A stretch of DNA of 41,574 bases, from positions 1 to 41,574 of IMG/VR virus record IMGVR_UViG_3300025697_000048; one strand, given 5' to 3'. The translations under genes and the position numbers were made by a program. Below the pieces are notes generated by a model, which was not told the DNA's origin, did not search any database, and saw only the letters and a list, made by a program, of their open reading frames with translations. Positions 1 to 41,574 of the stretch are shown piece after piece (within the stretch, counting starts at the first letter, position 1; each line of letters opens with the position of its first letter). Source of the stretch: a virus. Taxonomy: Duplodnaviria > Caudoviricetes.

Positions 1-19
1 AAAAGGTGAAGGTTAAAAA

Positions 20-175
20 ATGGCGATAGGTACGCTCGATACATATCTGATCGACGGCGAACAGAAGTTCGACGAAGCCGCCAAGGCCGAACGGTGGTAT
101 CTGACGTTCGCGATACCGCGGGTCGACCGGCCGGAGGCTAATTTCGGGGCCATCCTGGCGGACCTACTGACATAA
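20..175 (+). CDS. Small hypothetical protein (51 aa, MAIGTLDTYLIDGEQK...)
   Basis: ATG at 20 after AAGGT; its TAA overlaps the ATG of the next gene (TAATG coupling); not in the ORF track. Confidence 0.55.
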   Translation: MAIGTLDTYLIDGEQKFDEAAKAERWYLTFAIPRVDRPEANFGAILADLLT

Positions 176-1026
176 TGGAAGAACCACTGAAAAGAATGGC
201 CGAGACCATGAAGTCGCTCGAGGGCGAAGTGGATAAGCTTCGCCAACAAGTGAACGGCCAGGACTCCGGACTACTCGAACGGGTAAAAATCATCGAAGAT
301 CAGGAAGGGGCCGATCCGACGAGTCTCGCGGGGACCGGCGAGGCATACGAAACGCCGACCATCATCACGGATTTTATCGACGAAGAAGAGCCGGTCGAAG
401 AACTGCTGCCAGACGAAATGGAGTTTGGTAAACCGACGGCCAATGTGACTACTGATGTCGCAACCGTGACGATGCAGCCGTGCGACTCGGCGGGTGCGAG
501 CTTCGCCAGTGCTCCGACCGCGACGGCCTACGTTGCCAACGATCGCCAGACGCAGGCGACTGCAGCAAGGGGCTGGACCACGAGCACAGTGTTATCGTTT
601 ATCCGTTTCACGCCCTGGGTCGCCGGTACGCCGAACATCGAGGGCGTTCTGATTGGCGAAAGTCCTGGCAACATGCCTTCCAGGGGAATCATCATGTACG
701 ATGGGGTGATAGCCGATATCCCGACCGGCTGGACGCTGTGCGATGGTGGAAATGACGGCAACGGGGTCGCAACGCCCGACATGAGCGGCATGTTCGTCGT
801 CGGCTACGATACGAGCGATACTGACTACGACACGATAGGCAACACCGGCGGATACAAGCTGCACGGCCCGACAGAGAACGAACACGCGAAATTCAGGACC
901 TACCCGGCAACCACCGGCGACAATAATTGGGCCTACTGGGCTAACGATCAAGTGACCCCCTTCGACCCCGTCGACACTGACAACCGGCCACTCTACTACA
1001 CCCTGGCGTTCATACGGAAAGACTGA
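175..1026 (+). CDS. Tail fibre-associated protein with C-terminal phage tail-collar-like domain
   Basis: GIIMYDG..ADIPTGWTLCDG..TPDMSGMFVVG and terminal DNRPLYYTLAFIRK match the tail collar/short fibre pattern; N-terminal coiled coil. Confidence 0.75.
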   Translation: MEEPLKRMAETMKSLEGEVDKLRQQVNGQDSGLLERVKIIEDQEGADPTSLAGTGEAYETPTIITDFIDEEEPVEELLPDEMEFGKPTANVTTDVATVTMQPCDSAGASFASAPTATAYVANDRQTQATAARGWTTSTVLSFIRFTPWVAGTPNIEGVLIGESPGNMPSRGIIMYDGVIADIPTGWTLCDGGNDGNGVATPDMSGMFVVGYDTSDTDYDTIGNTGGYKLHGPTENEHAKFRTYPATTGDNNWAYWANDQVTPFDPVDTDNRPLYYTLAFIRKD

Positions 1027-1679
1027 TGATACCGAAGATCATACATTTTATCTGGCTCGGACCGATGCTGGACTGGGTGACCGATAACATCAGGCGGTTC
1101 GAGACATTGAACCCCGAACATAAGATCAGCCTCCACCGGGACGCGGGCGAACTAATGGGGGACTACAAGGAAGCGTACGGGCATTGCGTGAACATCTCCG
1201 CGCAAAGCGATCTGCTGAGGCTGTCGGTTCTGGAACGGCACGGCGGATGGTACTTCGACACCGACACGTTCGCCCTTCGACCGGTGGCCGACATCGAGCG
1301 AGCCTACGACATCGGCGACCGTCTGTTCGCACCGGCGTGCGGAGGCACCGCGGATATCGACGTTCCAATTATCGCAACTTCCAAAACGTGCGTGATATGG
1401 CCGTTCGTTCACGAGTTCATCGCGAACGCCGAACTGCCGCAGAAAGATTTCTGGTACTTCGCCAATACCATGATGACACGGATCAACCGCGAACATCCGG
1501 GCGTTATCGAACTCGGCAGGCCCGACGATTTCCACATAAGAGGCGAACCCAACATCCACACCTATCTCAGGCTGACGGCTGGCGAGACCGTGCGGACGAA
1601 AGCGTTTTGCGTCCACGGATTCGTGGGAGCGGGAACGTCGAACAAACCGTGGCCGATAATTAAAAAAGACGATAGATAA
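1026..1679 (+). CDS. Glycosyltransferase, DXD sugar-binding family (GT32/Och1-like)
   Basis: MIPKIIHFIWLG start and SDLLRL..L..HGGWYFDTD with a DxD motif. Confidence 0.85.
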   Translation: MIPKIIHFIWLGPMLDWVTDNIRRFETLNPEHKISLHRDAGELMGDYKEAYGHCVNISAQSDLLRLSVLERHGGWYFDTDTFALRPVADIERAYDIGDRLFAPACGGTADIDVPIIATSKTCVIWPFVHEFIANAELPQKDFWYFANTMMTRINREHPGVIELGRPDDFHIRGEPNIHTYLRLTAGETVRTKAFCVHGFVGAGTSNKPWPIIKKDDR

Positions 1680-1691
1680 AAAGGCGAACCG

Positions 1692-3968
1692 ATGGCTAAA
1701 AAGAAACCGAAATCAAAAATACTGCCCGGACGGAAGCCAAACTACGTCAAGGCGGTCGAGGACAACGCGTCCGGACTCTATAAGCCCAAAGTAGCGACCG
1801 GGACGATAGGCGTCACGCCCAGGGGCGGGACGCCGATCAGAGTATCAGCGGCCGACGCGAAGGCCAGACGAACGTACAAACCCGGCGAGGCCGAATCGGC
1901 TAACGCGGACCTGAAGGCCGAGACCACCAAACGACTCAAGGCGGTCGAATCAATATCGGACGGCAAAACGCTGCGGAAATCAAAGAACCCGCTGGCAAGG
2001 CTGGTCGGGCAAGTACCCCGGGCACTGAAAGCGGCCGGCGGGGCGATCGAAGATGTTACAGCCAGAGACACGCCGATCGCGAAACGGGCGGCGAGCAAAA
2101 CGCGAGACAGGCTGGGGTCGACCAGGTACGGAAACGCCATACGCGAAATGAAGGCGTCGGCGGCGCTTGAAAAACGGCCGGGAAGAGTGGATACCGGAAT
2201 GAGCATCGACGGGGTGAACGTAAGCATCCCGGATACCTGGGATATGGATCTCTATCGAGAAGTGGCCCACGATCTGCGAATGAGCGGGTCGGGCGGCGCG
2301 ACCGGCGGGGCAATGAGCCTCCGGGAAGCGCACGACGCGGCGGCCAAAATATTCAGGAAGCAGCACGGAGACGAACGCAACTGGGACAAACAGGGCAAAA
2401 CACGCGATAAGTACGGCAACCCGATCACCGTCGACTATGCGATTCAGAGTAAGAAAAGCGCGATCGCCCGCGAGACCGCCAGGCTGACGGGAAAGTCCGT
2501 GTGGGTACCCGGCATAGGCGACAGCATAGGAGGGTACGCGCTGCCCGACGAGGCGGGTAGAGAACTGCGGGAACTGCTGGACTCGATAGAGGACGCCAAG
2601 GGCGGGAAGTCAGTAAAAAAGAATTTGACGGCGGTCGAGAAAGTGCTCGCCTACGACGTGCGAGGAATACACTTCCCCGATAAGGACGATCCGCCCGGAA
2701 AAGAGAGCGAACTGACGCTGACGAAACTCGGCGGCATGAGAAAGGCTCTTGAGAAAGGAATAATAACGATCGACGAATACGCGGAACAGGCCAAGCCGCT
2801 ATTCGACCAACTAGCCAAAAATGCGGGACGTAAGGCGAAAGCCAAACGAGAGGAAAAGGCGAAGGTCGATACAGCGGCCGCCACGATCGAGGATCGGAAA
2901 CAAGCAAAGATTCGACAGGACGCCGAAACCGACGAAGCGAAGATGATGCACGAGCGGGCCGTCGACGATGTCGCGGTGGCCAAGGCTCGCATAAAGGAAC
3001 TGAGAGAATCGATTCTCGATCTCAAGGAGTGGGTTGACTACGAGAATCCAGAGACCCCCAAGCAGCTTGAAATCGCCGGCGAAATGGCGAGACAGAAGAA
3101 AGAACTCGCCGGACTCCGAGACGGGATGGACGAAATGAACGAGGCTGTAAAATCGACCCGCGATACGTGGGACGATGAACGGAAGACCGGCCGGCAGTAT
3201 CTCAGGCCGGCGGCCGAACCGAACGAACTGGGCGGCGGCGACCTGCACCTCCGACTCGGCGGCGGGATGGGCGGGGCGCCGACGACGGATGTTAATAAGA
3301 TGGACCCGACCGCATCAGCGATCGCGCCTGGAGCGGAACTGCCGGAACCGACCGCCACCCTGGAACCCGATACAGTGCTCCAGGGGATCGTACCGAACAT
3401 CGATTGGACGAAAAAGGGGTACGACGGGCGAGATGGGATAGCGGATGGCGCCGCCAGAGTGGTCCAGACCGGGCCAATGAAAACGACGCTCGAAGTTACC
3501 GGACCTGAAGGAGAAACCAAACGGTTCACGATCGATACCCCCGACGTCGATAATTATTACGCGCCAATAGGATCGGACGCGACCAGGAGGGATATCAGCA
3601 AACCGACAGTTGGGATGAGACTCCAATCGAACGAACCGAACGGAGAAGTGTACTCGGTGTCCGAGGTTTCCGAGGACGGTCAACAGGTTACGCTAACGGT
3701 TCGCGAAGACGCCGACAAGGGCGCCAAGCGGTTCGACGTGGATCCGGACAAGGACGGCAGTATGCTGGACTACATGAACACGAACCGCCTCAAACGAGTA
3801 GTCCCTATCAGTGAACTGGCCGAGAAGTACTCCGTCGAAGGGGCGCCGAAGAAACCGGCGACGCCAGGTGAGAAAATGCCGCCGGAGACCGCCAGGAAGT
3901 ACGCCGACTTCTACGGCGACCGTGAGCTCGTCGAACGGGCAGCGGTAGCCGACGGGTGGAGTATCTGA
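1692..3968 (+). CDS. Probable internal virion/DNA ejection protein (758 aa, helical, coiled coil)
   Basis: Long ORF with AAGG SD, placed after tail genes and before the giant protein; function inferred from position and composition only. Confidence 0.5.
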   Translation: MAKKKPKSKILPGRKPNYVKAVEDNASGLYKPKVATGTIGVTPRGGTPIRVSAADAKARRTYKPGEAESANADLKAETTKRLKAVESISDGKTLRKSKNPLARLVGQVPRALKAAGGAIEDVTARDTPIAKRAASKTRDRLGSTRYGNAIREMKASAALEKRPGRVDTGMSIDGVNVSIPDTWDMDLYREVAHDLRMSGSGGATGGAMSLREAHDAAAKIFRKQHGDERNWDKQGKTRDKYGNPITVDYAIQSKKSAIARETARLTGKSVWVPGIGDSIGGYALPDEAGRELRELLDSIEDAKGGKSVKKNLTAVEKVLAYDVRGIHFPDKDDPPGKESELTLTKLGGMRKALEKGIITIDEYAEQAKPLFDQLAKNAGRKAKAKREEKAKVDTAAATIEDRKQAKIRQDAETDEAKMMHERAVDDVAVAKARIKELRESILDLKEWVDYENPETPKQLEIAGEMARQKKELAGLRDGMDEMNEAVKSTRDTWDDERKTGRQYLRPAAEPNELGGGDLHLRLGGGMGGAPTTDVNKMDPTASAIAPGAELPEPTATLEPDTVLQGIVPNIDWTKKGYDGRDGIADGAARVVQTGPMKTTLEVTGPEGETKRFTIDTPDVDNYYAPIGSDATRRDISKPTVGMRLQSNEPNGEVYSVSEVSEDGQQVTLTVREDADKGAKRFDVDPDKDGSMLDYMNTNRLKRVVPISELAEKYSVEGAPKKPATPGEKMPPETARKYADFYGDRELVERAAVADGWSI

Positions 3969-3969
3969 T

Positions 3970-6900
3970 ATGCCCAACGTGTTCGATGAAATCTACGCCG
4001 AGGACCAAGTAGCGGAAATCAAACCGCCGAGGCCGACCGAGCCGACCGAAACAAACGTGTTCGACGAAGTCTACGGCGCCAAGACAGCGACCGAACCACA
4101 ACCGACCGGACCGTCGACCGGGCCAAACGTGTTCGACGCAATCTACGATCCGTTCGAAGGGGTCGGACTGGATCCGACCGAAGCGAGGAGAAGACTCAAA
4201 ACGCACGGACAAATCACAGCGTCAGTCGACGCGGGCAATGACCTGTCACCAACACAACAGGAAGCAGCCGTCGGACTGTCGGACAGGATGAAAGCCGATA
4301 TCGCGGCCAGGCTCTACGAAAAGGAACGATTCTCAGCGGGGGCGACGATAGGCGACTACACCCAAAACGCTCAGACGTACTCGCTCGCGGCGGGCGATTC
4401 GGAGATCGGCCGGGAACTCGAGAGGCATCGAATAAGCAAGGGCGGGTCGAGTGTTATCGGGGCGTTGACCAACAAGGCCAGAAAGGCCGCGTTCGGCGTC
4501 ATGGAGAAGCATACGCCCCAGGTGATGATGAAGGCGATCGCGGACATCGACGAGCGGCGCCAAGGGCCAAAGGTGCTGACCGACGAGGGGTACGCGATGC
4601 GGTTCGCCATGGCGCATCAGCACTTCCTCAAACAAAAACCGCTTTGGGATATGGCCGCGAAGATCGTCAAGCATCCTGAGGGTGCGTCGAAGGGACTGCT
4701 GGAAGCTGAGGATGCAATATGGGACATGTCGGAAAAGGACGCTGCGGTGTTGCTGTCGTTTGTCTATGAACATTCGGTAGAAAACGCAGAGGAGACAACA
4801 ACGCTTGGCGGGGTCGCAACCCATATAGACCGAGGGTCCGACCAGTTTTGGCAGTTCATCGTCAATATGGCCACTCTCCTGGGCGGCGACGAACACAGCA
4901 ACGACATACAACTGCGATTAAACCGAATCAAGGGCGCTATGCTTGCGGGCGATCCGGTCGCCGGTCGGAATATACTCGAAGAAGGGCTGTTCGGAGCGGC
5001 CGAGATGGTGGTTCCGCTGCTGGCTACAGCAGCTGTTGGCGGTGTCGCTGGCAAGATTGGCGGTAAGGTCGCCGGCAAGATCGCAGGTACGGCGGTGTGG
5101 GTACCGGCGGGTGCGTCTACTATTTACACGGGCATGCGCGATGCGGGGATCGGGCACGGTGAATCGAAAGTAATAGCACTTGCGGGCAGTGTCCCGTATG
5201 CGATGATCGAAATGTTGAAGGCTCGTCAGCTAATACCAAAGAAGTTCCTGGGCAAGGCTCTCCGTAAAGGCGCCAAGGAAGTAGTAAAAAAGACGTTCCG
5301 AAAGGCGGTGACGTCCAGGCTGCTGAAGGCCGGGGCGGTGTATTCAGCCGAATGGATGGAGGAAGTACTACAGTCGGGCGTGACGCTCAGTTCAATAGCG
5401 CTGGGCGCCTATCTGGACGAAAACGCGCCCGGAGTCGACTACAAAAAACAACTCAAAGAGATAAAAAAAGAACTGATCGCCGCGGCCAAGTCGCTGCCCT
5501 GGCTCATGGGCGGCGGGCAGATGGCCGCGGGAGTATCCGACGTTCAGGCTACCAAAACGCGCAAGGCTTTAAACGCCAAGATATCGCGGGCCAGGGCGAT
5601 GGGTAAATATTTTCGCGAAACGGCGAAAAGTATACGAGAAGCCGCCGAGGAACGGAGGACGCCCACAAAGACCACGGAGGTGGCTGGGGAGACCGCTGTT
5701 AAGCCGACGGAGGGCACGACGCCCACTGAGGCGGCTGGGGAGATAGAGGCCGCTGAAGACGCGGAGAGCGACGGCGAACTGCCGGAGAATGTTCTCCACG
5801 AAGATCTGCTCGAAGATGGGTGGGTCCAGGCAACGACGGGCACAGCGACCGAAAAGACGCCGACGGAGGTCGCCGAAACCGTCCGAAGTAACGGCGAACT
5901 GGTCGAGAATGTTGCGGGAAGGTCTTATTACAAGGTGGTTTCCGACGATGATACAGAGGTTCGGGCATACGAAAATGGCGATGTTCTTCTGATGTATCCA
6001 GACGGCAGTAAAGGGTTTGGACGTGGCGGCGAGGGCGATTGGTATCGGCAGGAACCCGCCGATCCGGCCGTTAAAGACGCGATCGGGATGGCGAAAGCGG
6101 CGGTCAAGAGAGGCGATTCGACCGGAAAGATCAAAAAACTCGCCGAAACACTACGCGAAAGCGACGGAGACGAGGCCGCCGATGCGTTCCTGGGCGAGGC
6201 GGGAGAGCATACAGGACCGGATTCTCCCAGCGCCCAACGAAAACTCGGCGCCAAAAAGACCAAAGTGCAGGCCAAAAAGACCAAAGTGCAGGAAATAACT
6301 GCAAAATCGCCTGTGGCCGACATGGCGATCGAAGATCTGTTCGCCGAGGCTGAATCGCTGAAGATCGACCGGGGAAATCTGAACCATGCCGAACTGGTCG
6401 ACGCGGTCGAGCGGGCCAGGAAGGGGCAGGCCGAAGATCAGGCCAAGACCGACGAACTGAAGGAATGGACACGGACCGCCCTACAACCAAAGGGCGGGGC
6501 CACGGCAGCCGAACCGGAAAGCGAACCGAAACCCGGCAAGGTCTCAGCGAAACCCCCCAAGGTTTCAGCCAAACCCGGTAAGGTCTCAGCGAAACCCCCC
6601 AAGGCTACCGGCGATCTTGCGGAAATGAGCTACAACGAGCTGCGGACGCTGGCCAGATCGCTGAGGGTTAGCGCCGCGGGGTCCAAGGAAGCGGTCGCCG
6701 ACCGGATCCGGCAGAAACAAAAAGACGACGCGAAAAAGAAACCGACGGCGCCGGCGGCGAAAGAACCGAGCAAACATCCGATGCGAGATAAGTTCGAGGT
6801 TATCGCCCAGAAACAGGTAGGCGGTTCGGCGGCGGCCGACGTGATGAGGATTTGGGATTCAGTGGCCGCCGAATGGGCGAGACGGACCGGCGGGAAGGCC

Positions 6901-9900
6901 GAGGATTTTTGGGGCCAGGTGCTCGCCGACGTCCGCGAAGGCGGAGACGTCACCAAACCGCCAGGGCTGGATCAATCTGGACTGTTCGACCAGGGCGAGA
7001 CCGATCTGTTCGGCAGGCCGATCGTCCGACCCATGGGCGGCAAACAGGAAACGCTCATAGGGACCGGCGAAATGACCGAACGGGGGGTCGGAGAAGTAGA
7101 GATCACCGACGAACTCGAAGCCGAGGCGGTCAGGATCGTTACGGCGTCCGGGTTCAAGATCAAAACGGCGAAAGAACTGCTGGGGGCGCTGAGAGCGAAA
7201 CACAAGGCCGCAACCGATGCGATGTTCAATAAACCGACCGACCCGCTGCCAGAGGCCGGCGAGGCGCTGATCAGGGCGATCAAGGGCGGTACGCTGTTCC
7301 AGGGCGAACGAGGCGGGGTGCAGTTCATACGCGACGGGAAAGCGATCCTGAGCCTGTTCGAAAACGCCGACGTGTCTACGTTCCTGCACGAACTGATCCA
7401 CATCGTGCGACGCATACCAAACTTCTTCAGCGATGCGGAAATAGCGATACTCGAAAAGTCCGCGGGCGTCGCCGGCGGGAAGTGGAACGTACCGGCCGAA
7501 GAGAAACTGGCAAAGGCCTGGGAAAAGTTCTTCATGACCGGCAAGGCGCCGACCGATATGCCAGGTCTGAAAAAAGTGTTCAAGAGACTCAAAGCACTAC
7601 TGAGGAGACTCTACCAGGCGATCAAACATACAGGCAAAGTAACGCCCGAACTTCGAGCGGTGTTCGATCGGATACTCGGGTCGAACGTAACGCTCGAAAC
7701 GGCCGCCGAAATGAAACGACGGCAAGTCGACGATCGAGCAGCGGCCAGGCAAGTCAAGATGCTCGAAGAGGCTATGAGGCTTCAGTACAACGAATATTAC
7801 GGGCCGATCGAACTGGAACGGGAAGCGGCCGAAGGGGAAGTCGATAGCGGCGCCGAGCAGTACGGTCAAGATGCACTGCCCACCAGGTTCAAGGATAAAC
7901 TGCCGACCGAACTGAAGGAAGCGATGTCAGGGCAGTTCAATCTGATGAGGCTGGTGTCGGTCTCTAAACCGGGCGACCCGGACTACGGGCAATCGACCGG
8001 GGCCGCCGACGCGCTGGGGACACTGGGGGCCGAAGAGTTTGTACGACGACTGGCGCTGATTGGGGCGGGGGCCAAAGGCGAAATAGAACGTATGGCCGAA
8101 AGGCTCGAAGCAGCCGGGGTGTCCGGAGAGTTCAACTACGGATCGCCCGACGTGGACGTACTGAATGTGGTCCGAAAATGGCGACTGCTAAAAGATATCA
8201 AAGGCGAAGGACTCGACGAAAAACCCTACCTCGGCGATGTCGAACAGCGGGTCCGAGAAGCCTACGGGCTCGACGCTGAGGCTATGCTGAAACAGGAGGC
8301 GATCGATGAAGCCCCGAGCCAACTGAGCCAGGGGCCTGTTGAACCTTGGGAAATGACGGGTGAGGAATTCGAGAACGCTGAGGATACCGCGTTCCACGGT
8401 ACAAATCTTGATTTCGACGTGTTCGATCTCGACAAAACAAAAAAGTGGGGAAAGTTCGGCCTGTGGTTCGCCAAGGGAAAAGGCGCAAAGTCGTTTGCTG
8501 AATTGTTCGGCAAGAACATAAAAAGCGCGAAGGTCGTTTTGAATAGTCCCAAGAAAATATCGGCCGAGGTATGGGACGGCATTCGCCTGGAACACGCCAA
8601 AGATGAGGCGTGGTTTAGAAACTGGCGACGTAAACTGATCGCGGACGGATACGATGGCCTTGTCATTGAAGGCGAAACTGAAATGTTCGCCGGCTTTGAA
8701 GTTCACCGACCTATTGACGTCGCCGCTTTCAGTAACGATCAGGTGATGACGCATCGACAATTAGTGCAACGGGCTCTTTACGATGGGCAACCCGTACCCG
8801 ACCGCGTGCTTGCCGAGTATCCTGATCTGGACCGACCGGAAGTGTTGTCCCAGTCGATGCGACGACCTGTAGGACGCAAGAAAAAGGAAAAGGTTTTTAG
8901 TCAGCCGGGTAAGTCGCAACGAGCCGAGGCGGCGAAACGAAACGCCGCCCGAGAAGAAGATCTCGTCAGTGAAAAGAAAGGGGCGATCGCCGGGCGAGTA
9001 CTACGACGGATCCGAAAAGGGTTCCTGAACATCAGCGAACCGATGAAGAGAGTCGATATCTCGCTGGGGAAGGATGTGTCCGCCCGAACCATATCATGGG
9101 CCCACGAACCGGACGCCGGACTGATCGAATGGGAAAATACGCCGCTCGAAGACCTGGGCGTCGCCGGACCGGACGCCAACGAACTGGCCGGCATGAAGTA
9201 CAACGAAGTAATCGAAATGGCCAAAGGAATGCACCTCGACACGCGAGGGTCCAAGAATATAGTAGCGGCTCGGATAATCGCAGACCAGAACGAGCGAGGC
9301 AAAGCCCGAGCACTGGCCGGCGGGTCGACCATCGCCGAGTACGAAAAGGAAATCGACGAACTGCCCGAGGCGTGGCAGACCGATATCAACCTGATCAGAG
9401 GCACGCCGGCGACGCCGGAAGGGGCGGCGCTCCAGAATGAGGCGCTTGGCGAAATACCCGACTATCTCAGACCGACCGGAGAAACGCTCAAAACGATATC
9501 AGACGAGATTTGGGAAGTGGCGCACGAAATAACAGACGGCAATATAGGGTACGTCGAGGGATATTACTACGGCGCGTTTGAAGATTCGGCGGACGGTTCT
9601 CGGACGGTAAGCTCGTTTATGAACTACTACCAGACAACAAAAAGAATGACCGAAAAAAAGGTCTGGCCAACCTACGCCGACGCACTGGCGTTCGGACTGA
9701 AACTCAAGGACACTAACCCGGTGACAAACCTGCGCCGCGAAATGGCCCAGGTCCTGAGACTCAAGGCCATGATCGAGTTCCGACAGTATCTAATAACGAC
9801 CGGAGAAGGCAAGTACATCCTCAAACTCGGCGACGCGACGCCGGAGGAAATGGCGGGCAAGATCGGCGACTTCCAGGAAATCCACGATCCGGTGTTCCGA

Positions 9901-11847
9901 GCGTACACCGTACACCCCGACCTCGCGCATGTAATAAACAACCTGATCAGAGTCAACCAGGTGACGACCAACAAATATCTCCGCGGACTCAGGCACGTGG
10001 CCAACTTCGGGCGGGCGGTGAAGTTCGCCGGCTCGATCTTCCACATGAAAACGATCGCAATCCAGGCGCTGATCGATTCGGGCGGGTACGGTTCGTTCTT
10101 AAACCCCAAGAATATCGGCGATAACCTGGCTAACATAATGACGGTCGGGTTCAGGGACAATGACGTCGTATTCGCGACGCCGGAATATCAGAAGTATGTC
10201 AGGCTGGGCGGCGGGCATCACGGATCGGCCGAATACGAAGCGCAGGCGTGGATCGATCGGATGCTGTCGGGCCGGGACGCGTCGACGCTATGGAAGGTCG
10301 GACGACTCGCGCCGAAACTGGTCACCCAACCGTTCCGGGCGTATACCCGATGGATGTTCAATAAGTGGATACCATGGGTAAAATACGTCAAGTATATGGA
10401 AATGGTCGACCGGGCCGAACAGAAGCACGGTCGGGAACTGACCGACGCCGAACACGTCGAGATAATAAAGGAAGGGTCGAACTTCTACGGCGAACAGAAC
10501 GAACGGATGTACGGACGATCGGCGGGAATGACGTCGGCGCTACGGCTATGGTTCTCCGCTCCGGGGTTCGGAGAAGGCAACTACCGCACCATGTACAAGG
10601 CCCTGACCCAAAAGGGGGCGGGCAGGTCCAGGGCGAATATACCAAACTCGCTGGGATTCACGTTCATGACCGCGTCGATCGCGACGTATCTGCTGACCGG
10701 ACAACTGCCCGAACCGCCGGAAGACTGGGATGATGTGCGGGATCTGTTCAAGGTTAAGACCGGATGGCCGGACGCCAAGGGCCGAGAGATCATGATCGAT
10801 CTGATGAGCTTCGATAAGGATTATTTCCAGCAACTCGTCAGGCCGGCCGGCTTGGCGCTGACGGGTTCGCCGATCAAGGGGCTTGGCGAATTTCTCTCCA
10901 CGATCCCAACGCGACTGGGGCACATGAAAGCATCGCACCTGGGACCGATCGCGGATCTGTATCACCTGTCGTCAGGCGACGCGATATACGACTACTTCGG
11001 AAACAAAGTCTTCTACCTGACCGACCCGTTCACGATCAAACTCCAGAAACTCTCGGTTCGCTGGCTCCGTGAGTTCCAGCCGATATCGCTGAGTGTAGCT
11101 GAGAAGATGATCGGGCAGAGGGTGGCGCCCATAACCGCACTGCTGACCGCACTGCTGGGGATCCGGATGACACTGTCGGAAAAGGAACGGAACGTAAACG
11201 AGATCGCACGGGACGTTTGGGACGCACAGAGCAGGAAAGAAGATATGCTCTGGAATATAGTCAAAATGAACAAACCGTACGAAGCGATTCGAGACTTCAA
11301 CGAAATGGTCGAACGGGTAAAGAGCCATCCGGACATTACCGACGAACTGGTCGAGCGGCTCGATAAACTCACGATCGATCCGGTGAAACTCGTCGCCAAC
11401 AGGATAAAGAGACTCACCGTCCGAACGATCGACGAGAAGGACCGCGAACGGACAATTAACTGGCTCGATAAGATGGGAGTATCGACCGACGACGCCGAGG
11501 ATAAACTCAACGCGGCGATGAGAGAGTCGTACAAGGATTCAAGACTCACACCAGGCGAGCAGAGGCGACGGATAGCCGGCAAGGTCGAACGACTCCAGGC
11601 CAGACTCGAAGGGACCGAAACAGCCGAACTGATGAGGTCGACGGTAGCATGGCTCAGTGAGAGGACATTAAGCGACGATAAGACCGAACAACTGCTGAAG
11701 AAACTACACGATCAGGGGATAACTACCTACGGAAAGGCGCGGATACTACTGTCCAGACATCATCGGAAAAGAAATTCGCAGAAAAAAACCGCTCGCCAAG
11801 CGGTCCGGAGACTGAGGGCCAGATTCAAAGAGCCCGAAGCGAAATAA
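3970..11847 (+). CDS. Giant polyvalent/ejection protein (2625 aa) with zincin-like HExxH, ART-PolyVal-like and SAP/Rho-N-like modules
   Basis: TFLHELIH (~7378-7401); AFHGT..FDVFD..GLWF..GYDGLVI (~8389-8670); LAEMSYNELRTLARSLRVSAAGSKEAVADRI and LAGMKYNEVIEMAKGMHLDTRGSKNIVAARI; hydrophobic G/A-rich helices near the N-terminus. Confidence 0.75.
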   Translation: MPNVFDEIYAEDQVAEIKPPRPTEPTETNVFDEVYGAKTATEPQPTGPSTGPNVFDAIYDPFEGVGLDPTEARRRLKTHGQITASVDAGNDLSPTQQEAAVGLSDRMKADIAARLYEKERFSAGATIGDYTQNAQTYSLAAGDSEIGRELERHRISKGGSSVIGALTNKARKAAFGVMEKHTPQVMMKAIADIDERRQGPKVLTDEGYAMRFAMAHQHFLKQKPLWDMAAKIVKHPEGASKGLLEAEDAIWDMSEKDAAVLLSFVYEHSVENAEETTTLGGVATHIDRGSDQFWQFIVNMATLLGGDEHSNDIQLRLNRIKGAMLAGDPVAGRNILEEGLFGAAEMVVPLLATAAVGGVAGKIGGKVAGKIAGTAVWVPAGASTIYTGMRDAGIGHGESKVIALAGSVPYAMIEMLKARQLIPKKFLGKALRKGAKEVVKKTFRKAVTSRLLKAGAVYSAEWMEEVLQSGVTLSSIALGAYLDENAPGVDYKKQLKEIKKELIAAAKSLPWLMGGGQMAAGVSDVQATKTRKALNAKISRARAMGKYFRETAKSIREAAEERRTPTKTTEVAGETAVKPTEGTTPTEAAGEIEAAEDAESDGELPENVLHEDLLEDGWVQATTGTATEKTPTEVAETVRSNGELVENVAGRSYYKVVSDDDTEVRAYENGDVLLMYPDGSKGFGRGGEGDWYRQEPADPAVKDAIGMAKAAVKRGDSTGKIKKLAETLRESDGDEAADAFLGEAGEHTGPDSPSAQRKLGAKKTKVQAKKTKVQEITAKSPVADMAIEDLFAEAESLKIDRGNLNHAELVDAVERARKGQAEDQAKTDELKEWTRTALQPKGGATAAEPESEPKPGKVSAKPPKVSAKPGKVSAKPPKATGDLAEMSYNELRTLARSLRVSAAGSKEAVADRIRQKQKDDAKKKPTAPAAKEPSKHPMRDKFEVIAQKQVGGSAAADVMRIWDSVAAEWARRTGGKAEDFWGQVLADVREGGDVTKPPGLDQSGLFDQGETDLFGRPIVRPMGGKQETLIGTGEMTERGVGEVEITDELEAEAVRIVTASGFKIKTAKELLGALRAKHKAATDAMFNKPTDPLPEAGEALIRAIKGGTLFQGERGGVQFIRDGKAILSLFENADVSTFLHELIHIVRRIPNFFSDAEIAILEKSAGVAGGKWNVPAEEKLAKAWEKFFMTGKAPTDMPGLKKVFKRLKALLRRLYQAIKHTGKVTPELRAVFDRILGSNVTLETAAEMKRRQVDDRAAARQVKMLEEAMRLQYNEYYGPIELEREAAEGEVDSGAEQYGQDALPTRFKDKLPTELKEAMSGQFNLMRLVSVSKPGDPDYGQSTGAADALGTLGAEEFVRRLALIGAGAKGEIERMAERLEAAGVSGEFNYGSPDVDVLNVVRKWRLLKDIKGEGLDEKPYLGDVEQRVREAYGLDAEAMLKQEAIDEAPSQLSQGPVEPWEMTGEEFENAEDTAFHGTNLDFDVFDLDKTKKWGKFGLWFAKGKGAKSFAELFGKNIKSAKVVLNSPKKISAEVWDGIRLEHAKDEAWFRNWRRKLIADGYDGLVIEGETEMFAGFEVHRPIDVAAFSNDQVMTHRQLVQRALYDGQPVPDRVLAEYPDLDRPEVLSQSMRRPVGRKKKEKVFSQPGKSQRAEAAKRNAAREEDLVSEKKGAIAGRVLRRIRKGFLNISEPMKRVDISLGKDVSARTISWAHEPDAGLIEWENTPLEDLGVAGPDANELAGMKYNEVIEMAKGMHLDTRGSKNIVAARIIADQNERGKARALAGGSTIAEYEKEIDELPEAWQTDINLIRGTPATPEGAALQNEALGEIPDYLRPTGETLKTISDEIWEVAHEITDGNIGYVEGYYYGAFEDSADGSRTVSSFMNYYQTTKRMTEKKVWPTYADALAFGLKLKDTNPVTNLRREMAQVLRLKAMIEFRQYLITTGEGKYILKLGDATPEEMAGKIGDFQEIHDPVFRAYTVHPDLAHVINNLIRVNQVTTNKYLRGLRHVANFGRAVKFAGSIFHMKTIAIQALIDSGGYGSFLNPKNIGDNLANIMTVGFRDNDVVFATPEYQKYVRLGGGHHGSAEYEAQAWIDRMLSGRDASTLWKVGRLAPKLVTQPFRAYTRWMFNKWIPWVKYVKYMEMVDRAEQKHGRELTDAEHVEIIKEGSNFYGEQNERMYGRSAGMTSALRLWFSAPGFGEGNYRTMYKALTQKGAGRSRANIPNSLGFTFMTASIATYLLTGQLPEPPEDWDDVRDLFKVKTGWPDAKGREIMIDLMSFDKDYFQQLVRPAGLALTGSPIKGLGEFLSTIPTRLGHMKASHLGPIADLYHLSSGDAIYDYFGNKVFYLTDPFTIKLQKLSVRWLREFQPISLSVAEKMIGQRVAPITALLTALLGIRMTLSEKERNVNEIARDVWDAQSRKEDMLWNIVKMNKPYEAIRDFNEMVERVKSHPDITDELVERLDKLTIDPVKLVANRIKRLTVRTIDEKDRERTINWLDKMGVSTDDAEDKLNAAMRESYKDSRLTPGEQRRRIAGKVERLQARLEGTETAELMRSTVAWLSERTLSDDKTEQLLKKLHDQGITTYGKARILLSRHHRKRNSQKKTARQAVRRLRARFKEPEAK

Positions 11848-12034
11848 CACTGGCTTTATACACCTTTCCACACCTTTCCACACGTTTACGACTAACCGAC
11901 GGGGCACGTTCGAAGGTCTCTGTCTGTAGAATTTTTGCGGGAATCCAGAAAAAGTATTAAGGAAAGTGTTGTTTTGATACGATACTGTGCGTAGAACATA
12001 AGCAGAAGCGAACGAAGACAACGAAAGGACCGAT

Positions 12035-12247
12035 ATGCACAACCGACCGGAACTCAATGCCAGGCTGCTCGAAAGAGCGATGATGAGGAAGGGATGGGGT
12101 ATTACCGACGTCGCCGAGGCGTGCGGACTATGCTGGATGACAGTCAGCAGAGTTATGTCCGGTGCTACGAAAAAGCCGGCGTCGGTTAAGAAGGTGGCCG
12201 ACGCCGTGGACGTTACAATGGATGAACTGATGGGGGCGGACGCGTGA
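12035..12247 (+). CDS. Cro/CI-type (XRE) HTH regulator
   Basis: 70 aa, WGITDVAEACGLCWMTVSRVMSG..SVKKVADAVDVTMDEL; AAAGGA SD. Confidence 0.85.
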   Translation: MHNRPELNARLLERAMMRKGWGITDVAEACGLCWMTVSRVMSGATKKPASVKKVADAVDVTMDELMGADA

Positions 12248-12420
12248 TTATGATGTGTGTGATAAATGAAAAATGCGGACTCTGCCGAGATTGGCTCGAC
12301 GGCTACTGTCGCGGTATAGACACGCCGCCGGGCGGGTGCTACGTCCAGCCGGATATGATGACCGCCGACGATCGCGCCGAGGTCGGTAGACTTTGCGGCG
12401 AGCCTGCCGCAGACCAATGA
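12244..12420 (+). CDS. Small Cys-rich protein (..CVINEKCGLCRDWLDGYCRG..)
   Basis: GTG at 12244 overlaps the previous stop (GTGA), in-frame ATG at 12250, TGA at 12418-12420; not in the ORF track. Confidence 0.5.
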   Translation: MIMMCVINEKCGLCRDWLDGYCRGIDTPPGGCYVQPDMMTADDRAEVGRLCGEPAADQ

Positions 12421-12453
12421 TGAATGCGGAATTCTGAATGATGAATGAACGGC
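12413..12453 (+). repeat. Repeat family A copy 1 (ACCAATGATGAATGCGGAATTCTGAATGATGAATGAACGGC)
   Basis: 41-bp exact match to 13023-13063; variants at ~15926, ~21569 and 40705. Confidence 0.95.
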
Positions 12454-12472
12454 AACAGCGAAAGGACACGAC

Positions 12473-12790
12473 ATGAACAAGGAATACACAGAACGCGGAT
12501 TCAGGGTATACGGTTCGATAATCGACGGCAAAGGATCCAGGGTGTGGGTCCAGAAATCTTCGGCTGCTGATCGCCGGTCTGTTTGGATATTCTGTGAGAA
12601 CAGCGACCCAAACTATGAATCGCCCCAGCCGCACCTGACTGTTGAGCAAGCGACTGAAATAATTGGTCTCTTGCAGACTTTCGTTGAAGAGACAATTATG
12701 AACGACGACGGCGCGGTCGACCGCATGGAAGCCGACCTGGCCGACGATCCGACAGCGGATTCCCCGAATGATGAACAGGCGGCGCTATGA
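12473..12790 (+). CDS. Phage hypothetical protein
   Basis: AAAGGA SD; ATGA overlap with next gene; TERGF..VQKSSAA..HLTVEQA..L..F pattern resembles small phage proteins. Confidence 0.75.
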   Translation: MNKEYTERGFRVYGSIIDGKGSRVWVQKSSAADRRSVWIFCENSDPNYESPQPHLTVEQATEIIGLLQTFVEETIMNDDGAVDRMEADLADDPTADSPNDEQAAL

Positions 12791-13023
12791 GCCAACTTGA
12801 GTTAATAGAGACCGTCGACCTGGTCGAGGAACTTCTCAATCGATGCGATATCGGCGCTGTTGTCTTTATGAAGATCGGGGTCCAGGACAATACGAATCTC
12901 TATATCCGGCGATGGAAAGGCAACACGCACACAGTAATGGGACTCTTAACCGATATGCAGATGAAGGCAATGTTGTATTTCGAGGAAGTTGAAGAATCTG
13001 ACGCCGAGGAGGATGAACTGTAA
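12787..13023 (+). CDS. Hypothetical protein (acidic, 78 aa)
   Basis: ATGA-coupled to the upstream gene; protein-like composition. Confidence 0.7.
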   Translation: MSQLELIETVDLVEELLNRCDIGAVVFMKIGVQDNTNLYIRRWKGNTHTVMGLLTDMQMKAMLYFEEVEESDAEEDEL

Positions 13024-13063
13024 CCAATGATGAATGCGGAATTCTGAATGATGAATGAACGGC
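13023..13063 (+). repeat. Repeat family A copy 2
   Basis: Identical to 12413-12453. Confidence 0.95.
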
Positions 13064-13084
13064 GATAACATAAAAGGAAACGAC

Positions 13085-13900
13085 ATGAGATATATGGACA
13101 TGACGCTCTACAAAGGACCGAGCTCCAGAAGGCGAGGGCGGTGGCCGCTGTCGGAACGGGGTACGGACGCCCTGGGGTTCCTGGCGATCGCGGTACTGGT
13201 CGTTTGGTTTCTAACTCTACCTCAACCCTGGGCGGAAAAACACGGAGAAACGGACAATGAAAGCGACAGCAAAATTATCGATCCTGTGCAGACGCGTATG
13301 GAACAAAATCAGAAAAGCCAAGGGCTGGCACGCGGGGGTAAGGAGAAAGACGCCGAAAAAACTCGTACAACGATTGATCGACGACGGCTGGTGGATCCTG
13401 GAACAACGGCTCGGCAAGGATCGGGAATCAAATTCCTGGCGACCGGCGCCCGGCGACGGGAAGCGGGCACGGCTCTACACAGATACAGCCGACGCAGAAT
13501 TGGCGGCCGCATTACTGTCTCGGGCAGGACTCACCCAGTACCGAGCCAGGCCGCTGACGCAGTTGGACTTCACGCTGATTCGAACCAATGGGTTCTACGA
13601 CGTATGCGGGTTACGGCGTACTGCCCGGGCCGATGCTGCTGCGGGCGGTACGCCGACGGGGTCACAGCGTCAGGGAAATCGATCCACTACAACGGAGGGA
13701 AATTCGCCGCCGGCGACAAAAAGTTCAAGTTCGGCACAGTCGTCAGAGTCCCGGGATACAACGGCGGACGCGCAATAGAAATTATCGATCGAGGCGGGGC
13801 AATCAAAGGCGATCGACTCGACCTGTTCTTCTCAACTCACAACGCCGCGATTAAATGGGGCAAGCAGTATCTCGACGTGCAGATTCGCCGTACGCAATAA
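13085..13900 (+). CDS. Membrane-anchored 3D (Asp-Asp-Asp) domain protein, MltA-related cell-wall enzyme
   Basis: N-terminal hydrophobic segment ALGFLAIAVLVVWFLTL; C-terminal MRVTAYC..ADGVTASG..AAGD..FGTVVRVPGY..IDRGGAIKGDRLDLF; start after AAAGGA. Confidence 0.8.
   Translation: MRYMDMTLYKGPSSRRRGRWPLSERGTDALGFLAIAVLVVWFLTLPQPWAEKHGETDNESDSKIIDPVQTRMEQNQKSQGLARGGKEKDAEKTRTTIDRRRLVDPGTTARQGSGIKFLATGARRREAGTALHRYSRRRIGGRITVSGRTHPVPSQAADAVGLHADSNQWVLRRMRVTAYCPGRCCCGRYADGVTASGKSIHYNGGKFAAGDKKFKFGTVVRVPGYNGGRAIEIIDRGGAIKGDRLDLFFSTHNAAIKWGKQYLDVQIRRTQ
13257..13778 (+). CDS. Possible nested gene in an alternative frame of the 3D-domain gene
   Basis: GGAG SD; the same GGAGAAACGGAC context precedes the gene at 18688; protein-like first ~105 aa. 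Confidence 0.4.
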   Translation: MKATAKLSILCRRVWNKIRKAKGWHAGVRRKTPKKLVQRLIDDGWWILEQRLGKDRESNSWRPAPGDGKRARLYTDTADAELAAALLSRAGLTQYRARPLTQLDFTLIRTNGFYDVCGLRRTARADAAAGGTPTGSQRQGNRSTTTEGNSPPATKSSSSAQSSESRDTTADAQ

Positions 13901-13903
13901 CAA

Positions 13904-13934
13904 CCGCCCGCGACTTCCGCTTGCGGTTTAACAA
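13904..13934 (+). repeat. Repeat family B copy 1 (CCGCCCGCGACTTCCGCTTGCGGTTTAACAA)
   Basis: 31-bp exact match to 15983-16013; 18-bp core also at 20157-20174. Confidence 0.95.
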
Positions 13935-13948
13935 GGAAAGAATTCGGT

Positions 13949-15931
13949 ATGAAAAACAAGAAACCAAACGCACCGAAAAAAAAACAGACGCAGAAAATTG
14001 AAACCGACAGCGGAGTACTCCAGGATGTCGCGATCGACGAGATCGAACTGCTCGTCGCAAACCATCGCCAGACGATGGATCCGATTAAGCTGCGGGATCT
14101 GGCCGATTCGATCGCCGCGATCGGCCTGCAGCAGCCGATCAAAGTATGCCGAAACGACTCGGGGTACACGATGGTGTTCGGACACCGACGCATGGCCGCC
14201 GCGACGATGGCCGGAAAGACCGCGATACCCGCGATCGTGGTCGAAGGATGGACCGACCAGCAGATCGCCGAGGCCCAGGTGATCGAAAATATCCTCCGCG
14301 AAGATCTGAACCCGATCGAGGAGGCCCACTGCGTCCAGACCCTCATCGACGCCGATTCGAACTTCGACAAGGTCGCCTCGAAAATGAACAAGTCGATCGA
14401 CTGGTGTCGACAGCGGCTCGACCTGCTGAGACTCAGCGCGAAGGTCCAGGCCCTGGCGGCCAGCGGCCGACTGCCGCTGAAACACGCCCGCCTGATCGCC
14501 AGGGTCGGCGATGCATCCGACCAGTACAACCTGGCGGCCGCCGCGATCGGGGGGATGGACGAAAAGAACATCGTCGGCGGCGACCACGTTATGCCGCTCG
14601 AAAGACTCCGCGACGAAATAAGCTGGATGCTCTGCAAGCTCGGGGCGGCCCGATGGCCCAAGGATGTCGAGTACGCCAAGAGACGGCCCTGCGACGGATG
14701 CGTCGACAACACCAACACCGAACCGGTCCTGTTCGACGGGATAACACTGACCAGCAAAAACGGAAACTGCACCAACCCCGGCTGTTTCGAGGCCAAGGCC
14801 TGGGCCTGGGAAAAAGACCCGGTGAAACTCGCCCGCGACGCCAAACGCGACGCGGCCAAAGCGGCCAAAGGCGGCGGCGCCGGTACTGAAAAATCCGGCG
14901 GCGCGTCGAATTCGCACGAATCGTATCAGGACCGCGAGAAACGGGTCGCTAAGCTGCGGAAGAAATTCCCCTGGACGATCGAACAGACTCACGCCCTGGC
15001 GATCTGGGAATACGGACGCGACCTGGTCGAGGCGATTGGCGTCACCATCGCGTGCGGCCGTGCCCGCGATGCGGCGCTGCTCGTCCTGGCGGCGCTGAAT
15101 TCCAAGCCGAACTACCAGATGCTCCTCGCCCAGAGCACGCCGACACTGGAGAGCCTGGTCGACTTCACCCCCGGCGGCCTGAACGGCCTGGACGGCGTGA
15201 TGGCCGATACGTGGAGATGCAACGCGAAGCCCGGCGACGATTACGGACCCGGGCTCGACTACGACGGGGAGGTCTTCAACGTCCCGCTGAATGGCAATAT
15301 CGCCAACCGCATCGACGCGTTGGAAGCGATCGCCGCGGCGTGGAAGGTCCCCGACCTGCCGACGCGGCCGACGCTCGAATCGGCGACCGAGGCGTTCGCG
15401 ACCCGGACGATCGTCAACGGCTCGCGCGACGAGGCGACCCGGGCGATCGCCGGATGCCTGGACGCCAGTTTCCTGGCCGACCTGCAGCTCGACGACTCGG
15501 CCGGAAAGACCGGCCATAAAAAACTGCCCAAATGGAAGATCAAGGCGATCGACCAGCGGCTCGTCGAACTGAACGCCGAATGCGACCACGCGCCGGCCCC
15601 GACGTTCGACGTCGATACCTGCGCGATCTGCGGATGCGACGACCACAACTCCTGCGACGGCGGATGCGGTTGGCACGACGACGAACACACCGTATGCACC
15701 GCCTGCGTCGACGGGATCCGGAACGGAACCAAGAAAGAGAAGGCCGGCATCCTTGCGGCGATCGCCAAGGCCCCGCTCTGGCTGCTGGACGATCTCCGCG
15801 TCGCGGGCCTCCGAGGCGACTGGCGACGTGCGGCCGTCCTGACGCAAATCGAAAAACTCGAAAAACTCGAAAAACTCGAAAAACTCGAACTTGAACAACA
15901 ACCGGCAGTGATGAACGCGAACCGACAGTGA
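13949..15931 (+). CDS. ParB/RepB/Spo0J-family protein with Cys-rich C-terminal extensions
   Basis: LADSIAAIGLQQPI.V..MVFGHRRMAA..AQVIENILREDLNPIEEA then HTH; CxxC..CTNPGCFEAK; CAICGC..C..GCGW..CTAC. Confidence 0.9.
   Translation: MKNKKPNAPKKKQTQKIETDSGVLQDVAIDEIELLVANHRQTMDPIKLRDLADSIAAIGLQQPIKVCRNDSGYTMVFGHRRMAAATMAGKTAIPAIVVEGWTDQQIAEAQVIENILREDLNPIEEAHCVQTLIDADSNFDKVASKMNKSIDWCRQRLDLLRLSAKVQALAASGRLPLKHARLIARVGDASDQYNLAAAAIGGMDEKNIVGGDHVMPLERLRDEISWMLCKLGAARWPKDVEYAKRRPCDGCVDNTNTEPVLFDGITLTSKNGNCTNPGCFEAKAWAWEKDPVKLARDAKRDAAKAAKGGGAGTEKSGGASNSHESYQDREKRVAKLRKKFPWTIEQTHALAIWEYGRDLVEAIGVTIACGRARDAALLVLAALNSKPNYQMLLAQSTPTLESLVDFTPGGLNGLDGVMADTWRCNAKPGDDYGPGLDYDGEVFNVPLNGNIANRIDALEAIAAAWKVPDLPTRPTLESATEAFATRTIVNGSRDEATRAIAGCLDASFLADLQLDDSAGKTGHKKLPKWKIKAIDQRLVELNAECDHAPAPTFDVDTCAICGCDDHNSCDGGCGWHDDEHTVCTACVDGIRNGTKKEKAGILAAIAKAPLWLLDDLRVAGLRGDWRRAAVLTQIEKLEKLEKLEKLELEQQPAVMNANRQ
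15851..15886 (+). repeat. Tandem (GAAAAACTC)x4 encoding EKLEKLEKLEKL
   Basis: Read directly from sequence. Confidence 0.9.
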
Positions 15932-15934
15932 TGA

Positions 15935-15956
15935 ACCTGCCTGCCGGCAGGCAGGT
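15935..15956. repeat. Perfect 22-bp palindrome ACCTGCCTGCCGGCAGGCAGGT inside a family A copy
   Basis: Self-reverse-complementary; interrupts the TGATGAA^TGC(G/T)GAATTCTGAATG consensus. Confidence 0.9.
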
Positions 15957-15982
15957 GCTGAATTCTGAATGATGAACGAACG

Positions 15983-16013
15983 CCGCCCGCGACTTCCGCT
16001 TGCGGTTTAACAA
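15983..16013 (+). repeat. Repeat family B copy 2
   Basis: Identical to 13904-13934. Confidence 0.95.
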
Positions 16014-16050
16014 CTAGCCCGGCCCTGGGCCCAACAAAAGGAATAATGAA

Positions 16051-16719
16051 ATGGAACCTATGACTATCGAAGAATTTTGTGCGTATCTGAGAAGTGAGAT
16101 CGAGGGGACGAAATGCGTAATCGTCGGCGAACTGCTGAATCACGCAGATATGATCCGGACGGATAAGGACCTGATGCTTTCGCCCGGGAATATCCCCGCC
16201 GAACGCAGAGTCAACATGAAGGAGAATATCACCCTGGCGTTCCGACACCTGGAAGATGCGCGAATGAGGCTTGGTAAGGTGATGCAAGCCTACCAGGGCG
16301 GCGTCTCGATCTTCGACCGCGACGGTCAGACGGTCAGCGGACCCGAGAGCAAAACGCCGGAAGTCAGTCCCGACCGTCTGCTGGCGATCGCTCAGGCTTG
16401 CCACGAAGCGAATCGCGAGTACTGCATTTCCATCGGCGACCATTCACAACAGACGTGGAAGGACACGGCACAGTGGCAGAGGGATTCAGCCATCGACGGG
16501 GTCAAGCACGCCATCGCAGGCGACCGCACGCCCGCCGAACAACATGAGGCATGGGTCCTGGCCAAGGTAAAGGCCGGATGGACGTACGCCGCGGTCAAAG
16601 ACGGCGAACTCAGGGAACATCCGTGCCTGGTCCCGTACGATCAACTGCCCGACGAACAGAAGAAGAAAGACGAAATTTTCCTGGACGTTGTGAATAACGG
16701 CATGTCCGAAGACGAATAG
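16051..16719 (+). CDS. RyR-domain protein with N-terminal Acb2/Tad1-like helical hairpin
   Basis: C-term IAQACHE..AEQHEAWVLAKVKAGWTY..KDGELREHPCLVPYDQLPDEQKKKD is a typical RyR repeat; N-term NITLAFRHLEDARMRLGK. Confidence 0.8.
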   Translation: MEPMTIEEFCAYLRSEIEGTKCVIVGELLNHADMIRTDKDLMLSPGNIPAERRVNMKENITLAFRHLEDARMRLGKVMQAYQGGVSIFDRDGQTVSGPESKTPEVSPDRLLAIAQACHEANREYCISIGDHSQQTWKDTAQWQRDSAIDGVKHAIAGDRTPAEQHEAWVLAKVKAGWTYAAVKDGELREHPCLVPYDQLPDEQKKKDEIFLDVVNNGMSEDE

Positions 16720-16728
16720 CAAAAGACC

Positions 16729-16837
16729 GGCAACTGGCAACTGGCAACTGGCGACGGCTAGAAACCAGCAGCCAACCAAACGTTGAACCGTCGCCGTTGT
16801 CGTCGCCAGTTGCCAGTTGCCAGTAACCAGTTGCCAG
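16729..16837. repeat. Inverted GGCAACT/AGTTGCC heptamer arrays forming a long hairpin (family C)
   Basis: (GGCAACT)3GGCGACGGC at 16729-16758 pairs with GTCGTCGCC(AGTTGCC)2AGT from 16799. Confidence 0.85.
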
Positions 16838-16950
16838 TCCGTTAAAACAGTCTTCTTCGCAACGCCGACAGGGCTAGTCGTCTTGTTCCAGGCGGCCGGA
16901 TGGTCCGGCCGCCGCCCTGCCGGTGGAATCAATCTATTTGAGGTGCTAAC

Positions 16951-17703
16951 GTGGCAGATAAGAAAAAGAATCCGAAACCCGAACCCGCCGACAAGAATCC
17001 CCAACCCGCCGACAAGAATCCCCAACCGCCGCAAAAGATGGTCGATCTCGATAAGTTCCGAAAGCTGCAAGAGTATCACGACAGCAATAGCAGGCTGATC
17101 GACGAAGTACTACGCACACGCGACATCGTGGACCGCAACAAGACTATTCTCAAAGAGTCCAAAGCCGTACACGAACAAGCGGTGTCGGAACTGCTGGCCG
17201 GCAGGAACGACGAACAACTCCCGCTACTCCAACTAGACGGCGAAACCGACGTCAAGATGGCCAAAACCAAACCGACGCCCTGGCGGAGTTTCCTGCTTAC
17301 GGAACTGAGCGGCCTGGACACCGCGGTAGTCAACAAACTCCAGGAGAAGGGAATCGGGCACGCCGGTGACCTGGCCGACTTCCAGAAGGAACACGGAGAG
17401 TTTTGGGCACAGGAAATACCCGGCGTCGGGGCCAAGGCGCAGAAGGGCATCGAAGACGCGATGATCGAGTTTTGGGAAACGCACCCCGAAGCACTGGTCG
17501 AAACGGACCCCGGCAGGACCATCCGGATCGGTAAGAAAACCGAGGCGCTGAAGGCGATCGCGACGTGCGACAGTATGACGCTGCTCAAAGGCGAAGAAGC
17601 TACCGGCCTGAAGGAGAAGTGGCGGAAGTCAGCGGTATTCAACCGCATCGACGCGCTGATGAACAAGAACAGCAAACCAGGCGGCGATAAGCCTAAGAAG
17701 TAA
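16951..17703 (+). CDS. Hypothetical protein with helix-hairpin-helix-like DNA-binding motifs
   Basis: GAGG SD and GTG start; LSGLDTAVVNKLQEKGI..DL and EIPGVGAKAQKGI; 21-bp tandem duplication (PADKNPQ) near the N-terminus. Confidence 0.65.
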   Translation: MADKKKNPKPEPADKNPQPADKNPQPPQKMVDLDKFRKLQEYHDSNSRLIDEVLRTRDIVDRNKTILKESKAVHEQAVSELLAGRNDEQLPLLQLDGETDVKMAKTKPTPWRSFLLTELSGLDTAVVNKLQEKGIGHAGDLADFQKEHGEFWAQEIPGVGAKAQKGIEDAMIEFWETHPEALVETDPGRTIRIGKKTEALKAIATCDSMTLLKGEEATGLKEKWRKSAVFNRIDALMNKNSKPGGDKPKK

Positions 17704-17767
17704 CGGCTTTTTTACCACCCTACTCCGCCAAGGCTACGAAGGGCGGCGGATTACACGGATTTCACTG

Positions 17768-18691
17768 ATGAATGAGATGAAAATCAATGCGATCGCACCT
17801 TGGTTCGGCGCCAAGCGTGTGCTGGCTCCGACGATCGTCGAGGAACTGGGTCCGCATCGGGCGTATATCGAGCCATTCTGCGGATCCCTGGCGGTCCTGC
17901 TGGCCAAGCCCATAGCCGCCCAAGAAACAGTAAACGATCTGCATGGCGACCTAGTCAATCTGGCGATGGTCCTGACGTCGGACAGCAGCTCCGTACTCTA
18001 CGAACGGTTGAGCCGGACGCTTATGTGCGAAGCGATACACCTGCAGGCCCGCCAACAGGTGCGATCCGAACCTTCAGGCCCGCCGACCGGTCCGCCTGCC
18101 GTCCAGGCCCGACACATCGACCGGGCCTACGACTTTTTCGTGATGTCCTGGATGGGGCGCAACGGGATATCCGGGACAACCGCGGCCGAGACCAATCAGA
18201 ACATCGCCTGCAGATGGACGCCCGGCGGCGGCTCCGGGGGCGGGCGATTCGCATCCGCCGTCGACTCCATTCCGGCCTGGCACAACCGCCTCCGGTCGAT
18301 AATGATCCTCAACCGCGACGGCTTTGAAATAATCGAGAAGATTGACGATACGGACGGCATGGCGGTATACGTGGATCCGCCATACCTGAAAGAGTCGCGA
18401 TCGAGCGGAACGTACACACACGATTTCACTGATGACGATCACAGGCGACTCGCCAAGCTGCTCCGCAGGTTCAAGCGGACCCGCGTGGTCGTGTCGTACT
18501 ACGATAGCCCGCGATTAGATGACCTCTATCCGCTCTGGACGATGCGACGATTCAATATTAACAAGGCGATCTCCATCCCGAACAACCGAGGCGGGAAACC
18601 GACCACGGCGCCCGAAGTGCTTTTAATGAATGGACCGTCATTGGCAAAGAATGACATGGAACCACTGTTCCAGGGAGAAACGGACCAATGA
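17768..18691 (+). CDS. DNA adenine methyltransferase (D12/Dam-like)
   Basis: PWFGAK, YIEPFCGSLAV, VNDL and YVDPPY motifs. Confidence 0.92.
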   Translation: MNEMKINAIAPWFGAKRVLAPTIVEELGPHRAYIEPFCGSLAVLLAKPIAAQETVNDLHGDLVNLAMVLTSDSSSVLYERLSRTLMCEAIHLQARQQVRSEPSGPPTGPPAVQARHIDRAYDFFVMSWMGRNGISGTTAAETNQNIACRWTPGGGSGGGRFASAVDSIPAWHNRLRSIMILNRDGFEIIEKIDDTDGMAVYVDPPYLKESRSSGTYTHDFTDDDHRRLAKLLRRFKRTRVVVSYYDSPRLDDLYPLWTMRRFNINKAISIPNNRGGKPTTAPEVLLMNGPSLAKNDMEPLFQGETDQ

Positions 18692-18969
18692 GAAAGCCGA
18701 GGAGAAAGCCGATGCGGAAGTCAATTCATTCGCCATTACCATGGGCCGGCGTATACGACGGACGGCTTGGCCGCGTTACGCTGCTCGATCGCGACTCACG
18801 CTTCATAACGGTCATCAAAGGCGACCTTGCGGTAATGAACGCGAAGTACATCATCGGACAGGCGAACCAGAACACGCACCGCCCCATATCGATCGACGAG
18901 TCGCAAGGGATCATCGACCGATACCTGGCCGGGGCAGGCGCCGGCAGACAGAAACAGGCTGCTATATGA
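18688..18969 (+). CDS. Hypothetical protein
   Basis: GGAG SD and ATGA overlaps at both ends. Confidence 0.65.
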   Translation: MRKPRRKPMRKSIHSPLPWAGVYDGRLGRVTLLDRDSRFITVIKGDLAVMNAKYIIGQANQNTHRPISIDESQGIIDRYLAGAGAGRQKQAAI

Positions 18970-19409
18970 GCAGCTCGCGAATATATGTCGGCGTTGACGG
19001 CGAAAATGTCAGCGTGATACGAACAAGCGGCGACCGGCCGATACCGATTATCGGATTGCGAGATCGGGTATTGATACCGGTGACGGCGCACCTGCTGATG
19101 ACAGAGTACAGCATGATAACCATGCGCCAGATCGAGCGGATCCGAGAACTGCTGGGACTCGATGAGATACTGAGGATATATCCGGCCAAGGCGATGGTCG
19201 AAGGCGACTCGCCGCATCCGCAGATCGATGTGGTGTTCCATCGAATCAGACCGAACGGCGAACCGCAAATCATCCAGGCCAGCGGTACGGTCCGAACTTC
19301 GGTGATTGGTAAAAACTTTAAGCTGCTGGACGTGGTGGTTTGCCAAATGGTCGGACGGATGGCCAGACGTGTCGCGGAAACAGCACTGATCAAGGATATG
19401 AAACTATGA
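18966..19409 (+). CDS. Hypothetical protein (MSSSRIYVGVDG...)
   Basis: ATGA coupling at 18966 and 19406; 3' part of the 18630 track ORF. Confidence 0.65.
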   Translation: MSSSRIYVGVDGENVSVIRTSGDRPIPIIGLRDRVLIPVTAHLLMTEYSMITMRQIERIRELLGLDEILRIYPAKAMVEGDSPHPQIDVVFHRIRPNGEPQIIQASGTVRTSVIGKNFKLLDVVVCQMVGRMARRVAETALIKDMKL

Positions 19410-19672
19410 GCGATATTCAAAATCTTAAACATCAAATAGAAGCACTCAAGTTACAACTGGCCGACGAGAAACAGGCTAGTCTGCATTATCAACAGCAGGC
19501 CGTGAACATCGAGGCCGCCGCCAAGCAGATAGTCAAGGACGCCTACGCGACTCAGAGTAGACTTAACACCGAACTGGTCGAGGCGAAGAATCGGATAAAC
19601 ACACTGACCGGCGAGAATTTCGACCTTGCCGAAAAACTGCGAAGCCGTCGACCGAGGAAGGGGAAATCATGA
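19406..19672 (+). CDS. Coiled-coil protein
   Basis: AAGGA SD, ATGA overlap, heptad-rich sequence. Confidence 0.7.
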   Translation: MSDIQNLKHQIEALKLQLADEKQASLHYQQQAVNIEAAAKQIVKDAYATQSRLNTELVEAKNRINTLTGENFDLAEKLRSRRPRKGKS

Positions 19673-20172
19673 TGATTATGACTCGTTCAGCCGCGGACCG
19701 CTGGGGTATTGAGTGGCCCCCTGACGTAGCCCTCATGGAAACAGATATTCGCGGGCGGCGGATTGAGACCACCTGGTCGGATCTCCACGACCGCCGGCGA
19801 GAGCGGCAACGAGACCGACTGAGCCGCATTCGCCAGGTCCCGCCGCCGCGTCGGACGCCATGTTACGTATGGGTCGTTTACGTGCCCGGCTGGATATACT
19901 CCGGCTGGTGGTGCTACGTCGTCACGCTGCGAGATAGCATCGCCGTCAACTTTCAAGGTTTTGACCGAGAACTGGCACTGTCGATTATGGAGAGCGTGCC
20001 GCTGGGCATACTCCCGATCGAGGCGAACTTCGTTCGGTGGATGAAGGAACTGTTCAAACGCCGGCCAAGGAAACCAACGGGCGAGGACAAGCGAAAGGCC
20101 GCGACAATTATAGGCTGGCTCGACAACGACAGAAAGTTCACGCTCGGGAAACGCCGTCCGCTTGCGGTTTAA
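19669..20172 (+). CDS. Hypothetical protein (Trp/Arg-rich)
   Basis: GGGG SD and ATGA overlap; stop codon lies within the family B core. Confidence 0.6.
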   Translation: MMIMTRSAADRWGIEWPPDVALMETDIRGRRIETTWSDLHDRRRERQRDRLSRIRQVPPPRRTPCYVWVVYVPGWIYSGWWCYVVTLRDSIAVNFQGFDRELALSIMESVPLGILPIEANFVRWMKELFKRRPRKPTGEDKRKAATIIGWLDNDRKFTLGKRRPLAV

Positions 20173-20237
20173 CAGAACAATCCCGATGTACATCGGAATC
20201 CAATAACCAACGCGGCGACGGCATAAAGGAAAGGCGC

Positions 20238-20966
20238 ATGAAGTTCATTAGTTTCTTTGCGGGTATCGGCGGCATTGACCTGGGGCTCGAACACGCCGGG
20301 CATGAATGCGTTGGGCAGTCAGAGATTGACCCCGATGCCCTCAAAGTCCTGAAAGACCATTGGCCGGACACGCCCCAACTTGGCGATATTAAGGAGATCA
20401 ACATCGATGAAATCCCAGAAGCGGAACTCTGGACAGGCGGTTTCCCCTGTATCGACATCTCGACGGCCGGCAAGCGAGCCGGGATCCGCGGCCCCGACTC
20501 CGGACTCTTCTTTGACTGGATGCAAGCCGTTCGCGTGGTACGACCGAAACACTTGCTCGTGGAGAACGTGGCAGCGTTGCTTCATCGAGGGATGGGCGAG
20601 GTATGCGGAGAACTGGCCGAGAGCGGGTATGATGCGGAATGGGATTGCATACCGGCGTGTGCCGTTGGCGCCCCTCACCGCCGTGACAGAGTATTCATTA
20701 TTGCCGACACCAACCGTGCGAGATTACCAGCGAGGATATTCCGCGAAGGCCCAACAATCGAGTTTGCCGAAGACTGTCGCACGAGCCTCGGGACGCACGT
20801 CGGGCGCTCGTGGGAAGCTGAGCCTGGAGAACGTTGGCTGGATGATGGGCTTCCCTCCGGGATGGCTGAAATGTCTTCTCGACTCTTCGGAAACGCCGTA
20901 GTCCCACAAGTAGCGGAATATCTCGGGCGGTTGTTGTCGGAGACGACAAAAGGAAATGAATTATGA
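20238..20966 (+). CDS. DNA (cytosine-5) methyltransferase, large polypeptide
   Basis: FAGIGG (motif I), GDI, GGFPC (IV), ENV (VI), HRRDRVFII (VIII), GNAV (X); AAAGGA SD; motif IX absent from this frame. Confidence 0.92.
   Translation: MKFISFFAGIGGIDLGLEHAGHECVGQSEIDPDALKVLKDHWPDTPQLGDIKEINIDEIPEAELWTGGFPCIDISTAGKRAGIRGPDSGLFFDWMQAVRVVRPKHLLVENVAALLHRGMGEVCGELAESGYDAEWDCIPACAVGAPHRRDRVFIIADTNRARLPARIFREGPTIEFAEDCRTSLGTHVGRSWEAEPGERWLDDGLPSGMAEMSSRLFGNAVVPQVAEYLGRLLSETTKGNEL
20629..20901 (+). CDS. Overlapping alternative-frame small subunit of the C5 MTase (TRD + motif IX)
   Basis: MMRNGIAY..LLPTPTVRDY..KLSLENVGWMMGFPPGW resembles motif IX (RxLxxxE..LMGFP..W); start uncertain (frame open from 20380). 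Confidence 0.65.
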   Translation: MMRNGIAYRRVPLAPLTAVTEYSLLPTPTVRDYQRGYSAKAQQSSLPKTVARASGRTSGARGKLSLENVGWMMGFPPGWLKCLLDSSETP

Positions 20967-21298
20967 ATAACGGAAATGCCAAAGAACCTGCCGCGAGGAA
21001 GATCTTAACGGATATTCCCCCGGTTGAGATCGATACGACCGACGCTGTCAGGAAATTACAGTGGCAGCTCGATAACGTTCGGGCCGACAGGGACAAACTT
21101 GTCGCGCTGATTGAGAAGTCCGTCGGTGTGATGCACAAGACTTGGCATTTGATTCATATGAAGGAATGGGCGAAACTTGAAACCAATATGGCGGTATTCA
21201 AAGGCCGATTTGCAGAACCGGTCAATACGCTGAGGGGTCTGAACGAACCGCAAACCATAAACCCGCCCGAAGGGCACGATTCGCTCGATGAACTGTAA
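20963..21298 (+). CDS. Hypothetical protein
   Basis: AAAGGA SD and ATGA overlap. Confidence 0.65.
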   Translation: MNNGNAKEPAARKILTDIPPVEIDTTDAVRKLQWQLDNVRADRDKLVALIEKSVGVMHKTWHLIHMKEWAKLETNMAVFKGRFAEPVNTLRGLNEPQTINPPEGHDSLDEL

Positions 21299-21316
21299 GC
21301 GAAGGACACTAAAACC

Positions 21317-21583
21317 ATGATGGCGCAACATGAGATCGATTCGAAAATCAAAGACGCACTGCAAAAGTTCGGGTTCGGTAGAGAAGCACAATGCCCGGAA
21401 CTCAGGATCGCGATCGCGGCGGTGCTACGCGAACTCACCGCCGACGATGTCGAGGTCCGCATAGCGGCCGGTGAACTGATCGCGGCGTTCCCGCCGGCGG
21501 TGGGCGAGGGAATCGACGAATTCCACATACCGGGCTATCTCGTCGAAAACCTGCGAAAAGCGATAACCGGCAGTGATGAATGA
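21317..21583 (+). CDS. Hypothetical protein
   Basis: AAGGA SD; stop supplied by a family A repeat. Confidence 0.65.
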   Translation: MMAQHEIDSKIKDALQKFGFGREAQCPELRIAIAAVLRELTADDVEVRIAAGELIAAFPPAVGEGIDEFHIPGYLVENLRKAITGSDE

Positions 21584-21609
21584 GGAATGATGAATGATGA
21601 ATGAACGGC
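21569..21609 (+). repeat. Repeat family A variant
   Basis: GGCAGTGATGAATGAGGAATGATGAATGATGAATGAACGGC, near-identical to 40705-40745. Confidence 0.9.
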
Positions 21610-21756
21610 GACGGCGTGATTTAACCACGAAAGAACACATAGAACACAAAGAGAAAGGCAATCATGGGAAACGAGACAGAATGGATGGAAACGGGAAGAG
21701 GATGTTGAATGATTTCGCCAGTTGCCAGTTGCCAGGCGAAAGAAAGGAGCCGTCTA

Positions 21757-22638
21757 ATGCCAATGGGAAATTCGAAGATTAACTACCGCAACGATCTGGT
21801 GACGCGGTACTATTCGTGGAATCCGGGCGGGTTCGGATGCGCCGAGGGCTGCGACGGATGCTGGGCGGCCAAGATGGCCAAAGGCCCGTACGTCAAGTGT
21901 CCGGACTGTCGGGCCTTCCGCGTGCACGTGCACCCCGAACGACTCGACCAGCCGGCGGAAACGAAGCGCCCGGGCCTGGTGCTCGTCAACTTCACAAACG
22001 ATATGTTCGCCGTAAGTCGGCCGGCCGAAGATGTCGGCGCGATGCTCGAGGCGATGGGGCGAGCACATCAGCATAAATATATCATGCTCACCAAGCAGCC
22101 TCAGATTGCACGCTACATGCTCGGTCGGTACGTTTTCTCAGAGCCGGGGTTCGGCGTGAAGTTCAATACGCCCAACTGGTTTCTCGGCCTGTCAGTGTGC
22201 AACGCCGGGCAGGTAAAAAAGATCGGTAAGTTCCTGTCGATCGGGAAGACCGAACAATACGACGCTAAAATTCCAAAGTTCCTGTCGATCGAACCGTGCT
22301 GGTCGAACGTCAATATCCGACCGGTCGACCTGAAGCAAATGGCCGGCGTCATCGTCGGGCACGATAACAGACCGAAGGCGAGCGGAACCGATCAACTCAA
22401 GAATATCAGGTTCGTGGTCGAACAGTGCGCCGAGGCCGGTACGCCGTGCTTCGTCAAACAGATATGGCGACGGCCAGGACAACCGGGCTGGCCGCAAAAG
22501 AATCAGATCGAACTCATCACCGATCCGGAACGAATGCCGGAAGACCTGCAGGTCAGAAACCTGCCGTGGTCGACACCGGCTGACGATGAGACCAGGCCGA
22601 CGAAGAAAGCCGACGTTCAAACTCGCATGGACTTTTAA
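21757..22638 (+). CDS. Phage gp37gp68 / DUF5131 family protein (radical-SAM-like CxxxCxxC)
   Basis: SWNP..GCAEGCDGCWA, VHPERL, NDMF, LTKQP, FLSIEP, VIVG, PCFVKQ; AAGGAG SD. Confidence 0.85.
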   Translation: MPMGNSKINYRNDLVTRYYSWNPGGFGCAEGCDGCWAAKMAKGPYVKCPDCRAFRVHVHPERLDQPAETKRPGLVLVNFTNDMFAVSRPAEDVGAMLEAMGRAHQHKYIMLTKQPQIARYMLGRYVFSEPGFGVKFNTPNWFLGLSVCNAGQVKKIGKFLSIGKTEQYDAKIPKFLSIEPCWSNVNIRPVDLKQMAGVIVGHDNRPKASGTDQLKNIRFVVEQCAEAGTPCFVKQIWRRPGQPGWPQKNQIELITDPERMPEDLQVRNLPWSTPADDETRPTKKADVQTRMDF

Positions 22639-22643
22639 GGAGC

Positions 22644-23069
22644 ATGGAAATGGGAAAATCGAAACCTGTGGAACAATGGCCCGATGACGAGATCGTTCAG
22701 TTCGCGATGTTGGAGATAATGGGTCTAACGCCCAATAAGCTGAAGGCTTTCGGCTGTGCGTCCTGTATCAATAAATGCGAATGCGGAGACGATAGCCTAA
22801 TATGCAGGATATGTACGAGTAGACAGAACTGGAAGTATGATCCAGAATACTTCGACCCCTTCACCGCAAAGGGGATGCTGCTGGTGTTCAATGCGATGGC
22901 CAATATAGACATGTTGTACTGGGAGATTAGCACTGGACCCGACACCTGCGTCGTAACCGCTCGGATATTCAAGGCGGGAAAACTGCACCCGCTCGGAGTT
23001 GGGAAAGGAACCGCCCCGAGGGCAATAGCGATCGCCGCGATTAACGCCATCAGGAGATCAAAGCAATGA
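22644..23069 (+). CDS. Hypothetical protein, phage ABA-sandwich-like with Cys-rich insert
   Basis: AAGGAG SD; ..EIMG..CxxC..CxxC..FDP..GTAPRAIAIAAI terminal pattern. Confidence 0.55.
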   Translation: MEMGKSKPVEQWPDDEIVQFAMLEIMGLTPNKLKAFGCASCINKCECGDDSLICRICTSRQNWKYDPEYFDPFTAKGMLLVFNAMANIDMLYWEISTGPDTCVVTARIFKAGKLHPLGVGKGTAPRAIAIAAINAIRRSKQ

Positions 23070-23446
23070 CCGGGAACCGGGAACATATAGACGGGCAGAT
23101 ACAGATCGCTCAAATGGCCTGGCGACGCCGGATGATGAAGGCCGCGGACTTCCGAATGCAGGTCTACGAACTGGTGACCGGCCTGCCGCGGACGACGCCG
23201 GGACCGCTCATGCCGGGCGTTGTTGAAAAGGCTCGGGAGGTCGTCACGAAACTCAATCGGCGAAAGGCAGTTCCGATTCTGGATTGCCAGTTGCCAGTCA
23301 CCAGTTGCCAGTTGCCAGGAGCAAAGCGACATGAGAGCGATAAAAAAACAGACGATAATGAATCGAGAGAAGTTCAGGCGGATGATAAGGAAAAAATCGT
23401 TCGCCGAACTGGCGAAATTGATACGGGCCAACTCGATCGCGATTGA
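23066..23446 (+). CDS. Hypothetical protein, C-terminus extended through a family C repeat
   Basis: AGGAG SD and ATGA overlap; CQLPVTSCQLP is translated repeat. Confidence 0.5.
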   Translation: MTGNREHIDGQIQIAQMAWRRRMMKAADFRMQVYELVTGLPRTTPGPLMPGVVEKAREVVTKLNRRKAVPILDCQLPVTSCQLPGAKRHESDKKTDDNESREVQADDKEKIVRRTGEIDTGQLDRD

Positions 23447-23783
23447 AGAGTCCGCAAAAGATGCTCAAGCACAATACAAAATGGCGATCGAGGAACTGGC
23501 GGACGCCGCTGCCGATGCACAAGTATTCTCTTTGAGAATGACCGATTGCCTCATGGAACTTATGGGCCGACAGGGCCAGGCGATGCAAAACGCAAAGACG
23601 CCGAGGTCCCGAACAAAGAAATTCAACATTACGCGAGACGAAATGATCGCCACGATCCGACGATGCGACGGCAACGTCGCCGCGGTGGCCAGGTCGATCG
23701 GATGCTGCGGTATGACAGCCTACAAGATGGTCAAGCGGATGGACCTTGCGGCGACCGTCAAGGCCGCTCAGAAAACTCGATAA
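23331..23783 (+). CDS. Fis-type HTH protein, possible late-transcription regulator
   Basis: AGGAG SD; C-terminal TIRRCDGNVAAVARSIGCCGMTAYKMVKR. Confidence 0.7.
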   Translation: MRAIKKQTIMNREKFRRMIRKKSFAELAKLIRANSIAIEESAKDAQAQYKMAIEELADAAADAQVFSLRMTDCLMELMGRQGQAMQNAKTPRSRTKKFNITRDEMIATIRRCDGNVAAVARSIGCCGMTAYKMVKRMDLAATVKAAQKTR

Positions 23784-23807
23784 CACAGTTGGAACAGAAA
23801 GTAAGAC

Positions 23808-25061
23808 ATGGCCAATGAACAGGTTTGGCAGGTGACGGATTGGAAAATCCTCTACGAACCCGACGATGTGAAACGAAAAGGGTCCAGATCGCCGCTACAG
23901 TATTTGAAATACTTCGTACGCGGTGATAAGGATATAGATCGACAGCATATTGACGCTGTCAGACGCGATCTGATCGCCGCCGGCGGATTCAAGCTGATGG
24001 CGATATGGCAACTGATGCTCGCCGTCGCGGGCGACCGATCGCACTTCAGAGGATACTTCCTGTCGCCCAGGTTGCCCAGGGCGGCCACAAACAAGGAAAT
24101 CGCACAGATGATCGGCCTGGATGAAATCGCCACTGGAGACGTCCTGTGGGCGATCTGGAACCTGGCGGAACTCGGACTGATCGAAAAAGTCGATCTTGTC
24201 AAGGTCTTTGAGATAACGAAAGAAGATGGTTTGTCCGAAATCATCTATCTCTCGACCGGTGAAGTGGTTACGGACGTGGCGGAAATTTCCGGAAATTTCC
24301 AGAAAATTCCAGAAAATTCCGGACGTGTTACGCGCGGGCGCGCGCAACAGGAACGTGAACGTGAACGTGAACGTGAACTGGAACACGAACCCGAACGCCC
24401 TGCCCCTGTGGTCAGTGCTAACTGTAAACAGGAACAAAAAAAACTTGTAAGGCCTACACCCCCAGCAACCGGGGAAGAAAACGGCGAACAGATGCACAGA
24501 GACAACGAAGAACACAACGGCAACGGCAACGAAGAACACAACGGCGACGGCGAACACAACGGCGACGGCGAACACAACGGCGACGGCACACCCCCCGGGA
24601 CGGACCCGGCGGCGACTGGAGGCATTGAATGTCACAGTCCCCCGGGCCGTCCGGATGGGGAGGGGAAGGGGGAGAGCACCCGGCTGGACATGACGCCGGA
24701 CGCCACGCCGCACCCGCCCTCGCCAAAGGCTTTCGCCATGGTGATCTACGAGGCGATCGGATGGTCAGCCAGGGATCTGCCCGATCCTCGACACAGGAAC
24801 AAGGAATATGCGTGCTACGGCAACAAGTGGGAACAGTACCTCGATGAGGCGGCCAGGCTGGAACTGTCGGATGAGACGATATGCGAATTCGCCAATACTC
24901 GATGCCGAAAGGCCGTGCACCTGACGCAGATTGATGTCCGGATCAATCAGGACGACCTGGTCAACCGAACGCCGCACGAGGCGACGGTGCTGGCCAGGGT
25001 CCGTATCTGGATGAGCGAATTTTCGCATCTGCTGCACAAAATGAGCAAGGCGACGCTGTAG
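23808..25061 (+). CDS. Probable replication initiator (replisome organizer-like)
   Basis: N-terminal winged-helix-like region (..LAELGLIEK), then a low-complexity repeat linker typical of phage initiators; inferred. Confidence 0.55.
   Translation: MANEQVWQVTDWKILYEPDDVKRKGSRSPLQYLKYFVRGDKDIDRQHIDAVRRDLIAAGGFKLMAIWQLMLAVAGDRSHFRGYFLSPRLPRAATNKEIAQMIGLDEIATGDVLWAIWNLAELGLIEKVDLVKVFEITKEDGLSEIIYLSTGEVVTDVAEISGNFQKIPENSGRVTRGRAQQERERERERELEHEPERPAPVVSANCKQEQKKLVRPTPPATGEENGEQMHRDNEEHNGNGNEEHNGDGEHNGDGEHNGDGTPPGTDPAATGGIECHSPPGRPDGEGKGESTRLDMTPDATPHPPSPKAFAMVIYEAIGWSARDLPDPRHRNKEYACYGNKWEQYLDEAARLELSDETICEFANTRCRKAVHLTQIDVRINQDDLVNRTPHEATVLARVRIWMSEFSHLLHKMSKATL
24281..24587 (+). repeat. Iteron-like repeat cluster: 10-mer x4, GAACGT x4, 18-mer x3
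   Basis: GGAAATTTCC x2 + AGAAAATTCC x2 (24281-24320); (GAACGT)4 (24351-24374); (GAACACAACGGCGACGGC)3 (24534-24587). Confidence 0.85.
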
Positions 25062-25083
25062 AGGCGGTGGGTTATCCCTGGAT

Positions 25084-25242
25084 GTGGCGAAAGGGAAGGA
25101 TCGGACGGCTGTGTTTCTGATGATTATTCTCCCTGACAAGGCCGGCGAGATGATGGTGGATCTCAGCGGCGAACAACTATTGGAACTCGGGCATGCGCGC
25201 ATAGATGCGGGCCGGGCGATGATCGAGAACGGCGAAGCATGA
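25084..25242 (+). CDS. Possible small protein (..MIILPDKAGEMMVDLSGEQLLELG..)
   Basis: Open frame filling the gap after the initiator; start codon uncertain. Confidence 0.35.
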   Translation: MAKGKDRTAVFLMIILPDKAGEMMVDLSGEQLLELGHARIDAGRAMIENGEA

Positions 25243-25365
25243 AAAAGAAAACGAAATTTACCATGTTGAGGTCGACAGTGACCAAATTGACCGCCCGCCT
25301 TGACGAGCCGGGGAATAAGGGGGTTTGGCCGCCGATAAAATAAGTTGAATAATATCAGATTACTG

Positions 25366-25394
25366 TTGACATTCATATTGGACAGTGCTATTAT
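25366..25394 (+). promoter_or_regulatory. Consensus sigma70 promoter with extended -10
   Basis: TTGACA (25366-25371), 17-nt spacer, TG-c-TATTAT (25386-25394); AT-rich upstream. Confidence 0.85.
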
Positions 25395-25398
25395 ATGA

Positions 25399-25494
25399 GT
25401 GTGATGACTAGTCAACCTAAACAATCAAACACAGCCCGCCCTCTGGATCAGGTCTTTCGACTGGTCATCACACCAGAGGGCCGGCTATTTTTTT
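25399..25494 (+). promoter_or_regulatory. Structured 5' leader (terminator-like hairpin with competing pairing)
   Basis: 25433-25446 pairs with 25473-25486 followed by a T7 tract; 25399-25413 is complementary to 25459-25473. Confidence 0.7.
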
Positions 25495-25505
25495 GGAGTA
25501 GCACC

Positions 25506-25940
25506 ATGAACCAGACGGCAACCACAACCAAACAGATTGTCCGATTCGACGTTTTCACCCGCAACAATTACACCCAGACGGACCGCCAGCGCGATTGCGT
25601 GTCCTACCACCCCCCGACGTTAGCGGGGCTGGCCGCCGCGTTGGATCGAGCTCGTCTCGATGGTATCGAACAACGCGGTTACAGTGGTTCGGGCGCCGGG
25701 GCATGGGTCGAGGCGGTTTTCGATGTCGATGTCGAGGATATCAATGTTCGCGTCGACGGCATCAACTCGCCGGTCCTGGCCGCGTGCTCGCCGCTGGAGG
25801 TCGGCGCCTCGCGATTGGCCCTGGCCCGCAGAGCCGGACGACTGGAGCGAGAGCGGGCATGGAATGGCAATAATTTCGTAACTGTGGGGGCGGACGCCAC
25901 CCGCCAGCTAATCGAAACGCTGTACGACGCCAACCACTAA
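25506..25940 (+). CDS. Hypothetical protein under its own strong promoter
   Basis: GGAG SD at 25495 before ATG 25506. Confidence 0.7.
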   Translation: MNQTATTTKQIVRFDVFTRNNYTQTDRQRDCVSYHPPTLAGLAAALDRARLDGIEQRGYSGSGAGAWVEAVFDVDVEDINVRVDGINSPVLAACSPLEVGASRLALARRAGRLERERAWNGNNFVTVGADATRQLIETLYDANH

Positions 25941-26077
25941 AAAAATCTGTAAAGTCTCAACTGTGATTAGCCGATTGGCCTTGTATGAACGCGAAGGATC
26001 GCAAACACAAAGGCGCCACGCCGAAAGCAAAGAAGTCGACCCCACGGATGCGGCCGGCTTCTTCCGGTAAAACCAAA

Positions 26078-26835
26078 ATGCCGACGAAGAAAATAGCAAA
26101 GAAAACGACAGCCAAAACCAAACCAAAACGGGTAAAAAAAAAGAGAAGCCTGTATTAGTAGAACCAGAGACACTTAATCCGACGACGGAGCCACAAAATG
26201 CGTTTTCCGCAATTACCGCACGACAACAGCTTTTCGTACTAAACTACTGCGAACATTTCATCGGGGCAAAGGCTTATGTACAAGCAGGTTACAAGCCCAA
26301 GGCATCGGACGCGGGCGCGTCGCGTTTGTTAAGAAATGTTAAGGTTCGAGCGGCAATTTCAGAACATCTCGCCGATAATGGGGTCGAGCAACGAAACGTC
26401 GAACTGGCGATCGCGAGGATAGCGCTTGGCATCGACATGGCCGACTTCGAGCCGTATCTCGATGGTAAAAAAACACTGGGCGAGTTGAGGGCGGACGGTA
26501 TCGATACGAGTCTGATCGAGAGCGTTACGGATATAATCACAACAAAGACTAACAAGGATGCCTCCACAACGGTAACCCGCCGGCGGCGAGTGAAAATGTT
26601 TAATCGGTTGCAAGCCCTGGGCCTGTTGGCGAGAGTGTTCGGAATGGTGGTCGAGAAACATAATCTTCGAGTTAATACAGACCCATCGGCGCCCGGACTG
26701 CTGCTGACCAGTCAGGGGATGCGGGAGATGAGCGATGAAGACCTTAGCCGACTTGCGAGGACAGCTGGTCTTACCGACGATGGTACTGGGGGTGACGGAG
26801 AGGATGGCGGCGCGGTGGGAGATAGCACGCCGTGA
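26078..26835 (+). CDS. terS: Terminase small subunit (start requires a -1 shift at the A9 tract, or a sequencing error)
   Basis: TARQQLFVLNYC..AKAYVQAGY..A..GASRLLRNVKVRAAI and KMFNRLQALGLLARVFGM; no in-frame ATG/GTG upstream of the HTH. Confidence 0.8.
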
Positions 26836-27454
26836 CCCGATAGCGTTCCAGCGGTGGTTCGTATACACCTGCGACCAGCACGAAAAAGACGACGACCCAT
26901 GCAAAAAGTTCCCATGGGACCGCCGATACCTCCAGTACATGACGCGACTCTGGCAGGTGAATCTATGCCTGAGCATACTCAAGAGCCGGCAAATGAAAAT
27001 GACCTGGCTGATGGTTATTCTCGCGCTGTGGGATGCGGTGTTTCACCGGGGCCGGCTGATCATGCTGCAGTCGAAAAGAGAGGATGACGCCGTTGGCGAC
27101 GAGAACAGCGGCGACGGGCTGCTCGGACGCGGCAAGTACATAATGAACCATATCCCGTTCCAGCAAAAGCTCGTACCCGACTACGATCCGGCCGGTAAGA
27201 TGATCAGAATTCGAGGCGATGTGGGGTCCACGCTCTGGGCGATTCCACAGGGCGCCGCGATAATCAGGCAGCGAACGGCGTCGGGGATACTCTCGGATGA
27301 ATCAGCGTTCCAGCCAGAGGCCGGAGACTCGTACACAGCAGCTCGACCGTGCATTAGAGGCGGTGGATGGTACGTGCAGCTCACAACGCCCGACCTGGCC
27401 GACGGTGGCCACTCGCGACGACTACACGAGGATCGACTCGACGATGAAAATTGA
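26804..27454 (+). CDS. terL: Terminase large subunit, ATPase part
   Basis: ILKSRQMKMTW (Walker A-like), ILSDESAF (Walker B), LTTP (motif III); GGAGAGG SD. Confidence 0.85.
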   Translation: MAARWEIARRDPIAFQRWFVYTCDQHEKDDDPCKKFPWDRRYLQYMTRLWQVNLCLSILKSRQMKMTWLMVILALWDAVFHRGRLIMLQSKREDDAVGDENSGDGLLGRGKYIMNHIPFQQKLVPDYDPAGKMIRIRGDVGSTLWAIPQGAAIIRQRTASGILSDESAFQPEAGDSYTAARPCIRGGGWYVQLTTPDLADGGHSRRLHEDRLDDEN

Positions 27455-28571
27455 TGTAAATGGACATTGCGGCGAGGATATGCATATCGCCATCGGCGAG
27501 CGAAGAGTACTCATGTCCGGGATGACCGTCAGGGGTAACGGCAATACGTTCGTCGCGGTCGACCTGGGCATGGAGGCCGACCCCAAGACGTTTACAAATG
27601 AGGTTATCGCGTCGGAGGAGGCGGCTCTGCCGGGTTGGCGGTTCAAAAAGGAATATCTGCGCGACTGGGACGCCCAAAACGGGTCGCCTGTTTTCGACGA
27701 GCAGTGGATCGACCGGCAACGCGGGTATGCAACGAACCCGGTGATGCTGATGGACATCCACAAAATAACCAAAAACGGAATCGCCCAGCGAAACTCGCTC
27801 GGTCACTACAAGTACATGCTCGTCGAAAAGAAAACAGGACGACTCAAAGTGTTCGTCCCGCCAAACGTGGAAGACGACCCCGACCTGGCCGGACTGACGA
27901 ACCTGCCGGAAATGAGACAGCGAACGTACGGCGCCGGTATGGACGTGGGCGAGGGGGTTGAAAAGTCAGACTCCACGATCTCGGTAATGGCCGCGGACAC
28001 TCGCGAGATCGTCGCCACGTTCGCCTGTAATACGATCAGGCCGGGACTGCTGGGCCGATTCGCCGTCGAGGTGGGCAAACACTACAACAACGCCCTGATA
28101 TGCTGTGTGAGGAAAATGCACGGGATGACGGCGCTACGTGCGATCGCAGACGTCGGCTACCCGATGATATGGCGGGCGACTAACCCCAAACGCGGACTCA
28201 GAGAAGTAAAAATCAAAGACCTCGGCTGGCCGCGCGGTGAAATAACGTCAGACCTGCTCGTCGGGCCCTGGGTGGACGCGCTGGAGCAAGGCATACCAAT
28301 CATTCGATGCCTCGAAACGACCGAACAACATCGACAGTACATATACGACGAACGGGGCAAACCATGCCACCAGCGACTAAAAAGCTATACGCCGGAAGTA
28401 CGCGAAAAGCACGGCGACCTTGTGATTTCCGCCGCTTTGGCCTATCGTGCGTGTATCGATCTGCCGAAGTACAGAGTATTAGAGAAACCGCAAACGCCCG
28501 AAGGGTCCGCGGCGGCGAGACGGAAGATTCGAGAAAACCTTAAACAGAAAAAGGCTCGCGACGGATGGTAG
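27444..28571 (+). CDS. terL: Terminase large subunit, nuclease part (separate ORF)
   Basis: FKKEY..DW..G.PVF, GAGMDVGEG..DST, HYNNALI, HGDLVISAALA (RNase H-like acidic residues); GAGG SD. Confidence 0.8.
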   Translation: MKIDVNGHCGEDMHIAIGERRVLMSGMTVRGNGNTFVAVDLGMEADPKTFTNEVIASEEAALPGWRFKKEYLRDWDAQNGSPVFDEQWIDRQRGYATNPVMLMDIHKITKNGIAQRNSLGHYKYMLVEKKTGRLKVFVPPNVEDDPDLAGLTNLPEMRQRTYGAGMDVGEGVEKSDSTISVMAADTREIVATFACNTIRPGLLGRFAVEVGKHYNNALICCVRKMHGMTALRAIADVGYPMIWRATNPKRGLREVKIKDLGWPRGEITSDLLVGPWVDALEQGIPIIRCLETTEQHRQYIYDERGKPCHQRLKSYTPEVREKHGDLVISAALAYRACIDLPKYRVLEKPQTPEGSAAARRKIRENLKQKKARDGW

Positions 28572-30484
28572 TAGCCACGCAAGAAATACGGACCACCAGC
28601 CGCGTCGACCCCAACGCGGCCGGGCAAGATGAAATAATCCAGGACACGCGGTCGGGGGACCAAAAGAAACACGCCGCCGACGGCGTCGGCGTCCAAACGT
28701 CGAACACCGGCGGACGGCCCGAAGCGCAACGGCTACTCAATTCCATTGTCTTCAGCGAGAAACGACTGCAACCTCACCGATCGCAACGCACGCAATTCAT
28801 TCGCCAGTACGCCGGAAGCAACTACGGACAACAGGACGTTTCGATCAGGGATCCGCTAAACCTGGTCTATTCGCTCGTAGCGTCATTTGTGCCGGCTCTA
28901 AGGTTCGCGCCCAAGGCGACCGTGGCAACGATCGAAGGGAACGCCGCGTTCGCCGAAACGTTCAGACTGGCGATCGACGATGAGCTTTCGCAAATCAAAC
29001 TCGACGAGTCAATCAGCGAAGCGGTGCTCGACAGCCTGTTCGGGCTCGGGATAATCAAGACGGGCCTGAAGGCAATGCCCGGATTCTCCGATAAGTACGA
29101 TCTGATCCCCGACGCGGGTACGATCTTCAGCGAACAGGTCTCGTTCGCCGACTACATCATCGATATGACCAGCCGAAAACGACGCCTGGCCCAATACGAG
29201 GGCGATCGGTTCTTCCTGAGCGAAGATATCGCACGCGAATCAGGCATGTTCAACGAAACCCAAATTCAACAACTTCTCGCGCCAATGCGAAGCAGATCGG
29301 AACTCGATACCGGCTACTCGGCGGGCGAGGGGATGGCCAGCGACCAGGAGTTTATCAGGCGCCTGGAACTGGTTAATGTGTTCCTGCCCGGCAAGCAGCA
29401 GGTGGTGACCATCCCGGGCGATGTCCGGTACATCAACGCGGGGTTCCTCAATCAGGTCGATTGGGAAGGCGATCCGAGCGGTCCATACGATGTGATCGGA
29501 TTCAACCCCGTACCGGATAACATGCTGCCGGTCCCAGTTGTCGGGGCCGTGTTCGATCTGTACACGCTACTCAATAAACTCGGACGCAAAATCGGACGGC
29601 AGGCCGACAGGCAGAAAGATATCGCCGTCGGTCAAAAAGGACGCGAGGAAGACGCACAGGCGATCAGAACGTCAGACGACGGCGATATCGTGCTGATCGA
29701 TGAACCGACCAGTATCAAAGAAGTGTCGTTCGGAGGGGCGAACGAATCGAGCTATAAGACCGTCGCATGGCTCGACGATTACGCCAATACGATCGCCGGT
29801 AATCCTAACCTGATCGGCGGGGTCAACGCCGACTCCGATACGCTCGGACAAGATCAGCTCAAAATGAATAACGCGTCCGGACGAATAAACGACTGGCTCC
29901 GAACCATCCGGAAATGCAGCGAGTCCATTGTAAAAAAACTTGGCGGGTACGTCTGGACAGATCCGAACAAACGACGAACGCTCACGCTGAAAATCGGCGG
30001 GGACGTTAACGGATTCAAAGTTACCCGGATATGGGACCCGACCAAACGAGAAGGCAGTTACCACGATTACACCGTCGGCATCAGTTCGCACAATCATCCC
30101 GAGATGTCGCCCGAACAAGAGTACACCCGCATTAACGCCTGGATCCGAGATGTGCTGTCGAATCCGAATATGGTTATCGCGGCTCAGCAGCAGGGCATGA
30201 CGCTGAACGTCGAACGGATAGCACAGATCACCGGCGAACAACTCGATATCGAAGACGCCGCGAATATGTTCGTGCCCGTGGAACAAATCGTAGAACAGAA
30301 ACAACCGATCCGGTCAGGCGGGCGGGCGGGGTCAGGGGCCAAAGTAGATAACTCGACGAAGATAAGCACATTCCGATCACCGTCCGGTCAGCGACCGGGC
30401 CGACAGCAAGCGCCAACCAATAACAACGAACAAACACCCGCATCAACGGAATCCGCCCCGACCGGCGGGGATACAGGAGCATAA
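28565..30484 (+). CDS. Portal protein
   Basis: 639 aa directly after TerL; DSLFGLGIIKTG, YIID and Q-rich C-terminus fit P22-like portals; partly positional. Confidence 0.75.
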   Translation: MVVATQEIRTTSRVDPNAAGQDEIIQDTRSGDQKKHAADGVGVQTSNTGGRPEAQRLLNSIVFSEKRLQPHRSQRTQFIRQYAGSNYGQQDVSIRDPLNLVYSLVASFVPALRFAPKATVATIEGNAAFAETFRLAIDDELSQIKLDESISEAVLDSLFGLGIIKTGLKAMPGFSDKYDLIPDAGTIFSEQVSFADYIIDMTSRKRRLAQYEGDRFFLSEDIARESGMFNETQIQQLLAPMRSRSELDTGYSAGEGMASDQEFIRRLELVNVFLPGKQQVVTIPGDVRYINAGFLNQVDWEGDPSGPYDVIGFNPVPDNMLPVPVVGAVFDLYTLLNKLGRKIGRQADRQKDIAVGQKGREEDAQAIRTSDDGDIVLIDEPTSIKEVSFGGANESSYKTVAWLDDYANTIAGNPNLIGGVNADSDTLGQDQLKMNNASGRINDWLRTIRKCSESIVKKLGGYVWTDPNKRRTLTLKIGGDVNGFKVTRIWDPTKREGSYHDYTVGISSHNHPEMSPEQEYTRINAWIRDVLSNPNMVIAAQQQGMTLNVERIAQITGEQLDIEDAANMFVPVEQIVEQKQPIRSGGRAGSGAKVDNSTKISTFRSPSGQRPGRQQAPTNNNEQTPASTESAPTGGDTGA

Positions 30485-30487
30485 CAC

Positions 30488-31399
30488 ATGCCCAGAGCAC
30501 GACCCATACCGACCGGTAATGAATACACACTCGAACGCCTGGGCGAACTGCGCAGGGAAGCGGCGCTCAATGGCGATAAACAATCAGCAGACGCGCTGAC
30601 AGACAAGATCAAAGCGGCCGGCGGAACGGTTCGCACCAGCGAAGTTCCCGAAAACGAAACAGTCCTCCAGCGATACGAAAGGCTCCGCGAAGATGCTCGC
30701 GACGCACGAGACCAACAGACCGTCGTGGCGCTGAGCAAACGCATCGCCGACGAAAAGGAACGAATAGCCGCGGTCCCGAAAACCGCATCCGAAGAAGCCG
30801 CCGCCAAAACGAAACAGGACGACGGCGAGCGGAAACTCAATAGCGGTCGCGCAACGCCGGACGCACAAACGATGATCGAAAAACTGGGCTTCGAACGGGC
30901 GAATATCCGCGTACCAGAGGGCGGGAAGATCCGCGTCAAGGATGTTCGGAACCATGAGGACCGCGTAAAAGCCGCCCAGGCGCACGCCGGCGAGGCCGCC
31001 GAGGCCGCCGAGGCCGGGTGGGACGATGGAGTGATCAACAGCGGCGAAGCCACAGACGACGCTTTGGCGATGATAGGCGGACTTGGCTTCGAACTGGCGG
31101 ATATCATTGTGCCCGATGGCGGTAAGGTAAGCCTGAGCGATGTCCGAAATCATGAGGACCGCTTAAACGCCGCCGAGTCAGTTCAAGACGAGACGGACGA
31201 TGAGTCCGACCAGATTGGGGTAGACGAGGAGTCTGACGACCATCCTGGCGGCGAACCGGTCAATAGCGGCAACGCCACGGAACCCGCCGAAAAGATGATA
31301 AAAGAGCTCGGCTACGATATCCGAGACATACCCTCCGCATCTGGCGGGAAGGTTATCAAACCGGATGTTGTGGCGTATCAAGCTTCGATTGCCGAATAG
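30488..31399 (+). CDS. Protein with three E3-binding (PSBD)-like repeats
   Basis: AT.DA..MI..LGF....I..P.GGK....DV repeated three times; AGGAG SD. Confidence 0.7.
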   Translation: MPRARPIPTGNEYTLERLGELRREAALNGDKQSADALTDKIKAAGGTVRTSEVPENETVLQRYERLREDARDARDQQTVVALSKRIADEKERIAAVPKTASEEAAAKTKQDDGERKLNSGRATPDAQTMIEKLGFERANIRVPEGGKIRVKDVRNHEDRVKAAQAHAGEAAEAAEAGWDDGVINSGEATDDALAMIGGLGFELADIIVPDGGKVSLSDVRNHEDRLNAAESVQDETDDESDQIGVDEESDDHPGGEPVNSGNATEPAEKMIKELGYDIRDIPSASGGKVIKPDVVAYQASIAE

Positions 31400-31491
31400 A
31401 TAACGTAGAACGCTCTTTTTTAAAAAAACTGAATAACAATACAGCCAAACGAGTCGGACGTGCGACGGTGCGATCGATGAGTTTTAACTCG

Positions 31492-31537
31492 AAGCGCCTC
31501 TAACCTGCTAGCAGGAGGTTGGAGGCGCTTTTTGTTT
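31492..31537 (+). terminator. Rho-independent terminator-like hairpin before the capsid operon
   Basis: AAGCGCCTCTAACCT-loop-AGGTTGGAGGCGCTT followed by TTTGTTT. Confidence 0.7.
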
Positions 31538-31561
31538 GGTCTAACGACGCGAAGGAACCGA

Positions 31562-31924
31562 ATGCCCACTTACGCCTTCCAATGCGACTGCGGTGAGACA
31601 ATAGAAGAGTTTGTCCCCATGGCCAAGCAGCATCAAACAAAACTATGCCCCAACTGCGGTAAACGGGCGAAGCGAAGCTTCAAGAGGGCGGCCATGAACG
31701 CGAGCTCAGGCATGAAACGGTCCGCCATAGCCGGATGCGGATTCGGGCAGGAAGAACAAGGCAATCGTGACCTGGCCAAAAGGAACATAAACGCGTACTA
31801 CGAGAAGGGCTCCGGAGATCTGGTGGCGAATAGCCGTAAAGATTTCCTGGCGGCCGTCGGAGCACGCGGAATGCACAGTAATACCGACGCCCCTATCGGC
31901 AGGGTAATGGCGGCGAGCCGATAA
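31562..31924 (+). CDS. FmdB-like zinc-ribbon protein
   Basis: MPTYAFQCDCG..E..CPNCG; AAGGA SD. Confidence 0.85.
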   Translation: MPTYAFQCDCGETIEEFVPMAKQHQTKLCPNCGKRAKRSFKRAAMNASSGMKRSAIAGCGFGQEEQGNRDLAKRNINAYYEKGSGDLVANSRKDFLAAVGARGMHSNTDAPIGRVMAASR

Positions 31925-31977
31925 GAAAACATCGCGAGGACGTTGTTCAATAAAACAAAATAAGGACTTTACATATT

Positions 31978-33036
31978 ATGGCAACAGCGACAAAAGAAAA
32001 AGAAACTACTACCGATGACGCGACCAACGTCGCCGCAGGTGGTGCAGATGCCGATCAGAGCAGCGATGCCTTTGATCTCGACGCCGGTCAAGCGGCGGTG
32101 AAGAAGTTCGCCGCGGCCGAACTTGCGGAAAGACAAAAAGCTTCAGGCTCTGACGCGGCGGACAGCAACGCCCAAAGCGATGTAGAAACCGAATCGGAAG
32201 CGGAAACGGAATCGGAATCGAAAACATCGGAAGCTAAAGCGACAGCCAAAAAGGATGACGCCACGGACGACGATGGCGCGGTTGAACCCACGCCCGCTCA
32301 GGTCCACCTGGCCCGACAAGTTGGATACACGGCTGAAGAAATATCGGCTGGACTAACCGAATCCGACTGGAAGGCTATCGACCGAGTGGCAAGGGGACAA
32401 TCACGCCTCCAAAGTCGGAAAGGCCGGAAACCCGACCAGGGCAAGAAGCCCGCAGAAGCCGCTAAGACCGGCGAAGGCGAAAACGCGACCGGTGCGGAAT
32501 CATCCACCGGCGACGATAACGCGTTCTTTACCGATGATATGTGGGGCACGGCTGAAGGTGCGCAAAAGATGAATGAACTTCATCAGATGTACACCGAACA
32601 ACAACAGCAGTCCCAGCAACAAGTAAACGAAAACGAATCTCAGACGCAAACGATGCTCGACGCGGAATTCGATAAGCTGGATCCGGAAATCTTTGGCGAT
32701 TACATGCCCGGCCAAAGCGCCGATATCGAGGTCGGTTCGCCGGCGGACGATCGACGCACTGAAGTTGTCGTTATGGCGACAGCCATCCAGAACCAAATGA
32801 GTGATGTAGGAAAGAAAATCACCATGGGCGTAGCTATCGAAAACGCGCTGTCGATCATCGCAGCCGATGAGGTTCAAGCAGTCGCCGCAAAAACTCACTC
32901 AGACGCGGCCCGCAGGCGAGGCGGGCAGCGAATAAACACGCCGTCAGCCTCGAAGAACAAGACGAGTCGCGTATTCAAAACACGCGAAGAAGCGGCCGGG
33001 GCGGCCGCATTCGCAGCCGTAAACAGCACTGATTGA
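31978..33036 (+). CDS. Probable capsid scaffolding protein
   Basis: Acidic, low-complexity, helical; immediately upstream of the capsid gene; TAAGGA SD. Confidence 0.65.
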   Translation: MATATKEKETTTDDATNVAAGGADADQSSDAFDLDAGQAAVKKFAAAELAERQKASGSDAADSNAQSDVETESEAETESESKTSEAKATAKKDDATDDDGAVEPTPAQVHLARQVGYTAEEISAGLTESDWKAIDRVARGQSRLQSRKGRKPDQGKKPAEAAKTGEGENATGAESSTGDDNAFFTDDMWGTAEGAQKMNELHQMYTEQQQQSQQQVNENESQTQTMLDAEFDKLDPEIFGDYMPGQSADIEVGSPADDRRTEVVVMATAIQNQMSDVGKKITMGVAIENALSIIAADEVQAVAAKTHSDAARRRGGQRINTPSASKNKTSRVFKTREEAAGAAAFAAVNSTD

Positions 33037-33069
33037 GCGATTGGGTAAAAGGCGACGAGAGGTTTTATT

Positions 33070-34182
33070 ATGACTATTGGAATTGACATGGATCCGGTCG
33101 TTGAGTCTCAGGACGCGTTCGATCTCCTGAAAGTCACGCTCCGGAATTACCCCAACCGCGGTGAACTGACCGTGCTCCAGAAGAAGCACACCTACCCGGT
33201 TATGAACCGATGGTTCCGCGACGATAAGAGAATCATCATCGCAGGGACCGCGATCGCCGAAGAAATCATGATCGACGAAAACGGTTCGGCCAAAATGGTC
33301 AAGCCGTACGCCACGCACGAAGGAAACACCCGCGACGTGATGGCCCGGTTCCAAATCCCGTTCCGCCTGGCTCAGGCCGATTGGGCGATGGACAAGACCG
33401 AAATCCTGCGCAACGGGAAAAGCGAGGCCGGATTTATCCAGCTTTGCAAGCTCATCAAAATCCGCAGGGCGCCGGCCGATCTGTCACTGGCCAATCTGCT
33501 CGAACGGCAGGGCTGGAACACGCCGCTGAGTTCCGCCGACGACGAGAACGCGCACGGTATCCCGTTCTGGCTCGTACCGATCACGTCGGCTCAGGTGGCC
33601 GCGGGGCTCGGTGGCGATCATATCGGGCAGAATCCCGTTGGATTCTCCGATACGGCCGGTATCGACGCGTCCCAGTCCAAGTACGAACTGTGGCGCTCGT
33701 ACTGCGATGTCTGGGACAACAACACACCGACCACCACGGACGACGACGTTCGCAAGATGACGCGAATGCACCGGCGCCTGAGGTTCGAGGTCCCGATGAA
33801 CGCACGCGACTGGGAGCAGGAAAACTTCCAGGAGTTCGAGGGCTACGTCTCCGAGGCCAGGTTAGAATCGTTCGAGGAACGCGCCAGGGCGAATAACGAG
33901 TCCCTGGGCGCCGACCTGGGCAAGTTCTGCGGACAGGTGACTGTAAAGGGCACGCCCCTGCGCTGGGTCGATACGCTCGACGACGTCGCGTCCGATCCGA
34001 TGTACCTGATCAATCACAATCACTGGAACGTGTTTGTGATGGAAGGAGACAACTTCGCCGAGACGACTGTCGCGCCTTCCCGCGAACAGCATCGAACGAA
34101 CACCACGTTCATCGACTTGCAGTTTAATTTCGTAACGATGAACAGGCGTATGGCCGGCGGTCGCATCGATTACGTCGTATAG
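33070..34182 (+). CDS. Major capsid protein
   Basis: 370 aa after the scaffold, strongly biased codon usage; EILRNG..L..L, HGIPFW, AGID..Y..WRSY pattern. Confidence 0.8.
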   Translation: MTIGIDMDPVVESQDAFDLLKVTLRNYPNRGELTVLQKKHTYPVMNRWFRDDKRIIIAGTAIAEEIMIDENGSAKMVKPYATHEGNTRDVMARFQIPFRLAQADWAMDKTEILRNGKSEAGFIQLCKLIKIRRAPADLSLANLLERQGWNTPLSSADDENAHGIPFWLVPITSAQVAAGLGGDHIGQNPVGFSDTAGIDASQSKYELWRSYCDVWDNNTPTTTDDDVRKMTRMHRRLRFEVPMNARDWEQENFQEFEGYVSEARLESFEERARANNESLGADLGKFCGQVTVKGTPLRWVDTLDDVASDPMYLINHNHWNVFVMEGDNFAETTVAPSREQHRTNTTFIDLQFNFVTMNRRMAGGRIDYVV

Positions 34183-34240
34183 TCCCAACGGCGGTAAACG
34201 TCAGTTGGATTTGTTCTTAAAAAACTCGTGTCCAGGGTCG

Positions 34241-34278
34241 CCCGGCCGGTCAGCGACATCCCATCCTGACCGGCCGGG
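34241..34278 (+). promoter_or_regulatory. 13-bp perfect GC hairpin after the capsid gene
   Basis: CCCGGCCGGTCAG / CTGACCGGCCGGG; no adjacent U-tract. Confidence 0.55.
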
Positions 34279-34317
34279 TCCGGACCACAGAAGATTTTTT
34301 CAGAAAGAGGTTATATC

Positions 34318-35079
34318 ATGCCACAGAGTCAATTTTATCATAAAGGCGCGTTCCGCGGCATCGATCTGCCGATGTTGCTCATGTCGCCGCGCAACGCTAT
34401 CGTCGACTTCGACAACTTCACGCAACTCCAGGTCACCGACGGCAATACGCTCGGCGGTTACATTTCGACCGCGGACGCCGGCGGTACGCTCATACAGGAG
34501 TTCCAGGACCCCGGCATCGCCCTGCAGATCGGAACCGACGGCGACGACAACGATGGTTCGTTCCTCGGTCGCCAAACGGCGGTAGGAGCGTTCGACGTGT
34601 CGCTGAATTCGAATCGCAGGGTCGCGTTCGAGTCCCGATTCAAGGTCGTACAGGGCGCCGAAGTCGCAATCTTCGTCGGTCTGGCCGAGGCCGGGCTCGA
34701 TCAGGATCTGATCGTCGACTCCACCGGCGCGATCGCCGACAAGGATGTGATCGGATTCCACTGCCTGATGCACGCGACGGACGTGGATATCGACGGCATC
34801 TATCGCATCGAAGGCGGCGACAAGGTCGTCGGCTCCGAGAACATGAGCGAAGACGCCGACGATGCGTTCCACACCTACGGCTTCCAGTTCGACGGGGCCA
34901 AAACGCTGTATTGGTTCTACGACTATAAACAGATCGGAGAATCGACCCTCGTGGCCGCGGAGTTCGCAGACGGCCAGGCCCTGACGCCCACGTTTGCCGT
35001 AAAGACAGGCGAGGCGGTCGAAAAGGATCTGACCGTATGGTCATGGCAGGCAGCCCAGTTACTGCTCGAATCCGACTAA
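34318..35079 (+). CDS. Probable capsid decoration protein with ConA/lectin-like beta sandwich
   Basis: VAFESRFKV..IFVGLA..IGF..FHTYGFQFDG..LYWFYD; capsid-like codon bias; follows the capsid gene. Confidence 0.6.
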   Translation: MPQSQFYHKGAFRGIDLPMLLMSPRNAIVDFDNFTQLQVTDGNTLGGYISTADAGGTLIQEFQDPGIALQIGTDGDDNDGSFLGRQTAVGAFDVSLNSNRRVAFESRFKVVQGAEVAIFVGLAEAGLDQDLIVDSTGAIADKDVIGFHCLMHATDVDIDGIYRIEGGDKVVGSENMSEDADDAFHTYGFQFDGAKTLYWFYDYKQIGESTLVAAEFADGQALTPTFAVKTGEAVEKDLTVWSWQAAQLLLESD

Positions 35080-35099
35080 CCCGCGATGGTCCGCGATGC

Positions 35100-35151
35100 G
35101 ATCGACCGCGGTCGGTGTTGTAAAGCCCGCCGGCCGCGGGTCGATCCTTTT
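35100..35151 (+). terminator. Terminator-like hairpin
   Basis: GATCGACCGCGGTCGG / CCGGCCGCGGGTCGATC followed by CTTTT. Confidence 0.55.
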
Positions 35152-35177
35152 GACGTTGACGCCGACGTTGACGCCCG

Positions 35178-35220
35178 GAGACTTTTTGAGACTTTTCGAG
35201 ACTTTTTGAGACTTTTTGAG
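35178..35220 (+). repeat. Tandem (GAGACTTTTT)x4
   Basis: Read directly, one unit has a T>C change. Confidence 0.9.
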
Positions 35221-35227
35221 AACAACC

Positions 35228-36271
35228 ATGGCCGAACCAACCGCATCACTATCGTATCGAGATCTCACGCTCGAGGTCGCGACACGCAAATACATGGGGA
35301 TCCTCAACGTCCGGGACTGGCCGACAGAAACGGAAATCGCGACGGCGACCTGGGCGGGGCACACAACAGCACAAATCGACCAGGCGGTGATATACCTCAA
35401 CGACGCCAAGTCGATCGCGGACGCCGCCTACAAACGCATCCTCGCGGCCCACACCTGGGGATTCCTCACCAAACGGACCACTCTCACCGGATGGGTCACC
35501 AATACCGAAACGGCTGTCGGGGTCCCCACGTACGCCGACCCGGTCTCCACGATCGTCGTGGACGCTGATTTGTTCCTCCCCTCAATGGTGGGGTCGGTAA
35601 TCACGTTCGGGACGTCTGAGACGACCTGGACGATCGCTGAGTACGTGTCGGCGACCAGCGCCCGAGTCACCGGCGACGCGTCGGGGGAAGTCGCCACGCA
35701 AGAAATTACCATCACATCGACCGGATACCAGCGACTGCCCGACGATTTCTCGGGCGAAGTGGTCGACGAAAAGTTCTATCGCAATCCGGACAGTAACGGG
35801 CCGGCGATCGACGAAACGACCATGAGCGAGATACTGACCAAAAGGGGACTGACCGATCTCACACATCAAAACCCATGGCAGTACGGGCTCGAAACCGTCC
35901 AAACGGGCGGATTCACGCGATGGAACGTGTGCTTCTGGCCAGGATGGTCGACCGACACCCTCCTGCACTACCGATACAAAGTGCAGATCGACCTGCTGAC
36001 AAGCGCCAGCGTCGACGGCGACGACGTTACAGATTACCCGCTGGGCGGGGCGAACTTCTCAACGGCTATCAGAGAAGCCTGCATGGCGATCCTCGAAGAG
36101 AATCGAGGCTACGATAAGGGACCGGCCCATACCACGTACAACAACGAACTGGCGATCGCCATCAGACAGGATGGAAAGAACAAACCAGCCAACCAGGGCT
36201 ATAACAAAGATGATTCCGACCGCTCCGCATACCCGCGGAGACACGAACCGGGAATCGTCACGTACCAATAA
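35228..36271 (+). CDS. Head-tail adaptor/connector-like protein
   Basis: AYKRILAAHTWGFL..YQRLPDDF..FWP..Y pattern typical of podophage adaptors; position. Confidence 0.6.
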   Translation: MAEPTASLSYRDLTLEVATRKYMGILNVRDWPTETEIATATWAGHTTAQIDQAVIYLNDAKSIADAAYKRILAAHTWGFLTKRTTLTGWVTNTETAVGVPTYADPVSTIVVDADLFLPSMVGSVITFGTSETTWTIAEYVSATSARVTGDASGEVATQEITITSTGYQRLPDDFSGEVVDEKFYRNPDSNGPAIDETTMSEILTKRGLTDLTHQNPWQYGLETVQTGGFTRWNVCFWPGWSTDTLLHYRYKVQIDLLTSASVDGDDVTDYPLGGANFSTAIREACMAILEENRGYDKGPAHTTYNNELAIAIRQDGKNKPANQGYNKDDSDRSAYPRRHEPGIVTYQ

Positions 36272-36282
36272 GGGCCAGAACA

Positions 36283-36954
36283 ATGATCAGACCAACAGAT
36301 GAACGAGGCCAGGAATCCCCGGTAACCGACACCCCGCAACTGATTACTATCGGGACCACGCCGGGCGGATACTCGATGATCAACGATGGGCCAGCCGAAA
36401 TCTTCTACCGCAAAAAAGACCCCGAAGTCGCGATGAGCGGGACGGCGGAAGAAATAATCGTCGCGGCCACCATCGGCGGGTCAAGATTGAAGATCGGCGA
36501 AATCCGCCGTTTCGCCGCTGGAATTACGCTCGAAGTCGCCTGCGCCACCGGCCTGACCGCCACGCTGCGGATTGCACCCGGCGACGCCGAAACCGGGACC
36601 GGCACGCTGGAGTCGATCCTCGCCGCCCTGGGCGGTGGTGATATTGGCGATGCTATGGACTCTGAGTCGGTGGACCTCGACGCCGGTGCTGCGCAAGAAG
36701 TAATTGCGGCTCCAGCCGCCGGGCACCAGCTCTGGATTTACGGTTACGAAATACATGCAAATGTTCAGGGATCATATCAGTTCTTGTCGGACACAGATGA
36801 GAAGACGGGGACAATGCCAGTAGGTGCTGGCGGTGGTATGGCCAGAGACAGCAAATATCCGATTTTCAAGTGCGGAACTGCGGAGGCTTTGAACATCACG
36901 GCAGTTACGTGCGCCGCGGACGGCATTGTGACCTACAGAGACGTGACGGTGTAA
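36283..36954 (+). CDS. Probable virion structural protein
   Basis: Beta-rich ORF in the tail module. Confidence 0.55.
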   Translation: MIRPTDERGQESPVTDTPQLITIGTTPGGYSMINDGPAEIFYRKKDPEVAMSGTAEEIIVAATIGGSRLKIGEIRRFAAGITLEVACATGLTATLRIAPGDAETGTGTLESILAALGGGDIGDAMDSESVDLDAGAAQEVIAAPAAGHQLWIYGYEIHANVQGSYQFLSDTDEKTGTMPVGAGGGMARDSKYPIFKCGTAEALNITAVTCAADGIVTYRDVTV

Positions 36955-36965
36955 AGGAGCATAAC

Positions 36966-37265
36966 ATGGCAGACACAAAAATGAAAGTTACAGGCCTGGC
37001 TTTGAAAGCCCTTAATCCGAAGGCTGCGAACAAGTTTGAGACGAATGGCGTTGCAGGCCGGGTCATCAATCGTGACGCTGAGACTGACGGCGCCGGTACT
37101 GCCGAGGTGCAGCTAGTCCACCCTGACGGGACGATCACGAAGCTGGCCGATGTGACTATCCCGACGCTGCCCAAGGGCGAGAAGATGTCGCTGCGGGTTC
37201 GTATCTGTGCAGGCATTCGTACGGCTGCTGCTGAGGTTGACGAGGGCGCGTTGGAGAGTAAGTAA
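36966..37265 (+). CDS. Hypothetical protein (99 aa, MADTKMKV..)
   Basis: AAGGAG SD; TAATG coupling to the next gene. Confidence 0.65.
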   Translation: MADTKMKVTGLALKALNPKAANKFETNGVAGRVINRDAETDGAGTAEVQLVHPDGTITKLADVTIPTLPKGEKMSLRVRICAGIRTAAAEVDEGALESK

Positions 37266-38815
37266 TGGCTGGTTATTACTGGCGAAATGCGAATAACGAC
37301 CGAGACGGGACTGATGGTTCCAACTTCGATGATTTTTTTGGTGATCCGTACGCGGAGGGCAACCCGCCTGGACCGATAGATATAGTTGTTTATGATGGCG
37401 GTGAAGATTTCGATGCCAATGATATTGCGGGACTTCCGAATGTCATGGTCGCAAGTATATATAAGATCGAAGTTCACGCCACGTATGCTGTCGGTGCAGG
37501 GGTTGTAGATTTTACAACATTCGCCGTTGCTGCTGTTTGGGAGTTTTTCAGTATTTCTGATGGCATTACTTTGCAAATGAGCGGTACACCAACAATTCTC
37601 CCGGGAGGGGAACTTGCGGGATTTAACACATCCACCCTCGATACTGCCAACCCTCTGACTACAGCCGGAGTATGTTTGATTTCATGGAATCATGGTAATC
37701 TCGACATCTTCGGTGGCATCAACGCCGCACACACAATCACCCACATCAATGGCGCCGGTTCATCCCTCGACTGCGACATTACCGGCACGCTCAATCTTGG
37801 CTCAGTGACAGATACCGGAATAGCGGTGGATATCAACACTGCTGGCACTGTCACGCTTGGTGCTGATGTGTACTGCGGCGATTTTACGCGGACGGCTGGG
37901 GTTCACGATTGGGCAGACTTTAGCGTAACTTGCTCAGGTTCATACGCTGCAACTGGCGGAACACTGGCCAATGCTGGCGAATTGATTATGACCGGGACGG
38001 GTACGCTCGTAACCGGGACTACCAATTTCCCTAATTATCTAACACTTGTCTCCGGGGCGAATGTAACCCTTGGCGCCGCGTCCCGGTCAATCAGCGGCGT
38101 GTGCGTTCCAGAGGGTGCGACGTTTAATCTTCTGGGCTTTATTATGATCGCAATGAATAACTCGCCCTCTGGGATAACTGTCACAGCACCGCACATTGAT
38201 ACTCCAGGAACCGTAACGACCACTACTGGCATACTGCAAATATCACCGAATAGGGCCATTGATAACACTGGTGATGTCTTGGTTCCTGGTGTTAAGGTAG
38301 AGATTCGCGGTTCGGCCGATCTCCTAGTAACACAATCGGGGAGTATGAGTTGTGGTGATATTAATATACGAAGCGATGACACTGGAACGCAGGCGTTTAC
38401 ATGCAACGGTACATTTAACGCTGCTGACGTAACCCTGGGTGTGTCGGCTGGATTGAATCGTTCTGGCGTCCTCACAATTAACGGCATAGCTTCGATGGCT
38501 ACTCTTGCATCTTCCAATGACGCCAATCTTGCCAACGCCATCACCTTCGGCGACGGCTCACACGTTGAGTTCTCCGGTCTTGCCGACTTTGATAATATCG
38601 CGGTGACTGCATCCACTGACATGCCGCCTGAGATCGTATGCGGGCCGGGTGGTAAGGTGACTAACTGTCAACCTGACAATCCCATTGCCCTGTTTGGCGA
38701 CGCGAACGTGGACGGCGGCGGGAACAACGAAAACATCACAAACTTCGTGAACAATCAGGACTATCCAGGCGGATTGATGATGCGTGGCATTGGCGGCGGG
38801 CGGTTGATTGCATGA
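37265..38815 (+). CDS. Beta-helix-like receptor-binding/tailspike candidate
   Basis: G/T/N/D-rich beta-strand repeats; codon usage differs from flanking genes. Confidence 0.55.
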   Translation: MAGYYWRNANNDRDGTDGSNFDDFFGDPYAEGNPPGPIDIVVYDGGEDFDANDIAGLPNVMVASIYKIEVHATYAVGAGVVDFTTFAVAAVWEFFSISDGITLQMSGTPTILPGGELAGFNTSTLDTANPLTTAGVCLISWNHGNLDIFGGINAAHTITHINGAGSSLDCDITGTLNLGSVTDTGIAVDINTAGTVTLGADVYCGDFTRTAGVHDWADFSVTCSGSYAATGGTLANAGELIMTGTGTLVTGTTNFPNYLTLVSGANVTLGAASRSISGVCVPEGATFNLLGFIMIAMNNSPSGITVTAPHIDTPGTVTTTTGILQISPNRAIDNTGDVLVPGVKVEIRGSADLLVTQSGSMSCGDINIRSDDTGTQAFTCNGTFNAADVTLGVSAGLNRSGVLTINGIASMATLASSNDANLANAITFGDGSHVEFSGLADFDNIAVTASTDMPPEIVCGPGGKVTNCQPDNPIALFGDANVDGGGNNENITNFVNNQDYPGGLMMRGIGGGRLIA

Positions 38816-38847
38816 CTCTCTACGACTCACAGGCCGAGTTCCTGGCT

Positions 38848-38880
38848 GCGGAAGGGCAGCGGAAGGGCAGCGGAAGGGCA
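38848..38880 (+). repeat. Tandem (GCGGAAGGGCA)x3
   Basis: Read directly. Confidence 0.9.
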
Positions 38881-38938
38881 TCAAGACGATGGTCGAACGT
38901 GAGTATTGCGGAAATTGAATAGCGAAAGACGTAAAGAT

Positions 38939-39217
38939 ATGGACTTAATCGAAATTGCATCCGCGGCTATAAATGGCACCGTTCTGCTTGGATTCTATAT
39001 CTGGGTGCGTGGGTACCTGATAAAGATGAATCGCGAGGTCGGTGAACTGAAGAGTTGGCAAAACGCGGTGGAGACGCGATGCTACAACCACAATAAACAA
39101 CTCGGGAAACTCTTCGATAAAATCGACTACGTAAAGGACACGGTATCGGCGACTAACGTATCGGCGAGCCGTGTCGAAGGTAAACTGGATGCACTGATAC
39201 TAGATAAAGGAAAATGA
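38939..39217 (+). CDS. Single-TM coiled-coil protein (holin/hemolysin-like)
   Basis: N-terminal hydrophobic helix then coiled coil ending SRVEGKLD. Confidence 0.5.
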   Translation: MDLIEIASAAINGTVLLGFYIWVRGYLIKMNREVGELKSWQNAVETRCYNHNKQLGKLFDKIDYVKDTVSATNVSASRVEGKLDALILDKGK

Positions 39218-39218
39218 C

Positions 39219-39842
39219 ATGAACCACGACACGAGCACAGACACAACCAAATCGCCGAGAGCCCTGAAGATCTTCGCCACCTCGACCGTCCTGGCGATAG
39301 CCGCTGTGTGCCTGCCCGGCTGCACAGATCCAGGCTTCTTCCAGAGAAGCGAAGAGTTGAAGGCCCAGGACGCCGCCCTAGTGGTGCGACTGGCTACTAT
39401 CGAGGCACAACAGGACGCTACATCCACTATGTTGGCCACGGCGACCGGCGAGGCACGCGATAAGTTGATAGTAGTAAGCGACGCCCTGGTGGCCCAAAAA
39501 GCTGTTGTCGTCGAGACGCAGGCCGAAGTCAGGTCACACCAGACGAGTATCGAAACGCTACAGGCGGACGTGGATAAGGCCGACGCTGAGACAATCGACG
39601 CCCTGCGCGATACAATCGGCACACTACCTCCGAGCTACGCATTGCCAGCGGGCCTGATATTCACAACCCTACTCGGATTCTGGCGATCCTGGCAGGCGCG
39701 GCAGAATACCAAGCAAATCGTGCGAGGCGTAGACGAAGTGCTCACTGATGGGCAAAAGGCAGAATTGAGCGGGATCATGCAACCTAAAACTAAACTCGCG
39801 GTACGGTACGCCAAGGGCACAGGGCCCGGATTACCTATCTAG
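39219..39842 (+). CDS. Lipoprotein with coiled coil and C-terminal TM helix (spanin-like)
   Basis: Signal-like VLAIAAVCLPGC; hydrophobic YALPAGLIFTTLLGFW; AAAGGA SD. Confidence 0.55.
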   Translation: MNHDTSTDTTKSPRALKIFATSTVLAIAAVCLPGCTDPGFFQRSEELKAQDAALVVRLATIEAQQDATSTMLATATGEARDKLIVVSDALVAQKAVVVETQAEVRSHQTSIETLQADVDKADAETIDALRDTIGTLPPSYALPAGLIFTTLLGFWRSWQARQNTKQIVRGVDEVLTDGQKAELSGIMQPKTKLAVRYAKGTGPGLPI

Positions 39843-40038
39843 GGCGAAGGATGCGCGAAAAGGTAACGGCGTGGCAACTGTCAACGACTGGCAACTGGCA
39901 ACGGCATAAAAACGACATGAAAACAAACCGACAACAAACGAACGAACTCCAGGACGCCGCTAAAACGTAACGGACTGGCAACGAGAGAAGAACAAAACTA
40001 AAACACTAACCGAACTTGAAGATCAGGAGATTAGAACA

Positions 40039-40701
40039 ATGGGTAACAGTACAGGATCGCACAGATTCAAAGGTCAGCACGCGGCGGCAATGGCCGATGA
40101 AGAAACACTGATTAGCGCCACGCCAGGCGTTGCAACCGCGTCCAAGGCTCTTATCCTCGACGCGGCTGGCGAAGTCGCGTCGGGTACGCTGCTGCTTGGA
40201 CGCGGCGACATGGCGGCCGGCGCCGGGATCACCGCGGCGGTCGGCGGGTTCAGCTATCATCGAGTGACAAAGGTCGGACAACTGTTCAAGACCGAAATAT
40301 TGCTCGATATCACCGGCCTAAACGACGGCGGGGCGGGAGTAACCGCCGCCGTTGTCGGTAAGGACGGCGATGTCGCGAACTGCCATATCGGCCAGATTAA
40401 CGCTTTGATCAACGGCACGATCATCGCCGGGCGAATGACCTGTCTCGAAGCACCCGCCGGCGGGCATGCTGATGTCGACCTGTACACCGCTAACGAGGGC
40501 ACGCTCGCTCAGGATACGGCGATCGCCGCGGCTACCGGAGAAGTCCAGCTCGTCCAGGCGGCGACATGGGCCGACGGCGACATGATACCGCTCGACGCGC
40601 TGCCGCCCGACGAGGATTATCTGATCCTCACTATGGGAACCGCTGGAAGCGATGCCGACTATACCGGTGGCCAGTTCCTGATCGAACTGTGGGGCGTGTA
40701 A
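40039..40701 (+). CDS. Virion structural protein
   Basis: AGGAG SD; TEILLDITGL..IGQI..NG.I..G..CLEAPAGG..DLY..YTGGQFLIELWG jelly-roll-like pattern. Confidence 0.6.
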   Translation: MGNSTGSHRFKGQHAAAMADEETLISATPGVATASKALILDAAGEVASGTLLLGRGDMAAGAGITAAVGGFSYHRVTKVGQLFKTEILLDITGLNDGGAGVTAAVVGKDGDVANCHIGQINALINGTIIAGRMTCLEAPAGGHADVDLYTANEGTLAQDTAIAAATGEVQLVQAATWADGDMIPLDALPPDEDYLILTMGTAGSDADYTGGQFLIELWGV

Positions 40702-40704
40702 TAA

Positions 40705-40745
40705 GGCAGTGATGAATGCGGAATGATGAATGATGAATGAACGGC
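40705..40745 (+). repeat. Repeat family A variant
   Basis: GGCAGTGATGAATGCGGAATGATGAATGATGAATGAACGGC. Confidence 0.9.
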
Positions 40746-40764
40746 AAAGACAACGGCATGGCAA

Positions 40765-40804
40765 GAACGGCATGGCCCCGAAGTACATCGGGACCATGCC
40801 GTTC
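40765..40804. repeat. REP-like 17-bp hairpin
   Basis: GAACGGCATGGCCCCGA-agtaca-TCGGGACCATGCCGTTC, one mismatch. Confidence 0.75.
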
Positions 40805-40815
40805 ATGGTGATCCA

Positions 40816-41541
40816 GTGAGCGATTTTACGCCGAATGAAAATTACCAGAGGCGCAGACTCGGGATACTACCCGACGGCGGGACCGTCATCACAGCTCAGT
40901 TCCCGATCGGAGAACTAACGCTCGAACAATGCGGGCTCATACCCGGGGCGACGATACCACGCGACGACACCGCGGGGATCGTCGGGTCATTCGTCCAACT
41001 CCAGGCCGCAATGAAGATCGCCGTCGTAACGGCTCACAAACCCGACTACGCTTACGCGACGGCGCAGACGCGGGCGGGAGTAGCTACAGGCGCCTATGTG
41101 GACCCCACTACCACCATCACCGCGACGACGGCGATCTTCTACCCATCAATCGCGGGTAAGACCATTACGTTCGATGGGAACCCGTACACCGTGGCGACCT
41201 ACGTGTCGCCGATCGCGATAACGGTTACAGCCGACGCGACGGGAGTCGAAAAGCCGATTACGTTCTCCGAAGGGTCCAGGTTGCTGAACGAAGCGGCTAC
41301 CGACGACTACGAATGGGGTCGCGACGGATGGTGGCGGGCGATCAGGCGATTCCACTGCCTGGCAGGCGATCGAGGCGCGGAGTTTCAATATCTCCGGACC
41401 ACGACGTTCGCGTTCGACGCCGACCCGCTAAACACCGTCGGATATCCGGCGACCGGCGGGGCACGAGCTCGAGATCCAAACTATCCGCACAAGGCGCTGA
41501 TCGTTATGCCGTTCGAGGCGCCGGTCTACGATCGGGACTAA
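40816..41541 (+). CDS. Probable tail protein sharing a beta domain with the adaptor
   Basis: GTG start; internal segment similar to one in 35228-36271. Confidence 0.6.
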   Translation: MSDFTPNENYQRRRLGILPDGGTVITAQFPIGELTLEQCGLIPGATIPRDDTAGIVGSFVQLQAAMKIAVVTAHKPDYAYATAQTRAGVATGAYVDPTTTITATTAIFYPSIAGKTITFDGNPYTVATYVSPIAITVTADATGVEKPITFSEGSRLLNEAATDDYEWGRDGWWRAIRRFHCLAGDRGAEFQYLRTTTFAFDADPLNTVGYPATGGARARDPNYPHKALIVMPFEAPVYDRD

Positions 41542-41574
41542 CAGACTGGCAACTGTAAACGACTGGTCCCGATG

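Follow-up and report, generated by a model that had tools for sequence, protein, structure and literature searches.

A phage protein joining a hairpin of a divergent Acb2 clade to a RyR domain: a candidate double anti-Thoeris sponge

The gene and its genomic setting

The window, i.e. the whole stretch of 41,574 nucleotides that was analysed, contains terminase and tail-collar matches and therefore represents a phage genome. It carries an open reading frame for a protein of 222 amino acids, in which a hairpin domain is followed by a linker and a RyR domain (Table 1). On one side the gene is flanked by a ParB-like gene, on the other by a gene without assigned function, and two DNA methyltransferase genes are found nearby. 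From these non-structural neighbours we infer a location in the early region, as the preliminary description had it, but a consensus scan found no promoter.

Table 1. Positions of the fusion gene, its parts and other elements in the window.
Feature	Position	Strand	Basis
222-aa ORF with Acb2-clade hairpin and RyR domain	16051..16719	+	ORF call; ATG start, TAG stop
Shine-Dalgarno-like AAGGA	16038..16042	+	read from sequence; 8 nt ahead of ATG
Hairpin domain assigned to the Acb2 family, residues 1-90	16051..16320	+	model, alignments, quick tree
Motif quoted in the preliminary description, residues 59-76, on helix 2	16225..16278	+	translation
Linker, polar, with proline, residues 91-106	16321..16368	+	sequence; lies between the two domain models
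RyR (PF02026) domain, predicted sponge type	16369..16707	+	Pfam, alignments, model, Foldseek
DXD-type glycosyltransferase gene	1026..1679		
Gene for a 2,625-aa protein	3970..11847		SAP and ART-PolyVal matches, weak
41-nt intergenic repeats	12413..12453, 13023..13063, 15944..15984, 21569..21609		
31-nt intergenic element	13904..13934, 15983..16013, 20145..20175		
Heptamer tandem arrays	16726..16756, 16801..16839, 21717..21749, 23272..23332		

The junction between the two domains is bridged without letter differences by contigs of three out of four runs, one of these three being perhaps the source run. In addition, another full-length hairpin-RyR protein, P0002, shows no more than 5 differences over the 222 positions. 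The fusion is therefore not an assembly artefact, and the two-domain gene seen in the preliminary description is genuine. PADLOC and NCBIfam offered no model for the 222-aa protein.

Some further elements of the window were recorded. The first two copies of the 31-nt element are identical and lie 5' of the ParB-like gene and of the sponge gene; the third copy matches at 74%, and more copies occur elsewhere in the runs examined. This element is a possible regulatory site. The 41-nt repeats contain short internal repeats, and copies one and two are identical. The first two heptamer arrays form an inverted pair just past the stop codon of the sponge gene, which could act as a terminator or as an RNA-stabilising hairpin. 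The 2,625-aa protein, whose SAP and ART-PolyVal matches are both under the cut-off, is possibly a polyvalent injected phage protein, and the glycosyltransferase gene adjoins the tail genes.

The RyR domain

Residues 163-207 match the Pfam profile PF02026 (E 1.6e-11, 44.7 bits with a cut-off of 27.4), a match that spans only profile positions 27-71 of 91. Residues 113-219, however, align without a gap to the whole C-terminal domain of CB3 gp73 (54 of 107 residues identical, 50%), a protein which shares 181 of 183 residues with RyR Tad gp68 and is by eye identical to the RyDEP sponge homolog H7. Because this gapless alignment covers the full tested C-terminal domain, the region represents one complete phage-type repeat, and the full RyR repeat claimed before is borne out. 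The domain is modelled as four helices (pLDDT 96.6), every match listed by Foldseek for this model is a RyR repeat (best E 5.6e-4), and with tblastn the domain was found in 292 of 50,697 phage records.

In the preliminary description phage RyR domains were supposed to form an uncharacterised class of sponges. We rejected this view as outdated, since two preprints of 2026 already describe an anti-Thoeris function of phage RyR proteins. RyDEP (gp78 of mycobacteriophage DyoEdafos) cleaves gcADPR and is encoded within a NARP1 operon (PMC13232231). RyR Tad, which is gp68 of Pectobacterium phage vB_PatP_CB1, is described in the accessible part of 10.64898/2026.06.04.730250 as a dimeric sponge with a KD of 43 nM for 3'cADPR, which also binds 2'cADPR and cADPR. 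In the published RyR family the gcADPR pocket sits within each subunit of a dimer. Like the protein studied here, RyR Tad and the sponge-type RyDEP homologs H4/H7 contain one phage RyR repeat, with 50% identity across 107 aa, and RyR Tad is likewise a two-domain protein with a C-terminal RyR domain.

The ligand residues of RyR Tad, H129, W132, K147, H154, K170 and D171, correspond to H165, W168, K183, H190, K206 and D207 and are all kept (6/6). Residues H75, W78, H100 and D117 of RyDEP, a member of the same Pfam family, are all present as well, and these include the catalytic pair H75/D117, found here as H165/D207. It could be argued from this pair that the domain is a RyDEP-type glycosidase which opens gcADPR to linear ADPR, while the hairpin captures the signal for it. 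We consider this highly improbable, as the same His/Asp pair occurs in sponges that do not cleave: of eight RyDEP homologs six bound the signal and none cleaved it (PMC13232231). Moreover, the domain shares 56 of 116 residues (48%) with the sponge and only 32 of 114 (28%) with the glycosidase RyDEP, and H118, N121 and K172 are common to the domain and the sponge but not to the glycosidase. Finally, among the subset of 42 window ORFs scanned against Pfam there is no NARP1-type enzyme. Judged by these sequence comparisons, the RyR domain is very probably a gcADPR sponge.

The N-terminal domain of RyR Tad differs from the hairpin found here, as it has an unrelated beta-containing fold. The corresponding residues 1-70 of P0304 (L081:1273-1482) match PHROG 9467 but not PF11195 at E<=0.01; judged by a motif, they look Tad2-like. 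In the accessible part of 10.64898/2026.06.04.730250 this fold is described as being of unknown function.

The hairpin domain and its clade

The N-terminal domain is modelled as two antiparallel helices (residues 6-28 and 52-81, pLDDT 90.5) with a less certain tail, so that the predicted hairpin fold is present, and the Acb2-like motif noted before lies on its second helix. The label given to this motif, Acb2/Tad1-like, holds for one half only. Tad1 consists of an N-terminal antiparallel beta-sheet followed by two helices (PMC10680739, accessible part), whereas the hairpin model contains no beta-strand of at least three residues and is therefore of the Acb2 and not of the Tad1 type; the Acb2 half agrees with the filing of the clade and with its tested member, homolog 29 (both below). 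Also the consensus given for such helices, A-x-x-H-[VL]-E-E-A-x-M, is approximate, as the tested Acb2 proteins given in PMC12393519 mostly have T-K-L-E-E-A at this place.

Structure comparisons with the hairpin monomer were of little help. Foldseek against PDB and BFVD gave no rows at E<=0.001, and the best VIA match (Z 8.1) was to unrelated hairpins, all matches being generically helical. Acb2 and Tad1 are missing from the structure matches listed, which excludes neither. PDB sequence searches with the hairpin or its profile did not find Acb2. All leads from the ESM Atlas stayed below 0.9, one of them being an Acb2/Tad1 cluster at 0.87.

Sequence searches revealed a large group of relatives. 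Among 7,024 candidates the hairpin family forms 1,262 clusters at 90% identity; when the threshold is set to 50% identity the number is 1,034, and 817 of these have E<=1e-10. Most stored members (210 out of 296) are not longer than 120 aa. A search of cultured phages with one clade member gave no match. Viral contigs gave 99 clade matches, of which 80 were kept, and genome bins gave 16, eight of them in bins labelled as Planctomycetota or Verrucomicrobiota groups, to which many clade contigs are linked, although a bin is no proof of the host. The Pfam profile for Acb2, PF24729, does not match the own hairpin domain at E<=1 and matches 66 of 106 aligned clade members weakly, with a best E of 5.2e-5 and a best listed score of 24.9 against a cut-off of 27 bits. 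Because homolog 29 is also without a match at E<=0.01, we conclude that PF24729 under-covers the clade. Hadary et al. 2025 (PMC12393519) list the clade under Acb2 in their Table S1; we found its motif in 82 rows, of 9,141 Acb2 rows stated in their methods. We therefore rejected the possibility of a new sponge family, and by sequence we assign the hairpin to a divergent clade of Acb2.

Near-invariant in the clade are R14, N59, R65, H66, E68, D69, R73, K76 and Q79 as well as the tail G83-G84-x-S86-x-F88-D89. Out of 296 members, E68 and R73 are found in 296, D69 and R65 in 293, K76, G84 and S86 in 291, R14 in 289, H66 in 285 and D89 in 264, counts which are inflated because the members were found with the clade motif. 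All these near-invariant residues are kept in the 222-aa protein, which departs from the clade consensus at a few places (E58, I24). These departures would fit a decayed hairpin, or one that serves only as an oligomerisation scaffold while the RyR domain alone binds the signal, and the N-terminal domain of RyR Tad on its own is indeed without anti-Thoeris activity according to the accessible part of 10.64898/2026.06.04.730250. Such a passive role is nevertheless very unlikely in view of the conserved residues and of the many short stand-alone members, one of which, homolog 29, is active alone.

A tested member of the clade

Homolog 29 (locus L082, P0210) shares 44 of 90 residues with the own hairpin (49%, E 2e-30), and in a quick tree of 86 rows both are placed on the same 19-row branch with an SH-aLRT support of 93. 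It belongs to the same subclade and has the long loop and the tail as well, but it is a stand-alone protein of 88 aa and carries D, N and C in place of H66, D69 and L74, which are the residues of the own hairpin and of the majority of clade members.

According to row 29 of Table S2 in PMC12393519 this protein is plaque-positive against type I Thoeris. In the same source the liquid screen was negative for type II Thoeris, E. coli Pycsar and both CBASS systems; the CBASS negatives come from this screen only and cover two signals. It is plaque-negative against type IV Thoeris, and against Bacillus Pycsar it is liquid-positive and plaque-negative. In rows 1-44 we counted 10 proteins as positive against type I, the same as in the text of that paper, which supports our reading of the columns. 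The function attributed to the hairpin comes from this one table row and one homolog; the signal-depletion and binding assays in the accessible part of PMC12393519 covered other homologs, and signal specificity is stated there to vary within sponge families.

Because homolog 29 works without both H66 and D69, these residues are not needed for activity against type I Thoeris. One could suppose that the typical members with His66 and Asp69 are tuned to an ADPR-type signal that is different or undescribed, or that they cleave the signal. What was measured for homolog 29 would then be a side activity of an atypical member. The polar residues are unusually strictly conserved, the clade is a discrete family with no cultured-phage match, and 19 of 84 tested sponges have no known target (PMC12393519, accessible part). 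This conservation is, however, inflated by the motif-based retrieval, homolog 29 is active with neither residue, and an Acb2-family enzyme is not reported in the literature examined, so that we regard this explanation as unlikely.

Pocket residues in comparison to canonical Acb2

In PaMx33 Acb2 the residues R67 and T74 bind cyclic trinucleotides, Y11 of the N-terminal arm stacks on the base and K26 is also part of the pocket (PMC10312549, accessible part). In homolog 43 (PDB 9PTQ) K55 holds the diphosphate of 3'cADPR, as given in PMC12393519. The 222-aa protein shares with both the two antiparallel helices and, in the presumed register, a basic residue on each helix, R14 and K76. It differs from them by lacking the R67/T74 pair and an arm of the Y11 type, and by an additional conserved C-terminal tail.

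An hhalign comparison with a five-sequence canonical Acb2 profile was weak (E 0.031, probability 1.6%). With the single sequences of PaMx33 Acb2, which gave no alignment, and a Tad1-like ORF nothing useful was obtained, controls giving E 0.22-0.75. In the profile register, which agrees with the Pfam coordinates, R65 falls on the conserved Thr, and residue 58 falls on the Arg that stands seven residues earlier. In these two agreeing but weak registers R67/T74 of PaMx33 become E58/R65 here, and in the clade Ala58 is found in 273 and Arg65 in 293 of 296 members. Because Ala58/Arg65 replace the Arg/Thr pair across the clade, the cyclic-trinucleotide site does not seem to be kept, and it would not be used as in PaMx33 Acb2. 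R14, placed by eye, is likely the equivalent of K26/K19, and K76 lies 11 residues past the Thr position like K55 in homolog 43 (by-eye count); both are predicted to line the vertex pocket. Only 13 residues stand ahead of R14 in the 222-aa protein, which has no N-terminal arm. Of the 194 stand-alone members, 107 also have fewer than 14 residues before R14, not enough for a Y11 arm. The conserved Gly-Gly-x-Ser-x-aromatic-Asp tail may form a lid that replaces the absent arm.

These observations bear on the range of signals. The preliminary description had extended the protein's reach to CBASS and type III signalling. In this case the RyR domain would take Thoeris signals and the hairpin cyclic oligonucleotides of CBASS or type III systems. 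Such a division of labour would be in line with published sponge fusions of differing specificity (Acb4-Tad2, Acb4-Sequestin) and, in the accessible part of PMC12393519, with the inhibition of CBASS by most tested Acb2 proteins and with homolog 5, a member of another clade with a similar Gly-Gly-Val-Ser tail, which blocked a 3'3'-cGAMP system. We nevertheless consider it rather unlikely, and the wider reach probably wrong, as homolog 29 of the same subclade is CBASS-negative, the trinucleotide residues are replaced and the arm is too short.

Fusions of the clade and of the RyR domain

The preliminary description had proposed to count RyR fusions with sponge domains. Seven of the 296 stored clade members carry a RyR domain, the 222-aa protein and P0002 in the order hairpin-RyR and five others in the order RyR-hairpin. 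For both orders to arise, two or more events or a single rearrangement must have taken place; in the quick tree the RyR fusions appear at three places, and a single origin is not rejected. Sequestin (PF21825, named so in PMC12265669, accessible part) is carried by three of the 296 members, at either end. The known-sponge partners of the clade, RyR and Sequestin, are both anti-Thoeris families. Among 58 matches to the whole protein the RyR domain is also joined to PF24729 (3), Acb4 (PF13876, 4) and Tad2 (PF11195, 1), and in Table S1 of PMC12393519 four rows contain a RyR domain fused to another Acb2 clade, without comment in the accessible part of the paper. The clade motif is absent from seven supplementary files of PMC12265669. 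In the openly available literature covered, supplements to the RyR Tad preprint left aside, a published description of the Acb2-RyR pairing was not found.

In P0020 a RyR domain is apparently inserted into a longer helical protein, the flanks of which look Acb2-hairpin-like by eye.

Acb4-Tad2 and Acb4-Sequestin contain two unrelated sponge domains per chain, as is the case here, and these fusions widen the signal range (PMC12265669; 10.64898/2026.06.04.730250, accessible parts). They pair anti-CBASS with anti-Thoeris activity, whereas in the present protein each domain has its nearest tested relative among anti-Thoeris proteins. Both modules as well as the habit of fusing sponges are already known, and no new class is opened. 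What is added is the anti-Thoeris activity of the hairpin's tested relative, which points to a double sponge for one and the same pathway. The case probes the idea that sponge fusions cover two defence systems.

Proposed mechanism

The notion that both modules are immune-signal sponges is likely, given the anti-Thoeris relatives RyR Tad and homolog 29. Because of the profile of homolog 29, the missing Arg/Thr pair and the likeness to RyR Tad, the 222-aa protein is probably a double anti-Thoeris sponge rather than a generalist for Thoeris, CBASS and type III, with both modules trapping gcADPR signals of Thoeris and so keeping ThsA off. The hairpin and the RyR domain would each bind and sequester 3'cADPR, and probably also 2'cADPR, the RyR domain presumably holding the signal rather than cleaving it, and the ThsA effector of the host would be left off during infection. 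By analogy with known structures, the hairpins would form an Acb2-like hexamer (a trimer of dimers), to which three RyR dimers would be tethered by the 16-residue linkers.

Since both nearest tested relatives are anti-Thoeris, the fusion may serve a greater capacity, a wider cover of ADPR isomers (2'cADPR, 3'cADPR and others) or the avoidance of decoys. The last benefit, that cyclic-dinucleotide decoys of Panoptes would not be bound, is speculation. On the other hand, the wider signal range of published fusions argues that also the two domains here differ in their ligand, which would speak against a double anti-Thoeris sponge.

A more far-reaching proposal regards the clade as a functionally separate branch of Acb2 with about 1,000 clusters, almost all of them from uncultured phages. 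Its His-Glu-Asp-Arg pocket and tail lid would serve an undescribed ADPR-type signal or the cleavage of it, and the RyR and Sequestin fusions would be ADPR-only sponges avoiding Panoptes decoys. We give this proposal only a small chance of being right; if true, the 222-aa protein could be used as bait to isolate a bacterial immune messenger that is new. Under the double anti-Thoeris reading, the large Acb2 clade missed by Pfam, for which our searches yielded a single tested member and no structure, is a candidate anti-Thoeris branch.

Further observations on the clade

Of 67 distinct viral loci, 4 have sponge-family genes in the neighbourhood of the clade gene (126 ORFs scanned, three of them picked by local profiles, no control set), and we give such neighbours little weight as evidence. 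Six related viral loci (L028, L049, L052-L055) have a PEP-CTERM-tailed gene directly upstream of the clade gene. Five further members, P0243, P0269, P0313, P0173 and P0311, have a C-terminal ubiquitin-like domain and are placed on one branch (SH-aLRT 94); PF14452 is over the cut-off in P0243 and P0269, just under it in P0313 and recognised by eye in P0173 and P0311. In this fusion a sponge may be coupled to a mimic directed against defence systems that use ubiquitin-like conjugation.
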